Source of the DNA: a virus | DNA length: 64,000 bases | Reading direction: 5' to 3' (one strand) | Virus record (IMG/VR): IMGVR_UViG_3300043773_002546 | Location: 64,001 to 128,000 of that record | Part shown: positions 1 to 64,000 of the stretch, piece after piece | How the letters are laid out: every line of letters starts with the position of its first letter | Position numbering within the stretch: position 1 is the first letter of the stretch | The notes under the pieces: model-generated | What the model was told of the DNA's origin: nothing | The model's database searches: none | The model's input: only the letters and a program-made list of their open reading frames with translations | Program-made: the position numbers and the translations under genes

Positions 1-79
1 TTAATCCATATGCCGAGAACGGCGCGCGCGACAACGAGCAGCGCCGCGGCTGGAGCACCGATACCATGCCCGGAGATTT

Positions 80-1153
80 TTGAAAGAAACTATGACTATG
101 ACAGCTCCTGGTTCCGTAGCGGTCGATCCGCTTAACCCCATGCTGTACAACCTCCTGGAGCACAAGTTCGGGGAGGTAAAGATCGCCAATGAAGGCGTCT
201 CAGCCGATGTCCAGGAGCTGCCTGATCCGTTCCACCCGGGACGCACAATCACGCACTCCAACAGCTGGGGCGAGTATTACCGGATTAACTGTCCGTTTTG
301 CAACGACGTCGGACACAAGCTCTGGATTAACCATCTTTACGGGGCCGAGTATCACAACGGTCGGCGCACGAACCTGCACCGCGCCATTTGCTACAAAAAC
401 GACTGTCTTTCCGCGCCTGGCCGCCGCGAACAGCTCGAGATGCTCGTCTTTGGCCCCGGGCGCCCGCTGGTTAAGAAAATGCCTATTAAGATGGCCACCC
501 AGGAGTTTACGCCCCTGGCGGCCTCTCCGCCGGGTGAAATTATCCCAGTGGACACGCTCTACGAAGGACACGCGGCTCTGGAGTATCTTCGGCAGAGGAA
601 CTTCGACCCGGGCGAACTGACCAGGGACTTCGGCATCGGGTTTTGCACCCGCACAACTCAAGAGCGCGTTCGCATCGCCGCCGGGCGGCTCTACATCCCT
701 ATCAGCTTTCACGGCAAACTTGTGGGCTGGCAGGCTCGCGCTGTTGGTGACGGCAACAAGAACCTCAAGTACTTCAACTGCCCGGGCACCAGCAAAAGTC
801 GCATGCTCTACAACTACGACCGCGCCAGCCAACAGCCGTTTGTAATTGTCGTTGAGGGTGTGCCCAGCGTGTGGCGTCTCGGCGCGGCTGCTGTGTGTCT
901 CTTCGGCAAAACGATGAGCCTTTGGCAGCGGACCACGATCAGCACGACTTGGTCTGGCAAGCCGGTGTTCATGATGCTCGACAACGACGCCCGCGGTGAG
1001 ATGGAACAGGCCATTCAACTTTTGAAACAGGCGCAAGTTAACGTCATTCCTGTGTATTTGCCCGATAAGCGCGATCCGGCGGATTACCCGCGGGAAGAAA
1101 TAATCTCATTGATATCAATGACCGGCGCCGCCGCCGGGCACGCACCGTTTTAG
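80..1153 (+). CDS. DNA primase (DnaG-like, Zn finger + TOPRIM)
   Basis: N-terminal CPFC...C zinc finger; GRLYIPI...LVGWQAR core; TOPRIM VVEG and MLDND motifs; upstream of the DNA polymerase. Confidence 0.85.
   Translation: MKETMTMTAPGSVAVDPLNPMLYNLLEHKFGEVKIANEGVSADVQELPDPFHPGRTITHSNSWGEYYRINCPFCNDVGHKLWINHLYGAEYHNGRRTNLHRAICYKNDCLSAPGRREQLEMLVFGPGRPLVKKMPIKMATQEFTPLAASPPGEIIPVDTLYEGHAALEYLRQRNFDPGELTRDFGIGFCTRTTQERVRIAAGRLYIPISFHGKLVGWQARAVGDGNKNLKYFNCPGTSKSRMLYNYDRASQQPFVIVVEGVPSVWRLGAAAVCLFGKTMSLWQRTTISTTWSGKPVFMMLDNDARGEMEQAIQLLKQAQVNVIPVYLPDKRDPADYPREEIISLISMTGAAAGHAPF
1106..1121. promoter_or_regulatory. Dispersed palindrome copy 1 (TCATTGATATCAATGA)
   Basis: Perfect 16-bp palindrome near the primase 3' end, about 40 bp upstream of the next start. 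Confidence 0.8.
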
Positions 1154-1162
1154 GAGCAACCC

Positions 1163-1522
1163 ATGGGTAACCTGACCACCATGACGATCTACAACGACGG
1201 GATCGATCAGATCCCCAAGCACGCGCAGGAATTTGCGGACGCCCTGTATGCGGCGGCGCAGTCCACCGACCCGCAGACAATCCGCGTGGGCAATCACTGG
1301 AATCTAGTGAAAGTTCATCCTTTTCGGCATGCGGACACCAGCACGATCTACGTGCACATGGGCAACACGGTTTGCGAAATGAGCGGCTGGAGCAAAGAGA
1401 CTCGGCGCCTCATGCGTGAAAGCCCCGCGTTCTTCGAGAAGATGCTTAACTTCATGCGCGGCGTGGTGGAAAACCTGAGCGCTGATTTCAAGAAACTCCA
1501 AGAAGAGAAAGTAACCGCATGA
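1163..1522 (+). CDS. Hypothetical protein
   Basis: AGGAG RBS; ATGA overlap with the polymerase start. Confidence 0.75.
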   Translation: MGNLTTMTIYNDGIDQIPKHAQEFADALYAAAQSTDPQTIRVGNHWNLVKVHPFRHADTSTIYVHMGNTVCEMSGWSKETRRLMRESPAFFEKMLNFMRGVVENLSADFKKLQEEKVTA

Positions 1523-4500
1523 GCGGCGGAATCACTATTCATCATCTTTTGTCTGAAGCTCTGTCGGACCCGGTCAAGGCCGAGTTCGCCGACGCGGCGT
1601 ATCCGTTCATGCCGCTGGATTCCTACGGTATGCCGCCCGCGGGCCCGGACTTCCTTGCCGCGGCGATTGCCATGGGCGACGACATCGACAGCAGTGTCGT
1701 GAAGCGCAAGAAAGAGCCGCCCACAGGAGAAAACCTCAAGTATCTCTACCGCCGGGCACTTTACGATCCGACCTTCAGTCTCCGAATTGCAATTAAAGGC
1801 GGCGAGGCTTTCGTTCGTTTCATGCCGGGCCATCTTTGGCGGCCGACGGGTAAACGCACCCACGGCCCCAAGAAAGCCCGTGTCATGATCGTCGGCAAGA
1901 TTCCCGGCCGTGACGAACTGGCTGAGCAGCGGGCGCTGGTTGGCCGCGGCGTCGAACCGCTGCGGCAGGCGCTATCCGAGCTGGGAGTGGCCGAGGAGGA
2001 ATACAGCTCCTGGTACGTCACTTTCGCCTGTAAGTTCGGTTCGCCCACTCCTGACAGCGCCACGATCCCCGCTGTGTGGCTTAAAGATTGCGCGCCGCTG
2101 CTGGCCCAAGAGCTGCGCCTTGTGCAGCCGGAGTACATCCTCTGCATGGGCAACGAAGCGGCTAAAGCCGTACTGCAGACCAACGGCAACGTTTCCGGCC
2201 TGTCCGGCCGCGTGCTGCCGATCCATTATCAAGACGAGTACGGGAGCAAGCACGAGGTCAAGGTTATGACCTGCTTAAACCCGGCTTACGTCGCCCGCAA
2301 ACCAGAAGCCTACGAAGATTTCAAAGGGCAGCTTTCGCGGTTTCTGGATATGACGCAGAATCGCACGCCCCAGTCCGAGGACATCGATCATGCCGAGATC
2401 TACACGGAAGAAGCGCTCACTGAGCTCGTGGACGCTATGCTGGCCGATCAGACTCCCGGCTCGAACATTGTTGCGGTGGACTGCGAGTGGCACGGAGACC
2501 ATCCGACAGAGCCTGGTGCTTATTTGCGCACGGTGCAGATTTCCAACCAGGATCGCTGGGCGCGGACGATCGTTCTGCGGTATGACCATGGCGCGGAAGC
2601 GTTTCGTCCGAATCTGGACGCCGCCCGAATCCAGCTCAACCGCTTGCTCAAATCTACGCCGAGTCGTCACGTGCGGGTGGGTGGTCACTTTTTCCGCGCC
2701 GACCTTCCGTGGCTCGTTGATTTTGGCGTCGATGTACGGGACGAGTACGCGCCCGCTGCCGACCACAACAATCGAACACAGGGCGGTTGGGACACCAGCC
2801 TGATGTACCACGCCGTGTGCGAGACGGCGAAATTCGGCTTGGATGACTGCGTGCTGCGGTTCACTTCCGCGCCTCCTTATTGGGAAGAGCTGGACAAGTG
2901 GAAGAAGCGATACCGAGCCCGCCACAAGGTCAAAGCAAGCGAGATGGGCGGCTACGGCATCATCCCGGGCAGTGTGCTTCACCCTTACGCCAGCTACGAC
3001 GTCGATGTCACGCGCCGGATTATGCTCAAGTTTTACGGCACCGACGGAACCGACGGTCTGCTGGCCTGCGATCAGTACGGCAACGACTGCTGGCTGCCTT
3101 ATTGGACGGCGCACCAGGCAAGCTTGGCTTTTCTGGAGATGGAACAGACCGGACTGGTTGTTGACCGCGCGCGGTCTGACGAGATCACGACGCTGTTTAT
3201 GAACACGCAGGATCGGCTGATCCAGGAGATTCGTTCGGAACTCAACTGGCCTAAGTTCAACCCCAAGAGCCAGCCGCAGCTTGCGGTGGCTTTGTTTGGC
3301 TTGGCGTTTAAGGACCGTTACGCCACCAAGATCGAGGTCCCCGAGGACGCGCGCCCTTTGGATTTAACGCCGATTAAAACAACCGGCAAGCGCCCTACGC
3401 TTTGGCACGAACTGGGCTTCCGCGGCGGTAATCGCGACACCGCCACACCCAGCACCGACAAAGAGAGCCTTGGCATCCTTGGGCATCACAACACGACAGC
3501 GGCCAAAATCCGCGACTACAAGTTTGTCGCCCAAGTGCTGCAGTCTGTGCTGCGCAAACCCAACGTGAACGAAGACGGAGAGTTTGAAACTGACGAAGAA
3601 GGACATTACGAATATGACAAGGGCCTTATTGGCGCGGCTCATTCCGACGGGAAGGTACGCACGCATCTTTTCCAGACGAAAGAAACAGGACGCGCCTCAA
3701 GCTCTCGCCCTCCTTTGCAAAACCTCAGCAGTCGACGAGAAGACGACTACAAACGAATTCTCGGCGCCGCTCATCAGCACCCCGTCAGAAGTATCCTCCG
3801 CGTTCCGGAAGGTTGCGTCGGGATTGAAACCGACCTCACTGGTGCGGAATTGGCGGTCCTCGCGTGGCTAAGCCAAGATAAAAACTTTATCGAACACGTT
3901 CGCCGCAACCTGTTGCCCGAAGAACACCCTGACCACTACGACATACATTCACAACAGGCCGTAAAAGCTTTCTGCTTGCGCGACGTGATGCCGACAAAGA
4001 CCGGTATGAAAGACGCTGGTAAAAAGGGTCTGCGCGTGGCCGCCAAAAATGTGAATTTCGGCATTCCATACGGGCGCGGAGCCGAGGCAATTGCGCGGCA
4101 ATGCAAAGAAGAGGGCGTCGAAGTTTCGGCTGAGGACTGCCAGAAGATGATTGACGCGTACTTCATCTCGTACCCTAAGACATACGATTTCCTGGCTGAG
4201 TGCCGCAAACGTTCTCAGGATCCGGGTTGGCTTGTTGGCCCCTACGGTCGTTACAGGCGATTCTTACCCGCTAGCGAACGCTCGGTCATCGGAGAGCAGG
4301 AGCGACAAGCTCAAAACTTTCCAATTCAAGGCGGCGTAGCCGACGCCGTATCAATCGCGCTGAATAACTTTTACAGGTATCGGCTCGAGCACCCCGATGT
4401 TCAATACGATATCGCGCTGCAGATCCACGACGCGATTATGCTCATCGTCCCCCGCGAGCACGCTGAGCGGGTGTACCACGAGGTGGTTCCCAGGTGCATG

Positions 4501-4656
4501 GTCGAAGACGTGCCTTTCTGGCCGCGCTACCTTAACGGCACGCCAATCCCCGTGGCCGAACCCTACCACTTTGGCGCCGACCGTGAGGTATTCGTCCATT
4601 GGGGCGAGAAGCTGAAACCCGACGCCGCAAAGGCTTTAGGCCTGGATTGGCTGTGA
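1519..4656 (+). CDS. polA: Family A DNA polymerase with N-terminal family-4 UDG-like domain and 3'-5' exonuclease
   Basis: UDG4-like MIVGKIPG and LVQPEYILCMG; ExoI VAVDCEW; TGRASSSRPPLQNL; motif A DLTGAEL; motif B AAKNVNFGIPYG; motif C QIHDA. Confidence 0.93.
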   Translation: MSGGITIHHLLSEALSDPVKAEFADAAYPFMPLDSYGMPPAGPDFLAAAIAMGDDIDSSVVKRKKEPPTGENLKYLYRRALYDPTFSLRIAIKGGEAFVRFMPGHLWRPTGKRTHGPKKARVMIVGKIPGRDELAEQRALVGRGVEPLRQALSELGVAEEEYSSWYVTFACKFGSPTPDSATIPAVWLKDCAPLLAQELRLVQPEYILCMGNEAAKAVLQTNGNVSGLSGRVLPIHYQDEYGSKHEVKVMTCLNPAYVARKPEAYEDFKGQLSRFLDMTQNRTPQSEDIDHAEIYTEEALTELVDAMLADQTPGSNIVAVDCEWHGDHPTEPGAYLRTVQISNQDRWARTIVLRYDHGAEAFRPNLDAARIQLNRLLKSTPSRHVRVGGHFFRADLPWLVDFGVDVRDEYAPAADHNNRTQGGWDTSLMYHAVCETAKFGLDDCVLRFTSAPPYWEELDKWKKRYRARHKVKASEMGGYGIIPGSVLHPYASYDVDVTRRIMLKFYGTDGTDGLLACDQYGNDCWLPYWTAHQASLAFLEMEQTGLVVDRARSDEITTLFMNTQDRLIQEIRSELNWPKFNPKSQPQLAVALFGLAFKDRYATKIEVPEDARPLDLTPIKTTGKRPTLWHELGFRGGNRDTATPSTDKESLGILGHHNTTAAKIRDYKFVAQVLQSVLRKPNVNEDGEFETDEEGHYEYDKGLIGAAHSDGKVRTHLFQTKETGRASSSRPPLQNLSSRREDDYKRILGAAHQHPVRSILRVPEGCVGIETDLTGAELAVLAWLSQDKNFIEHVRRNLLPEEHPDHYDIHSQQAVKAFCLRDVMPTKTGMKDAGKKGLRVAAKNVNFGIPYGRGAEAIARQCKEEGVEVSAEDCQKMIDAYFISYPKTYDFLAECRKRSQDPGWLVGPYGRYRRFLPASERSVIGEQERQAQNFPIQGGVADAVSIALNNFYRYRLEHPDVQYDIALQIHDAIMLIVPREHAERVYHEVVPRCMVEDVPFWPRYLNGTPIPVAEPYHFGADREVFVHWGEKLKPDAAKALGLDWL

Positions 4657-4748
4657 TTTGGCGGCTGATCTGGACACGGCCAAAAGGCTGGTTAGACTTG
4701 ATTCTATAAGCATTTTTTGAGTTCTTTTTCTTGAAGGAGAAGGCGTCT

Positions 4749-6158
4749 ATGCCTCGTTACGCTGGTTCGAATTTTGCCGCTTTGGACCCTGAATTTCGCA
4801 AGGCAAACACTGGCGGCGGCGACCCCAAGAAGCGCCGCTATGCCTACGGCAAGCAGAACAACGTCCTGGTCGCCCAGGGCGCGGATTTGTTCGCCAACGG
4901 CTTCACTATCCGTCTCATGCCGCTCTATGACGGCACGACCGCCGACGACGCGGGCAACCGCTCGTTTGTTAACTTCCGCGAAGGCGCAAGCGGAGAAATC
5001 ATGGGCGACTGGTGCCGGTTGTTCACTTGCGCCAATTGGGTGGGCAACCCTGGGATCTGCTTCATCATCCACGATGGCAACCCCGACACGAGCCCCTACG
5101 ACAGTCCCTATCACATCTTCCGCAACGTGGCCTGGAACAACTCCAGCCAGTCCAAGAGCGGCATGCCGCACCCGCGGCTGGGGCGCCTGTTTGACGAGCT
5201 GCTCTCGAAGAACTTTGTGCCCAAGAGCCACGTCGGCTCGCTCCGTCGCCCCGAGCAGACGCTCTTCGTGTCGGCCTCGGCGGTGGGACTGGACGCCAAC
5301 GGGCAGCCTACGCTGCTGGCTTTTGGCGACGACCCGAAGAAGAACGCCCGTATTATCGGCCTGAAGACCAGCGCGGCGCAGTCTCTGCACGCGGCGCTGG
5401 CCGTGCGGGACGAGTCCACTGGGGAGTTCCTCGCGGGCGACATGCTCAGCTTCGGCTCGTCTAAGCTGATCACGTTTCTGCCAGAGACCTACACCAACAA
5501 CTCCAAGAACAGCAACGGCATCTCGTTGCAGGGCAGCGTGGGCGTGCAAGTGCCCAAGCAGGCTCAGCAGCAGCGCCCGGTGCTGGTGGGCTATCCGCCT
5601 AGCCGCAGCTCGATGACGCACTTCTGCGTGGTTCATGACCAATATAACGGTCAGGACATCGCGCTTGAGCCGTACGCCGAGAAGATCGTGGCGGACAGCA
5701 AGAGCTGGGACGAGTACATGTACTTCCCCACGTTCGAAGAGCAGGCTGAAATGCTTGCTACGGCGTTCCCTCGCGAGGCGCTGGAGTTCGCCTGGCAGGA
5801 CCACCCGCAGTTCCTGCGGGCTCTGCCGCGCGGTACAGCGACTGTCGACATGGGTGACCGCGCGGTCGAAGACCTGGAAGAAGCCGACGGTCCGGCGGTT
5901 GCGCCGCGGCAGTCGTTCACTCGCCCGGCTCCGGCACGTCCGGCTGCGCCCGCTCCCGCCCCTGCAATCCAGCAGGCGCCGTGGGAAGGCGAGAGCGAGT
6001 TGTCTCAAGAGGAAGCGGCAGGCGTCGATGCCATGTTTGGCTCGCCCGCCCCGGCTCCAGCCCCAGCCGCAGCCACCCCGGCGGCTCGCGCTTCGGCGCC
6101 AGCCAACACGGCCGATATTATCGCCCGTGCCCGTGCGGCGGCGGCGCGAAACCGCTGA
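4749..6158 (+). CDS. Probable ssDNA-binding protein (gp32-like) with Ala/Pro-rich tail
   Basis: ANGFTIRLMP resembles T4 gp32 GNGQAVIRFLP; lies between polA and recA; acidic low-complexity C-terminus; ATG at 4749 after GAAGGAG. Confidence 0.5.
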   Translation: MPRYAGSNFAALDPEFRKANTGGGDPKKRRYAYGKQNNVLVAQGADLFANGFTIRLMPLYDGTTADDAGNRSFVNFREGASGEIMGDWCRLFTCANWVGNPGICFIIHDGNPDTSPYDSPYHIFRNVAWNNSSQSKSGMPHPRLGRLFDELLSKNFVPKSHVGSLRRPEQTLFVSASAVGLDANGQPTLLAFGDDPKKNARIIGLKTSAAQSLHAALAVRDESTGEFLAGDMLSFGSSKLITFLPETYTNNSKNSNGISLQGSVGVQVPKQAQQQRPVLVGYPPSRSSMTHFCVVHDQYNGQDIALEPYAEKIVADSKSWDEYMYFPTFEEQAEMLATAFPREALEFAWQDHPQFLRALPRGTATVDMGDRAVEDLEEADGPAVAPRQSFTRPAPARPAAPAPAPAIQQAPWEGESELSQEEAAGVDAMFGSPAPAPAPAAATPAARASAPANTADIIARARAAAARNR

Positions 6159-6180
6159 ATTTAGCTAGCCATAGCGGCGA

Positions 6181-6258
6181 CTGTCACTACGTAGTGGCAG
6201 TGCCGCCGCGGCGGCATTGTTTCTAAAACTTGTCGGCGCCGCTGCGTAGCGAGCCGAC
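6181..6258. other. Three consecutive hairpins upstream of recA
   Basis: CTGTCACTACGTAGTGGCAG, TGCCGCCGCGGCGGCA and GTCGGC...GCCGAC inverted repeats. Confidence 0.55.
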
Positions 6259-6272
6259 CTTCTGAGGGAAAT

Positions 6273-7643
6273 ATGGCAAAACGTAAAAAGACGGAAGACG
6301 ACGTTGTCGATGTTCGATCACGGAACGGCGAGCATCCCGTCATTACAGAGGTGCTCAAGGCGACAGCCGAAGATCAAGATCCTTTGATCGGCTTGCCGCT
6401 TCCGTCCCTGGCTGCGCGTTACTTGCTGCAGGCCACTATCTTTCCGCTCTCTCGCTTTACTCAACTGCGCGGCGAGTTCTCCGCTGGCAAGTCTGCGCTG
6501 CTCATGGAGATCATGCGCTGGTTCAACGTGTATGGCGGCGGCGCCATCATGATCGACACGGAGAACAAGAACAGCGAGACGATGCTCGACGGCATCATGG
6601 GGCATAACGAGGAGTACAAAAAGCGTACTTTCTGCGTGAAAGCCCAGTCGGTCGAAGACTGGCAGAAGAAGTACATGGGTTTCTGCCAGAAGATCCACGC
6701 CCAGGCCGATAACGCCGACCGGGCGTTCCCCGTGTGCATCGGCATCGACTCTATCTCGGCGGTCGAGGTCGATCGCCGCGTGGACAAGGTGGCCGAGGAA
6801 GGCCACGCTGCGGCTGGCCACCCCTACCTGGCGCGCAATCTGTCGGACTTCATGCGTACGGCGTTGGTGCCCACGCTGCGGCACTACCCGATCGCGTTTG
6901 TGGCGACCAATCACCTCAAGGAGGAAATTAACTCCATGGGGTTCGGGCCTCCGAAGAAGTACGCCCCCGGCGGCGCCAGCTTGGACTATTACCCGACGCT
7001 GATTCTCGACATGTCCCGCACCTCGCGTAACACAATGCAGGCCGGGCGGGCTGAGGGGCAGTCGGTGCGGATAACCGCAACTAAGAACAATCTTGGCGCG
7101 CCAGGCCGCAAGATCGTTGTGAACCTCATGTGGTACAACGAGATCGTCCCCTGCAAGGACAAGGCCGGGAACGACAGCTTCAAAAACCAGCAGTTCCATT
7201 ATTGGGACTGGCACACAGCCACCGTGCGGCTCCTCATGGAGCTGCAGGACGAGAACAACAAGAAGCTCCCGGCGGGCATGGACCCCAAGCTGCCTAAGCT
7301 TCTCCGCCAAGTCTGCGACCTGGAGTACAAGCACGGCACCAAGAACGCCGAGACGCCGCTGGTCTGGTCTAACGCCCTAGGCGTGACCAAGCAGGAGGCG
7401 CTGCCGGAGGTCGAGATTGCCATGCTGCTCGAGAAGAACACCAAGGTGCTGGGCGTACTGCACGGGCTTCTGGGCGTGAATGAATACCTCGTCTGCGACC
7501 CCGCGGTGAGGTACCGCGAGCAGGTTATGGCCGAGCTGGCTAAGCAGAACGTCTCCGACGAGCCCGAGATGCTGGCTGGCGCCAGTCGGACAGTCGAGGA
7601 CATCATTCCCGCTGATTTTGACCCCCTAGGACAGGTGAGCTGA
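6273..7643 (+). CDS. recA: RecA/UvsX-like recombinase with C-terminal extension
   Basis: Walker A GEFSAGKS; IDTE; Walker B IGIDSISA; ATNHLK; PGGASLDYY; TKNNLGAP. Confidence 0.9.
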   Translation: MAKRKKTEDDVVDVRSRNGEHPVITEVLKATAEDQDPLIGLPLPSLAARYLLQATIFPLSRFTQLRGEFSAGKSALLMEIMRWFNVYGGGAIMIDTENKNSETMLDGIMGHNEEYKKRTFCVKAQSVEDWQKKYMGFCQKIHAQADNADRAFPVCIGIDSISAVEVDRRVDKVAEEGHAAAGHPYLARNLSDFMRTALVPTLRHYPIAFVATNHLKEEINSMGFGPPKKYAPGGASLDYYPTLILDMSRTSRNTMQAGRAEGQSVRITATKNNLGAPGRKIVVNLMWYNEIVPCKDKAGNDSFKNQQFHYWDWHTATVRLLMELQDENNKKLPAGMDPKLPKLLRQVCDLEYKHGTKNAETPLVWSNALGVTKQEALPEVEIAMLLEKNTKVLGVLHGLLGVNEYLVCDPAVRYREQVMAELAKQNVSDEPEMLAGASRTVEDIIPADFDPLGQVS

Positions 7644-8107
7644 TGCAGCTGCTGTGTTGCAATCTGATCGCCCGCAAGGGAAACCTTGAACGGCCGGAAA
7701 AGACGGCGCGCGGCTGTGCAGCGGACTCGAAAGAGTTCTTGCACACGCTGGCTTATCTGGAGAAGCTGTGCCCGCCGCCGATGCCGGTTCGGCTGAGTTT
7801 TTCTTACATGCACGACACTATGCTGGGGCAGTGTCAGCGGAAGAAAAAGTACTTTTTAATCCGGCTCAACAAGTTTATGAATCAGTTTCAGTCCGCTGAC
7901 GTGCTGGTTCACGAGTGGGCGCACGCCTTGGCCTGGAACTACGCGCTGGATCGCCTTGTCGCAAACCCCGATACGACGCCCGAAGAGTTTGAAACGGCCA
8001 GCCATGACGAGGTCTGGGGGTGCGCTTACGCGCGCACTTATCGCGCTCACCTGGCGGCTCTGAGCACTTTTAGCGCCTCAACCGAAAAACACCATGGATC
8101 GCGATAA
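7643..8107 (+). CDS. SprT-like zinc metalloprotease (HExxH)
   Basis: VHEWAH motif followed by HDEVW; paralogous to 53526-53885. Confidence 0.6.
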   Translation: MQLLCCNLIARKGNLERPEKTARGCAADSKEFLHTLAYLEKLCPPPMPVRLSFSYMHDTMLGQCQRKKKYFLIRLNKFMNQFQSADVLVHEWAHALAWNYALDRLVANPDTTPEEFETASHDEVWGCAYARTYRAHLAALSTFSASTEKHHGSR

Positions 8108-8612
8108 CTTTTTTGACAACTTGCGCAGCGAGAACGATGAGCTTATCCGAGCCCAGCGCCAGCTAGGCTTTGAGGAGCGCTGCATCAAGCGCGTGTTCTC
8201 CGAGTGCGGCATCAAAATCAACGGCTGGGGCCGATTTGTGAACGAGTGCCGCGAGGCCACCGGTCACGACCGGTTGACGTTCGAGTGGTTCAACCAACGG
8301 TTTCGTTCGTTCCCGGGCGTGCTCAGCGGCAAGCGAATTCCGCGGCTGCATGAGCTGACGATGCTGGATCTGTTTAAGCCCGCCGAGAAGAATCGGCTGG
8401 GTAAAGCTGTGATGCGCGGCCTGACAAACTTCTGCGCCACGAACTTCGTTTTTATGTTCCCGGTGACCCGCACAATGTTCGTGGCGCACGATCACGAACC
8501 CAGCAGCACCGACGAGCGCGTCGTTTGGTCGTGCTTTGCCGACCCCCCGTTGTTTGTCGAGCCGAGCAAGCATTTCTTCCGGGCGATCGGTGGCGACTGG
8601 TTTGAGGGGTGA
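8094..8612 (+). CDS. Hypothetical protein
   Basis: Long ORF in a coupled operon. Confidence 0.7.
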   Translation: MDRDNFFDNLRSENDELIRAQRQLGFEERCIKRVFSECGIKINGWGRFVNECREATGHDRLTFEWFNQRFRSFPGVLSGKRIPRLHELTMLDLFKPAEKNRLGKAVMRGLTNFCATNFVFMFPVTRTMFVAHDHEPSSTDERVVWSCFADPPLFVEPSKHFFRAIGGDWFEG

Positions 8613-8615
8613 GTC

Positions 8616-9761
8616 ATGCCAGGGATGGCGACAAGGCGCAGTGTGTTTGCACCGGTCACGGCGCTGGCCTTTTCGGCAGACCAGCTCGCCGACCTCAAGA
8701 GCTTCCTTACGCGGCGAAGCGACCAGACCGAGGTCGTGCCGATTTCCGATGCCGATCAGCTCCTAATGGCTGCCGACGGCCGGTTGGTTGAAAGCGGTTA
8801 TCGCTTTAACTACATCGGCTTCATGCAGCTGACCAATGCCATGGTCACCGGCCTGGGCTCGGTCTTTAAGGAGCTCTCCGGGGAAGTGGCCCGCCGCCAG
8901 CGCGACAACCCCACGCCTGACCTGGCCGCCGCGGTGAGCATTTACAACACCGTCGTGCGGGCCCAGATCGACCGCCTCCGGGAACGAAGCCTCCTGGTGG
9001 ATCACCGCGAACGGGTCATCGACGGCTTCCTGGGGCTGGACTACCGCCTCCTGGACAACAGCGCCTTTCTGGACCTGGTAATTCACGAGGTCGCTGTCTG
9101 CCAGCCCAGGGCGCAGTACTACCGGGCGGAGCTCATCGGCCGCGAGCTAATGCTCTACTTTCTCGACCACGGTTCACGGCGCAATGATATCATTGAGAAT
9201 TCTGCTCACGTGTTCACCCGCGGCTGGCAGTTTGTGAACGGCGAGGGGACTAACCGCGCCGTGAACGGCACCAGCTGCGTGTTCACGAAGTTTGGCCTGG
9301 GAGTCGAGCCCAAGGCCAGCAAGCGGGGCTTTCTCCAGCACAGCGGGGCGGACCTGGCCGGTCGAGCCGCGGCGCTGGTTTCCCGCGCCGCCGCTTCAGA
9401 GATTGATATGGATCTGCTGGCGCAGGGCGTGCGCAAGCTCGTGGCGGTCAACCTGGGCTTCACCGAGAACGGGTTCACCGAGCACGTGGCCCGCGTCGCA
9501 GAATCCCTGCTACGGTTCAAGATCCCCGGCGAGGACGCCAAGCTGATCGCCAAAAACGCGGCCATGGTCGGCTCCGACCTCAAGCCGCGGGATTCCGTGG
9601 ACGTTTTTACCGACAAAGTGCTCAAGACCAGAACGGGATACGACCTGGTCTGCGCGTTGTTGCGACACAGCCGGGCCGTGGGGCACCTCGACGCCGTGCG
9701 TTATCAGCAGGCGGCGATGCGTTCTATGTACCCCGCGGCTCGCCGCACCCGAAAATCGTGA
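8616..9761 (+). CDS. Hypothetical protein, possibly DUF932-like
   Basis: GFLGLDYRLLDN resembles the AFLSDRYRRLDN signature recalled for DUF932 proteins. Confidence 0.45.
   Translation: MPGMATRRSVFAPVTALAFSADQLADLKSFLTRRSDQTEVVPISDADQLLMAADGRLVESGYRFNYIGFMQLTNAMVTGLGSVFKELSGEVARRQRDNPTPDLAAAVSIYNTVVRAQIDRLRERSLLVDHRERVIDGFLGLDYRLLDNSAFLDLVIHEVAVCQPRAQYYRAELIGRELMLYFLDHGSRRNDIIENSAHVFTRGWQFVNGEGTNRAVNGTSCVFTKFGLGVEPKASKRGFLQHSGADLAGRAAALVSRAAASEIDMDLLAQGVRKLVAVNLGFTENGFTEHVARVAESLLRFKIPGEDAKLIAKNAAMVGSDLKPRDSVDVFTDKVLKTRTGYDLVCALLRHSRAVGHLDAVRYQQAAMRSMYPAARRTRKS
9182..9195. promoter_or_regulatory. Dispersed palindrome copy 2 (CAATGATATCATTG)
   Basis: Perfect 14-bp palindrome inside a CDS. Confidence 0.7.
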
Positions 9762-9810
9762 AGCGTCAAGTATTACTTTATAGTTCGACTCGTTTTATAG
9801 GAGAGTTTTC

Positions 9811-10740
9811 ATGACTCGCAAATCGAATGCCCTGATTGTTAAGGCCGCCTCCGCGGTGTCCCAGCAGGCCGAAGATCTTCCCGAGATGACCGCTGCGCTG
9901 CAGGACGTGGTCACCGAAATCGGCACGCTCTTGGACGACGTGGCAACGGCCAGCGTCACTGCTTACTGGCAGATCGGCAAGCTAATCACTGAGGTCAGCG
10001 GTGACCCGGACAAGTACCTTACTGAGCAGCAGCAAGCGGCGCATATCGACGCAGGCGCGCTGGTGATTTCAATTTTTGCCAAGGCTTACTCGCCTGAGCA
10101 GCTTCGCGGGGCTGTGTCGTTCTTTGACAAGTATCCCAGTGAGCGCCAGCTCAACCGGTTGCTGAATATGCGCTGCCCTGACAATCCCCGCTGGCGTTTG
10201 TCGCCCTCGCACATCCAGGTGCTCTCCCAGGTCGCCGATGACGACCAGCGGACAGCGCTCGAAGAGAAGTGCGCTGAGGAAGCGTACACCGCCAACGTGC
10301 TTGCCAAGGAACTCCAGGAGATCCGCGGCAAGCGGCCGGGCGGCGGTCGCAAGCACAAGGCCCCCAAAGGTCTCAAACAGCAGCTGGACGACCTGCTGCA
10401 GTACATGCGGAAGTTCATTGGCCGCAGCGAGGCGATCTGGCTTAACGAAGATTCTGAGACCCTTTACGACGCGATTGCCAACACAGCCCCGGCGAAGCTT
10501 GACGAGACTGTGCGCGGCAAGATCCGCGAAATCGCCGAAAAATTCACAGAGCTCAGTGATATTGTCGGCACGCACATCCAGATGGTGAACAGCGTTCTAG
10601 AGCACATCGACGAGCCCGAGAGCGCCGAAGAGGCCGAGGAAACCGAAGAGGGCGAAGACGACGTGTCCGACGCCGTTCGTTCTGCGGCAGCCGCAGCCGC
10701 GGCAGCCGGTCAGCGCAAGGCAAAAACCATGACGCGTTAA
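9811..10740 (+). CDS. DUF1016 (YhcG) N-terminal-like helical DNA-binding protein
   Basis: YWQIGKLI, YSPEQLRGAVSFFDKYP and LSPSHIQVL match the DUF1016_N pattern; no nuclease domain; GGAG RBS and AT-rich upstream region. Confidence 0.5.
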   Translation: MTRKSNALIVKAASAVSQQAEDLPEMTAALQDVVTEIGTLLDDVATASVTAYWQIGKLITEVSGDPDKYLTEQQQAAHIDAGALVISIFAKAYSPEQLRGAVSFFDKYPSERQLNRLLNMRCPDNPRWRLSPSHIQVLSQVADDDQRTALEEKCAEEAYTANVLAKELQEIRGKRPGGGRKHKAPKGLKQQLDDLLQYMRKFIGRSEAIWLNEDSETLYDAIANTAPAKLDETVRGKIREIAEKFTELSDIVGTHIQMVNSVLEHIDEPESAEEAEETEEGEDDVSDAVRSAAAAAAAAGQRKAKTMTR

Positions 10741-10750
10741 GGAGGTCCTA

Positions 10751-11299
10751 GTGTTTTACGTTCGCGAGATTCCCGTGGTTATTGAGCCGGGCGTGGGCGC
10801 CTTGGAGGCGGCGATTACCGTTAAGGACGCCAAGAACAAGGAGCGTACGCTTGCTGCTCATTTTCAACGGATACCGCTCGATGAGAAAACGGCGCCTCAA
10901 CTGCCGCTGGTTCCCACTACGCAGCATCCGCACGTTTTCACAATTCACGAAGACCTGCAGAAGTCCTCTGTCCTTCTGGTTTATGACCTGCTGGGGCGGT
11001 TGGCGTTGATCTACACTCGCGACGACAAGCGACGTGGTTGGGAGCGCAACGACGTCGTCGCCGAGCACTCTGGCAAGTCGGTGACGCAGTTCTCTGTGCG
11101 CTTTTCTTTCAGCTCCGTGAAAGACCGCAACCGGTTTATGGAGCTGATTGACCGCATGGCTGGCATGGTTCGCGACGGTACCAGCGTCACCAAACCAGAC
11201 ATGACTGAAGCAATCACTTTGTTGTCACGGGCTCGCGCCGCTCCGGCGGTGTTGCCTGTAGCGGTGGCAAGATCCACACTACGAAACGTGCGCATCTAG
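10751..11299 (+). CDS. Hypothetical protein
   Basis: AAGGAGG RBS before GTG. Confidence 0.75.
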   Translation: MFYVREIPVVIEPGVGALEAAITVKDAKNKERTLAAHFQRIPLDEKTAPQLPLVPTTQHPHVFTIHEDLQKSSVLLVYDLLGRLALIYTRDDKRRGWERNDVVAEHSGKSVTQFSVRFSFSSVKDRNRFMELIDRMAGMVRDGTSVTKPDMTEAITLLSRARAAPAVLPVAVARSTLRNVRI

Positions 11300-11324
11300 C
11301 GCGCTGAAAGCCAAGGAGGGCGGA

Positions 11325-12176
11325 ATGGCGGAGGGAGCCGCAGACGTGTGCGTATGCGTCCTGTTGTACGGGACCGACGACGCTTGTTTCCAGTTGGCGC
11401 AACGGGTCTTAAACGCCCCCATGCTTCAGTTGGCGCGACAAAACGTCGAGTTCCGTCTGGGCCTAAACGCCGTCAGTGACCGCACGCGGGCGTTCGTGAA
11501 AGAGACTGTAGCGTCCCATCTCCCGGGGGCGCTTGTCCTGGACTACGGCGAGAACATCTTCAAATACCCGATGATGCGCCGCATGTTCCACGAACGCCCG
11601 CTTCGGGCGCCCTTGACCATGTGGTTCGACGATGACTCCTGTCTGGCGCCGGAGAACAATCCGGCCGCTTGGCTGCCGAGGGCGCAAAAGCTTATGGAAA
11701 ACTACACGATGATTGGCTCGCTTTACCGCCAGCGCCTTGTCGGTAAGCAAGCTCAGTGGATTCAGGACCAGTGGTGGTACAACGGTAAAATCCCGGGGCC
11801 ATATGTCAAGTTTTGCACCGGCGGCTGGTGGACCATCCGAACTGAAACATTGCTGCGTTTTGATTGGCCGCCGCCAGAACTCAAACACCGCGGCGGCGAC
11901 GTTATGCTCGGCGCCCTGTGCGAACAGCACGGCCTGGCGCTGACCCACTTCCGCGACCAGGTCTGGATCAACGCTAACGACCAGGGCGTCGAGAGCAAAT
12001 CCCCGCGCCGCGGCTATAACGAAAAGCCCATCGGCGTCGATTACAAGACCAGCGCAGCGCCACTGTCCCGCGAGGTCCTAGTGGCGCAGGGTAGCTGCTG
12101 CGGCAACGCCTGCGTGAACTGTCCCTACACGCCTCCGCACGAGCGCGGGGCCACAACGATTCGTAATGCCGTATGA
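11325..12176 (+). CDS. GT-A fold glycosyltransferase with C-terminal Cys-rich motif
   Basis: WFDDDS DxD motif; C-terminal GSCCGNACVNCPY (DUF5522-like). Confidence 0.65.
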   Translation: MAEGAADVCVCVLLYGTDDACFQLAQRVLNAPMLQLARQNVEFRLGLNAVSDRTRAFVKETVASHLPGALVLDYGENIFKYPMMRRMFHERPLRAPLTMWFDDDSCLAPENNPAAWLPRAQKLMENYTMIGSLYRQRLVGKQAQWIQDQWWYNGKIPGPYVKFCTGGWWTIRTETLLRFDWPPPELKHRGGDVMLGALCEQHGLALTHFRDQVWINANDQGVESKSPRRGYNEKPIGVDYKTSAAPLSREVLVAQGSCCGNACVNCPYTPPHERGATTIRNAV

Positions 12177-12577
12177 AACTATTTTTTGAACAACTCGATC
12201 TCGAGAAGACCCGGGCCAACTGGCCGGAGGGCGCGCCCTTCCGCCCGGCCCTGGTCAAATACCGCCGCGACGACTCGCGGCACTGGCTAGCCCTCTCGGA
12301 GCCGCTGCTCCCCGGCGGTACTCCGCAGTGGGCCAAAACAGAACACGATGAGTATGTGCGTATTCCGCTGTTTCCCTATGTCGTGCCCAGCCCCGAGGCC
12401 GACCGTTCTATTGCCTTTGCCCTGCAGCTGGGCCTCAGCTGTGCCGGACATCTGCCCGGGCGAGTCGAGGCTTTTCGGGTCGTGACTGGCGTTCCCGTCC
12501 AGCTTTTGTACGATCCCGCGACTGACCAGAACACGGGCTTGCGTTTCTGGTTGGGGTTCGCCGTGAACTTGGAGTAA
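12173..12577 (+). CDS. Hypothetical protein
   Basis: ATGA overlap with the upstream gene. Confidence 0.7.
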   Translation: MKLFFEQLDLEKTRANWPEGAPFRPALVKYRRDDSRHWLALSEPLLPGGTPQWAKTEHDEYVRIPLFPYVVPSPEADRSIAFALQLGLSCAGHLPGRVEAFRVVTGVPVQLLYDPATDQNTGLRFWLGFAVNLE

Positions 12578-12579
12578 TT

Positions 12580-12975
12580 ATGAGCACCGACCAAGAACCG
12601 AAAGAATCGGCGGCAGAACGGCTCAAGTCGTTTGCCGACAGCATTTCTTATGTCTACGAAAACTATTTAGCGCTCAAACGCTTGGCACAGGCGCTGGACG
12701 GACAGTCGCCCGCGGCGCCTTTTCCCCCAGGTGTAGCGGTCACACGCATTGACATCGAGTACGTCACCGCCGACGCCGGACGTCACACCGCGCGCATTGG
12801 TTATGTCACCCGTGTTGGCGACGTGGCGGCTCTGCTGGCGGCCGAGATTGAAAAGTCGATTGATTCGCTGCGCAATCTTTCTTTCGGCGCGCAGCAAACC
12901 AGCGAGCAAATCGCCGCCGCTTGCGAAGCTGCTCAATACAGCGCTCGAGCGCAACAGGTCGGGGGGCCGCAATGA
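12580..12975 (+). CDS. Hypothetical protein
   Basis: GGAG RBS; operon context. Confidence 0.7.
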   Translation: MSTDQEPKESAAERLKSFADSISYVYENYLALKRLAQALDGQSPAAPFPPGVAVTRIDIEYVTADAGRHTARIGYVTRVGDVAALLAAEIEKSIDSLRNLSFGAQQTSEQIAAACEAAQYSARAQQVGGPQ

Positions 12976-13820
12976 AGACCCGCGGCTTCAGCTACAGGCG
13001 CGTAATCAAGCGGCGCGACGCAGTCTTTGGTAGGGCCATGCGGCCCTACATGGAAGCGCGACTGACTGGCGCGACGATCGGCGACCTGACTGATGACATC
13101 CTCGCGGAAATGCCGCCCACCGTCTCACGCGACGCGCTGTTTGAGTCGCTCAGGCTTTTTGCTGGTACGCAGCTTTCGCGTCGCACGGGTTTCGAGATTG
13201 CCTGGCGTTTGGCGGGTAACCTCGACCGGCTCATTGCTGGCGAGCCCGTGCTGCCCTGGAACCGCCAAATTGCTAACGAGGTCGTTCCCGTCCGCGTCGA
13301 GCACATGCGGCCACACAAGCGGTTTGATAATCCTGGGTATTTGCTGCACTGTCGTGCGCTGGCTGGAAGTTCCTGTCCGCTGGTGTTTCCTAATTTTTTC
13401 AGCCGCCGCAGCTGCTTTGGGATCGCTAATACAATCGGCTTTTCGGCGCCCTGGGGCCTCTATCCCTACCAGCACCCCATGTACTTTGTGAACCTTATGT
13501 TTTTCGCCCACATTGAGGCAGAAAAGAGTCACGAGTATCCGGTGTTCTCAGAAGTCAGCTGCAACACAAGCTTGAAACTGGAAAACAAAGCCAAGATTGA
13601 AGTTCGCACGCGCGCACGCCCCTGCCCGCGGGGCTTTAAGCACGAGTGCAACAAATGCCCAATCGGTTACAACGAGTGCCCCGCTGGAATTTACCCGCGC
13701 ACGTTAGTCTCACGCTACTGCGCCCGTTGCCAGCAGGACGCGTTCTTTGAGCCCGATGACGAAGAGCAACAGGACTGCATTAACTGCCGCCACACCCCGA
13801 CTCCCACCGAGAAAGTCTGA
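12972..13820 (+). CDS. Hypothetical protein with C-terminal Cys cluster
   Basis: ATGA overlap at 12972; CP..HECNKC..C, CARC and CINC motifs. Confidence 0.7.
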   Translation: MKTRGFSYRRVIKRRDAVFGRAMRPYMEARLTGATIGDLTDDILAEMPPTVSRDALFESLRLFAGTQLSRRTGFEIAWRLAGNLDRLIAGEPVLPWNRQIANEVVPVRVEHMRPHKRFDNPGYLLHCRALAGSSCPLVFPNFFSRRSCFGIANTIGFSAPWGLYPYQHPMYFVNLMFFAHIEAEKSHEYPVFSEVSCNTSLKLENKAKIEVRTRARPCPRGFKHECNKCPIGYNECPAGIYPRTLVSRYCARCQQDAFFEPDDEEQQDCINCRHTPTPTEKV

Positions 13821-13821
13821 C

Positions 13822-14487
13822 GTGAAACGTGTTGTTTATTGCACGGCTGTATTCAACCGCCGTGAAAACTTTGAAATTCTGCTGGACAGCTACTTGGCGT
13901 TGCGCAAACTTCCCCGGAACACGCAGGACGTGCTGTGCGTCTACGACTGGGACGGCGAGCTCAATGATATCAATGAGATTGACGGCCTGGCTTATCAAGC
14001 AGGCCACCAGACTGGACCAATTAACCGCGCCGAAGCGCGCAACCGCGCGCTGGCAGTTGCCAAGGCGGCCCCCGACGAGCTTGTGTTTTTCGTCGATTGC
14101 GATATGGTGCTACCCACGGACTTTTCCGACCGAGTGCGTCATTTCGTGAAACCAGGTCACGCTTACTTTCCTGTCTGCTATTCGCTCTACCGTGGCTCCC
14201 CCGCGGTCGTTAAGGGCCACGGTCCGGCGCACACACCTGGCAAATCAGGCGCCAACGGCTGGTGGCGCGAAGCAGGCCGTGGCAACTGCGGTTTCGTACT
14301 TCAAGACTTTTTGGCCATTGGCGGCTGGGACGGCGCCCGCTGGGGCACAAACTACGGCCGCGAAGACGACGACGTCTTCTGGCGGGCCAAGGCTAAGCTC
14401 ACCATCCATCGCGAGTGGACGCAGAACTTTTTTCATCAGTGGCATCCGCGCGTGGCGGAACCACAGAATCCATCTATTACGAGGTAA
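13822..14487 (+). CDS. GT-A glycosyltransferase (GT7 / galactosyltransferase C-terminal-like)
   Basis: FFVDCDMV DxD motif; IGGWD..WGTNYGREDDD; HQWH; GTG start inferred. Confidence 0.75.
   Translation: MKRVVYCTAVFNRRENFEILLDSYLALRKLPRNTQDVLCVYDWDGELNDINEIDGLAYQAGHQTGPINRAEARNRALAVAKAAPDELVFFVDCDMVLPTDFSDRVRHFVKPGHAYFPVCYSLYRGSPAVVKGHGPAHTPGKSGANGWWREAGRGNCGFVLQDFLAIGGWDGARWGTNYGREDDDVFWRAKAKLTIHREWTQNFFHQWHPRVAEPQNPSITR
13960..13977. promoter_or_regulatory. Dispersed palindrome copy 3 (CTCAATGATATCAATGAG)
   Basis: 18-bp palindrome with one mismatched pair, inside a CDS (encodes LNDINE). Confidence 0.8.
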
Positions 14488-14489
14488 TC

Positions 14490-15176
14490 ATGTCGATTGG
14501 TTATAGACCGCAAGGAGCTGCTGGTCCCTTGTATCACCCCGAGCGCGACTTTGCGTACATCACCCCAACCCTCATGCGGCAGGCGATCGACAACATGTCA
14601 GCTCCGCCTAATCCGGAGATTGAGGAGTGGAAGAAACAAAACAACATCACCGAGGCCGACATAATCACAGCCGCCGAGGCTCTCGCTGACGCCCAGCGTG
14701 ATTTTGTCAGCACGGCCGACCCGGTCACAAGCCTACATCAGGCGTTGCACCGTCGCGATTACTTTGCGCTGCCTGTCCCGGTGCGGCTCTTGCTTCAGGC
14801 GATGATTGGCGAGGTCATGACCGGCGCATGGTTCAAAGCAGTGCGCGAAGTCTCGATTAAGGGCGAAGAATCTCCTGTGCAGAACGAGATGTGCCGCTTC
14901 TCCGCCGCTGTGCGTGAGTTTGTAACATCCAGCGGGGCGCCTAAGCCCAACCCGGTCAACGTGGCCGAGACGGTTATGGCGCAGAACGACGTGTTGCGCG
15001 GTCGTTTTGACGCCTTACGCGAGGAATACACGGCGCTGCAAAAGAAACTCCACGAAATTGAAACTAAGGCTACGAAACTGGAAATAGAGCTGACGCATTT
15101 GCCTTCTTGGTATCGTCGCCTGTCGAACTGGTTGCGGGCCACTTGCACCGGCCGAACCTGCTGCAATCGCTATTAA
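14490..15176 (+). CDS. Hypothetical protein with C-terminal coiled coil
   Basis: GAGG RBS before ATG 14490. Confidence 0.7.
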   Translation: MSIGYRPQGAAGPLYHPERDFAYITPTLMRQAIDNMSAPPNPEIEEWKKQNNITEADIITAAEALADAQRDFVSTADPVTSLHQALHRRDYFALPVPVRLLLQAMIGEVMTGAWFKAVREVSIKGEESPVQNEMCRFSAAVREFVTSSGAPKPNPVNVAETVMAQNDVLRGRFDALREEYTALQKKLHEIETKATKLEIELTHLPSWYRRLSNWLRATCTGRTCCNRY

Positions 15177-15186
15177 GGAGGCTCGT

Positions 15187-15831
15187 GTGGCCAAATACAG
15201 GATGTACAAAGACCCGGCGCTGTTTGCCGGAAAGATCGGTAAAGCTGCAGACGGCACGATCCGTTGCCTGGGCATGGACCTGGGCAGCAACTGCGGCGTG
15301 GCAATTTACGATTACACGCCAGGCGGCAAGCTTCTCCAGGACAAGCTCCAGCTGTTCCAGTGGGACTTGTCAACGCAAGGGCTCGAGTCCGGCGCCGCGC
15401 GATTCGTACGTTTGCGGGGTTTTCTCAACGCCGTGAAACCCGATGCGCTGGCTTACGAGGACGTGAAATACTCGCCACCCAAAGAATTTTTCGTCAACAA
15501 GAAGTTTGGTATCCCCGCCGTGCTGTCGCGCGTGGCCACAGCCAGCGAAGTTCTCGGCGGCATGAAGGTTACCGTGGCGACTTGGGCTGAAGAACAGAAC
15601 ATAGTCTCTAACGGCTTTGCTATTGCCACGATCAAGAAGTTTGCCACCGGAGACGGCAGGGCCAGTAAAGAACAAGTCATTGCCGCGGCGAACAAGAACT
15701 TAGGTACGGCCTTTGATCAGGCTAAATACAAATCGGCGGGTCTGGATAACGTGGCTGACGCTGCGTTCGTGCTTTTAATGCTCCTCCAGCAGCTCAAGCA
15801 AGCTGCCCCGCCGCAGACCAAGGAAGGGTAA
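15187..15831 (+). CDS. ruvC: RuvC-like Holliday junction resolvase
   Basis: LGMDLGSNCGVA; AYED; IKKFATGDGRASKEQV; DNVADA. Confidence 0.88.
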   Translation: MAKYRMYKDPALFAGKIGKAADGTIRCLGMDLGSNCGVAIYDYTPGGKLLQDKLQLFQWDLSTQGLESGAARFVRLRGFLNAVKPDALAYEDVKYSPPKEFFVNKKFGIPAVLSRVATASEVLGGMKVTVATWAEEQNIVSNGFAIATIKKFATGDGRASKEQVIAAANKNLGTAFDQAKYKSAGLDNVADAAFVLLMLLQQLKQAAPPQTKEG

Positions 15832-15832
15832 C

Positions 15833-16480
15833 ATGCCTTACCGCCCCGACAATTTTGAAGAGGTTGAGCCGCTTCGGGACGCGCCAGACATTGCACGCCT
15901 CTCCTGCTCCGAAGCTCTGCGAAACACCGGCCGCAAGCTGGTGCTGTTTACTCCTGCGCTGATGATCACTCACGGTCGTTTTGATCGCGACCCGGTTATC
16001 GAATACGACTGCCGATTTCCTGTGGACAACGCCGACCTGCGCCCATTTGTTGTCGATCTTCAGAAAGACAGCGAGCGGTTTTTTGAGGGCCTGGGCGTCT
16101 CTGTGCCGCCGGGAAAAAAGAAACCAGTGAATTGGGACAAGCGGATCTACGCCCTGGACGCCTCCAGAGCCGACGAATGTTTTGGTTTCATCGGTGGCAT
16201 CGCTTTTTCTGATCCCAAGCGCGGTTATTTCGGTACGGTGCTGTCCTACGATTTAGACATCCCCGACCCGACGAGCCGCATACACGAACGGCTTGAGGTC
16301 AAAGTTTTCGGCGTCTTGGCAAACAATGTCATGGCTTTTCTGGCGCCGCGACCGCACAACATTCCGGTTGTCCAGGTGGTGCACAATCCAGGGCACGCTT
16401 GGCCTACAAACTTGCCGCGAACAAACTTGCTAGGCGTGCCGCTGGAAGAAGACATTCTTGGCATGCGCGAGGAGGACTGA
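15833..16480 (+). CDS. Hypothetical protein
   Basis: AAGGAAGG RBS; operon context. Confidence 0.7.
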   Translation: MPYRPDNFEEVEPLRDAPDIARLSCSEALRNTGRKLVLFTPALMITHGRFDRDPVIEYDCRFPVDNADLRPFVVDLQKDSERFFEGLGVSVPPGKKKPVNWDKRIYALDASRADECFGFIGGIAFSDPKRGYFGTVLSYDLDIPDPTSRIHERLEVKVFGVLANNVMAFLAPRPHNIPVVQVVHNPGHAWPTNLPRTNLLGVPLEEDILGMREED

Positions 16481-16481
16481 C

Positions 16482-16922
16482 ATGAGCGAAGCATCTTCAG
16501 AGGCGGTCAACCCGCCCGCGCCCCAACACGCCTACTTCGCCGTCGTGCTCCACAGCGACGGCGCATTTGTTACCGAGGAGTTCGATTCGCTCGCAGCACT
16601 GGTTATTCGCCTCCGCGAGCTGGTCGACCGCGACGTCTCTGTGTCGTGCTTCACGGGCGCGCGGCTGGCAATCTCCAAGCCGCCGCTGCGCTACCTGATG
16701 ACGCCCGAGGGGAACCACGCGCTGTTCGAAGTGCCCGAGGCGCCCGAGCCCGATGACACCGGTTACCTGGGCGTGGACCCAATCCACATGGGCGACCCGC
16801 CCCAGCTAAAGATGCCCCAAGGCGCACGGCCCAGCCCCGGCGCGCCTGACGAATTTTTTGACGACCGCAACGACAACGTGCTGGGCGTTTTTGACAACGT
16901 GCTGCCTGACCCGGACAGCTAA
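16482..16922 (+). CDS. Hypothetical acidic protein
   Basis: GGAGG RBS before ATG 16482. Confidence 0.7.
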   Translation: MSEASSEAVNPPAPQHAYFAVVLHSDGAFVTEEFDSLAALVIRLRELVDRDVSVSCFTGARLAISKPPLRYLMTPEGNHALFEVPEAPEPDDTGYLGVDPIHMGDPPQLKMPQGARPSPGAPDEFFDDRNDNVLGVFDNVLPDPDS

Positions 16923-16946
16923 ACCGCGCGCGTTTGCCGGGCATAT
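16918..16946 (+). promoter_or_regulatory. Phage promoter candidate GCTAAA-N14-CGGGCATAT (copy 1)
   Basis: Same 29-bp layout as 31801 and 38992, with an internal CGTTT. Confidence 0.65.
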
Positions 16947-16949
16947 TTA

Positions 16950-17219
16950 ATGTCCACTGTTGTGTTTGCAGCGGACATTAACCATGTACCGGGCGTATAT
17001 GCTCGAGGGAGGGATCATGTTTTGGGCACCATGACGTTCGATGGGCGCTTTGTAAAACGCCACCACCGCGACAAAACTACCGGAATGATCAAGGTCGTCT
17101 TTTATGACGGACCGCCCGAGCTTGTGCCGTATGCCGAATGGCAGGCCAGGAAGAAGCTCGTATTTCACGGCGGCAATATTCGCCGCGCCGAGATTACCCG
17201 CGCGGTTGCGCATTGTTGA
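16950..17219 (+). CDS. Hypothetical protein
   Basis: Fills the gap between neighbours; start lies 4 nt after the promoter motif with no RBS. Confidence 0.6.
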   Translation: MSTVVFAADINHVPGVYARGRDHVLGTMTFDGRFVKRHHRDKTTGMIKVVFYDGPPELVPYAEWQARKKLVFHGGNIRRAEITRAVAHC

Positions 17220-17253
17220 TTACCACCCATTACCGCTACGAAGGAGCATGCGA

Positions 17254-18402
17254 ATGCAAACCATCACCGAGAACCTTGTCGCCCGCCAAGCTCAGTTGCT
17301 TAAAGATTTTGCTTACGTGGCTGACGCGCTTTGCGGCGTCGTTGCCATGTTGTGGTTGCCGGGGTTGCGCCAGCGCTTCCACGGACCACGCGCGGTCCGC
17401 GGCACGCGGCCGCTGTGCGTCACTTTGGAAGTGACCTCCAGTGGCGGGTTGACCCTCAGCGGCGCCATTTCCCGACCCAAAAACGGAAAGCTGCGCTATG
17501 ACGTGATCTTCAAGTACGACTTCACTCAGCCGATGTGCGACGAGCCCGCAGGAAACGTGCTTTCGGCCAAAAATGAAGTCATCGCCAACCGGGCGCTGGG
17601 GCTGCTCCAGAGCCTCATTCGTTTCGGCCAGCGCGACCAGCGCCGCGTGCGCACGGCTCAACCCGCCTGGCCGATGTACCTGGTGCCCTTCAACCCAGGC
17701 GAGCAGCAATACGACGACGCCAAACTCGAGGCCCTCGCCGCAGGAATCGATCCGGCGCTTCGGGCGCTTTACAAGGAGCAGTTGAAGAAAGACCTCACCG
17801 ATACGGCAACGGTATCCGGCTCCGTGCTGGTAAACGCGGCGATCGTCCCTGACGCGATTATCGCCCGCGCGCTGGAAACCGAGCTGGGTTACGAGGACTA
17901 CAGTCCGGTGTTGGGCGTTGGTCATTGGAATCCGGCTCACGCTTTGCGCGAGCAGCCCAACCCCGCTACGGCGCTCTTCGCCAAGCACGGGATTACTGAT
18001 CTGGAGTCGGTTGACCAAGACACGGTCGACGGGCTTCTGACAGAGTTCCGGGCGGCAGTCGCGCTGGGCGAATGTCTGAGCGATGACGACATCTACGACG
18101 CCTTGGTTCACCCCGATGCGCCGGTCGTCTTTTCTCAGGGCATCGCCCACGCCGAACCGAAGCGGCTTGTGGCGGCAATGCGCCGTGCCGCTGGGCATAG
18201 CCGCGCGGCTCGTGAAGCCAGTGATGCAGACCTGCTGGCGGCTACTGCCAACCAGGGTCGACTGGTGATTAGCGCCTTGTCGGCCACGCAGATCTGCACG
18301 GCTGCGGCGCTTCAAGACCTTCCCTGGTCTTATACAGGCGGTGTCCTGCCGTCGCAGGATTGGGAGCCCAACAGCCGCCGTCGCGTTGCGGTAGAGGCAT
18401 GA
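17254..18402 (+). CDS. Hypothetical protein
   Basis: AAGGAG RBS; long ORF. Confidence 0.75.
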   Translation: MQTITENLVARQAQLLKDFAYVADALCGVVAMLWLPGLRQRFHGPRAVRGTRPLCVTLEVTSSGGLTLSGAISRPKNGKLRYDVIFKYDFTQPMCDEPAGNVLSAKNEVIANRALGLLQSLIRFGQRDQRRVRTAQPAWPMYLVPFNPGEQQYDDAKLEALAAGIDPALRALYKEQLKKDLTDTATVSGSVLVNAAIVPDAIIARALETELGYEDYSPVLGVGHWNPAHALREQPNPATALFAKHGITDLESVDQDTVDGLLTEFRAAVALGECLSDDDIYDALVHPDAPVVFSQGIAHAEPKRLVAAMRRAAGHSRAAREASDADLLAATANQGRLVISALSATQICTAAALQDLPWSYTGGVLPSQDWEPNSRRRVAVEA

Positions 18403-18692
18403 GGTGCGCGATGCGTTACTTCCTCAAGCATGTCAGTCCAGAATACACGCTGCAGTGGCTTTTGGAGCAGGACCCAGAACCGCGCGCGGTGCCTGTATTT
18501 CCGGAAGAATTTGACGTGGCTTTGGTGATAACGCACCTGCTCGGCGGGACGGTTTTCGCGGAGGTTGCTACCTCCCCAAAACATCTCGTCGAGATCTGCG
18601 GGCAGGGGTTTCCTTTGGGACGGCTGTATTTCCAGATTTCGCGATCTGCGCTATACAGTGTGTGTCCGGAGTTAACCCCGGAAGCCTTTTAA
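18399..18692 (+). CDS. Hypothetical protein
   Basis: ATGA overlap at 18399. Confidence 0.65.
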   Translation: MRCAMRYFLKHVSPEYTLQWLLEQDPEPRAVPVFPEEFDVALVITHLLGGTVFAEVATSPKHLVEICGQGFPLGRLYFQISRSALYSVCPELTPEAF

Positions 18693-18740
18693 GAAAAGGG
18701 CACGTCGTCCGGGTAACCGGGCGGCCTCTGCCTTTTCTTT
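18691..18740 (+). terminator. Intrinsic terminator, possibly bidirectional
   Basis: AAGAAAAGG/CCTTTTCTT flanks around a GC hairpin with a GTAA loop; followed by TAGCTATCAGC. Confidence 0.7.
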
Positions 18741-18763
18741 AGCTATCAGCAATCGGAGTCGAC

Positions 18764-19723
18764 ATGAGCGGAGTGCAGTACAAGGACCCGACCCAAGAAC
18801 GGATGGCAAACGGCCGGTCGTTGGCGGACCTTATGCGCCGCGGCCCGCACGGTATCCGCGGCGTTGTCGTGCAGCCTGCGACTCCCGGCGGCGTACCTGT
18901 AAATTTTAATCCGCACGATCGCGGCGCAATTGAAATTCACGTCGAACCAGACGGCGGCAACGCTACTTTGCGGCTTAACCAGATTACCGCTAGCAGCGTG
19001 GAAAAAGCGCTCGCGGCAGCTAACGCGCAAATTCAGGGGAACGACATCGAATCTATTCGGGAGCGCACAGCCGTGGCCTTTGAAGAACTTGCCCGTCTTT
19101 CCAAATCTAATGTTCAACGCGTGCCAGTGAAGCAGGCTGCCGCGCGCCCGGCCCAGCAACAGCGCGAAAGCGACGACGAAGAAACCACGTTGGCCGAGCT
19201 CTCGCAGTTGAGCGAGGAACTGCAATCTGGTTTTGACGGACACAGCCAGTTGGTAAAACAGCCTGCCGCTCCGCCGTTGGAAAAAATTGACCGCGGCTAT
19301 AGCCCCATGGCTGCTTTCGGTCTCAAGAAAGCCGCTATGCCAGCGACTACTGCCGCCAGCAACGTGGCCAAAAACACGCAGGTCGGACCGCCGCAAAAAC
19401 TTGTGTACTTTGAGAAAGAGGGCATTGGCACGGTTCCTGCGTTTTTTCACGACGTGTTAGTTAACGTCTCTCGTCCCGAACCCGACAGCCCCGAAGAGTC
19501 GGGGTTTATTGTCCTGGTTTACGACGTGCGTTTTGAGCAATCTGCGGCGCGCTGGTTTCCTCCGGCAAATGACCCGTATCAGCGACCTTGGGCGGTGCAG
19601 GTTAACGACGACAACCGCCTGTACCTTGTTCATACCACGGGATTTCAGTATCTTTATGATGCGCGCGAATACTGCGTTTTGTTGGTGGAAAAGGCCCTGC
19701 GGGCGCCGGAAGGAGACGGCTGA
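18764..19723 (+). CDS. Hypothetical protein, possibly head assembly
   Basis: GGAG RBS; two genes upstream of the probable portal. Confidence 0.7.
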   Translation: MSGVQYKDPTQERMANGRSLADLMRRGPHGIRGVVVQPATPGGVPVNFNPHDRGAIEIHVEPDGGNATLRLNQITASSVEKALAAANAQIQGNDIESIRERTAVAFEELARLSKSNVQRVPVKQAAARPAQQQRESDDEETTLAELSQLSEELQSGFDGHSQLVKQPAAPPLEKIDRGYSPMAAFGLKKAAMPATTAASNVAKNTQVGPPQKLVYFEKEGIGTVPAFFHDVLVNVSRPEPDSPEESGFIVLVYDVRFEQSAARWFPPANDPYQRPWAVQVNDDNRLYLVHTTGFQYLYDAREYCVLLVEKALRAPEGDG

Positions 19724-19905
19724 TGGAAAAGCGCGGCGTAATTAAACCCGGCCAAACACCCCCCGAACACGACTCCCCGGCGGTTCCCGTCGTTAATTTT
19801 ACAGATCACTGTGAAAAAACGGCGGAAAGCGAGCTAGACGCCATTCGGCGGCTGGACGGGGATTTCCGTAAAGAGGCCGCGGACCAGGCCAAAAAGGCCC
19901 TCTAA
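19723..19905 (+). CDS. Small hypothetical protein with EKTA motif
   Basis: TGATG overlap with the upstream gene. Confidence 0.6.
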   Translation: MEKRGVIKPGQTPPEHDSPAVPVVNFTDHCEKTAESELDAIRRLDGDFRKEAADQAKKAL

Positions 19906-19931
19906 ACCTCTGTGCGCATGGAGGCGCAGCC

Positions 19932-21851
19932 GTGGCACTTACACCCTCTACCTCGATGGGCTTCACCACGCTCGGTAACGGCGCCATCGCCGACGAGCGT
20001 TTTCCGGATCCCTTTTGCGACGTCGCTAGCCTGTCGATGCCCGAAAGCATCCAGGCAGCCAACCGTTGGGTTGAGTACATCGCCAGCGCTAACGGCGTTT
20101 ACCGTCAAGCAATCGACCGGGTCGTCAGCTATTTCGTTACGGATATCGAGGTCCAGGACTTAGGCGAGAAAACGATTGGCCGCGAGGAAAAAGAGAAGTA
20201 CGCCACTTTTCTCGAGGAAACAATCGGCATCAAGAATGTCCTGCACACCGTGGCCCTGGACTACGCCGTCTACGGCAACTCATTCACCACGGTCCTAGTG
20301 CCCTTTCGGCGTTACTTGTCTTGCAAGAAGTGCGGCTTCGAGGCTCCGCTCGATAAAGTCTTCAACCAGAAGGCTTACAACTTTAAATGGAACGACTTTG
20401 ACTTCTACGCCAGCTGCCCGAAGTGCAAATACACTGGCGCCTGGAATCATATTGACCGCCGTAGCGGAGACACGAACTCCGTAAAAATCAAGCGCTGGAG
20501 CCCGCACGAGATTGACCTGCTCTGGGACCCTTACACGGACGAGGTGAGTTACGTCTGGAAGATCCCCGAGGACTACCGTAACCTCATCAAGCAGGGCCAC
20601 CTGCATCACCTAGAACGGGCTAGCTGGGAAGTTATCCAGGCGATCAAGAACGGCCAAAACCTGATGTTCGACAAGGGCGTCGTCTTCCACCTTAAGGAAG
20701 ATGCGCTATCGGGCATGCGCAACCGCGGATGGGGTATTTCTCGGATTTTGGCCAATTTTCGCCAGGCTTGGTATGTGCAAATCCTGCAACGATACAACGA
20801 AGCCATCGCCCTAGATTACGTTATCCCGTTTCGCGTGATTACGCCCGCGCCGCGCGGTGGCGATAGCGCGTCGAATGACCCTGTTCACACGATTAACCTC
20901 GCCAGCTTTTCCTCGCGCGTGCAGGCCATGCTCCGCGCGCGCCGCGTCGACCCGGCGCGATGGAACGTGTTGCCCTTCCCTGTGAACTACCAGGCCCTGG
21001 GCGGTGATGCGTCGCAGCTTGCGCCTAAAGACCTCATGGACCAAGGCATGCAGACGCTCCTGAATTGCATCGGCGTGCCCATGGAGCTTTTTAACGGATC
21101 ACTTACTCTCCAGGCTGCTCCGGCCGCATTGCGGTTGTTTGAAGCCAACTGGAGCCACTTGCCGCACAACCTCAACTGCTTTCTTAAAAACCTAGCCAGC
21201 ACCCTGGCCAAGGTCATGCAGTGGGAGCCGGTGAGCGTCAAGCTAATGCGCGTTACGCACGCCGACGATCTAAACCGCCAGATGGCCAAGCTGCAGCTCA
21301 TGCAGGGTCAAATGATTTCTAAGGGTACTGGCCTCAAGAGCGTTGGCCTGGACTACGAAGAAGAGACTAAGCGGATGCTCGAAGAGGAGCGAATTTACGC
21401 CGAAGAGCAAGAGCGAATGCAGAAGGAGATGGAACAGTCTAAGTCCATGCAGGACATCTCTCAGCAGACGCAAATGATGGGCGGCGTGGGTAACACCGGC
21501 GCCAGCGCTACCGGCGCACCGGCGCAGGGCGGCGCGCCGCAACCGGGAATGCAGCCGGGCATGCCCGGAGCAGGCAGCCCGGTCGACCAGTTTCTTTCTC
21601 AGCGCACTAACACGCCCAACGTCCCGCGCACGCCCGAGGATTTGCAGACGCAGGCGCAGCTCCTGGCTAATCAAATTCTTTCGCTACCCGAAAGCCAGAA
21701 AGACAGCGAACTTATTAAGCTCAAGCGCGGCGACCAGACGATGCACGCGCTGGTTTCTAGCATCATCGACGACATCCGGCAGCAGGCTCGCAACCAGGGC
21801 GGCGCCATGGTCATGCAGCAACAGTTCGGTCAAGGCGCGCCCCCCGGATAA
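19932..21851 (+). CDS. Probable portal protein with Zn-finger-like insertion
   Basis: Size; N-terminal SMPESIQAANRWVEY...VSYFVTDI; RWSPHEI; GWGISRI; Gln/Met-rich tail, resembling large-phage portals; CKKC...CPKC insert; start may be ATG near 19967. Confidence 0.6.
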   Translation: MALTPSTSMGFTTLGNGAIADERFPDPFCDVASLSMPESIQAANRWVEYIASANGVYRQAIDRVVSYFVTDIEVQDLGEKTIGREEKEKYATFLEETIGIKNVLHTVALDYAVYGNSFTTVLVPFRRYLSCKKCGFEAPLDKVFNQKAYNFKWNDFDFYASCPKCKYTGAWNHIDRRSGDTNSVKIKRWSPHEIDLLWDPYTDEVSYVWKIPEDYRNLIKQGHLHHLERASWEVIQAIKNGQNLMFDKGVVFHLKEDALSGMRNRGWGISRILANFRQAWYVQILQRYNEAIALDYVIPFRVITPAPRGGDSASNDPVHTINLASFSSRVQAMLRARRVDPARWNVLPFPVNYQALGGDASQLAPKDLMDQGMQTLLNCIGVPMELFNGSLTLQAAPAALRLFEANWSHLPHNLNCFLKNLASTLAKVMQWEPVSVKLMRVTHADDLNRQMAKLQLMQGQMISKGTGLKSVGLDYEEETKRMLEEERIYAEEQERMQKEMEQSKSMQDISQQTQMMGGVGNTGASATGAPAQGGAPQPGMQPGMPGAGSPVDQFLSQRTNTPNVPRTPEDLQTQAQLLANQILSLPESQKDSELIKLKRGDQTMHALVSSIIDDIRQQARNQGGAMVMQQQFGQGAPPG

Positions 21852-21857
21852 CAGCGT

Positions 21858-22901
21858 ATGCGTGTCGGAATTTACACGCATTACGCCCACTGTGACCAGG
21901 CGTACCTCGCTGTACGGCTGGCCGATTTCGTGCGTTCTCAGGGCGCCGAATTCGACATCTATTCTGACGCGGCGCCCGGCAAACTTGGCCTGGCCTACGA
22001 CCGCGCCGTGGCTCACCGCGGAATTATGAACTTCAGCGACTGGCTGAAGCGGCAGAGCGTCTTAGTCTGGACGCACGTGCCCTACATTGAGCAGTTGGCT
22101 TACGTGAAGCGATTTAAGATTCCCACAGTTATTGCGCCGATGTGGCAAGAGATGGAGCCGCCGTTCAAGAAGTGTCTCCGCGCGGCCGACGCCGTGGTGG
22201 TTTTCAGTCAGGAGCAACGGGAACTGTTTCACGCGGTGTTTAAACTTCGCAACGTGGCGTACATTCCCTTTGACACAGGGCTGCCAGTCACTCGCAAAGA
22301 GACCATTGTGAACGACCGGGCGATTTCGTTGTTTTTGCCGTGGTTTGACCGCAACGCTCGTTGCGCGTCTAGCCAGCTTCTGTCTTTTTTGGGCTATCTC
22401 GTTGAGCGAATGCCGGAAGTCCGCCTGACCGTGGGCATTACTTCCAGCCGTTTCGGCCCCGCAATCGCCAAGTACTTTACAAACTTGAGCAAGCGCACCG
22501 AAAACCGTGTTTGGCTCGCGCGCGGCGTGCCTTTTGCCAGGCGCGCGCCGCTGTACGGCCAGCACGACCTGACGCTTTGGCCCGGCGAGTGCGACAACTA
22601 CGGTCTTTGCGGCCTTTATAGCCTCGCGGCCGGGACGCCCGTGGTCAGCATGGCTACGGCGCCGCAGACGGACTTCCTTATCCAGGACGTCAATGCGGCC
22701 CTATGCAAAACGCGAGTCGATTACGATGATAACGGCGTTCCGCATGCGGTCCCCAACTATGAAGCATTTGCCGCTGTAATTCAGGATCTAGTTGCCGACA
22801 CTCGCTACATTGACCGCTTGCAAAAAAAGTCCAACTACAATCTGCAACCGCGCCGTACCGCCTTTGAGCTGGGCTGGCGCGGGCTACTCGAAATACCATG
22901 A
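21858..22901 (+). CDS. GT-B (GT4-like) glycosyltransferase
   Basis: HDLTLWPGECDNYGLCGLYSLAAGTPVV resembles the GT4 PS..EGFGL..EAMA.G.PVV motif. Confidence 0.62.
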   Translation: MRVGIYTHYAHCDQAYLAVRLADFVRSQGAEFDIYSDAAPGKLGLAYDRAVAHRGIMNFSDWLKRQSVLVWTHVPYIEQLAYVKRFKIPTVIAPMWQEMEPPFKKCLRAADAVVVFSQEQRELFHAVFKLRNVAYIPFDTGLPVTRKETIVNDRAISLFLPWFDRNARCASSQLLSFLGYLVERMPEVRLTVGITSSRFGPAIAKYFTNLSKRTENRVWLARGVPFARRAPLYGQHDLTLWPGECDNYGLCGLYSLAAGTPVVSMATAPQTDFLIQDVNAALCKTRVDYDDNGVPHAVPNYEAFAAVIQDLVADTRYIDRLQKKSNYNLQPRRTAFELGWRGLLEIP

Positions 22902-22917
22902 GGCGTAAGGACATGCC

Positions 22918-23658
22918 ATGACACCACTCGAAGAACAACTAGCCCATACTACCGAGTTTGCCAGGCGTCATTACGGCGACCGGCCGTCGATTTACGGGCG
23001 CTCGCTGTTTGCTCACTGCCAGGCGGTATCCAGGTTTGCCGAACACATCGCCCAGAAGCTTTACCAAGACGTTCGCGCCGAGTACACAAGCGCCGAGACC
23101 AACGAAACTCTTGCAGCCATCGTGCAAGGCGCTATGCTGCACGACGTCATCAATGTCAGTTGTGCATTCGAGGACGTAGCCGGGCACACCACAGTGCAGG
23201 TCGCCGCAATGGTGGCCGACTTGAGTCGCGATTACCGGCTTGTGGAAACCAAGCGCGATATGGAATTCCGCGGCAGGCTAAGCCAAAGCCCTGTAAGCAC
23301 GCAAATCGTCGCAGTCGCCGATATTGTTTGCTCGACCAAAGAGATTATTGCCATGCTCAACGCCGAAGGGCTTCCCGCGGTGCCACGCGCGAAAAAACTT
23401 CTGGCGCAGTTGGACGGCGATCTGCTTTCGGTGCACGCCGCAAACCTTTATTATGTCTTGCGCATGTATGTACATGCGGGTAGAAACATGATGCGAGAAG
23501 CAAGTCAGCTTATTAAAGACGTTCGCATCAAAGCCCGCACCGCGCAAAGCAACGCCGTGCTGCGCGCCAAGATCGCGGCCAAGCTCAACGCCAAGCCAGA
23601 GAAGGAAGTACCGGAGAAGAAACATGGCAAAAAGCGAACTACTCGACGCGATTCGTGA
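22918..23658 (+). CDS. HD-domain protein, SpoT/Mesh1 hydrolase-like
   Basis: FARRHYG...AH; AMLHDV; VAAMVADLS; VAVAD follow the SpoT/Mesh1 HD layout. Confidence 0.65.
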   Translation: MTPLEEQLAHTTEFARRHYGDRPSIYGRSLFAHCQAVSRFAEHIAQKLYQDVRAEYTSAETNETLAAIVQGAMLHDVINVSCAFEDVAGHTTVQVAAMVADLSRDYRLVETKRDMEFRGRLSQSPVSTQIVAVADIVCSTKEIIAMLNAEGLPAVPRAKKLLAQLDGDLLSVHAANLYYVLRMYVHAGRNMMREASQLIKDVRIKARTAQSNAVLRAKIAAKLNAKPEKEVPEKKHGKKRTTRRDS

Positions 23659-23947
23659 CGCATTTGAAATTGCGCAACCCAGCGTAGATGCGCTTGCGAT
23701 TAGCGCGTTTTGTGACTTCGCCGCCGACTGGCTGGCCAGGGCGGGCATCCTGGGCGTCGGGCACACGGCCAACGGCCTGGCCTTGCGGATGCGCGACGGT
23801 AGCGAAAAGCTTTTGGTGAACTTGGAACTCGAGCCCACCGTTGCGGATACTCCGGCGGTCGGCATCGGCGTCAACGGCGTCAGCGCCAGGCAGGGGATCG
23901 GCGGCGGGGAAGCACCCAGCATCCGTATCACCGGCCGTTCTCAATGA
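23624..23947 (+). CDS. Hypothetical protein
   Basis: GGAG RBS; stop codon lies inside palindrome copy 4. Confidence 0.65.
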   Translation: MAKSELLDAIRDAFEIAQPSVDALAISAFCDFAADWLARAGILGVGHTANGLALRMRDGSEKLLVNLELEPTVADTPAVGIGVNGVSARQGIGGGEAPSIRITGRSQ

Positions 23948-23958
23948 TATCAATGAGA
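23939..23958. promoter_or_regulatory. Dispersed palindrome copy 4 (TCTCAATGATATCAATGAGA)
   Basis: 20-bp palindrome with one mismatched pair, directly upstream of the tmk RBS. Confidence 0.85.
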
Positions 23959-23974
23959 TAGAGAAAGGATTCTC

Positions 23975-24604
23975 GTGTTCGTTTGTTTCGAAGGCATTGA
24001 CGGCGCTGGGAAGACAACCCAGGCGCTAAACCTAGTCGAACGACTGAAGACCGAAGGAGTTCCTGCTGAGCGGGTCTTTGACCCCGGCACGACGCGCGTT
24101 GGACAGGCAATCCGCGAGATTCTCCTGAACAACGACGAGCCCATGTCGCGGATGGCGCAGATGCTTCTTTTCTCTGCGGCGCGCGCGGAGCTAGCCGAGC
24201 ATATCGCGCGGCAGGTGGCGCAAGGAGTAGTGGTTATCTGCGACCGCTGGCTGCTGTCTACTTTGGTCTATCAGGGACACGGAAACCAGATAGATCCGCA
24301 GCTGATCTTGTCTATTTACCGGGGCACGTCAGACATCGTGCCGGATTTGTGTTTCCTGCTCGACATAACCGCCGAAGAAGCCGCGCGCCGTGTTGGTCCG
24401 CCTCGCGACCGGTATGAGCGCAAAAGTCTTTCCGACCGGCAGGCTATGCGCGACGTGTACCGGCACTACGCCGAGCAAAACGCTGTGACAATAGCGCGGC
24501 AAATTCACATTCTAGACGCCAGCGCGGCGGAGCAAGATACGCACGCCGCGGTGTATAAGTTGTTTTGTCGCGCGCATACCGTTTGTCGTTCGAAACCTGT
24601 CTGA
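23975..24604 (+). CDS. tmk: Thymidylate (dTMP) kinase
   Basis: FEGIDGAGKTTQ P-loop; LLFSAARAE; DRWLLSTLVYQG; PDLCFLLD. Confidence 0.93.
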   Translation: MFVCFEGIDGAGKTTQALNLVERLKTEGVPAERVFDPGTTRVGQAIREILLNNDEPMSRMAQMLLFSAARAELAEHIARQVAQGVVVICDRWLLSTLVYQGHGNQIDPQLILSIYRGTSDIVPDLCFLLDITAEEAARRVGPPRDRYERKSLSDRQAMRDVYRHYAEQNAVTIARQIHILDASAAEQDTHAAVYKLFCRAHTVCRSKPV

Positions 24605-24616
24605 CCGGAGGATTGC

Positions 24617-25186
24617 ATGTCTGCTAGTGCTTTAGCGCTCCCACGTAAATGCAAAGACCTTAATAATCAGATGTTCTTCTCTTTTGCCGAGTCGCATCGA
24701 CCGGTCAAAAAAGCTGCCGGGCGAGAGAAGCCTAAAGTGGCGCGCAATGTTTTGAAAATGCCCGCCCCGGCCCAGGTTGCGCCAGACCCGGCAAAAACGC
24801 AGTTGGAAAGCGTTACAGAAATGTGCCGGATGCTGCACAAACTCGCCGCAAAATATATTCCGCGGACGGCTTTCGACGACTTTGAATACCTTGTTCAAGG
24901 GACAAAAGTTCTTCAAGAGCTGCAGGTTCCGTTGACGGTCGCAGAAAACCTCCAGGCGCCCGTAGCCGAACATAACTCCGCTGTCGTATTGCACGCGCCG
25001 CAATATCGTCTTTTACGCAATCGCGCTTTAGCTGCGCTGGCCACAATTGCAGATCTATCTAGTAAGACTCCGGCCAAAGGCTCGGGGGAGTATCAGAAAG
25101 GCATGCGAGACGGCTTTGATTACGCCAGCGATATCGCGATTTTTTTTCTTGAAGATATGGAAGCTGCTTTTTCGTTTCGGAGATAA
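24617..25186 (+). CDS. Hypothetical protein
   Basis: GGAGG RBS. Confidence 0.7.
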   Translation: MSASALALPRKCKDLNNQMFFSFAESHRPVKKAAGREKPKVARNVLKMPAPAQVAPDPAKTQLESVTEMCRMLHKLAAKYIPRTAFDDFEYLVQGTKVLQELQVPLTVAENLQAPVAEHNSAVVLHAPQYRLLRNRALAALATIADLSSKTPAKGSGEYQKGMRDGFDYASDIAIFFLEDMEAAFSFRR

Positions 25187-25193
25187 GTCAATC

Positions 25194-25502
25194 GTGTCTG
25201 ACATTAAGATAAGCACCGGCGATATGTTTGAGCTAGTGAACCCAATTCTGGCACAAGAAGGCGATGAAGCGCCCACGTTGCTGCTGGAAGCAGGTGTCTG
25301 GAAAACGAATGACGGCAGCAACAAAAGCGGAATCTCCGTATCGACCTTTGGCGAACTGGCGCCGCTGATCGAACCGCAAGACGCGCGACGGTTGGCCAAA
25401 TGGTTGCTCTCGGCTGCCGACGAGCTCAGCGGCGAGAAAAGACTTAAGAACCGCAAAGGCCCAAAACGCACGCATTACGAAGACGACGACGATAATTATT
25501 AG
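25194..25502 (+). CDS. Hypothetical protein
   Basis: GGAG RBS before GTG 25194. Confidence 0.6.
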   Translation: MSDIKISTGDMFELVNPILAQEGDEAPTLLLEAGVWKTNDGSNKSGISVSTFGELAPLIEPQDARRLAKWLLSAADELSGEKRLKNRKGPKRTHYEDDDDNY

Positions 25503-25505
25503 CGC

Positions 25506-25533
25506 TTGACGCCTTTGCCGCGTCGCTCATAAT
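25506..25533 (+). promoter_or_regulatory. Sigma70-type promoter
   Basis: TTGACG-N16-CATAAT upstream of the tdk cluster. Confidence 0.65.
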
Positions 25534-25577
25534 CCGGGTTGGCACGAGGCCAGCCTTTTCTTTTCTTGGAGCTACTC

Positions 25578-25799
25578 ATGGATTGGACAAACGCTTTCGT
25601 TGCAATATGTAGCGCGGCGTTGGGAGCCGCAGCGCACGCGATTTATGCTGTTTGGTACCGCCGTAATTATTGGTCTGACTTTCACCTAGCCTTGCAGCAC
25701 GGCAAACGACGTCAAAACAGCATGCGCAAACGGGCGCCCGTCAAACGTAATCGGTTGCGGCACATAGCGCTTCGTTCTCTCCGGGACTTCGATGTCTAA
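25578..25799 (+). CDS. Small membrane protein
   Basis: GGAG RBS; one hydrophobic helix and a basic tail. Confidence 0.6.
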   Translation: MDWTNAFVAICSAALGAAAHAIYAVWYRRNYWSDFHLALQHGKRRQNSMRKRAPVKRNRLRHIALRSLRDFDV

Positions 25800-26379
25800 G
25801 CTCTATTTTCGTTACGGCACTGTCAACTCCGCCAAAACACTTAATCTTTTGGCCGTTGCGCACAATTACCGACAACAGGGTAAACGAGCGTTGATCGTCA
25901 AACCCGCCGTGGACACCCGCTGGGGACGAGAATGGATCACCAGCCGCGCCGGGCCTAAAATGCCTGCGGACCTTGTCCTCGAAAGAAACAGCGTAATCAC
26001 CGCTGACGATTTGATGGCCGTTTCCTGTGTTCTTGTGGATGAGGCGCAATTTCTTTCGCTGTTTACCGTTGAGCAGCTGGCGTACATCGCACACCGTAAT
26101 CCGGGCATTCCGGTGATCTGCTACGGGCTGCGAACTGATTTCAAGACTCGGTTGTTTCCCGCCTCCGCGCGCCTTATGGAGTTAGCGGACTCAATCGAGG
26201 AGATTAAGACGACCTGTCAGTACTGCGAACGCAAAGCGATCTTCAACCTGAAGTTTGTCAACGGCGTCCCGACTCGCGAAGGTCCGTCTGTGGAGCTGGG
26301 CGCCGAGGAAAAGTACGCCCCGGCCTGCGCGCTGTGTTATGCCGAGCAGCACGCCGCGGTGACAACGCACTATGTCTGA
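25792..26379 (+). CDS. tdk: Thymidine kinase
   Basis: YGTVNSAKT P-loop; VDEAQF; YGLRTDF; CQYC...C..C zinc lasso. Confidence 0.93.
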   Translation: MSKLYFRYGTVNSAKTLNLLAVAHNYRQQGKRALIVKPAVDTRWGREWITSRAGPKMPADLVLERNSVITADDLMAVSCVLVDEAQFLSLFTVEQLAYIAHRNPGIPVICYGLRTDFKTRLFPASARLMELADSIEEIKTTCQYCERKAIFNLKFVNGVPTREGPSVELGAEEKYAPACALCYAEQHAAVTTHYV

Positions 26380-26662
26380 GCAAGCCATGCCCGTGCTGGT
26401 ATTTGTATTTCTTTTTTCGGTCGCGGTCTTGACATGCGTGTTTGGTTTGTCGCTGTACATAGATCGGGCCGCCAAGCATGCGAGCCGCGCGCGGGTGGCC
26501 GAGATGGAACGCCGCCGGGAAGAAGCTAACGCTTACTGGGCCCCACGGATTCAAGCGGCGCTGGAGCGGGAGGCCGCACAGCAAACGACCGTTATCGCCG
26601 TTGCGCCCGTGCCGGAGGCGGAACATAATGCCGGTCGCCGCCGCATACAGAAACTGGACTGA
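26372..26662 (+). CDS. Small membrane protein
   Basis: N-terminal hydrophobic helix; overlaps the tdk end. Confidence 0.6.
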   Translation: MSEQAMPVLVFVFLFSVAVLTCVFGLSLYIDRAAKHASRARVAEMERRREEANAYWAPRIQAALEREAAQQTTVIAVAPVPEAEHNAGRRRIQKLD

Positions 26663-26664
26663 GC

Positions 26665-26850
26665 ATGGACGACGATATCGATAACGTAGCGCATAAGCCC
26701 ACTTACGAGGAGCTTTTGCGGGTCGTGAATTACATTGCCCGCTACAAAAGCTGGGACTTCCAAAAAGTGCGCGAACCATGGAAGTGGTGCAACGAGTTTA
26801 CTCATGTGGCTAGCGCTACCTTGAAAGGGGAGGAGACGTTTTGCGGATGA
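26665..26850 (+). CDS. Hypothetical protein
   Basis: Operon context. Confidence 0.55.
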   Translation: MDDDIDNVAHKPTYEELLRVVNYIARYKSWDFQKVREPWKWCNEFTHVASATLKGEETFCG

Positions 26851-27143
26851 TTGCTGTCGTCACGCCCATCGAGCTGCTCGGGTTGTTTCTTTTTTTGTTG
26901 GTCGGCGCGTCGGTGCTTCACGGCGCCCTGACCGTGTCCCAGGAAAACGACTATGAGCCACAAACAAGAGCAGCTGGCGCTGATTCTGGCCCGCCAGCTT
27001 CTAAACGCTCTTCGCGATCCAAACGCGCAGGCAACAATTCCGCTGCGCGTCCGCGAACAGGCCGCCGTCGTTCTGCGGCACTTTCCAAGCAACGCAAAGC
27101 TCGATCTTCTGTACGCCGCTGTAAAAAAGGCCCCACCCAATGA
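26847..27143 (+). CDS. Membrane-anchored basic protein
   Basis: GGAGG RBS; ATGA overlaps at both ends; N-terminal TM segment. Confidence 0.5.
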   Translation: MIAVVTPIELLGLFLFLLVGASVLHGALTVSQENDYEPQTRAAGADSGPPASKRSSRSKRAGNNSAARPRTGRRRSAALSKQRKARSSVRRCKKGPTQ

Positions 27144-27153
27144 CTTGCAATAA
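26953..27153 (+). CDS. BPSL0761-like small protein (nested in another frame)
   Basis: VREQAAVVLRHFPS matches the recalled vRe.A..lLRHYP family signature. Confidence 0.55.
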   Translation: MSHKQEQLALILARQLLNALRDPNAQATIPLRVREQAAVVLRHFPSNAKLDLLYAAVKKAPPNDLQ

Positions 27154-27589
27154 CAAAAACTGTGGTTGCGCAAAGCGGGCACAGCCACGCGAAGAGCTGA
27201 TCGACATGTCGGCCATTACGGCCCTTGGCGATATTGGCGCTGAGGCATTGCGCGGTCTTTTGGCGGTAGCCCGTAGCGGACTAACTGGACTCGCTAAGCT
27301 CGACCTTCCCGCAGGAGAACTGCGCACGCTGGCCCGCACGATTGCCGTTCTTTACGAAGAGCGCAACAGACTGCAAAATCTTTTGGCATCCATGGAGACT
27401 GTTGACGGCATCAACGTTGCAAGCGGCCCGACTGACGTAAAGATCGGCTTCGGCCCGGACAAGAAATACACGCTGATCATTCCCGTCACAGGGGCAATCG
27501 CCAAGCAGGAGCTAGCCACAGGTTTGCGCAACGTGGCCGACGTGCTCGCTCCGGATCCGCGTCAAATGCCGCTGCCTTTGGAATACTGA
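27140..27589 (+). CDS. Hypothetical protein
   Basis: ATGA and TGATG overlaps. Confidence 0.7.
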   Translation: MTCNNKNCGCAKRAQPREELIDMSAITALGDIGAEALRGLLAVARSGLTGLAKLDLPAGELRTLARTIAVLYEERNRLQNLLASMETVDGINVASGPTDVKIGFGPDKKYTLIIPVTGAIAKQELATGLRNVADVLAPDPRQMPLPLEY

Positions 27590-28644
27590 TGAGCGATCCA
27601 GCGCATGATCTGGCTCTGCTGCACCACGCGTTCTACGTCGGCGAACTAGAAGTAGGCCGCCGGGCGGCAGAGCGGTTGTTGCGCCAGGACCTGCCTGAAG
27701 ACAGCGCAACGCGGGCCCGCCACAACCGCACCTTCTACACACCGACGCTGGCCGAGCTGGGCCCGGTTGAATTCAGGCGCATTGATATCAAACCGGCTTA
27801 TCACGGTTGGAGCCTGTTCAACCCCACGCTCCTGAACAACAACGGCAAGCTCGTGGGACTGGTCCGCTCGAGCAACTACACCATGAAGGGCATGCAGTAC
27901 ATCATGCCGCCCGCGGACAAGGGCGTCATCCGCACCATCAGCATTTTCGTCGAGTACGCCCCAGACTTCAGCGTGGCCGCGTCTCATGCCTTGGCCGACC
28001 CCGACTACCCGCGGACAACCTTCGCCGTGGATGGCCTGGAGGATTGTCGCTTGTACGCTCGCGGCGACGCTCTTTATGTCTCGGCTACCGTGCGGAACTT
28101 TGCCCCCTATGACGGCAACTGCCGCATCGGCACGGCACGGCTGGACACGGCGGGGAAACGCTACTGCGAACTGGAGGTTCCCGCCGCGCCTGGCTCGCAG
28201 CACGAGAAGAACTGGATGCCGGTGATAGGCCAGGATTGCTGGCTTTATGCCTGCAATCAAAACGACAAAACTTTCTTGGCCCGCCGTAAAGGCGTTAACT
28301 GGGAACTTGTGAGCACGGGCCCGGCACCAATCGTGGCGCGCTCGTTTCGCGGTGGCGCGCAATTAGTGCCATTCGGCGGCGGTTATCTCTGCGCCATTCA
28401 CGAGGTTACGCACGGCGACAACAGACGGACTTATGAGCACCGGTTTGTGTGGTTTGACGATCAACTGCGCGTCAAGAAACTCAGCGCGCCTTTTTACTTT
28501 CGCAACAAACGGCAAATTGAGTTTGCGGCTGGCTTGGCCGTTATTGGCGATCAAGTCGTACTGTCGTTCGGCTATCAGGACAAAGAAGCGTGGCTGGCAA
28601 TTTTAAGCGCCCAGGCCGTTTCGGAACGATTGTCGCCGGTGTAA
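27589..28644 (+). CDS. Five-bladed beta-propeller glycosidase/phosphorylase-like protein (GH130/GH43 clan)
   Basis: FNPTL; GLEDCRL; HEKNWMP; FRGGAQL; YEHRFV; IEFAAGL; short helical N-terminus. Confidence 0.7.
   Translation: MSDPAHDLALLHHAFYVGELEVGRRAAERLLRQDLPEDSATRARHNRTFYTPTLAELGPVEFRRIDIKPAYHGWSLFNPTLLNNNGKLVGLVRSSNYTMKGMQYIMPPADKGVIRTISIFVEYAPDFSVAASHALADPDYPRTTFAVDGLEDCRLYARGDALYVSATVRNFAPYDGNCRIGTARLDTAGKRYCELEVPAAPGSQHEKNWMPVIGQDCWLYACNQNDKTFLARRKGVNWELVSTGPAPIVARSFRGGAQLVPFGGGYLCAIHEVTHGDNRRTYEHRFVWFDDQLRVKKLSAPFYFRNKRQIEFAAGLAVIGDQVVLSFGYQDKEAWLAILSAQAVSERLSPV
27780..27792. promoter_or_regulatory. Dispersed palindrome copy 5 (CATTGATATCAAA)
   Basis: Core WWTGATATCAWW inside a CDS. 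Confidence 0.6.
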
Positions 28645-28646
28645 GC

Positions 28647-29459
28647 ATGCGCTATTTTGTTTCTAAGACCAGTACGGACGGGTTGGGAAACGTCCTGAAG
28701 GCCTACATCTCGATCCTCAGCATCAACCCGCGCAGCTATATCGTCTGCAATCCGGATTTCATGTACGGCGCCTACGATACGCTGTTGGCGCCAAAACACA
28801 TCTTCGATTTTTCCGATCCTTCTCCAGCGATATGGCATTACGGCTGGCGTTTGTGCGTCCTGCACGAGGAAACCAAGCAGCAACGACATTGTTCAAACGA
28901 ATGCGACAAATGGCCCGGTTTTGATAACCCTTATTTCCTGCGCCATTTCAGCCCGCGCGTGCACATCGACCATACGTACAACGCCCAGCGCATCAGCGCG
29001 CCCGTAAAAGAACGCATTTTGTCGGCGATCGCCCAGTTGCGGTTTTTACCGCCCGTCTTGGAACAGGCAAACGCCTGGCGGCAGGAAATCGGCGACGAAC
29101 CCGCGCTAGCTGTAGCGGTGCGCACGTGGAAAGCAAAGCACGAACACAACGTTGACCGCAATTACTCACAGTCAGCGTATCGAAAAGCCATCGCGGCCAA
29201 CCTTGCAGGTTTATCTACGGTGGTCTTGTCTGCGGACACTGATGACACGCTGGACGAGTACGCGCGCTGGTTAGCGGCGTTTTCCGTGCGCGTTGTTAAG
29301 CTGCACCAGGCACCGCACATGAACGCACTGCAATCCGCAGCATCGAAAATGCTGGCGTTTGCGCATTGTTCCCGCCTAGTTGCCGCGTGGCTAAGCACGT
29401 ATACCGAGTTGATATGGTGGTTTGGCGGTTGCCAGGCGCGCGTGATTCCCGTTCAATAG
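28647..29459 (+). CDS. Putative fucosyltransferase (NodZ/GT23/GT11-like GT-B)
   Basis: DGLGNVL; LAVAVRTW (HxR-like donor motif); VVLSADT; STYTELIWW. Confidence 0.55.
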   Translation: MRYFVSKTSTDGLGNVLKAYISILSINPRSYIVCNPDFMYGAYDTLLAPKHIFDFSDPSPAIWHYGWRLCVLHEETKQQRHCSNECDKWPGFDNPYFLRHFSPRVHIDHTYNAQRISAPVKERILSAIAQLRFLPPVLEQANAWRQEIGDEPALAVAVRTWKAKHEHNVDRNYSQSAYRKAIAANLAGLSTVVLSADTDDTLDEYARWLAAFSVRVVKLHQAPHMNALQSAASKMLAFAHCSRLVAAWLSTYTELIWWFGGCQARVIPVQ

Positions 29460-29463
29460 AACC

Positions 29464-31770
29464 ATGTCGCAGTTACAAGCATTTACAAACGTAGCCGGAC
29501 CCATAACGGTAGGGTTCAAGGGCGAGTTGGCGCGGCTGGCCGATCCGAACATCACGGACAAGGATACGGCCCACAGTTACTGCCCGGTATACGAGCAGGA
29601 ACTTGGGCGTTTGCGCCTAACCACAGGGCACGTGCTTGAAATTGGAGTGCAGCGCGGCGGTTCGGCCTGCATGTGGCTGCAGTATTTCGATTATGCAACT
29701 GTGCATGGCGTTGATATTTCGCCCAAACCGCAGTTGATGTTGCTGCACGATCCGCGCTACCAGCATCACCAAAAAGACGCCTACTCTGCAGATTTCGTTG
29801 CGTCTTTGCCGGACCTAATGGTAGCAATTGACGACGGGCCGCACACTGTCGAGTCGCAGCTGTCTTTTATTCGTCTGTACGGGCCAAAAATCGAACCGGC
29901 TGGTTTGCTAATCATCGAGGACATAGCGGCAGACGACGCTTTGCAACGCATCACAGCGCAGTTTGACGATCGCTGGGTCGTGCGCGTTTACGACCGTCGC
30001 GCGCTCACCAATCGGTTTGACGACGTAATACTGGTGGCGCAAAAAACGCAAGGTATGGTTGTGATGGTGGATGATCGCGGTTACGCGGATTTCATACAGG
30101 GCGCGGCCGCGCGGAACAAAGCTTTTGCCGACATGCACGGTCACGCGTTTCGGTTTTACCGTCCTGAAACCATAGTCTCTCCAGCGGGCCAGAAGCGGCA
30201 CCCAAGTTGGACAAAAATTATTGCCGTCGCGCACGCGCTACAGTCGGTTGATTGGGTTTTGTACATTGATTCTGACGCGGCCGTTGTCGCGCCGCGGCAA
30301 CCCGTCCCGATGCGCGAAAAATCTTGGTTCATTGCTGATCGGCCCTGGAACCGACAGTCTCCTAATGCGGGAATCTTTTTACTGCACAAGCGCGACTTAG
30401 CCTGGTTGCCGCAATGGTGGGAGTTTGACCTGCCCGAGCACGATAACAAACATTCCTGGGAGCAGGCGGCGTTGCAACGGTTGTGGGACACGTTACCGTT
30501 GGCGCTTTACAACGCGCCCCACGTGGAGATTGCTGACGAGCAGTGGGTGCGCCATTGCTATAACGAACAATCTAATCGCCGCAAGGATTTCTGCGTTGGC
30601 GCGCCCGTTGTGGCGCTGCCGGAGCCAATACCGTTTTCATGCACGCAACATGATGTTACGATTGGCGGCACTACATCTCCTTTTTACGCTCTCTGGAAAC
30701 AGCCACGCGCTATGAAAATCGCTGTTTACTCGCTGGCCAAGAACGAAGAGAAGCACGCTGCGGCCTGGGCGGAGTCTTGCAAAGAAGCTGACTACCGCGT
30801 GGTCACGGACACCGGTTCGGCCGACAAGACACCGGATATCCTGCGCGCAGCTGGCGTTAGTGTGTACACGGGCAACGTTGTGCCGTGGCGCTGGGACGAG
30901 GCCCATAACCTCTCCATGCACCATATACCCAGCGACGCCGACGTTTGCGTGCGCTTGGACTTGGACGAGCGTTTCAAACCTGGCTGGCGCGCGGCTATCG
31001 AGCAAGCCTGGAAGCCCGGCACGACCAAGCTACGGTACATGTACACCTGGAGCATGACGCCCGACGGTAAACCATTAAAGCGATTTCCCTCTGACCGCGT
31101 GCACAGTCGCTCGGGGTATCGCTGGACCGGAGCGACGCACGAAGGACTTGTGCGCTGGAATGGCGCGGAAGTATTCGCCTGGTCTGACGAGCTAGAAATT
31201 TTGCATCACCGCGATTTCGGCAAGAAACATAGCACAGACATGGAGCTCTTGCAGATCGCCGTGCGTGAAACGCCGCACGACGCTCGCATGTACTGGTATT
31301 TAGCGCGGCAAATGGACTATGAAAATCACACCGACACGGTCGCCACGTTTTTGAAGTACTTAGACATGCCCGGGGGTAGCTCAATCGAGCGAGCCTACGC
31401 TTGCCGCGTTTTGTCCCGTAGGCTGCCCGATAAAGCAGAATACTGGCTGCAGCGCGCCATTCAAGAAGATGCCGCTGGGCCTGATGGTTACTACGCCATG
31501 GCCAAATTGGCGCATCAAAATAAAAATCACTTAACAGCCTTCTACTACGGCAAGCAGGCCGCCGATAGAGCGGGCGCAAGCATGATGCACACCAGCGACA
31601 CAGAAGCGTTCAGCCACCTTCCGGCGGATATCACGAGCGTGAACGCGTTTCTCTTGGGGCTCAACAAAGAAGCCTTGCGCTACACCAAAATTGCGCTTGA
31701 GCGCAGCCCAAACGATGAGCGCCTCAAGCGCAATCTTGAGCAACTCTCGGAACAGCTCAAAGCTCATTGA
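29464..31770 (+). CDS. Multidomain SAM methyltransferase + GT34-like GT + GT2 + TPR fusion
   Basis: VLEIGVQRGGS and IDDGPH (MTase); WTKI, LYIDSDA, NAGIF, WEQAAL (GT34-like); from 30712 MKIAVYSLAKNEE, DTGSADKT, LDLDE (GT2); helical TPR tail. Confidence 0.8.
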   Translation: MSQLQAFTNVAGPITVGFKGELARLADPNITDKDTAHSYCPVYEQELGRLRLTTGHVLEIGVQRGGSACMWLQYFDYATVHGVDISPKPQLMLLHDPRYQHHQKDAYSADFVASLPDLMVAIDDGPHTVESQLSFIRLYGPKIEPAGLLIIEDIAADDALQRITAQFDDRWVVRVYDRRALTNRFDDVILVAQKTQGMVVMVDDRGYADFIQGAAARNKAFADMHGHAFRFYRPETIVSPAGQKRHPSWTKIIAVAHALQSVDWVLYIDSDAAVVAPRQPVPMREKSWFIADRPWNRQSPNAGIFLLHKRDLAWLPQWWEFDLPEHDNKHSWEQAALQRLWDTLPLALYNAPHVEIADEQWVRHCYNEQSNRRKDFCVGAPVVALPEPIPFSCTQHDVTIGGTTSPFYALWKQPRAMKIAVYSLAKNEEKHAAAWAESCKEADYRVVTDTGSADKTPDILRAAGVSVYTGNVVPWRWDEAHNLSMHHIPSDADVCVRLDLDERFKPGWRAAIEQAWKPGTTKLRYMYTWSMTPDGKPLKRFPSDRVHSRSGYRWTGATHEGLVRWNGAEVFAWSDELEILHHRDFGKKHSTDMELLQIAVRETPHDARMYWYLARQMDYENHTDTVATFLKYLDMPGGSSIERAYACRVLSRRLPDKAEYWLQRAIQEDAAGPDGYYAMAKLAHQNKNHLTAFYYGKQAADRAGASMMHTSDTEAFSHLPADITSVNAFLLGLNKEALRYTKIALERSPNDERLKRNLEQLSEQLKAH

Positions 31771-31780
31771 TATCAATGAG
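31763..31780. promoter_or_regulatory. Dispersed palindrome copy 6 (CTCATTGATATCAATGAG)
   Basis: Perfect 18-bp palindrome; provides the stop codon of the upstream gene; 20 bp before a promoter motif. Confidence 0.88.
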
Positions 31781-31800
31781 ATTTCGGGTATCTTGCGCGG

Positions 31801-31829
31801 GCTAAATCTGGCCCGTTTGGCGGGCATAT
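31801..31829 (+). promoter_or_regulatory. Phage promoter candidate GCTAAA-N14-CGGGCATAT (copy 2)
   Basis: GCTAAATCTGGCCCGTTTGGCGGGCATAT, 41 bp before a GTG start with GGAGG RBS. Confidence 0.68.
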
Positions 31830-31870
31830 TTAGTAGCCCCTGTGGCTTGTTATTACGCAAGGAGGAGAGT

Positions 31871-32422
31871 GTGCGCGCGTATAGTTTGAAAAAAGTCAAA
31901 GAAATGGTCGCGAGCTACAACAAGACCAAATCTGCCGATAGCGTCGCCGAAGAATTGAATTTGCCGCTTCGGGATGTGAAGCAGATCCTGGTCTGGTTGC
32001 ACCGGCATGACCCGATAAATAAAGAAGCCGACAAAGGGCGTTCGTTTTTGCTTCGGCTGCCCATCAATCAAATTTGGGCGCAGTTCTTGTACATACAGGA
32101 CGTAGCGGCGCACACTGCCGCGGCGTGCCTGAACTGGCCGCTTGAGCGTTTGCTGGAAACATGCGGTGGCCCTGAAGAGTGGGCGAAGCACTCCGGGCGC
32201 AAGCCAATCAAGCTCCATGTAAACGACATCTGGAACGGCCGCGAAAGTCAAGAACGACGGCCGGAAGATCCGACAGTAGAAGAGATCGAATCCCGTAAGC
32301 GCGAAGTTCACGCGATGTGGGACAGCAATAACAGCAGCATGCGCGGCGGCGTGCCCAAGGAGCCGCAACGCGTAGAGGTCCGGGAATACGTCTACGACAA
32401 CCGGAACGGCACTTTTACGTAA
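31871..32422 (+). CDS. Hypothetical protein with possible N-terminal HTH
   Basis: SADSVAEELNLPLRDVKQIL HTH-like segment; GGAGG RBS. Confidence 0.65.
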   Translation: MRAYSLKKVKEMVASYNKTKSADSVAEELNLPLRDVKQILVWLHRHDPINKEADKGRSFLLRLPINQIWAQFLYIQDVAAHTAAACLNWPLERLLETCGGPEEWAKHSGRKPIKLHVNDIWNGRESQERRPEDPTVEEIESRKREVHAMWDSNNSSMRGGVPKEPQRVEVREYVYDNRNGTFT

Positions 32423-32489
32423 ACAGGGCGTTGCTGGGGGCAGCGCCTTGCAGGAGGGTTGATTTGTGTTCTTTCCAAGGAGGGGGGAG

Positions 32490-32768
32490 ATGAGTCTGAT
32501 TCTTGCGATTCTGTCGCTGCTTACGGCGCTGTTGCCAATTGCCGACAGGAGTATCCAAGGTTACCAGCACTACCAGCAAGGCAAGCAGGCCGCACCTGCC
32601 GAAGCCGTGCGGGCAGCGCTTCAGCCGGTCGTACCGCCCGAGGCAGGCCAGGCCAATGTCGTGTTCTACAACGGTGAGTGGTGGAAATACGAGAATGGCG
32701 CCTGGCTTGTCTGGCGGCCCAATCGGCAGTACATGGCCCAAGGAGGGGTTTCCAATGTTTCTCGTTAA
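32490..32768 (+). CDS. Small secreted or membrane protein
   Basis: AAGGAGG RBS; N-terminal hydrophobic signal. Confidence 0.65.
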   Translation: MSLILAILSLLTALLPIADRSIQGYQHYQQGKQAAPAEAVRAALQPVVPPEAGQANVVFYNGEWWKYENGAWLVWRPNRQYMAQGGVSNVSR

Positions 32769-32952
32769 GAACAGCATCGTGTGCGGAGCAGGCGCGATTG
32801 GCGGCGTGTTCGGCTACGTCTCGGCACCAACCGAGCTGTGGGCGCTCGCCGCTGCTTTTGGCTGCATGCTGGCGTGTGCCAGCGTGGCCGACTTTTTGAC
32901 GCTTCAGCTGGAGGAAGACGAGGATGAAGACGATACTCGCGAGTCAGTTTGA
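32755..32952 (+). CDS. Small two-TM membrane protein with acidic tail
   Basis: AGGAGG RBS; hydrophobic segments. Confidence 0.6.
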   Translation: MFLVKNSIVCGAGAIGGVFGYVSAPTELWALAAAFGCMLACASVADFLTLQLEEDEDEDDTRESV

Positions 32953-33313
32953 GCGATGCAAAACGGCGCTGATTCGGCTCGAGAACTTGGTGCCCGAGGA
33001 CGCGACCGGTGAGACTACCGTGCCGATCGCCGTACACGAGATCGACGACTTGGACGTGTTTGTACAAAACGCCCAGCTCGAAATCGATTCGCGGCGGTCA
33101 ATGATTGACGAGACGGTCAAAGCTATCCGTGGCGGCGACGTCATGGTGACGCCCGAGGAGCTGCGTACGATATCGCTGGCGACGGCCTTTTTGAAGGACG
33201 CGCTGGACTACATCGACGCAGGAATGACATGCCGAGAGACGGTTCTGGACGCTCAGCGGCGTATTTTGCGGGCGCTCGAGTCCATCAACGCCAGGGACAC
33301 ATCTTGGCACTAG
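32924..33313 (+). CDS. Hypothetical protein
   Basis: GAGG RBS. Confidence 0.65.
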   Translation: MKTILASQFERCKTALIRLENLVPEDATGETTVPIAVHEIDDLDVFVQNAQLEIDSRRSMIDETVKAIRGGDVMVTPEELRTISLATAFLKDALDYIDAGMTCRETVLDAQRRILRALESINARDTSWH

Positions 33314-33326
33314 AAAGGAGTCGAGC

Positions 33327-33959
33327 ATGCAGGTTTATCAGGGCCGGTACCACCACTGGTTTCAACCGTATCGCTGGCTGAAAGACTGGGCGATGTGGTG
33401 GAACGGCGTTCACGGCGAAAAGGATAAGTTCGACCTTGGGCGTTACGAGGCTGTCGAAAAACGGATTCGTGACAATCGGTTTGCGCGTTGGCTGCGTGAC
33501 GTCGAACATTTCGTCGACGCGCGGCACACCCGCAAGATCAGGGTAAAGATCGACTACTGGGATGTGTGGGGCGCGGACCACACCTTGGCGGTGATCATCG
33601 TGCCGCTGCTCAAGCTCCTCAAGGAGAAAAAGCAGGGCTCACCGTTTGTCGATGATGACGACGTTCCCGAGCATCTCTGTTCGACGGCTTGCCCGCCGGT
33701 TGGAGAGTACGAGACCGACGCCAATCATCATGCGCGGTGGGAATGGGTTCTGGACGAAATGATCTGGGCGATGGAGCAGGTCGCAGACGAGTCGGGCGAC
33801 GACGAGTTCTTTGACCACAGCAACGTGAACGACTCCGACTCGTTCTCCGCCCAGGTCAAGCAAATGAAGTTTGACAAAAAGGGGTACGACAAGTACCAAC
33901 ACCGGGTCGCCCGCGGCCTGAAGTTGTTCGGTAAGTACTTCCGCGCGCTTTGGGATTGA
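33327..33959 (+). CDS. Conserved phage hypothetical protein
   Basis: WDVWGADHTLA..I.PLL, W.WVLDEMIWA and GL.LFGKYF..LWD form a pattern common in large phages. Confidence 0.75.
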   Translation: MQVYQGRYHHWFQPYRWLKDWAMWWNGVHGEKDKFDLGRYEAVEKRIRDNRFARWLRDVEHFVDARHTRKIRVKIDYWDVWGADHTLAVIIVPLLKLLKEKKQGSPFVDDDDVPEHLCSTACPPVGEYETDANHHARWEWVLDEMIWAMEQVADESGDDEFFDHSNVNDSDSFSAQVKQMKFDKKGYDKYQHRVARGLKLFGKYFRALWD

Positions 33960-34001
33960 TGTTTAGGGCAGTTTCGGGTTAACGCCCAACCTGCCCGCCC
34001 T

Positions 34002-34072
34002 GGGACTGTAGCTCGACGGTCGAGCAGGGGACTTTTAATCCCTCGGTCTGGGTTCGATTCCCAGCGGTCCCA
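34002..34072 (+). tRNA. tRNA-Lys(UUU)
   Basis: GGGACTG/CGGTCCC acceptor stem; anticodon loop CT-TTT-AA; GGTTCGATTCC T arm; CCA not encoded. Confidence 0.93.
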
Positions 34073-34115
34073 TGCCGTAATGGTTTACGGTTGTCCCTGT
34101 TTCAAGGAGGATTGT

Positions 34116-34418
34116 ATGAAGTACGTTCTGTTTGTTCTGCTCGCCCTGGTTGCCTGTGCCGCCCAAGCCCAGCAGCCTGTCCGGACCTACACCAGCATGC
34201 CCTGCAACGCCACTGCGCAAGGCGTTGCCGAGCTGTGCGCCCGCAATCGAGTGCTCAAGCACTGGGGCGGGAACCGAGGCTTGGAGGGCGTCGGGTCGGG
34301 CAGCACGCCGGAACAGGCGCTGCGCAACTGCTGCTACTCCAATAGCGGCAGGCAGGTGGTCGACCAGGGTGTCGCCTTTGGCGGCGGCCGGTGGTTCGCC
34401 TGCAAGCGTTATCGCTAG
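34116..34418 (+). CDS. Small secreted Cys-containing protein
   Basis: AAGGAGG RBS; signal peptide MKYVLFVLLALVACAAQA; HWGG..LEGVG..A..NCCY. Confidence 0.75.
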   Translation: MKYVLFVLLALVACAAQAQQPVRTYTSMPCNATAQGVAELCARNRVLKHWGGNRGLEGVGSGSTPEQALRNCCYSNSGRQVVDQGVAFGGGRWFACKRYR

Positions 34419-34432
34419 AATGCGTTTAACAC

Positions 34433-34536
34433 ACCGGGCGCACCGCTCGCCGCAAGGCTGACGTGCATCAAGGCCCGGTTCGCAAACCCGCGGGGCGCCG
34501 TGCTGGGGAACCCGGTGCGAGCTCACTTCCGCGGGT
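34433..34536 (+). ncRNA. Candidate structured RNA with two closed multi-stem domains
   Basis: ACCGGGC/GCCCGGT and ACCCGCGG/CCGCGGGT closing stems; GCC-GCAA-GGC GNRA hairpin; intergenic. Confidence 0.4.
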
Positions 34537-34542
34537 CGTTTG

Positions 34543-34587
34543 GGGCGGGCGCTGGGGAAAACTTCCTGGCGCCCGCCCTTTTCTTTT
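34543..34587 (+). terminator. Intrinsic terminator
   Basis: GGGCGGGCGC/GCGCCCGCCC 10-bp stem followed by TTTTCTTTT. Confidence 0.8.
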
Positions 34588-34603
34588 CTCTGGAGCGCGC
34601 ACA

Positions 34604-34942
34604 ATGCGTTATGCCGACGCTCGGTGCACCTACACCGAGACCTACACGCCGGAGCACACCTACACGTTCACCGGCCCCTGTGCGATCACGGGCAAGCCCT
34701 ACAGCGTGACGGTGCCCGCCGCCGGTCTCTTTGCCTATCGCCAGGGCGCCTATATCCAAGACGCCTTTCCCGATCTGCCTGCGGGCGACCGGGAGTTTCT
34801 CATGTCGGGTATTTCTCCCGAGGCGTTTGATTCCATGTTCGGTAACCCTTTCGAGGACGACGACGATGGCGACGATGACGAAACTGGACCGGGAACAGGC
34901 GATACAGTTGGCGAAGACCACGCCGAGACCACTGGAACCTAG
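34604..34942 (+). CDS. Hypothetical protein
   Basis: GGAG RBS; CAITG...FLMSGISP pattern. Confidence 0.7.
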   Translation: MRYADARCTYTETYTPEHTYTFTGPCAITGKPYSVTVPAAGLFAYRQGAYIQDAFPDLPAGDREFLMSGISPEAFDSMFGNPFEDDDDGDDDETGPGTGDTVGEDHAETTGT

Positions 34943-35171
34943 GATCCCGACTGGTCCTCACGACTACGGTGACGAGCTGACCGTGGGCCTGCAGATGAAG
35001 CGCAACAGCTATAAGCTGGGCAACGGTATCGGCGAAGACGACTTCGGCATGTTCGTGGGCAAGACCGAGCAAGGCTACGCCATTCTGACGTGGGGACTGT
35101 TCTACAACCCCACGGGCGCCGAGGTGTTCTCGACGCTGGACGACATGAAGGCCGAGTGGAGGCTGGACTGA
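34875..35171 (+). CDS. Hypothetical protein
   Basis: TGATG coupling to the next gene. Confidence 0.6.
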   Translation: MTKLDREQAIQLAKTTPRPLEPRIPTGPHDYGDELTVGLQMKRNSYKLGNGIGEDDFGMFVGKTEQGYAILTWGLFYNPTGAEVFSTLDDMKAEWRLD

Positions 35172-35470
35172 TGCTTCTGGAAAACAGCAATCTGACGTTT
35201 GACGGCGAGTACGCGGAGATCCCCGACTATATGCGTGAGCCGCTGCTGGCTTACGTCAACACGGGGCGGAGCAGCCGGTTCGATTTCCTGCGCGCCGTGG
35301 TGAGCAATGACCTGTTCAACTCCGTGGGTCGCGCCGACAAGACAAACCTGGCCCTGCTTCCGCTCTACGTCCGCTGGCTCTACAACAGGGCGCCTATCGG
35401 TTGCTATGGTTCGCCGGAGGCCGTGGCGGCTTGGATCAAAAAGGGCGGCCTCGAGGGAGAACGCGCATGA
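35171..35470 (+). CDS. Conserved phage hypothetical protein
   Basis: FLRAVVSNDL...RAD..N pattern; overlaps at both ends. Confidence 0.7.
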   Translation: MLLENSNLTFDGEYAEIPDYMREPLLAYVNTGRSSRFDFLRAVVSNDLFNSVGRADKTNLALLPLYVRWLYNRAPIGCYGSPEAVAAWIKKGGLEGERA

Positions 35471-35970
35471 AGCCCAAGTTTCAACACGACTGTGACTGCT
35501 GCACGTTCTATGGTCACCTCTACGACCACGACGTGTACCAGTGCGGCAAGAGCCTGATCGCCCGCCACGGCAACGAGGGCGGCGAATACGCCTCGTGGCC
35601 CAAGGCCGTGTTCATCGATGTGTTGGCCAGAGAAAGTTGGGCGGAGGACAAAGCCTCGCGGGCCATCGCAGCGGCGCTTTCCTGCCAGGCACTGGGCGAC
35701 ACTCCGCGCGAGCTGCAACGCTTTGAGAACATCGGCGAGGTCAAGAACGCTGTCTATAAAGTAAAGTGGGACATGCTCTTTGGGCCGGACAAACGGGACA
35801 TCGTGCCTGATCCCGGCTGGGGCCTGGAAGCCAACACGGCTTTCAACCACTTCTACATCGCCCGCTCGCTGCTCGAGCAGGCCGAGCATCACCTGGCCAT
35901 TGCCGATGCGCATGACCGGGTGTGCTGGCAGAAGTTCCGCGAGAAACAGGAGGCGCCCAGTGGACAGTAA
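35467..35970 (+). CDS. Hypothetical protein
   Basis: ATGA overlap; HDCDCC..G N-terminal motif. Confidence 0.7.
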   Translation: MKPKFQHDCDCCTFYGHLYDHDVYQCGKSLIARHGNEGGEYASWPKAVFIDVLARESWAEDKASRAIAAALSCQALGDTPRELQRFENIGEVKNAVYKVKWDMLFGPDKRDIVPDPGWGLEANTAFNHFYIARSLLEQAEHHLAIADAHDRVCWQKFREKQEAPSGQ

Positions 35971-36313
35971 CACACGCTGGTTCATTGAGGCGCTGCGTGA
36001 TGCCTGTGATCACGCGCTGGAAGACGGCATGGTGGGCGACCAGATGGGGCACATCGAAAGCATTGAAGTAACCGATTCGGGCACTTCCCGTATCTGCGAA
36101 AACAGCGGGTTTGTGCACAGTACGCCCATCATGTTGAAAGTGACCTGCTTTGGCGCATACAGCCCGACTGAATGTCGGCGGGTGTATGAAAACCAAGGCG
36201 TTATTCAAGTGGCAGATATGGTCGCGCGCTTTTTGGCAGACCGCAGTATTGGTTTGAAAACAACTCTGGAGGACCTCAAATGTCCGCAGAACAAGGAGTC
36301 AGCGACTGGGTAG
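35960..36313 (+). CDS. Hypothetical protein
   Basis: AGGAGG RBS before GTG 35960. Confidence 0.6.
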   Translation: MDSNTRWFIEALRDACDHALEDGMVGDQMGHIESIEVTDSGTSRICENSGFVHSTPIMLKVTCFGAYSPTECRRVYENQGVIQVADMVARFLADRSIGLKTTLEDLKCPQNKESATG

Positions 36314-36657
36314 ACATCATCGACCAGCACCACGACGAGCACGGAGGCGATGCGCCGCTCGTGCTGCAGCCGTCGGAGGTGCACCGGCTGCGCGAAGATC
36401 TCTGCAGTGCGTACTCGTCGCTCACGTTTCGTGAGCGGCAGCTGGTAGAGCTCAGCGCGTTTGTCAAGCGGTATGACGCCGCGCTGGATCGGACGATGGT
36501 GCTGGTGGAGAGCTACAAAAAGCTCACCGCTAAGACGGCGGATATCGCGCGGATAGCGATCAGCTCCCGCCAGGACGACGGCTATACGACGCGGCCGTAC
36601 TGTCCTGCAGACCGCCCGGGCGAAGAGACCCTGGCGGAGTTCTCGCGTCGGGCATAG
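36280..36657 (+). CDS. Hypothetical protein
   Basis: GGAGG RBS. Confidence 0.65.
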   Translation: MSAEQGVSDWVDIIDQHHDEHGGDAPLVLQPSEVHRLREDLCSAYSSLTFRERQLVELSAFVKRYDAALDRTMVLVESYKKLTAKTADIARIAISSRQDDGYTTRPYCPADRPGEETLAEFSRRA

Positions 36658-36666
36658 GAGGAGCAC

Positions 36667-36897
36667 ATGCGGCTGATGATCTACGGCATCGGAGGCGAGT
36701 TCGCCGAGCAGCTCGTGGGCTGCGCGACGGACATCACCACGGCGCTGAACCTGCTCAAGCTTCTGCGCTTGAGCGGCGCCAGCGGTTGTTCTGTTCATGG
36801 CTCGTTGGGCTACGGCACGGAGCCGTTGTCCGGCGAGCTGGGGCTGGGCGCGCTCGAGAACATGCTTCTCGACGCGCGTTGGGCTCCGGCGTGTTAA
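36667..36897 (+). CDS. Hypothetical protein
   Basis: AGGAGGAG RBS. Confidence 0.65.
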   Translation: MRLMIYGIGGEFAEQLVGCATDITTALNLLKLLRLSGASGCSVHGSLGYGTEPLSGELGLGALENMLLDARWAPAC

Positions 36898-36903
36898 TTG
36901 TGT

Positions 36904-36918
36904 CTCATTGATATCAAA
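36904..36918. promoter_or_regulatory. Dispersed palindrome copy 7 (CTCATTGATATCAAA)
   Basis: Intergenic, directly before an AAGGAGG RBS. Confidence 0.75.
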
Positions 36919-36936
36919 CCCAAGGAGGAAACATCC

Positions 36937-37191
36937 GTGGCCAAGATGACGCTTGAACGGGCCAGCGAACTGGTGTCGGCGCTGCGGGAAATGTGCCCGC
37001 CGCCCGACACCAAGGCTCCCGAGCTGTTCGACTATTTCGTCGAGGCGCTGAACATCAGCGACGACAAGCTCGAGCAGTTCGCGGTGCTGTGCGGTTTCCA
37101 GGTTGTCACCAACGTCGAGCTGATGTTTGTGCCCTGGGAAGAGATGGGGAAGATGCTCGATTGTCCACCTGAAGAAGGGAGTCAGCAGTGA
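36937..37191 (+). CDS. Hypothetical protein
   Basis: AAGGAGG RBS before GTG 36937. Confidence 0.65.
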   Translation: MAKMTLERASELVSALREMCPPPDTKAPELFDYFVEALNISDDKLEQFAVLCGFQVVTNVELMFVPWEEMGKMLDCPPEEGSQQ

Positions 37192-37559
37192 CCAAGATCG
37201 TGATCAACACGTGTTTCGGCGGGTTTGGGCTCTCGCAGGAGGCGCAGGCCAAGCTGCACGCGCTGGGCTCTGAGTACGTCCGGGAGCTGACGCCCCTGGA
37301 GCGCGAGGAGTCGGTTTTTCATGACGACGACCAGTTCCTGCTGGCCTACGAGATTCCGCGCCATGACCCGCTGTTTGTGCAGGTGGTCGAGGAGTTGGGC
37401 TCAAGGGCCAACGGGAATTGCGCCAAGCTGGCTGTGGTCGAGATTCCGGGAACGCTCTACCGGATCAATGAGTACGACGGCCGGGAAGGAGTCGAGACGC
37501 CCGAGAAGCTCAACTGGATCGACGCCACGCAGGCGCCGGTGCCGGTAGACTGGGCGTAA
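37188..37559 (+). CDS. Conserved phage hypothetical protein
   Basis: KIVINTCFGGFGLS; RHDP..VQVVEELG; VVEIP; EYDG.E. Confidence 0.8.
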   Translation: MTKIVINTCFGGFGLSQEAQAKLHALGSEYVRELTPLEREESVFHDDDQFLLAYEIPRHDPLFVQVVEELGSRANGNCAKLAVVEIPGTLYRINEYDGREGVETPEKLNWIDATQAPVPVDWA

Positions 37560-37567
37560 TGTTGTTA

Positions 37568-37639
37568 GGCCCCATCGTCTAATGGTTAGGACACCGCCCT
37601 TTCACGGCGGTAATCGGGGTTCGAATCTCCGTGGGGTCA
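37568..37639 (+). tRNA. tRNA-Glu(UUC)
   Basis: GGCCCCA/TGGGGTC acceptor stem; CCGCC-CTTTCAC-GGCGG anticodon arm; GGTTCGAATC T arm. Confidence 0.93.
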
Positions 37640-37672
37640 CTGTCGTAATAACTTTCAATCGCAGGAAAACAC

Positions 37673-37975
37673 ATGACAGTACGTGAATTGATCGAGCAAT
37701 TGTCGTCGTTGGATCCTGACAGCGTTGTTTACGCCGCTGAACTTGTCCGCCACGAGCCGTATGACGACGAAGATTCTTTGTCGGCACATGGTTTTCGTTA
37801 TTCATACAACGCCAAAAATATTGTTTGTGTGCCCGGCAAGCAGGCTGCAATTATTGGGTGCCGTGCGCTTGTCGACCTTATGCCGTCGAGTGAAGAATTG
37901 GTGCAGCAGCAGGCATTTTTCGCCGCGCTTTCTGCTAATTATGCTGCAGAAAGCACACAAGCAGATCGGTATTGA
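37673..37975 (+). CDS. Hypothetical protein
   Basis: MTVRELIEQL..LDPD N-terminus typical of small phage proteins; AGGA RBS. Confidence 0.65.
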   Translation: MTVRELIEQLSSLDPDSVVYAAELVRHEPYDDEDSLSAHGFRYSYNAKNIVCVPGKQAAIIGCRALVDLMPSSEELVQQQAFFAALSANYAAESTQADRY

Positions 37976-37986
37976 TTTAACCATAC

Positions 37987-38335
37987 GGGGGCGAAAAGGT
38001 ATCGACGGGATGAAGAAAGTTTGGACTGCATGCCGTGGTTGATCGGTTGGCCACGTTAAAAGCCGATTACGTTTCTAGCTGGCGCTTACGCTCCCGCTCT
38101 CGCTGCCTAGTTTCTAGGTTCGCGAGTGGGGCTGCATGGGCCTCATTGCCCAATCATGCCGTGTCGTTTCGTTAAACGACTGATCTCGCCCAGAGAGAAA
38201 GGGCACGATGGTGGTAGCCCACCTGACGCCGATAATCGGCTGGCTTTGCCTGTAGTGTGAGCAACAACAGGATACGCATGTAGACGTCCTTACCAGGCAC
38301 ATCTCCGGACCCGGGTTCGATTCCCGGCGCCTCCA
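37987..38335 (+). ncRNA. ssrA: tmRNA (one-piece)
   Basis: 5' GGGGGCG..TCGAC; 3' GGTTCGATTCCCGGCGCCTCCA; G3:U70 Ala identity pair; tag ORF 38081-38110 (A)GAYAPALAA*. Confidence 0.95.
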
Positions 38336-38406
38336 TTTGTTAGTTAGTTGGTTGGCTGGCTTGCTGGTTGGGTAATTAGTTTTTCTTTTCCTCGAAGGAG
38401 CGACAT

Positions 38407-38859
38407 ATGGCTCGTGGTTATTGGCTCGATCGTGTCGGCGGGCTCATGTACGGCGACAAGATGTACGGTGACGCCGAGTTGACCAAGGCGCAGTACGACG
38501 CCCTGTTCGCGTATGCGCCCGAGCATCGCGCGCAGGCGTTGGCGCTGCTCGCGGTCCAGGCCGAGTACGAGGAGGTTTCCAAGGCGAACACGGAAGCTGT
38601 GATCGCCGAGGTGCTGGCGCACGACGTTGCCGACAAGGCCGCGTTCGCTGCCCAGGCTGTGTTCGACGAGCACCAGGCGGCCCTCAAGGAGAACCCCGAT
38701 ACGCCCATTCCGGCGATCGAGGAAGCTCTGAAGGCTGCCCAGGAGGCCCGTGCAGCGGCCGAGGCTGCCACCCAGGTGACCGCGCCGCTGCAGGAGAAGA
38801 TGGCAGCTCTGCGGACGCAGCTGGAGGCCATGCCGCCCCAGCGGTTCATCGCGGCCTAG
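38407..38859 (+). CDS. Ala-rich helical hypothetical protein
   Basis: AAGGAG RBS; strong codon bias; ends FIAA. Confidence 0.8.
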   Translation: MARGYWLDRVGGLMYGDKMYGDAELTKAQYDALFAYAPEHRAQALALLAVQAEYEEVSKANTEAVIAEVLAHDVADKAAFAAQAVFDEHQAALKENPDTPIPAIEEALKAAQEARAAAEAATQVTAPLQEKMAALRTQLEAMPPQRFIAA

Positions 38860-38883
38860 CGCTGCGGTCTCGCGCAGATCAGT

Positions 38884-38932
38884 AGCGTATGCCCCGGGGT
38901 GCCGCCCAAGCCCCCGGGGCATACGCTTTTTT
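38884..38932 (+). terminator. Intrinsic terminator
   Basis: AGCGTATGCCCCGGGG/CCCCGGGGCATACGCT 16-bp stem plus T tract; followed by TAGCTATCAGC. Confidence 0.88.
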
Positions 38933-38974
38933 CTAGCTATCAGCCCCGACTGCTCTCGCCAGGGCAGTCACTTT

Positions 38975-38990
38975 CTCAATGATATCAATG
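38975..38990. promoter_or_regulatory. Dispersed palindrome copy 8 (CTCAATGATATCAATG)
   Basis: Intergenic; 1 bp before the GCTAAA promoter box. Confidence 0.82.
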
Positions 38991-38991
38991 C

Positions 38992-39020
38992 GCTAAATAC
39001 TCTCTCGTTTCCGGGCATAT
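38992..39020 (+). promoter_or_regulatory. Phage promoter candidate GCTAAA-N14-CGGGCATAT (copy 3)
   Basis: GCTAAATACTCTCTCGTTTCCGGGCATAT. Confidence 0.65.
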
Positions 39021-39095
39021 CCAGTGAGCACCTAGATAGCTATTTCCGCGCCATGTGGCCCGAAGCTGTTCTGTGCCTGTTCTGGAGGTTTTGCC

Positions 39096-39176
39096 ATGGA
39101 AACGATGTCAACAATCGTTGCGTGCGTTCTGTTCATCGCCGTGCTGTCGGTCTGGAGTCCGCTCTGGCGCTGGTAA
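39096..39176 (+). CDS. 26-aa hydrophobic peptide METMSTIVACVLFIAVLSVWSPLWRW
   Basis: GGAGG RBS; single TM helix; below the ORF-track cutoff. Confidence 0.6.
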   Translation: METMSTIVACVLFIAVLSVWSPLWRW

Positions 39177-39194
39177 TCGGCGGCATGCTGGCTC

Positions 39195-39246
39195 AAAAGC
39201 GCGCACTAACCCGGGGCCCACAAACCCCGGGCCTCGCGCTTTTTCT
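39195..39246. terminator. Possible bidirectional terminator
   Basis: AAAAGCGCG/CGCGCTTTT outer stem and CCCGGGG/CCCCGGG inner stem; followed by TAGCTATCAGC. Confidence 0.65.
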
Positions 39247-39335
39247 TAGCTATCAGCGCTCATTACCTGTTAACACAAATAATGTCTGCTATATGCGGTC
39301 GTCTCCCGCCTAATACCGCATAGATCGGACCCACC

Positions 39336-39446
39336 ATGACACAACCTGTTAATGCCCAGCAAGCTGCCGCTCAAGTTCTTCAAGATAAAAAACTTGCTAT
39401 GTTTGTGCGCCGCCTTAAGAAACCACGGCCAGATAAATCGCGGTAG
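39336..39446 (+). CDS. 36-aa basic peptide MTQPVNAQQAAAQVLQDKKLAMFVRRLKKPRPDKSR
   Basis: Read by hand; weak GGA RBS; contains a KKLA motif. Confidence 0.35.
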   Translation: MTQPVNAQQAAAQVLQDKKLAMFVRRLKKPRPDKSR

Positions 39447-39515
39447 CGTTGCGCTTCGGCGGGCGATTTGCGAAAATGCGCGTGTCATCTGGCGCCCTGA
39501 GCGAAGAGGCACGCC

Positions 39516-41354
39516 ATGCCATTTAAGTCTGAAAAGCAGCGCAGGTTTCTCTGGGCCGAGCACCCCGAAATCGCCAAGCGCTGGGCCCGCAAGTACCCCG
39601 AGAGCAACAAAGGTCTGCCTATGTACGCCGAGAGTCCTGATAGCAAAGAAAAAGCGGCAGCCTTGGCGGTACTTGGCGGCGCCCTGGCAAAACACGCTGT
39701 TACGTTAACAACGAACCCAGCATCATATGAATCTGTGATAAACGACGACGGAACTATCAAGAAATCTAATGATGGCCTGGTTCGCGTCGAGCTCCCGAAG
39801 ACCGAGGGACCCACTTACGCCGGGCAAGAACAGGAAGCAGGCAAGGAAACCAGCTGCAAAAAGGATCTGGCGCCCAATAGCGAGAAAGTCCTGGATCTTA
39901 ACAATCCCGTGGCGGCCAAGCTCGCCACCGTGCTCTCGCACGCCCTGCGCGAAAAGCTCGAGCGGGAAAACGCGCTGGTCGAGGGACGCGATCCGCTTCA
40001 TGTCCCGCGTAACATGGGCATTAAGAGGTATGCCGTTGCCCCGCAGTTACACCAACTTCCCATGGGAATGCAGCCCCAAGCGCCCGCTCCGGCGCAAAAC
40101 CAGCCCAGCAATGGTCCGGTCGGCGGCGGTAATAATCCCCAGGCAAATCCGATTCAGGCGTTCGGCCCCTTAAGCGCGTCCGGCCAACTTAATGGCAACG
40201 CAGCGTTCGGCGTCAAGAACTCGCCGGACAGCTCCAAGACGTCTGCGTTTAATCCGCTGCCTGCGCTGCAAAAAGGCGTGGCGCGCTACGGCGAATTACT
40301 GACGGGTTCAAAGATTCCTCAGCTGGCGGCTAAATCTCGCCTGTCAGCTGATCATCTGGGCTCATTGGCTGGGCAATCGCCGTGGAACATGATCACCAGC
40401 CGCGCGCGACAGGCGCTGGCCGATGTGGGCGTTAACGCCGCGCAGCAAACCGTGCACGGCGCTGTCGATCTGGCAAAAGAAAAGGCGCTGTCCCGAGCCA
40501 CGCAACTGGGTACTGGCGCAGCTGGACTGGCTGGCGCTGGCTTGCTGGCGCATAGAGCCATGAACGCCAAACAAGCGGCCGAGAGCGGCGCCTGGACTCG
40601 CGCCGAAGGCAAGAACCCCGACGGCGGCCTGAACGCCAAGGGTCGGGCGAGTCTCAAAGCCCAGGGGCACGACATCAAAGCGCCAGTCACAGAGAGTAAT
40701 CCCAGTGGCGAGCGGGCGCAGCGGCAGAACTCGTTCTGCTCGCGCATGTGCGGCATGAAGAAGCACGAGACGGGCGCCAAGACTAAATCAGACCCAGACT
40801 CGCGCATTAACAAGTCGCTGCGCAAGTGGAACTGCAAATGCTCGAGCGCCTACGAGTTTGGCGCGCTGGCGTCGCGAGTTGCGCTCAATGATATCAATGA
40901 GAAATCGGCGGCCCGGGGCGACATGTTTCAGAAGATGATTAACTCTGGCGCCCTGAACTTCGTTTCGGGGCTCAGCGGGCGCACTCCAGGGCGCGCGACA
41001 GCAGGCATGGGCACAGCTGGCATGTCGCACGCCGGAAACCAAGCCAAGATCGTCGCTGATTTCATGCGGCGTGCTCGCGGCATGGTCCGCCCAGCGCAGC
41101 CTGCTGCTGCTGCGGCGCTGCCCGTGGCGGCCGCCAGTCAAGCCGCCAGCCGCGTGAGCCCGGATCTTTTGGCGGGTCTCAAGCAATTTGGCGCGAACAT
41201 CCGCAAGTCCAACCGCGGCAAGTATCTGGAAGGCGTCATGGACCTCCCAATCATGAGCCCCAGAGTGCGCGAGCTATTTCACGGGGCGCCGCCGTCTGCG
41301 CCGTTTGGTGCGCTGCCTTCTTTGGCGGCCACGCTACGGGGTCTGCAGCCGTGA
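39516..41354 (+). CDS. Modular probable virion protein with K-x-A motifs
   Basis: N-terminal MPFKSEKQRRFLWAEHPEIAKRW; internal AWTRAEGKNPDGGLNAKG...RKWNC module (DUF6321-like as recalled); KEKAA, KTSA, KQAA, EKSAA. Confidence 0.7.
   Translation: MPFKSEKQRRFLWAEHPEIAKRWARKYPESNKGLPMYAESPDSKEKAAALAVLGGALAKHAVTLTTNPASYESVINDDGTIKKSNDGLVRVELPKTEGPTYAGQEQEAGKETSCKKDLAPNSEKVLDLNNPVAAKLATVLSHALREKLERENALVEGRDPLHVPRNMGIKRYAVAPQLHQLPMGMQPQAPAPAQNQPSNGPVGGGNNPQANPIQAFGPLSASGQLNGNAAFGVKNSPDSSKTSAFNPLPALQKGVARYGELLTGSKIPQLAAKSRLSADHLGSLAGQSPWNMITSRARQALADVGVNAAQQTVHGAVDLAKEKALSRATQLGTGAAGLAGAGLLAHRAMNAKQAAESGAWTRAEGKNPDGGLNAKGRASLKAQGHDIKAPVTESNPSGERAQRQNSFCSRMCGMKKHETGAKTKSDPDSRINKSLRKWNCKCSSAYEFGALASRVALNDINEKSAARGDMFQKMINSGALNFVSGLSGRTPGRATAGMGTAGMSHAGNQAKIVADFMRRARGMVRPAQPAAAAALPVAAASQAASRVSPDLLAGLKQFGANIRKSNRGKYLEGVMDLPIMSPRVRELFHGAPPSAPFGALPSLAATLRGLQP
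40884..40901. promoter_or_regulatory. Dispersed palindrome copy 9 (CTCAATGATATCAATGAG)
   Basis: Identical to copy 3; inside a CDS (LNDINE). Confidence 0.8.
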
Positions 41355-41549
41355 GCCGCGTGCAGCTCTTAACCGTCCTAATCTTGTTTGTGGTTTTGAC
41401 ACTGGTGGGCTGTAACGTGGCGCGCGGCGCATTAGGTGGTTTGTTAACATTTTGCCACAATAAGTCCGGTTCTGCTTTATAGCGAGGCGCCGATATGCGT
41501 TGACCGGGGGACACACGCTTTTGATGCGCATGTGCGCAGGGAGGCAGTC

Positions 41550-42374
41550 ATGAACAAGCTTATTTCTTGGTTAGTGACTTTTTTTCTCTTTCTTTTTGCC
41601 AGTCTGGCCGCCGCAGGCACACGCGACCCCAACACGCCCGACGCCCAGTATCTCGAGTTTGGTAAGAAGTTTCCGTTTGTCGTGCGCATCTGCACGCACA
41701 GTGAGCACACCGACGCGCAGGGCAATAAATACACCGAGCACGCCTGCGCCAGCGCGGTTGTGATCCGGCCGCACTGGGTACTGACCGCGGCGCATGTCTT
41801 CTCAGACGCTGAACGAGCCACAGTCAGGACCGAAGACGGCACGAAGTTTCCCCTGGTCAAACTGATTCCGCACAAAGACTACAAGCCGGAAAGCGTCGGC
41901 TGGCACGATATCGCGCTGGGCCGGACTGCGGCGCCCATTGAGCTGGAGTTCTATCCCAAGCTCTACACGAAGACCGACGAGCTGAATCAGGCCTGCACGT
42001 TTGCGGGCTGGGGCCTGGCAGGGACGTTTCATACCGGCGGCACGCACAGCGATAACAAGCGCCGGGCGGGACACAACAAGATCGATAGTCTGTCAGACGC
42101 GGTGCTATTATGCACGCCTAGCCGGGGCGCGGAGCGCTTTCCGCTGGAGTTTATGATTACGCCGGGAGACTCTGGCGGCGGCATGTTTCTGGGCAACGAG
42201 CTAGCGGGCATTAACTCGTTTCTTTTGGCCAGCGACGGCAAGCCAAACGGGACCTACACGGACGAAACGGCGTTTACGCGTGTGAGTCTATACGCGGATT
42301 GGGTAGAATCTCAGATCGAGAAGTACGAACTCGCGCTTCAAGCCCGCGCCACCGAGGGCGCACAGCTCGAGTAG
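41550..42374 (+). CDS. Secreted trypsin-fold (S1) serine protease
   Basis: Signal peptide; catalytic triad LTAAHV, HDIAL, PGDSGGG. Confidence 0.9.
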   Translation: MNKLISWLVTFFLFLFASLAAAGTRDPNTPDAQYLEFGKKFPFVVRICTHSEHTDAQGNKYTEHACASAVVIRPHWVLTAAHVFSDAERATVRTEDGTKFPLVKLIPHKDYKPESVGWHDIALGRTAAPIELEFYPKLYTKTDELNQACTFAGWGLAGTFHTGGTHSDNKRRAGHNKIDSLSDAVLLCTPSRGAERFPLEFMITPGDSGGGMFLGNELAGINSFLLASDGKPNGTYTDETAFTRVSLYADWVESQIEKYELALQARATEGAQLE

Positions 42375-42387
42375 CAGGACGCCCCGT

Positions 42388-42483
42388 ATGAAATCCATCA
42401 ACGCGTTTCTATTCACGATGATCGTCATGGCCACGGTGTTGGCAACGGGGCTCACGTGGTTTCTGTTGTATTTGCGGGGTTGA
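42388..42483 (+). CDS. 31-aa hydrophobic peptide
   Basis: AGGA RBS; MKSINAFLFTMIVMATVLATGLTWFLLYLRG fills the intergenic gap. Confidence 0.5.
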   Translation: MKSINAFLFTMIVMATVLATGLTWFLLYLRG

Positions 42484-42489
42484 GTGCGC

Positions 42490-44430
42490 ATGCTTGATCC
42501 CATTCCCGCCTACTACGCGCAGAAGTTTGCGGCCGCGCAAAACGCCGACGTCAGTCTGCGCTTTCAGCCCGACTACACCCCAGAGCAGCTCGAGCGCCTG
42601 GGCGTGTACGACGCGCTGTACCGCGGTAAGAGCCCCAGACTCGCCAGCCTGGGCGAATGGAAGCCCGAATGGATCTCTGAGCATGATCCCAAGGGCTGGG
42701 CGCAGTGGTACAAGCGCTACGCCGCTGGCCGCCGAATCGAGGGCGAAGACGACCGGCAGATGAAGCGCTGGCTGAGCTTTAAATCACGCCACGGCGGGCC
42801 GTTTAGCAAGAACCCCACGCCGAGACGGGGCTGGGCGCTGCGCAACTGGGGCATTGATCCCAGCAAGCTGGTGCCAGACCGGGCGCAAGAGATCAACGAG
42901 CTGCTAGACGAGCATCAACGCAAGGCTATGCAAAAATACGTGCAGGAGAAAGTCAGCGAGCTCCTGCCCGAGATTCAGCTCCAAGAGCATCAGCAGCGCG
43001 TGGCTGATCGCGTAGCCGACGAAGACCCGCGCCTGCTGGTCTATCACGGCCTGGGCTCTGGTAAGTCTCTTTCAGCGCTCGCTGCTGCCGAAATGGCACG
43101 CAGAAATTCCGGGAGCCAATATGGCATAGTCGTTCCTGCAAGTTTGCGGGGCAACTTCCAGAAAGAAGTTAAGAAGTTCACCCGAAACTCCAATCCGGAG
43201 ATCATGAGTTACACGGGCTTAGCGCTCGGCAAGCGCTTTCAGCAGCCGCCAGAGACCGTGGTCATGGACGAGGCGCAAAGATTACGTAATCCTGGCGCCG
43301 CAGCAACGCAGGGAGCTGAGGAAATCGCGCGCCAGGCCAAACGGCTCGTGCTGCTGTCGGGCACGCCCATTACCAACTCGCCGACAGACCTCGCCTCATT
43401 GATGTCATTGCTCGATAACAAACCGATGTCGCCGCAGGACTTTGAGAAGCGCTACATTGGCTACAAGAAAAAGTTTCCCGGGTTTGTTAACTGGCTGCGC
43501 GGCGCCGAATGGGGCGAAGAGCCGTATGTCAAAAACGAGAAAGAGCTCCGCGAGAGACTCAAGGGCAAAGTTGACTATCAGCCCAGCAAGACTCCCCAGG
43601 GCGTGACTGTCAACGAAGAGACGGTGAAAGTTCCGCTGAGTTCTGAGCAAAGTAAAATTCAAAAAGCCATTCGCACGCAGATTCCGCCCGGCTTTCTCTG
43701 GAAACTAGATAAAGAGTTTCCGCTGTCGCGCGATGAGCTCAAGAAACTGAATTCTTTTCTTACGGGCCTGCGCCAAGTTTCGCTGTCCACGCAGCCGTTT
43801 CGCGTGGACAAAGATCCGCTCAAAGCTTTTGATCAGTCCAGCAAGCTTCGCGAGGCTATGAAGCGCCTGCGCGAAAACCTGGACGCGGATCCCCGTAAAA
43901 AAGCCATCATCTACTCGAACTTTATAGATTCGGGAATTCAGCCCTACGCCAAAGCCCTCGAGCGCGACAAGATTCCCTATGGCATCTTTCACGGCGGCGT
44001 GCCCGTCAAGGCCCGCCAAGAGGCCCTCAAGCAGTACAACGAGGGCAAGCTCCGCGCGCTCTTGCTGGGGCCCGCCGCCGCCGAGGGCATCTCCACGAAG
44101 GGTACGAGTTTAATTCAGCTCTTGGATCCCTACTGGCACGAGTCCCGAACGCAGCAGGCCCGCGGGCGTGGTTTGCGGTTTGATAGTCACGCGGGGCTGC
44201 CTGAAGAGCTCAAGAACGTTGCCGTGCAGCGCTTTCTCTCGGCTAGCGAGGAACCGGGCGTATTTAGCAAGTACGTGCTGGGCAAGCGCCGTCAGCGGAC
44301 CGGAGACGAAGTGTTGCAGCACCTCTCCAACGACAAAGAAAAGCTTAACGAGGCGTTCCGTAAGATTTTGCGCGAAGTTGGCTCAGAAAAACACAAGCCA
44401 ACGCCTGACGAAGAAAACACACCTCATTGA
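42490..44430 (+). CDS. SNF2-family (SF2) helicase/ATPase with extra N-terminal domain
   Basis: HGLGSGKS; VMDEAQ; LLSGTPITN; EGISTKG; QARGRGLR; N-terminal DPKGWAQWY.RY..GRR domain. Confidence 0.88.
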   Translation: MLDPIPAYYAQKFAAAQNADVSLRFQPDYTPEQLERLGVYDALYRGKSPRLASLGEWKPEWISEHDPKGWAQWYKRYAAGRRIEGEDDRQMKRWLSFKSRHGGPFSKNPTPRRGWALRNWGIDPSKLVPDRAQEINELLDEHQRKAMQKYVQEKVSELLPEIQLQEHQQRVADRVADEDPRLLVYHGLGSGKSLSALAAAEMARRNSGSQYGIVVPASLRGNFQKEVKKFTRNSNPEIMSYTGLALGKRFQQPPETVVMDEAQRLRNPGAAATQGAEEIARQAKRLVLLSGTPITNSPTDLASLMSLLDNKPMSPQDFEKRYIGYKKKFPGFVNWLRGAEWGEEPYVKNEKELRERLKGKVDYQPSKTPQGVTVNEETVKVPLSSEQSKIQKAIRTQIPPGFLWKLDKEFPLSRDELKKLNSFLTGLRQVSLSTQPFRVDKDPLKAFDQSSKLREAMKRLRENLDADPRKKAIIYSNFIDSGIQPYAKALERDKIPYGIFHGGVPVKARQEALKQYNEGKLRALLLGPAAAEGISTKGTSLIQLLDPYWHESRTQQARGRGLRFDSHAGLPEELKNVAVQRFLSASEEPGVFSKYVLGKRRQRTGDEVLQHLSNDKEKLNEAFRKILREVGSEKHKPTPDEENTPH

Positions 44431-44440
44431 TATCAATGAG
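44423..44440. promoter_or_regulatory. Dispersed palindrome copy 10 (CTCATTGATATCAATGAG)
   Basis: Perfect 18-bp palindrome providing the helicase stop codon; TACAAT -10-like box 18 bp downstream. Confidence 0.88.
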
Positions 44441-44528
44441 TTTTGCAGCCGTTTGCGCTACAATACGCTAAATGCGTACGCTAACAGCAAACGGCGCGTT
44501 GTTAATTTAATCGCGAGGTACAGCTCCT

Positions 44529-47500
44529 ATGCCCACGCCGATCACCCGCATCTTTCGTTTGATTCGTTTGCTTCGCGTCCGGCGTGACGCTGCCAATAGC
44601 ACCGATGGCGCGCCGACGAATCTGCGCCCCGGTGAGCTGGCGTTTGGCGACACGGAAAGCACGCTGTACCTCGGCAAGACCGACGGAACAGTGGCCGCGT
44701 TTGGCGAAGGCGGCGGTGGCGGCTCTGGCGCCACGGGGCCTACTGGCCCAGTGGGCACCAACGGCGCGACCGGGCCTACTGGCCCTCAAGCCGAGACGGG
44801 CGCAACTGGCGCGACCGGCCCTCAAGGCGAGACGGGTTCAATTGGCGCGACCGGACCCCAAGGCGAGACGGGTTCAATTGGCGCGACTGGACCCCAGGGC
44901 GAAACTGGTTTAACTGGCCCGGCGGGTTCCAGCGTGTACACCTGGCGCGGCGAGTGGGACAACACGACAAGCTATAACGCGAACGACGTCGTGTCTTACA
45001 ACGGCGCGAGCTACATCGCGACGACGTCCGCGAGTTCAGGCAGCGGCGACCCGGTGACGAACACAAGCGCCTGGCAGCTGCTGGCACAAGCGGGCGCTAC
45101 CGGCCCCAACGGCGCCACGGGCACGAGCTTTACGTGGCGCGGCGAATGGAGCTCAAGCGCCGAGTACTACGTTAACGACGTGGTGTACTACGGCGGCAGC
45201 GCCTGGATTGCGACGACCACGACGTCGAATCAGACTCCGGCTAACGTGCCCGGAGCTTCTTGGGCGCTGATGACGCAAACCACGGGCGACACCGGGCCGA
45301 CTGGTCCGACGGGCGAAACTGGTCCCACGGGCCCGACGAGCCTGGTCTGGCGCGGCGAGTGGAACAGCGGCACGCCGTACTATGCCAACGACGTGGTGTT
45401 TTATTCCGGCGCGTCGTATGTCGCCACAGACTACAACACGAGTTCCGCGCCGACGAGCGGCATGTACTGGAACGTGCTCGTGCAGACCAGCGGCGACACG
45501 GGACCGACGGGCGAAACCGGTCCGACAGGCGCAGGCTCGAACATGGTCGAAGCAGGCGCGGGCACTGGCAGTCTTGTCGGCCTGCCGTCGGCCAATAGCA
45601 ACAGCGCCAACGGAAATTACAGCGCCGTAGGCGGCGGTGCGAGCAACACAGCTGCAGTTAGTTATTCTGCTGTTTTTGGTGGCAGCGCTAACGTGGCCTC
45701 CGGCGACACGCACGCTGCTGTGTTTGCTGGTCAGTGGAACGCGGCGTTAGGTCCGGCTGCCGCGATTTGCGCTGGGTTTTCCAACACCGCCAGCGGTTCG
45801 TATAGCTTTATCGGCGCCGGGCAGTCTAACGTCGTCGACGGTAAATGGGGCGTCATCGGCGGCGGTTCGAGCAACAACGCGGGCGGCGGCATCGACAGTT
45901 GGAGCGCCACGGTTGGCGGCGGCAAGTTCAACACCGCGAGTAATACCTACAGCACGGTCAGTGGCGGCTATGGCAACGCCGCCAACGGGCAATACAGCGC
46001 CGTCAGCGGCGGCTTGCTCAATGCCGCCAGCGGTACGGCTAGCGCCGTCGGCGGCGGCCAGCGCAACACCGCCAGCGCCTACTACAGCGCCACGGTTGGC
46101 GGCGGCTATGGCAACACCGCTCTCGGCAACTACAGCGCCGTCGGCGGCGGCAAGAGCAACGCCGCCAACGGAAATTACAGCGCCGTGGGCGGCGGCTTTC
46201 AAAACGTCACCAGTAATTCCGCCTACAACACCGTGGGCGGTGGCGCAATCAACAACGCTACTGCGGAGGGCAGCACCGTAGCGGGCGGAGGATGGTACGA
46301 CTCCGACACAGCCGAGATCGTAGGCAACACAGCCGGTGGGGCCATCAGCAGCGTCGGCGGCGGCGCGCGCAATTTTGCACTGGGCCTGGCCAGCACTGTG
46401 AGCGGCGGCACGCGCAACACCGCCAGCGGCGACTACACTACCATCAGCGGCGGTAAGCTGAACGCGGCCTCGGGCACCGGCGCCACGGTCGCGGGCGGTG
46501 GTCGGTTTAATGCGAGCGGCCCTAATCCCGAAGGCAACACGGCTGCTGGCAATTACAGCTTTGTGGGCGGCGGCATCGGCAACATCGCCCACAACCCCTA
46601 CAGCACCGTGGGCGGGGGATACAAAAACGAAGCTGTGGGCGAGGAATCCACGGTATCTGGCGGCAGGTACAACGACGCAGGCGCGACGCAGAGCACTATA
46701 GCGGGCGGAGAAAGTAACGGGGCTAACGCCTATTGCAGTTCCGTGGGCGGCGGAAGTCAAAATTATGCTAATGGTTATTGTTCCGTCATCGGCGGCGGTA
46801 TCTTGAACAACGCTGGCGGCGACCACACCACCGTCGGCGGTGGCTACCAAAACACCGCCAGCGGCAATCGAAGCACTGTCGGCGGTGGCTCCCAAAACAC
46901 CGCCACCGGCCAATCCGCCACGGTTGGCGGCGGCTATAAAAACACCGCCAGCGGCTACTACAGCGCCGTCAGTGGCGGTCGGCAAAACACCGCCAGCGCC
47001 TACTACAGCGCCGTGGGCGGCGGCTATAAAAACACCGCCACCGCCCGCTATAGTTTCGCCAGCGGCAGCTATTCCGCCGTCGCGCACTATAGCGCGCAGG
47101 CGCACGCCGCGGGCCGTTTCGCGAGCTCTGGTGACGCGCAAAAACTCACGCTCGTAGCGCGCTGCGAAACTACCGACGCCACGGCAAATCAGGTGCTGTA
47201 TCTAGACGGCGCTGACGCAACCGCGCGGTTGGTGCTCCCCGCTAATACGACCTGGGTATTTGATATCAAACTCAGCGCAAGCAACGTCACGGACGGCGCT
47301 GGAGCGGGCTGGCACATTCGCGGTGTGATTCGGCGAAATGCCTCCAACAGCACCGTGCTTGTGGGCAGCAATATCGTCGAAGGTTGGACGGAGTCGGCTA
47401 TGAGCGGTGCGGCAGTAAGCGCTGTGGCTGACAATACAAACGAGGCGCTTGAGCTGCGCGTCACGGGTTTAGCCAGCAAAACAATTCGTTGGGTTGCCGT

Positions 47501-47537
47501 CGTTGAAGTAGCGCAGGTTTCGTTTGATCCGGCGTAA
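44529..47537 (+). CDS. Tail fibre/adhesin: Mtd-N-like anchor, collagen repeats, WRGEW modules, beta-solenoid
   Basis: [21 protein letters not shown]; (Gly-X-Y)n; three WRGEW...Y..NDVV.Y.G modules; about 15-aa GGG..NTASG.YS.V repeats. Confidence 0.8.
44725..44915 (+). repeat. Collagen-like tandem repeats (27-bp unit)
   Basis: GGCGCGACCGGCCCTCAAGGCGAGACGGGTTCAATT-type units encoding [12 protein letters not shown]. Confidence 0.8.
45590..47100 (+). repeat. Beta-solenoid coding repeats (about 45-bp unit)
   Basis: Recurrent GGCGGCGGC...AACACCGCCAGC units. Confidence 0.8.
47259..47270. promoter_or_regulatory. Dispersed palindrome copy 11 (TTTGATATCAAA)
   Basis: Perfect 12-bp palindrome inside a CDS. 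Confidence 0.6.
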
Positions 47538-47584
47538 CGCACGCGCACACAGGCACAGCTACACATTGCAATAGGAGCAGCAGC

Positions 47585-49570
47585 ATGTCGAACGAAATCA
47601 ATTTTGGCGGTAAGACGCTCAAAAACACTGGCCAAGTCGCACTGGGCAAGAACGGCACCGCGAGCTACTACGCCACGGTCAGCGGCGGGAGAAGCAACAC
47701 GGCTCTTGGACAGGGCGTGACAATCAGCGGCGGCCAATACAACCTCGGCACCAGTAGTAGCTATCAAGATGTAATCGGCGGCGGCAGCGGGAATCTATTG
47801 AACGACAGCTACGCCAGCGTAATTGGCGGTGGCATGACAAACACGGTTAGCGCTCAGCACACCGTAGTTGGCGGCGGCTACACCAACACCGCCAGTAATA
47901 ATCAAGCGACGGTCAGCGGCGGCAAATTTAACGCTGCTTCGGGTGTTGCGGCGACGGTCGGCGGCGGGAGAAACAACACCGCCAGCGGCTACACCAGCAC
48001 CGTTAGCGGCGGCGTTCAAAATACCGCTACCGGTCTCTGTAGTGTTATTGGTGGCGGCGGCGGAAGGTTAATTCCGGATACGATTCCGCCGGAGGGCAAC
48101 TTAGTTGGTTCCAGTACCGGGTCGGGCGCGGTTTTTAGCTTGGTTTTTCAATCCAACGGCCCGCCGACTGTAGATGGCCCCGAAACGTGGATTCTTTCCG
48201 AGGCTTCTATCACCGACGGCGGTACGGGCTACAATCAGTACGACTACCTCACTATTTCTCTGGGCGCGCCCACCGACGTCGAACTTAGTCCGGCGAGCGT
48301 AGAAGTGTCCGACGTCGATCCGGAAACCGGCGCAATTCTGTCCGTCTATGTGACCGATGGCGGCTTGTACTATCGCCCGGCCGGTACGTTTACGGCGTTT
48401 GGGCGCAATCATGCCAGCGCCGACCACAGCACCGTCGGCGGCGGCAAGAACAACACCGCCGGAGGTACTTGGTCTGATTGCGCCACAGTTTCTGGCGGCC
48501 AAGACAACACCAGCCTGAACCGCAGCTTTATCGGCGGCGGCTATAGCAACACCGCCTTCGGCGGCTACAACGCTATCGGCGGCGGTAATAATAACGTTTC
48601 TATGGGTAATTGGAGCGCAATCAGTGGTGGAAGTGAGAATACCACTGCTACGAACACGAATCGCGCCGCAATTGGTGGCGGGAGGGGGAACGTCGTCGAC
48701 AGAACCGGCGGCACCGTCAGTGGCGGCTACAGCAACAGCGCGCTGGGGCAGTACGCCGCGGTCGGCGGCGGATCGGGCAACACCGCCATCGGTAATTTCG
48801 TCCCAGCTGTCGGCGCTCCCGCCTACGCCACCATCAGCGGCGGCAAGGAAAACACCGCCAGCGGTTACGGCGGCGTCGTTGGCGGTGGTCGGGAAAACAA
48901 AGCCGCCGGTATTTACGCTACGATCGACGGCGGGAGAAACAACACGGCGAGCGCCAATTACACCACCATCGGCGGCGGCGGTGTAAACACCGCCGCCGGG
49001 GGCCACGATACAGTCAGCGGCGGGCAGCGGAACACCGCCAGCGGCAGCTATAGCGTCATCGGCGGCGGCAGGTTTAACACCGTCAGCGGCCTGTACAGCA
49101 CCGTCAGCGGCGGCCAACGCGCTCTGGCAGACCGCCGCGGCATGCGGGCGTACGGCGCTGGGCAATTTAGCACTACCGGCGACGCGCAGCAGGTTGACTT
49201 TATGCTGCGCAATAGTACGACCAATGCTACGCCCACCACGCTGTTTCTTAACGGAAGCTCCGACCGGTTGACCATTCCGTCTGGCAAGGCGCTTTTTGCC
49301 ACGGTGACCGTAGCAGGCATTATCAACGGCGGCAGCAAAGCGGCGCATTACAGCCGCAAAGTGGCGATTAAGAACGTCGGCGGGACTACTAGCTTGATTG
49401 GCTCCGTGATCACACTTGGCACCGACGTCGAGGACGACGCTGCCTATGACGTCACGATTACTGCCGACAACACCAACGACGCGCTGCAGATCAACGTCAC
49501 GGGCAAAGCTAGCGAAACCATTCGCTGGGTAGCGCACGTCCAGGGCATCGAAATCGCCTACGGTTCATAG
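47585..49570 (+). CDS. Second beta-solenoid fibre protein, paralogous C-terminal domain
   Basis: Same GGG..NTASG repeats; C-terminal GDAQ...T.L.L.G...RL.IP domain shared with 44529 gene; acidic insert at about 48063-48400. Confidence 0.8.
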   Translation: MSNEINFGGKTLKNTGQVALGKNGTASYYATVSGGRSNTALGQGVTISGGQYNLGTSSSYQDVIGGGSGNLLNDSYASVIGGGMTNTVSAQHTVVGGGYTNTASNNQATVSGGKFNAASGVAATVGGGRNNTASGYTSTVSGGVQNTATGLCSVIGGGGGRLIPDTIPPEGNLVGSSTGSGAVFSLVFQSNGPPTVDGPETWILSEASITDGGTGYNQYDYLTISLGAPTDVELSPASVEVSDVDPETGAILSVYVTDGGLYYRPAGTFTAFGRNHASADHSTVGGGKNNTAGGTWSDCATVSGGQDNTSLNRSFIGGGYSNTAFGGYNAIGGGNNNVSMGNWSAISGGSENTTATNTNRAAIGGGRGNVVDRTGGTVSGGYSNSALGQYAAVGGGSGNTAIGNFVPAVGAPAYATISGGKENTASGYGGVVGGGRENKAAGIYATIDGGRNNTASANYTTIGGGGVNTAAGGHDTVSGGQRNTASGSYSVIGGGRFNTVSGLYSTVSGGQRALADRRGMRAYGAGQFSTTGDAQQVDFMLRNSTTNATPTTLFLNGSSDRLTIPSGKALFATVTVAGIINGGSKAAHYSRKVAIKNVGGTTSLIGSVITLGTDVEDDAAYDVTITADNTNDALQINVTGKASETIRWVAHVQGIEIAYGS

Positions 49571-49589
49571 CATAGCCAGGCCAGCCCGA

Positions 49590-49601
49590 TTTGATATCAA
49601 A
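49590..49601. promoter_or_regulatory. Dispersed palindrome copy 12 (TTTGATATCAAA)
   Basis: Intergenic, 6 bp upstream of TTGACA. Confidence 0.72.
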
Positions 49602-49607
49602 CCCGCC

Positions 49608-49635
49608 TTGACAGGTTTTTGCGCCGCGCTATTCT
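49608..49635 (+). promoter_or_regulatory. Sigma70-type promoter
   Basis: TTGACA-N16-TATTCT; ATG follows 7 nt later, so possibly leaderless. Confidence 0.6.
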
Positions 49636-49642
49636 CGTGAGC

Positions 49643-50446
49643 ATGAAAGCGCATTATTTCATTTCGGGTTTGCCCCGGTCTGGCTCCACGCTTCTGTGCA
49701 ACATCCTGGCGCAGAACCCGCGGTTTTTTGTGTCGCCCGCGACCTCGGGCTGTCACGACGTGCTGTTTAATATCCGGAATCAGTGGGACCGGCTGATCGA
49801 GCACCAGGCCGAAGGTATCAACTACGATCAGCTACGCGGCGTGATGCGCGCTGCGTTGGACGCCTATCACGTCACCGACAAGCCCGTGGTTATCGACAAA
49901 GGCCGCGGCTGGCTAAGTCTTGTCGAGATGCTGGAATTCATCAAAGGCGGGCCTGCCAAGATCATTGTTCCGGTACGGGACATCGCTGAGATTCTGGCCA
50001 GCTTCGAACAGCTCTGGCGAAAGTCCACCGGCATGACGCAGTGGGCTTTCGAGAGCGCGGATTACTTTAAGTCACAAACCATCGAGGGGCGCTGCGAGAT
50101 CTGGGCGGGTATGAGCCAGCCAGTTGGGCTGGCCTACAACCGCGTAAAAGACGCGCTCGCCCGCGGCCACGACAAAAGCATGCTGTTCATGGAAATGGAC
50201 GACCTGACGCGCGATCCCGCGCAGACTATGCGCCGGATCTACGAGTTTCTGGGTGAGCCGTCGTTTGAGCATAACTTTGCGAACGTGCAGCAGGTCACCA
50301 AGGAAGACGACGTCAACGTACATCGCATTCCCGGCCTGCACGCGATTCGGGGCGTTGTGGCGCCAGTGCCCAAGCGCGCATCGGAGATTCTCGGCCCAGA
50401 TTTAGTCCGCAAGTACGCGCATGCAGAGATTTGGCGGCGTTCTTAA
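49643..50446 (+). CDS. PAPS-dependent sulfotransferase
   Basis: FISGLPRSGSTLL 5'-PSB loop; VRDIAEILAS 3'-PB motif; DPAQTMRRIYEFLG. Confidence 0.9.
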   Translation: MKAHYFISGLPRSGSTLLCNILAQNPRFFVSPATSGCHDVLFNIRNQWDRLIEHQAEGINYDQLRGVMRAALDAYHVTDKPVVIDKGRGWLSLVEMLEFIKGGPAKIIVPVRDIAEILASFEQLWRKSTGMTQWAFESADYFKSQTIEGRCEIWAGMSQPVGLAYNRVKDALARGHDKSMLFMEMDDLTRDPAQTMRRIYEFLGEPSFEHNFANVQQVTKEDDVNVHRIPGLHAIRGVVAPVPKRASEILGPDLVRKYAHAEIWRRS

Positions 50447-50497
50447 AACGTCGTTATACTAAGTGTGTCACGTGCCCTTTTTTATGGAGTTTAACTC

Positions 50498-50866
50498 ATG
50501 AGTGTTTTGAATCCTCCGACGCAACCGGCTGTTCCCGCTGGCCAGGTCGTCGCCGAGCGGCTGAAGCAGCAAACCCGTCAGACGTTTCAGCAGCTTGTCA
50601 TGGCGTTTAACAATGGCGCCCGCTCGTTCTGGAATAACAACGACGCCACGCCTGCTGACATTGCTGCGGCCCTCGGCACCGACGCCAAGGAAGTTTTTGA
50701 GCTGCACGGCAAGATCGGCGCCCTGCTGGCGTCCGTGAATCCCGCGGCGATTGCTCCTGGTGTCTCTGCGGTGGGCGCGTTCACCTACAACGCCGACGGT
50801 ACGGTCACGGTCACCGGCCCCGCGCCCGAGCCCGCCCCCGAGCCCGCCCCGACGCCTGAAGCCTGA
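50498..50866 (+). CDS. Hypothetical protein with EPAP-repeat tail
   Basis: GGAG RBS; APEPAPEPAP repeats. Confidence 0.75.
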   Translation: MSVLNPPTQPAVPAGQVVAERLKQQTRQTFQQLVMAFNNGARSFWNNNDATPADIAAALGTDAKEVFELHGKIGALLASVNPAAIAPGVSAVGAFTYNADGTVTVTGPAPEPAPEPAPTPEA

Positions 50867-50903
50867 GTCGCTCAAAGATATCTATTCACGTAGGTATCGG
50901 TAT

Positions 50904-50976
50904 CCCGGAGTAGAGAAACCAGTATCTCGCCACGCTCATAACGTGGAGTTTGCGGGTGCGAGTCCCGTCTCCGGCA
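50904..50976 (+). tRNA. Atypical tRNA with CAU anticodon (Met/initiator-like)
   Basis: (C)CCGGAG/CTCCGG(C)A acceptor with C1:C72 mismatch; GAGA/TCTC D stem; CCACG-CTCATAA-CGTGG; T loop TGCGAGT. Confidence 0.75.
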
Positions 50977-50987
50977 CTTATTACCCC

Positions 50988-51009
50988 CCTAGTCGCTTCG
51001 GTGGCTAGG
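50988..51009 (+). other. UUCG-tetraloop hairpin
   Basis: CCTAGTCGC-TTCG-GTGGCTAGG directly after the tRNA. Confidence 0.6.
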
Positions 51010-51055
51010 CCGCGAAGCCCAGTCAAGTTAAACTCTTGCCGGGCTTCTGCTATTT

Positions 51056-51988
51056 ATGCACCCGCGCAACTACGCCAACATTCAGCGCCGCCGGTATCTC
51101 GAACGCCAGCCCGCCGCGCAAAGTCTCGCGGGGCTGGAGGTGCTGCTTCATCTCGATTCGTTTTGCCTGGGCGACACGCTGTGCTTTGCGTCGTACCTGC
51201 CGGACTTCAAACACTACTATCAGCCCAGCAAGCTCTGGGTGACGACGTTCTGGCCGGAACTCTTTGGTATCTCCGACGAGTTCGACGTGCTCGACGCGGT
51301 AAGCCCAGACACGCTCGTGTGCGACAAGCTCGTTAGCTGCGGCTATCGCAAAGAAGACCTTCTGCACACCACCCGCGGCATGTTCTACGCCGCGCGGGCC
51401 TCGATGGGGCTGCCGGAGGCCCTGCCTGGCGCCGCGGTGCGGAGGCCGCTGACGCGCCCGGTGGCTGCCGTGCGGCAAACCAACAAGATCGTGCTGGCGC
51501 CGGAGAGTACAAAGTCCATTGCGCGCTGGGACTATCAGGGCGGTTGGGGTTGGCAAGCAGTTGTCGACGCGCTGGTGGCCCGCGGCTTCGAGGTGCACAA
51601 CATCTCGTATGAGACCGACCTGGGCCTGCGCAACGTGATTCCGCACCACGGGCACGACGATATCGCCGTCGTGCGCCAGCACATCGCCGAAGCGCGGCTG
51701 TTTCTGGGCTTGAGTTCAGGGCTCGCGTGGCTGGCCTGGGCTTACCACACGCCGGTGGTCATGGTGGCGGGGTTCACCAAGTTTTTTAACGAGTTTCCCT
51801 GCTACCGCGTTTGGAATCCGCACGCTTGCAACGGCTGTTTCAACGTGTTTCCCGACATTAAAAGTCCGTGTCCGCTGTTTGACAATACCGACCGTAAGCA
51901 CGAATGCCACCGCACGATTACGCCGGACATGGTGCTCGCGCAGGTCGATCGGGCGCTTGCAGATACGGCGACTCGCGCGCAGCATTAG
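51056..51988 (+). CDS. BAHT/TibC/Aah-like heptosyltransferase (GT9-related)
   Basis: LDSFCLGDTL; APESTKSIARW..GW; FLGLSSGLAWLAWA; NPHACNGC...CP...ECHRTITP Cys cluster. Confidence 0.75.
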   Translation: MHPRNYANIQRRRYLERQPAAQSLAGLEVLLHLDSFCLGDTLCFASYLPDFKHYYQPSKLWVTTFWPELFGISDEFDVLDAVSPDTLVCDKLVSCGYRKEDLLHTTRGMFYAARASMGLPEALPGAAVRRPLTRPVAAVRQTNKIVLAPESTKSIARWDYQGGWGWQAVVDALVARGFEVHNISYETDLGLRNVIPHHGHDDIAVVRQHIAEARLFLGLSSGLAWLAWAYHTPVVMVAGFTKFFNEFPCYRVWNPHACNGCFNVFPDIKSPCPLFDNTDRKHECHRTITPDMVLAQVDRALADTATRAQH

Positions 51989-51998
51989 AAATCTCTTT

Positions 51999-52012
51999 CT
52001 CTCTCTCTCTCT
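51999..52012 (+). repeat. (CT)7 simple sequence repeat
   Basis: Between the heptosyltransferase stop and the next RBS. Confidence 0.8.
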
Positions 52013-52038
52013 TTTTCTTGCAAGGAAGGCAGAACGCT

Positions 52039-53418
52039 ATGTTCGTGACGACATGCACGCGGGACTATCTTGTGGGGCTTGAAGTTCTGCTGCAGAGCCT
52101 GGTGGACCACAACGAGTGGCTCGCGTCCGACGATATTCCGTTTGTCGTGCTCTCGAATGACCTGACGGCTGCTGATCTCACGGTAGCGCAAAAGATATAT
52201 CCACACGTGAAAATCCGTGGCTACGACGCTGAGAAGTACGCGCCGCTGGAGGAGCTCCGCCGCCAGGCCCAGGCTTTCGGTGATTACTCGAAATACGAAG
52301 TGTTCTCAGTGCCCGACGCCGAGCGCGTGGTCTTTCTGGACGTCGACATGCTGATTCGTGGCGATATCTCTGCGCTGCTGTACAACGAGCAGGACTTCGC
52401 CGCCGTGCGCGAGCTGTACATCGACCAGTTCAATACTGGCGTGATGGTCATCGGCAAAAAGTATCTCTCGCCCCGGGTCACCGCTGATTTGATTCGCCTG
52501 ACGCAGGTCTACGGCGTTACCGAGCATTTGGATCAAGACATCATCAATCACTATTTCGACGGGCAGGTGCACGAGCTGCCGCTGGCCTATAACTTTTTGA
52601 AGATCTATCACAAGCCCATTTTCCGCCGCGACGGCCTGGCCAAGTACGTGAAGATTCTGCACTACGTTGTCAAAAAGCCCTGGCAGCAAAAGTCCGCTGT
52701 AAATCTTGAAGAAGGCACACTTTGGCTCGAGCGCTACTGGTATGACGTGTACGCCAAGACGCTGCGCCTGCGTCACGACAGCGTAGCGCCCGCCGCAGCC
52801 GCCCAGGCTCCGGCGTCAGTTTTAATTCCAGTTCCAGTTCCAGTTCCAGTTCCAGCAGTCGCTGCCCCCAGCACGCTGCCGCCGCTACGCACCCGCGACG
52901 AGTTGGGCAGCTGGATGACGCAGATGGGCTACACGCTGGCTGCCGAAGTCGGCGTGCAGCGTGGCAATTTCTCGCGGCAGCTTTTGAGCACCTGGCCCGG
53001 CGAGCTCTTGATGATCGACGCCTGGGAGCGCCTGCCGGATTATCAAGACGTCTCGAACGTCTACAACGACGAGCATGCGCAGCTCATGGCGGTTGCGCAG
53101 CAGGTGGCGCAGGCGTTTGCGCCCCGCGGCGTGATTGTGAAGGCCAAGAGCCCCGAGTGCGCAGTCAGCTACGCCGACGGCTCGCTGGATCTGGTGTATC
53201 TCGACGCAAATCACAGTTACGAGGCTGTGCTGGCTGACATTCAAGCCTGGCTCCCCAAGCTCCGCCCAGGTGGCGCGCTTGCTGGCCACGATTACGTCGA
53301 CGGCGAACTGCCCCAAGGCCGATTTGGCGTAAAACGGGCTGTTAACGAGTTTTTTGGTCGAGCGCCCGACCTTGTAACAGAAGAAACCTGGGCCACGTGG
53401 CTGTATCTCGTGAAATAG
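52039..53418 (+). CDS. GT8 (glycogenin-like) glycosyltransferase fused to class I SAM methyltransferase
   Basis: FLDVDML; FNTGVM; DQDIIN; ILHY..KPW; Pro/Val linker; EVGVQRG; YLDANHSY; GHDY. Confidence 0.85.
   Translation: MFVTTCTRDYLVGLEVLLQSLVDHNEWLASDDIPFVVLSNDLTAADLTVAQKIYPHVKIRGYDAEKYAPLEELRRQAQAFGDYSKYEVFSVPDAERVVFLDVDMLIRGDISALLYNEQDFAAVRELYIDQFNTGVMVIGKKYLSPRVTADLIRLTQVYGVTEHLDQDIINHYFDGQVHELPLAYNFLKIYHKPIFRRDGLAKYVKILHYVVKKPWQQKSAVNLEEGTLWLERYWYDVYAKTLRLRHDSVAPAAAAQAPASVLIPVPVPVPVPAVAAPSTLPPLRTRDELGSWMTQMGYTLAAEVGVQRGNFSRQLLSTWPGELLMIDAWERLPDYQDVSNVYNDEHAQLMAVAQQVAQAFAPRGVIVKAKSPECAVSYADGSLDLVYLDANHSYEAVLADIQAWLPKLRPGGALAGHDYVDGELPQGRFGVKRAVNEFFGRAPDLVTEETWATWLYLVK
52826..52855 (+). 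repeat. (TTCCAG)5 in-frame hexamer repeat
   Basis: Encodes the PVPVPVP interdomain linker. Confidence 0.85.
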
Positions 53419-53525
53419 TCTCTCGCACGCGAAAACCGCGTGATTTTAGCTGCCAGCCGCGTTTTGGCTGCGAGGTATACTTACAACCTGCGCGGCAAGG
53501 ACGCCGCGTGCCCGGGAGACAGAGC

Positions 53526-53885
53526 ATGGCGGCTCGCACGTTCAAACATTACCGGAAGCTCTTGCAGGTCCTGAAGCAGCACTGCGCCCCCGGCTACCCG
53601 ATTTCTGTGAAGCGGGTGAAAATTCCCAAGAAACTCGACGGGCGCTGCTGGAAAGACGGCCGAAAGTTTCTCATTCAGATCGACAAGGGCCTCGACGAGC
53701 ATCGGGCCATTGATGTGCTGCTGCACGAATGGGCGCACGCCCGGGCCTGGAATCACAGGCTCGATAATTGCTCCACGGACGACGAGTTTAACAAGCTCGC
53801 GCACGACGCCGCCTGGGGTGTGGCGTACGCCGAGGTGTACTGCGTCTACGAGCAGCAGTTCATTCCGGCGGCTGCGAGAATTTAA
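53526..53885 (+). CDS. SprT-like zinc metalloprotease (paralog)
   Basis: LHEWAH..AWN..HDAAWG; similar to 7643-8107. Confidence 0.65.
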   Translation: MAARTFKHYRKLLQVLKQHCAPGYPISVKRVKIPKKLDGRCWKDGRKFLIQIDKGLDEHRAIDVLLHEWAHARAWNHRLDNCSTDDEFNKLAHDAAWGVAYAEVYCVYEQQFIPAAARI

Positions 53886-53891
53886 GCGCAA

Positions 53892-53904
53892 TTTGATATC
53901 ATTG
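53892..53904. promoter_or_regulatory. Dispersed palindrome copy 13 (TTTGATATCATTG)
   Basis: Intergenic, 25 bp upstream of the next ATG. Confidence 0.7.
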
Positions 53905-53929
53905 GTGGCTAGTCACCCGGAGCGTATTT

Positions 53930-62361: not shown

Positions 62362-62946
62362 GTGAAAGACAAAATTTTAGCGCTGCGCGCCGCAGGCCGG
62401 ACGTACAACGAAATCGCCGCAGAATTAGGAGTATCAAAGGGCTCGATCAGCTATCACTGCGGCGAAGGGCAAAAGGACAAAACGCGACGACGCAGGATCG
62501 CAGCACGAAAAATGGCACACCCGCTGACGCGCAAGATCGAAAATTTCTGCCTAGATTTTCGCCGGTCGCGTACGACGCACAAACTTTTGTACCGCAAGAT
62601 GGTTTCGTTTTGTCGTGAAAAAACAGGGAAGTTCACAAGCGACATGGCAACCTTTACAATTCCGCAGCTGCTTGAAAAAATTGGCGACGACCCAAAATGC
62701 GCTTTGACCGGGCGCCCCGTTGATTTGCTGGACGCGTCGTCGTACGCGCTTGATCATGTTGTTCCCCGCGCAAAAGGCGGCGCCAACTCCCTCGACAACT
62801 GCCAGCTTGTGTGCAGCGCCGCAAACCAAGCAAAACACGATATGCTGCAGGACGAATTCGTCAAATTGTGCGAAGAGGTCGTAGCGCACGCGCAGCGGCA
62901 GAAATACCTGCCCCTGGAAGCATATACAGGCAAGTGTGGCACATGA
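62362..62946 (+). CDS. HNH endonuclease with N-terminal HTH
   Basis: GRTYNEIAAELGVSKGSI HTH; CALTG; DHVVPRAKGG...N...C..AN.AK. Confidence 0.85.
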   Translation: MKDKILALRAAGRTYNEIAAELGVSKGSISYHCGEGQKDKTRRRRIAARKMAHPLTRKIENFCLDFRRSRTTHKLLYRKMVSFCREKTGKFTSDMATFTIPQLLEKIGDDPKCALTGRPVDLLDASSYALDHVVPRAKGGANSLDNCQLVCSAANQAKHDMLQDEFVKLCEEVVAHAQRQKYLPLEAYTGKCGT

Positions 62947-63425
62947 CGCATGATGCGGTTTATTTGCGCGAAGCGTGCCGCGTAGCTGCGCTGGAAAGCC
63001 AGGATCCGCGTACGCAAAACGGCGCCTTGCTGCGAGCGCGCAACGGTATTGTAATTACGGCGGCCAATCAACTGCCGTCGATTGTGCCCATTCGCGACCG
63101 GCTGCACACCGACGCCAAGTATGCCTACCTTGAGCACGCCGAGCGGCACGTGATTTACAAAGCCGCCCGCGCCGGAATCGCCACGCACGACGCCACGCTG
63201 TACTGCCCGTGGTTTGCCTGCGCTGACTGCGCCCGGGCGATCATTCTGGCGGGTATCTCTCGGGTGGTGGGCCACGCCAAGGCGCGGGCGCTTACGCCTG
63301 AGCGCTGGCAGGCCACAATCGCCACAGCCGACACCATGCTGCACGAGGTGGGCGTGGAGCTGCTGCTTTTGGACGAGTCGTTGGGCACAAGTTTTCTTTT
63401 CAACGGGCAGCTGCTGGAGCTGTGA
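62943..63425 (+). CDS. dCMP deaminase
   Basis: SQDPRTQNGA; HAE; CPWFACADCARAIILAGI; ATGA overlap. Confidence 0.9.
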   Translation: MTHDAVYLREACRVAALESQDPRTQNGALLRARNGIVITAANQLPSIVPIRDRLHTDAKYAYLEHAERHVIYKAARAGIATHDATLYCPWFACADCARAIILAGISRVVGHAKARALTPERWQATIATADTMLHEVGVELLLLDESLGTSFLFNGQLLEL

Positions 63426-63447
63426 CCGGTAGGAAACAGGAAAGCAT

Positions 63448-63978
63448 ATGAAACGGCGAGATGATCTTGGTCCGTGGATGACGGATCGCGGCTACAAAAT
63501 CGCAGCGGAAATCGGCGTGTGGCGCGGAGAATTTTCTGCGCGTGTACTCAGCACGTGGGGCGGGCAGCTGCACATGGTCGACGCCTGGAGGCACCTGGAA
63601 AACTATCAGGACATGTGCAACTTACCGGACGCTGAACACGAAAAGTGTTTTCAGCGGGCGCTGTCTGTTGCCGAAGCGTTTACGCCCCGCGCCGTCGTAT
63701 TGCGCGAGCTTTCGCCGGTAGCGGCAAACAGTTTTTCGGACGGGTTCTTTGACCTGGTGTATCTGGACGCAAATCACAGCTACGAGGCTGTGATGGCGGA
63801 TCTGCGGGCCTGGACGGCAAAGGTCCGTGCTGGCGGCGTTGTGTGCGGACACGACTACCTGGACGGCGTGCGCAAAGAAGGCGTCTTTGGCGTCAAAACA
63901 GCTGTAAACGAGTTTTTTGGTCGTCCGCCCGAACTTGTGACTGAAGAGCAGTATCCGAGCTGGTTTTACACGCTGTGA
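63448..63978 (+). CDS. Class I SAM methyltransferase (Methyltransf_24-like), stand-alone paralog
   Basis: EIGVWRG; VDAW; YLDANHSY; GHDY; close DNA similarity to the 52039 C-terminal domain. Confidence 0.88.
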   Translation: MKRRDDLGPWMTDRGYKIAAEIGVWRGEFSARVLSTWGGQLHMVDAWRHLENYQDMCNLPDAEHEKCFQRALSVAEAFTPRAVVLRELSPVAANSFSDGFFDLVYLDANHSYEAVMADLRAWTAKVRAGGVVCGHDYLDGVRKEGVFGVKTAVNEFFGRPPELVTEEQYPSWFYTL

Positions 63979-64000
63979 CGCCGTACCGTAAAACCACCAT

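What the first reader, a model, noticed from the sequence alone, without database searches (positions are those of the whole stretch)
49643..53418. Sulfotransferase, BAHT-like heptosyltransferase and GT8-methyltransferase directly after the fibre genes
Seen in sequence: the three enzymes follow the two solenoid fibres. The 51056 protein keeps the LGDT, SSGL.WLAW and Cys-cluster features. Established: Aah/TibC (BAHT) are iron-containing enzymes that hyper-heptosylate Ser residues on repetitive beta-helix autotransporter adhesins. Inference: the phage has co-opted an adhesin-glycosylation system for its own tail fibres, then extends, methylates and sulfates the glycan. To my knowledge this is not described for bacteriophages.
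Basis: partly seen in the sequence, partly recalled or inferred. Interest (0 to 1): 0.8.

Follow-up and report, generated by a model that had tools for sequence, protein, structure and literature searches.

The report
Phage tail-fibre sugar-and-sulfate decoration genes
An uncultured 197-kb lake phage carries, directly after two repeat-built tail-fibre genes, a stripped-down relative of the bacterial enzymes that attach heptose sugars to adhesins, plus a second sugar transferase, a methyltransferase and a sulfotransferase. These enzymes most likely decorate the phage's own fibres, a kind of virus-particle chemistry that is common in metagenomes but that I could not find described in print.

Summary
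Window 49643-53418 encodes four things on the + strand:
- a sulfotransferase;
- a 310-aa TibC/Aah-like GT9 enzyme;
- a GT8-methyltransferase fusion.

They lie directly after two fibres built from about 47 copies of a 15-residue Ser/Thr-rich repeat.

The GT9 enzyme groups with TibC, not with the LPS enzymes WaaC/WaaF. It keeps the catalytic Asp and all four iron-finger Cys. It lacks TibC's N-terminal beta-barrel and its hairpin thumb, and it scores below NCBI's family cut-off. It is therefore a minimal variant, not a canonical member.

Comparative genomics links the enzymes to the fibres in both directions:
- 14 of 16 close relatives keep a solenoid fibre beside the cassette.
- Of fibre loci picked by the repeat motif alone that have at least 4 kb of flank on one side, 18 of 29 hold a sulfotransferase or a GT9-type gene.

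The phage also encodes an HldE-like ADP-heptose synthase elsewhere in its genome.

Fibre O-heptosylation, extension, methylation and sulfation is the best reading (about 0.6), but no chemistry has been measured. Earlier notes of this scan report the same kind of cassette in at least 53 other genomes. I found no paper that describes it.

The parts
44529..47537 (+). Fibre 1, 1002 aa. It has a collagen-like stretch, CBM5/12-like modules, about 30 turns of the 15-aa Ser/Thr-rich solenoid repeat, and a C-terminal domain shared with fibre 2. Proposed acceptor.
   Evidence: Pfam Collagen and CBM_5_12; phrog_5073 'tail fiber' at 9.5e-48. Residues 87-319 match annotated tail fibres of PA5oct, S-CAM1 and other cultured phages. 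Repeat analysis.
47585..49570 (+). Fibre 2, 661 aa. It has two blocks of the same 15-aa repeat and the shared C-terminal domain. Proposed acceptor.
   Evidence: Repeat analysis. In the AF2 model of residues 270-661, the repeat region is all-beta and periodic with pLDDT 70-93, while the C-terminal domain is below 50. The fold search was inconclusive. Fibres 1 and 2 are the only proteins in the genome that carry this repeat.
49608..49635 (+). Sigma-70-like promoter match (TTGACA-16-TATTCT) in the gap between fibre 2 and the sulfotransferase, just after a TGATATCA palindrome at about 49590.
   Evidence: Consensus scan, 10 of 12 positions; the region's count of 4 sites is not above the shuffles (mean 2.5). 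Sequence read. Weak evidence only.
49643..50446 (+). PAPS-type sulfotransferase, 267 aa from the ATG.
   Evidence: Pfam Sulfotransfer_3 at 59.3 bits and Sulfotransfer_1 at 55 bits; phrog_27463 at 3.1e-51. Its Atlas neighbours are clusters that are mostly viral. Homologues lie next to solenoid fibres in 15 of 46 motif-selected loci.
50498..50866 (+). 122-aa ORF of unknown function, with a GGAG ribosome-binding site and a Pro/Glu/Ala-rich tail.
   Evidence: No Pfam, PHROG or NCBIfam match.
50904..50977 (+). tRNA-Met (anticodon CAT) embedded in the cassette.
   Evidence: ARAGORN; Rfam RF00005 at 53.3 bits.
51056..51988 (+). Minimal BAHT-like GT9 glycosyltransferase, 310 aa. It comprises the GT-B catalytic domain and the four-Cys iron-finger motif, without a beta-barrel or a hairpin thumb. 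Proposed Ser/Thr O-heptosyltransferase.
52036..53418 (+). GT8 glycosyltransferase (DNA about 52051-52689) fused through a Pro/Ala-rich linker to a Methyltransf_24 SAM methyltransferase (DNA about 52945-53295).
   Evidence: Pfam; motifs read. The best sequence matches in the PDB are the Skp1 glycan alpha-galactosyltransferase 6mw5 (1.3e-8), a GT8 entry 5gvv (5.9e-8) and glycogenin. A stand-alone GT8 of 247 aa, 48-57% identical, is present in 14 related cassettes.
53426..53442 (+). Terminator-like hairpin followed by a T-run, 8 nt after the GT8-methyltransferase stop codon.
   Evidence: Consensus scan. Weak: 19 such sites were found in the region, against a shuffle mean of 12.2.

Best explanation
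The block 49643-53418 is a cytoplasmic tailoring set that decorates the phage's own tail fibres before or during assembly.

Proposed steps:
1. The 310-aa enzyme is a minimal BAHT. It uses Asp40 as catalytic base and an iron- or metal-binding four-Cys finger. It transfers heptose from an NDP-heptose onto Ser/Thr exposed in the turns of the 15-residue beta-solenoid repeats of the two adjacent fibres. The donor is probably ADP-heptose, whose supply is boosted by the phage's own HldE-like kinase/adenylyltransferase, with the host providing the isomerase and the phosphatase.
2. The GT8 domain then adds an alpha-linked hexose.
3. The fused methyltransferase O-methylates a sugar.
4. The sulfotransferase adds sulfate from host PAPS.

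The result would be fibres coated with a methylated, anionic glycan.

Shown: the enzyme families, the intact active-site motifs, the closeness to TibC, the repeat architecture of the fibres, the conserved two-way gene linkage, and the phage HldE.

Inferred: the acceptor, the donor, the order of the steps and the biological purpose (receptor binding, protease or defence shielding, or solubility).
For: 1. The enzyme is of the protein-glycosylating kind.
- It matches TibC at E 1.6e-18; a family profile matches at 5.7e-30 over TibC residues 92-392.
- The AF2 model (pLDDT 93.4) matches TibC at TM 0.75-0.79, against 0.52-0.57 for WaaC/WaaF.
- D110 aligns with D40. Cys339/342/358/370 align with C258/C261/C272/C284. 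W305 aligns with W225. All of these are invariant in 86 homologues. The TibC residue roles come from PMC4358343.

2. The enzymes are linked to the fibres.
- 16 IMG/VR loci carry a GT that is 43-71% identical. 12 of them have the same SxVGGGxxN solenoid protein within 8.5 kb, and 2 more have a different 14-15-aa NT-x-G solenoid directly upstream. 14-15 of them also keep the GT8 and the sulfotransferase.
- The sister phage has reshuffled the gene order but keeps the enzymes beside the fibres.
- A distant 318-kb phage has a BAHT fusion, a sulfotransferase, an APS kinase and an 1876-aa solenoid fibre together.

3. The reverse test agrees. Among loci fetched only by the repeat motif, 20 of 46 hold a sulfotransferase or a GT9-type gene. 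Among those with at least 4 kb of flank on one side, the figure is 18 of 29. The enzyme gene usually abuts the fibre gene.

4. Donor supply points to heptose.
- The phage's own genome encodes an HldE-like protein: NF008454 at 1.9e-65 and rfaE_dom_II at 7.9e-44. The sister phage has one too.
- In two other phages an rfaE_dom_II-like gene starts 1 nt after a BAHT-fusion gene.

5. The GT8 domain's best sequence matches among solved structures are enzymes that glycosylate or extend glycans on proteins: the Skp1 galactosyltransferase and glycogenin.

6. Fibres 1 and 2 are the only proteins in the genome with the repeat, and at about 22% Ser+Thr they are among its most Ser/Thr-rich large proteins.
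Against: - There is no chemical or proteomic evidence of any modification. This phage is uncultured.
- The enzyme lacks TibC's beta-barrel (residues 1-97), whose deletion abolishes TibC activity. It also lacks the hairpin thumb that TibC needs to form its dodecamer (PMC4358343). Substrate handling must therefore differ from TibC.
- TibC's Arg-286 (adenine contact) is not conserved, and Lys-230 (beta-phosphate contact) aligns with Ala, although an invariant Lys153 lies three positions earlier. The donor may therefore not be ADP-heptose.
- HldE lies about 65 kb from the cassette. An rfaE_dom_II-like gene was absent from 0 of 5 complete genomes in the second batch of BAHT-carrying phages I checked.
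- GT9 and GT8 are also the two classic LPS-core transferase families.
- Gene linkage to a receptor-binding protein would also fit a receptor-masking function.
- In motif-selected fibre loci the commonest partners are a different GT9-like protein (c8) and the sulfotransferase. BAHT-type genes were seen in only 5 of 46. The sulfotransferase may therefore not depend on this particular GT.
Confidence: 0.6

Rival explanations
1. Host-envelope remodelling. The GT9-like, GT8, methyl- and sulfotransferase enzymes modify the host's LPS core, O-antigen or capsule during infection. This would mask the receptor, either to exclude superinfecting phages or to keep progeny from sticking to cell debris. The genes would travel with the fibre genes as a host-range cassette.
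For: GT9 and GT8 are the canonical LPS-core transferase families, and HldE feeds LPS heptose (established knowledge). Weak matches to LPS heptosyltransferase models do exist: RfaQ at 2e-5 and heptosyltransferase I at 9e-4. The sulfotransferase weakly resembles the Nod-factor sulfotransferase NoeE, at 3.9e-4. Receptor-blocking genes next to receptor-binding genes are known, for example T5 llp beside its receptor-binding protein (own knowledge).
Against: The enzyme scores 112 bits on the BAHT model against at most 24 bits on the LPS models, and its fold is much closer to TibC. It keeps the iron finger, which in TibC serves protein-substrate recognition (PMC4358343). The GT8 part gave no NCBIfam match at E 0.1, and among solved structures it matched enzymes that act on proteins or their glycans, plus one O-antigen enzyme (WbbM, 1.8e-4). 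The linkage is specifically to Ser/Thr-rich solenoid fibres of two different repeat types and across very different phages. A receptor-masking role does not predict that.
Confidence: 0.14
2. The enzymes do glycosylate virion proteins, but the main acceptors are other structural proteins such as capsid, decoration, sheath or tube proteins, as in mycobacteriophages. On this reading the position beside the fibres is incidental.
For: Mycobacteriophage glycans sit on capsid and tail-tube subunits (Freeman 2023, as cited in PMC12619734). In many distant phages, tandem full-length BAHT genes lie directly upstream of the tail sheath, tube and hub genes.
Against: In the close relatives and in the motif-selected sample the enzymes abut the solenoid fibre gene itself. 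The fibres are the only repeat-built proteins in this genome and among its most Ser/Thr-rich large ones. BAHT substrates are beta-helical repeats with many equivalent Ser residues (PMC4358343).
Confidence: 0.1
3. The sulfotransferase acts directly on the fibre protein, by O-sulfation of the conserved Tyr or Ser of each repeat, and not on a glycan. The glycosyltransferases would then be a separate, optional layer.
For: The sulfotransferase is among the enzymes most often found beside solenoid fibres (15 of 46 motif-selected loci, equal with the c8 GT9-like protein), usually with no BAHT gene in view. Position 15 of the repeat is Tyr in 38% of units.
Against: Wherever a sulfotransferase is seen, a GT9-like gene (c8 or BAHT) usually lies next to it. 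There was no sequence match to tyrosylprotein sulfotransferase structures at E 0.01. The flanks in that sample were short, so GT genes may have been missed.
Confidence: 0.1
4. DNA hypermodification. The transferases glycosylate modified bases in phage DNA.
For: Many phage glycosyltransferases act on DNA (reviewed in PMC12619734; PMC13326640). phrog_2675, which matches the methyltransferase part, is labelled 'DNA methyltransferase'.
Against: There is closeness to TibC and conserved linkage to fibre genes, not to nucleotide-metabolism genes. The methyltransferase is fused to a GT8. Sulfated DNA glycans have no precedent that I know of.
Confidence: 0.03

Closest known systems
TibC/TibA and Aah/AIDA-I: bacterial autotransporter heptosyltransferases (BAHT; TIGR04414; PDB 4RAP and 4RB4; PMC4358343)
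   Same: Both have a GT-B GT9 catalytic domain with a TibC-type four-stranded N-lobe, the catalytic Asp in an LGD motif, a four-Cys iron-finger insertion, the heptose-contacting Trp, and Ser at the stereoselectivity position as in Aah. In both cases the gene lies beside a gene for a beta-solenoid surface protein that offers many equivalent Ser/Thr residues. Both enzymes are cytoplasmic.
   Different: The phage enzyme is 96 aa shorter. It has no N-terminal beta-barrel, and its thumb is about 8 residues shorter with no hydrophobic tip, so a TibC-like dodecamer is unlikely. Arg-286 is not conserved, and Lys-230 aligns with Ala, with a different invariant Lys nearby. It has three extra conserved Cys (C37, C43, C249). 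It scores 112 bits against a cut-off of 200. The partner protein is a phage tail fibre with a 15-residue repeat, not a 19-residue autotransporter passenger. The cassette adds GT8, methyl- and sulfotransferase steps.
Full-length BAHT homologues encoded by phages. Examples are the roughly 400-aa proteins upstream of the tail sheath genes in IMG/VR contigs (L018, L038, L064), and the 1226-aa GT4+methyltransferase+BAHT protein of Microcystis phage Mel-JY01 (PP395634, 4750-8430, annotated 'methyltransferase FkbM').
   Same: They belong to the same family and the same phage-dominated clade in the tree. They sit in tail or fibre modules, and are often fused to or adjacent to further glycosyltransferases and methyltransferases.
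   Different: These pass the TIGR04414 cut-off (265-336 bits, profile positions 9-372) and keep the N-terminal region. The window's enzyme belongs to a monophyletic short subfamily on a long branch. None has a published function that I could find.
Mycobacteriophage virion glycosylation (Freeman et al. 2023, Cell Host Microbe; cited in PMC12619734)
   Same: Phage-encoded glycosyltransferases decorate the phage's own structural proteins.
   Different: According to the citing text, the glycans there sit at the C-termini of capsid and tail-tube subunits. No BAHT/GT9 enzyme, heptose synthesis, methylation or sulfation is reported in that text. I could not read the original paper, which is not held in the library.
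LPS inner-core heptosyltransferases WaaC/WaaF/WaaQ (GT9)
   Same: Same GT-B superfamily and the same presumed class of donor.
   Different: About 12% identity, TM 0.52-0.57, and at most 24 bits on their NCBIfam models. They have no iron finger. Their acceptor is lipid A-Kdo, not a protein.
Viral heptose-biosynthetic enzymes (Tang et al. 2024, Science; read through the commentary PMC11461863)
   Same: The phage HldE-like protein fits the reported class of viral kinase/nucleotidyltransferase enzymes. It also carries an Arg at position 5 of the (F/L)xxGxSTT motif (here MLSGRSTT).
   Different: That work left the role of NDP-heptose in viruses open. Here a likely consumer, a BAHT-like transferase, is encoded in the same genome.

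Membership tests
BAHT (TibC/Aah, TIGR04414) | GT-B catalytic domain homologous to TibC residues 98-406 in both sequence and fold | tested here: met
   phmmer gives 1.6e-18; the family profile gives 5.7e-30 over TibC 92-392. Foldseek gives E about 1e-18 and TM 0.75-0.79.
BAHT (TibC/Aah, TIGR04414) | Catalytic base Asp-110 | tested here: met
   It aligns with D40 of LGDT, which is invariant in 86 homologues.
BAHT (TibC/Aah, TIGR04414) | Iron finger: four Cys (339, 342, 358, 370) | tested here: met
   They align with C258, C261, C272 and C284, all invariant. Metal binding itself cannot be tested here.
BAHT (TibC/Aah, TIGR04414) | ADP-heptose contacts Thr-226, Lys-230, Arg-286 and Trp-305 | tested here: inconclusive
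   W305 aligns with the invariant W225. T226 aligns with T152, which varies across the family. K230 aligns with A156, but K153 is invariant. R286 aligns with His or Ala depending on the alignment and is not conserved.
BAHT (TibC/Aah, TIGR04414) | N-terminal beta-barrel (residues 1-97), which is required for TibC activity | tested here: not met
   The protein is 310 aa against 406. The alignment starts at TibC residue 92. TIGR04414 matches only profile positions 205-373 (positions 79-374 in a relative).
BAHT (TibC/Aah, TIGR04414) | Beta-hairpin thumb with a hydrophobic tip (F265/V266) for dodecamer assembly | tested here: not met
   There is an 8-residue deletion at this point in the alignments. 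The model shows no hairpin between residues 183 and 202.
BAHT (TibC/Aah, TIGR04414) | Score at or above the curated equivalog cut-off of 200 bits | tested here: not met
   112.1 bits. Full-length phage homologues reach 265-336 bits.
BAHT (TibC/Aah, TIGR04414) | Heptosyl transfer to Ser of an adjacent beta-helical substrate; dodecameric assembly | not testable with these tools
   Only context is available: adjacent Ser/Thr-rich solenoid fibres and a phage HldE.
LPS heptosyltransferases (WaaC/WaaF/WaaQ) | Match to the curated models; closest fold | tested here: not met
   23.6, 18.5 and 16.5 bits, against cut-offs of 467, 185 and 170. TM 0.52-0.57 at 12% identity.
GT8 glycosyltransferases | Pfam PF01501 above cut-off; DxD motif and C-terminal H..KPW motif | tested here: met
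   61 bits against a cut-off of 24.3. LDVDML and HYVVKKPW are present.
PAPS-dependent sulfotransferases | Pfam PF13469 or PF00685 above cut-off; 5'-PSB and 3'-PB motifs | tested here: met
   59.3 and 55 bits. GLPRSGST and VPVRD..S are present. The acceptor is not testable here.
Class I SAM methyltransferases (Methyltransf_24) | Pfam PF13578 above cut-off | tested here: met
   58.9 bits against a cut-off of 26.3.
HldE (ADP-heptose synthase), encoded outside the window | Kinase and adenylyltransferase domains matching the curated models | tested here: inconclusive
   NF008454 gives 221 bits (cut-off 521), rfaE_dom_II gives 149 (cut-off 181.5) and rfaE_dom_I gives 106 (cut-off 345). This is clear homology over the full length, but below the equivalog cut-offs.

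The most novel reading that the evidence does not exclude
Tail fibres of a large and widespread group of aquatic phages are hyper-modified at dozens of equivalent solenoid turns with a virus-made glycan that is heptose-based, methylated and sulfated. The phage supplies its own NDP-heptose and, in relatives, its own PAPS. Part of host recognition, or of protection of the fibre, would then be written in post-translational chemistry and not in the fibre's amino-acid sequence. The minimal BAHT would also show that the catalytic domain plus the iron finger is enough for protein heptosylation, without the dodecameric ring.
Probability: 0.4. Interest if true: 0.85.

Novelty: new variant of a known kind. 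Interest (0 to 1): 0.7.

Why it matters
If the fibres are really glyco-sulfated, several things follow.
- Phage host range and fibre stability would depend on a layer of chemistry that sequence-based receptor-binding predictions cannot see.
- It would give a function to the NDP-heptose pathway genes recently reported in viruses, whose role was left open (PMC11461863).
- It would add a second, chemically very different case of phage virion glycosylation to the mycobacteriophage one.
- It would provide a natural minimal BAHT, with no barrel and no thumb, for dissecting how these enzymes recognise beta-solenoid substrates.

The module is common. P0001 matches 965 clusters of the 50%-identity protein library at E ≤ 0.001. 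More than 534 IMG/VR stretches encode relatives. Hundreds of sulfotransferase homologues lie in mostly viral clusters.

Tried and rejected
I took context from the search for related loci and the DNA search instead.
- Megablast of 44-56 kb against GenBank phages found nothing. tblastn of fibre 2 found nothing, probably because of the low-complexity filter.
- The pattern search built from the fibre alignment failed, because no stretch was conserved enough. I replaced it with a hand-written degenerate DNA pattern.
- The fold search of the fibre model gave only weak matches to tailspike beta-helices (E 3e-3, TM 0.2). I do not rely on it.
- No APS kinase and no SIS/GmhA gene is present in this genome. 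PAPS and the isomerase must come from the host.
- Genes next to HldE gave no heptose-pathway hits.
- The genome has no homologue of the c8 GT9-like protein that is common in other fibre cassettes.
- The PDB sequence search for the sulfotransferase was uninformative.
- HldE is not a general companion of phage BAHTs. An rfaE_dom_II-like gene was found in 5 of 10 contigs in the first batches (including the own genome) and in 2 of 19 in the next.
- The Freeman 2023 paper is not held in the library.
- I rejected the reading 'LPS-type heptosyltransferase' on HMM and fold scores.
- I rejected 'canonical BAHT' because the barrel and the thumb are missing and the score is below the cut-off.

Full report
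**Setting.** The window is bases 64001-128000 of a 197,309-bp IMG/VR viral contig that CheckV estimates to be 96% complete. It has about 60% G+C and encodes a family-A DNA polymerase, a UvsX-like recombinase and other large-phage genes. Nearly all large ORFs lie on the + strand. Earlier notes of this scan call it a lake phage related to Salmonella phage Arash. I did not test that.

**Observation.** From 44.5 to 53.4 kb the + strand carries the following features, in order:
- fibre 1, 44529-47537, 1002 aa;
- fibre 2, 47585-49570, 661 aa;
- a sulfotransferase, with its ATG at 49643 and its stop at 50446;
- a 122-aa ORF, 50498-50866;
- a tRNA-Met(CAT), 50904-50977;
- a 310-aa GT9-like protein, 51056-51988;
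- a GT8-Methyltransf_24 fusion, whose ORF opens at 51904 but whose likely start is 52036, ending at 53418.

The GT8 part has DxD (LDVDML) and HYVVKKPW. The sulfotransferase has PAPS-binding-type motifs. A sigma-70-like promoter match lies at 49608-49635 and a terminator-like hairpin at 53426-53442. Together they bracket the enzyme genes, but such consensus matches are weak evidence.

**The fibres.**
- Both proteins are about 19% Gly and 21-22% Ser+Thr.
- They hold 47 anchored units of a 15-residue repeat. The consensus is S(48%)-T(51%)-V/I-G/S-G-G-x-x-N-T(53%)-A-S(36%)-G-x-Y(38%).
- Fibre 1 also has a collagen-like stretch and CBM5/12-like modules. Its residues 87-319 match proteins annotated as tail fibres in cultured phages such as PA5oct and S-CAM1. 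It also matches phrog_5073, 'tail fiber'.
- An AF2 model of fibre 2 residues 270-661 gives an all-beta, periodic repeat region with pLDDT 70-93. The shared C-terminal domain is not confidently modelled. The fold search was inconclusive.
- 'Repeat-built beta-solenoid-type fibre' therefore rests on the sequence periodicity and the model, not on a fold match.
- These two are the only proteins in the genome that carry the repeat.

**What the 310-aa enzyme is.**
- Its only sequence matches among solved structures are the two TibC entries (E 1.6e-18). A profile of 21 homologues aligns to TibC residues 92-392 at 5.7e-30. That span is the whole GT-B catalytic domain and starts exactly where TibC's N-terminal beta-barrel ends.
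- NCBIfam TIGR04414 (Aah/TibC) scores 112 bits, against at most 24 bits for the LPS heptosyltransferase models.
- An AF2 model built from 86 homologues (pLDDT 93.4, pTM 0.91) matches TibC at TM 0.75-0.79 and WaaC/WaaF at 0.52-0.57.
- I took residue roles from the TibC paper (PMC4358343). The catalytic Asp-110 corresponds to D40. The iron-binding Cys-339/342/358/370 correspond to C258/C261/C272/C284. Trp-305 corresponds to W225. All are invariant in the family.
- The stereoselectivity position (Pro-300 in TibC, Ser-294 in Aah) is Ser220.

The enzyme also differs from TibC:
- It has no beta-barrel; deletion of the barrel kills TibC.
- The hairpin thumb that builds TibC's dodecamer is about 8 residues shorter and is not a hairpin in the model.
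- Lys-230 aligns with Ala, although Lys153 nearby is invariant.
- Arg-286, which reads adenine, is not conserved.
- The score is below the curated cut-off of 200 bits.

I therefore file it as a minimal BAHT-like variant, not as a family member in the strict sense.

**Distribution and descent.**
- The exhaustive search found 965 clusters of the 50%-identity protein library at E ≤ 0.001, and 726 at ≤ 1e-10. Many are C-terminal domains of 600-2000-aa multi-enzyme fusions.
- More than 534 IMG/VR stretches encode relatives.
- Phage homologues of about 400 aa are full-length BAHTs, at 265-336 bits covering profile positions 9-372. They often lie in tandem directly upstream of tail sheath, tube and hub genes.
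- Microcystis phage Mel-JY01 has a 1226-aa GT4+methyltransferase+BAHT protein next to a 'structural protein'. It is annotated only as 'methyltransferase FkbM'.
- In bacterial genomes the best matches are at most about 32% identical over the full length.
- I built a FastTree tree of 106 rows. The very remote c8 proteins fall as an outgroup under midpoint rooting. The short form is monophyletic (support 100) on a long branch. It sits inside a clade of phage sequences plus a few MAG sequences, separate from the main bacterial BAHT clade.
- That tree is quick, and long branches are a known risk in it. It does not show who donated the gene to whom.

**Linkage to fibres, forward.** I examined the 16 viral loci whose GT is 43-71% identical.
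- 12 have a protein with the same SxVGGGxxN repeat within 8.5 kb.
- 2 more (L004, L015) have a different 14-15-residue solenoid (NIALG..AL..NT.G..) directly upstream.
- The usual order is fibre(s), GT8 (247 aa), BAHT-like, a second GT9-like protein (c8, about 294 aa), then the sulfotransferase.
- This is followed by an APS kinase (PF01583), a small CTP_transf_like protein and a DUF2061 protein.
- The sister phage (GT 70% identical) has a different gene order but still keeps the enzymes beside the fibres.
- A complete 318-kb phage with a GT only about 30% identical has a BAHT fusion, a sulfotransferase, an APS kinase, c8 and an 1876-aa solenoid/collagen fibre together.

**Linkage, reverse.** I fetched IMG/VR loci using only a degenerate DNA pattern for VGGGxxNTA[ST]G.
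- 46 loci have an ORF with at least 5 repeats.
- Of these, 15 hold a sulfotransferase homologue, 15 hold c8, 5 hold a BAHT-type gene, and 20 hold at least one of the three.
- Among loci with at least 4 kb of flank on one side, 18 of 29 hold at least one. The enzyme gene usually abuts the fibre gene.
- The flanks were short, so these counts are lower bounds. I had no matched background sample.
- Sulfotransferases are rare in phage genomes in my experience, but I did not measure that rate.
- The test also shows that the core partners of such fibres are a GT9-like protein and the sulfotransferase. The window's BAHT-like enzyme is one of two GT9-type options.
- c8 is only remotely and weakly similar to it (hhalign E 0.0023, probability 13%). 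It lacks the Cys finger and the LGD Asp.

**Donor supply.**
- The genome encodes a 506-aa HldE-like protein at contig positions 49431-50951, which is 13-14.5 kb before the window. NF008454 gives 1.9e-65 over the full length, rfaE_dom_II gives 7.9e-44 and rfaE_dom_I gives 2.4e-30. All are below the equivalog cut-offs.
- Its C-terminal motif MLSGRSTT carries Arg at position 5. The commentary on Tang et al. 2024 links that residue to the ability to also make CDP- and UDP-heptose (PMC11461863). I saw this only in the sequence.
- The sister phage has an HldE-like gene too.
- In two other phages an rfaE_dom_II-like gene (87 bits) starts 1 nt after a BAHT-fusion gene.
- HldE is not a general companion, however. 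It was absent from 5 complete smaller BAHT-carrying genomes.
- This genome has no GmhA-type SIS protein and no APS kinase. The host must supply the isomerase, the phosphatase and PAPS.

**Mechanism proposed.** All the enzymes lack any sign of secretion in the features examined, and they resemble cytoplasmic enzymes. BAHTs act in the cytoplasm on their substrates before export (PMC4358343). The most economical reading is cytoplasmic decoration of fibre subunits in four steps:
1. Heptose is attached to Ser/Thr in the solenoid turns.
2. The GT8 domain adds an alpha-hexose. Its best solved sequence relatives act on proteins or on protein-linked glycans.
3. The fused methyltransferase O-methylates a sugar.
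4. The sulfotransferase adds sulfate.

The order, the sites and the sugars are inference. I put 0.6 on 'these enzymes modify the adjacent fibres', and less on any single chemical detail.

**Rivals.**
- Host LPS or capsule remodelling (0.14) is the serious rival, because GT9, GT8 and HldE are LPS-core hallmarks. It is weakened by the enzyme's clear preference for the BAHT model and fold, by the retained iron finger, and by the specific linkage to Ser/Thr-rich solenoids.
- Other virion proteins as the acceptors (0.10).
- Direct protein sulfation (0.10).
- DNA modification (0.03).

**Novelty and prior notes.**
- Full-text searches found no paper on phage BAHT-like enzymes, on phage sulfotransferases beside fibres, or on a role for phage HldE. 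The library does not hold most subscription journals.
- Phage virion glycosylation as such is known (Freeman 2023).
- After my own analysis I looked up this scan's earlier notes. 60 findings in at least 53 genomes describe fibre + GT9-like + sulfotransferase cassettes, and several follow-ups reached the same reading. These are unchecked AI notes. I treat them as agreement, not as evidence.
- Four things are particular to this window: the minimal BAHT form, the GT8-methyltransferase fusion, a full HldE in the same genome, and the absence of PAPS genes.

Noticed in passing
window 50904-50977: A tRNA-Met (anticodon CAT) gene lies inside the enzyme cassette, between the 122-aa ORF and the BAHT-like gene. 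The window also holds tRNA-Lys, tRNA-Glu and tRNA-Asn genes.
   Followed up: partly
window 37987-38335: A phage-encoded tmRNA with the predicted tag GAYAPALAA (ARAGORN).
   Followed up: no
outside the window: contig positions 49431-50951 (L083:403-1923): An HldE-like bifunctional heptose kinase/adenylyltransferase sits beside the SbcD-like nuclease region. Its C-terminal motif MLSGRSTT has the Arg that PMC11461863 links to CDP- and UDP-heptose synthesis. No GmhA or GmhB gene was found nearby.
   Followed up: partly
window 29464-31770: A second methyltransferase + glycosyltransferase fusion (768 aa; Methyltransf_24 at the N-terminus; phrog_13126 'beta-1,4-glycosyltransferase' at 1.2e-73). It lies 15 kb upstream of the fibres. 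A weak GT2-like ORF lies at contig positions 53050-53850.
   Followed up: no
L172:3234-5950, L177:8616-11340, L217:4638-7750, L255:3825-6823 and others: A recurrent core module lies beside solenoid fibres in other phages: a GT9-like protein without a Cys finger (c8, about 294 aa, with GGLGK in place of LGD), a sulfotransferase, an APS kinase, a 125-160-aa CTP_transf_like protein and a DUF2061 protein. The small nucleotidyltransferase always follows the APS kinase and scores best on NMN-adenylyltransferase models. It might be a minimal sulfate adenylyltransferase, but that is a guess.
   Followed up: partly
window 51056-51988 (protein residues 32, 37, 43, 249): The short BAHT subfamily has three further invariant or nearly invariant Cys, plus an invariant His32, that TibC lacks. 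C37 and C43 flank the catalytic D40, and C249 is the third. This could be a second metal site or a disulfide. I did not examine it in the model.
   Followed up: no
L082:4750-8430 (Microcystis phage Mel-JY01, PP395634): A 1226-aa protein annotated 'methyltransferase FkbM' is in fact GT4 + methyltransferase + a full-length BAHT domain (TIGR04414 at 317 bits). It follows a 'structural protein', and a 639-aa 'cytidylyltransferase like protein' lies 3 kb downstream. It is a cultured phage in which the idea could be tested.
   Followed up: partly
window about 49585-49600: A TGATATCA-centred palindrome lies in the gap between fibre 2 and the sulfotransferase, just before the promoter-like site. Earlier notes describe this palindrome as spread across the whole genome.
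   Followed up: no
L004:6768-8375 and L015 (same gene): Here the fibre beside the cassette uses a different 14-15-residue repeat (NIALG..AL..NT.G..). It shares with the window's repeat only the N-T-x-[ST/G] turn, which makes that turn a candidate acceptor loop.
   Followed up: partly
outside the window: contig positions 282-1568: A 428-aa collagen-like, Ser/Thr-rich (24.5%) protein lies at the start of the contig. It is similar to the collagen-repeat fibres found near full-length BAHT genes in other phages. It is another possible acceptor.
   Followed up: no
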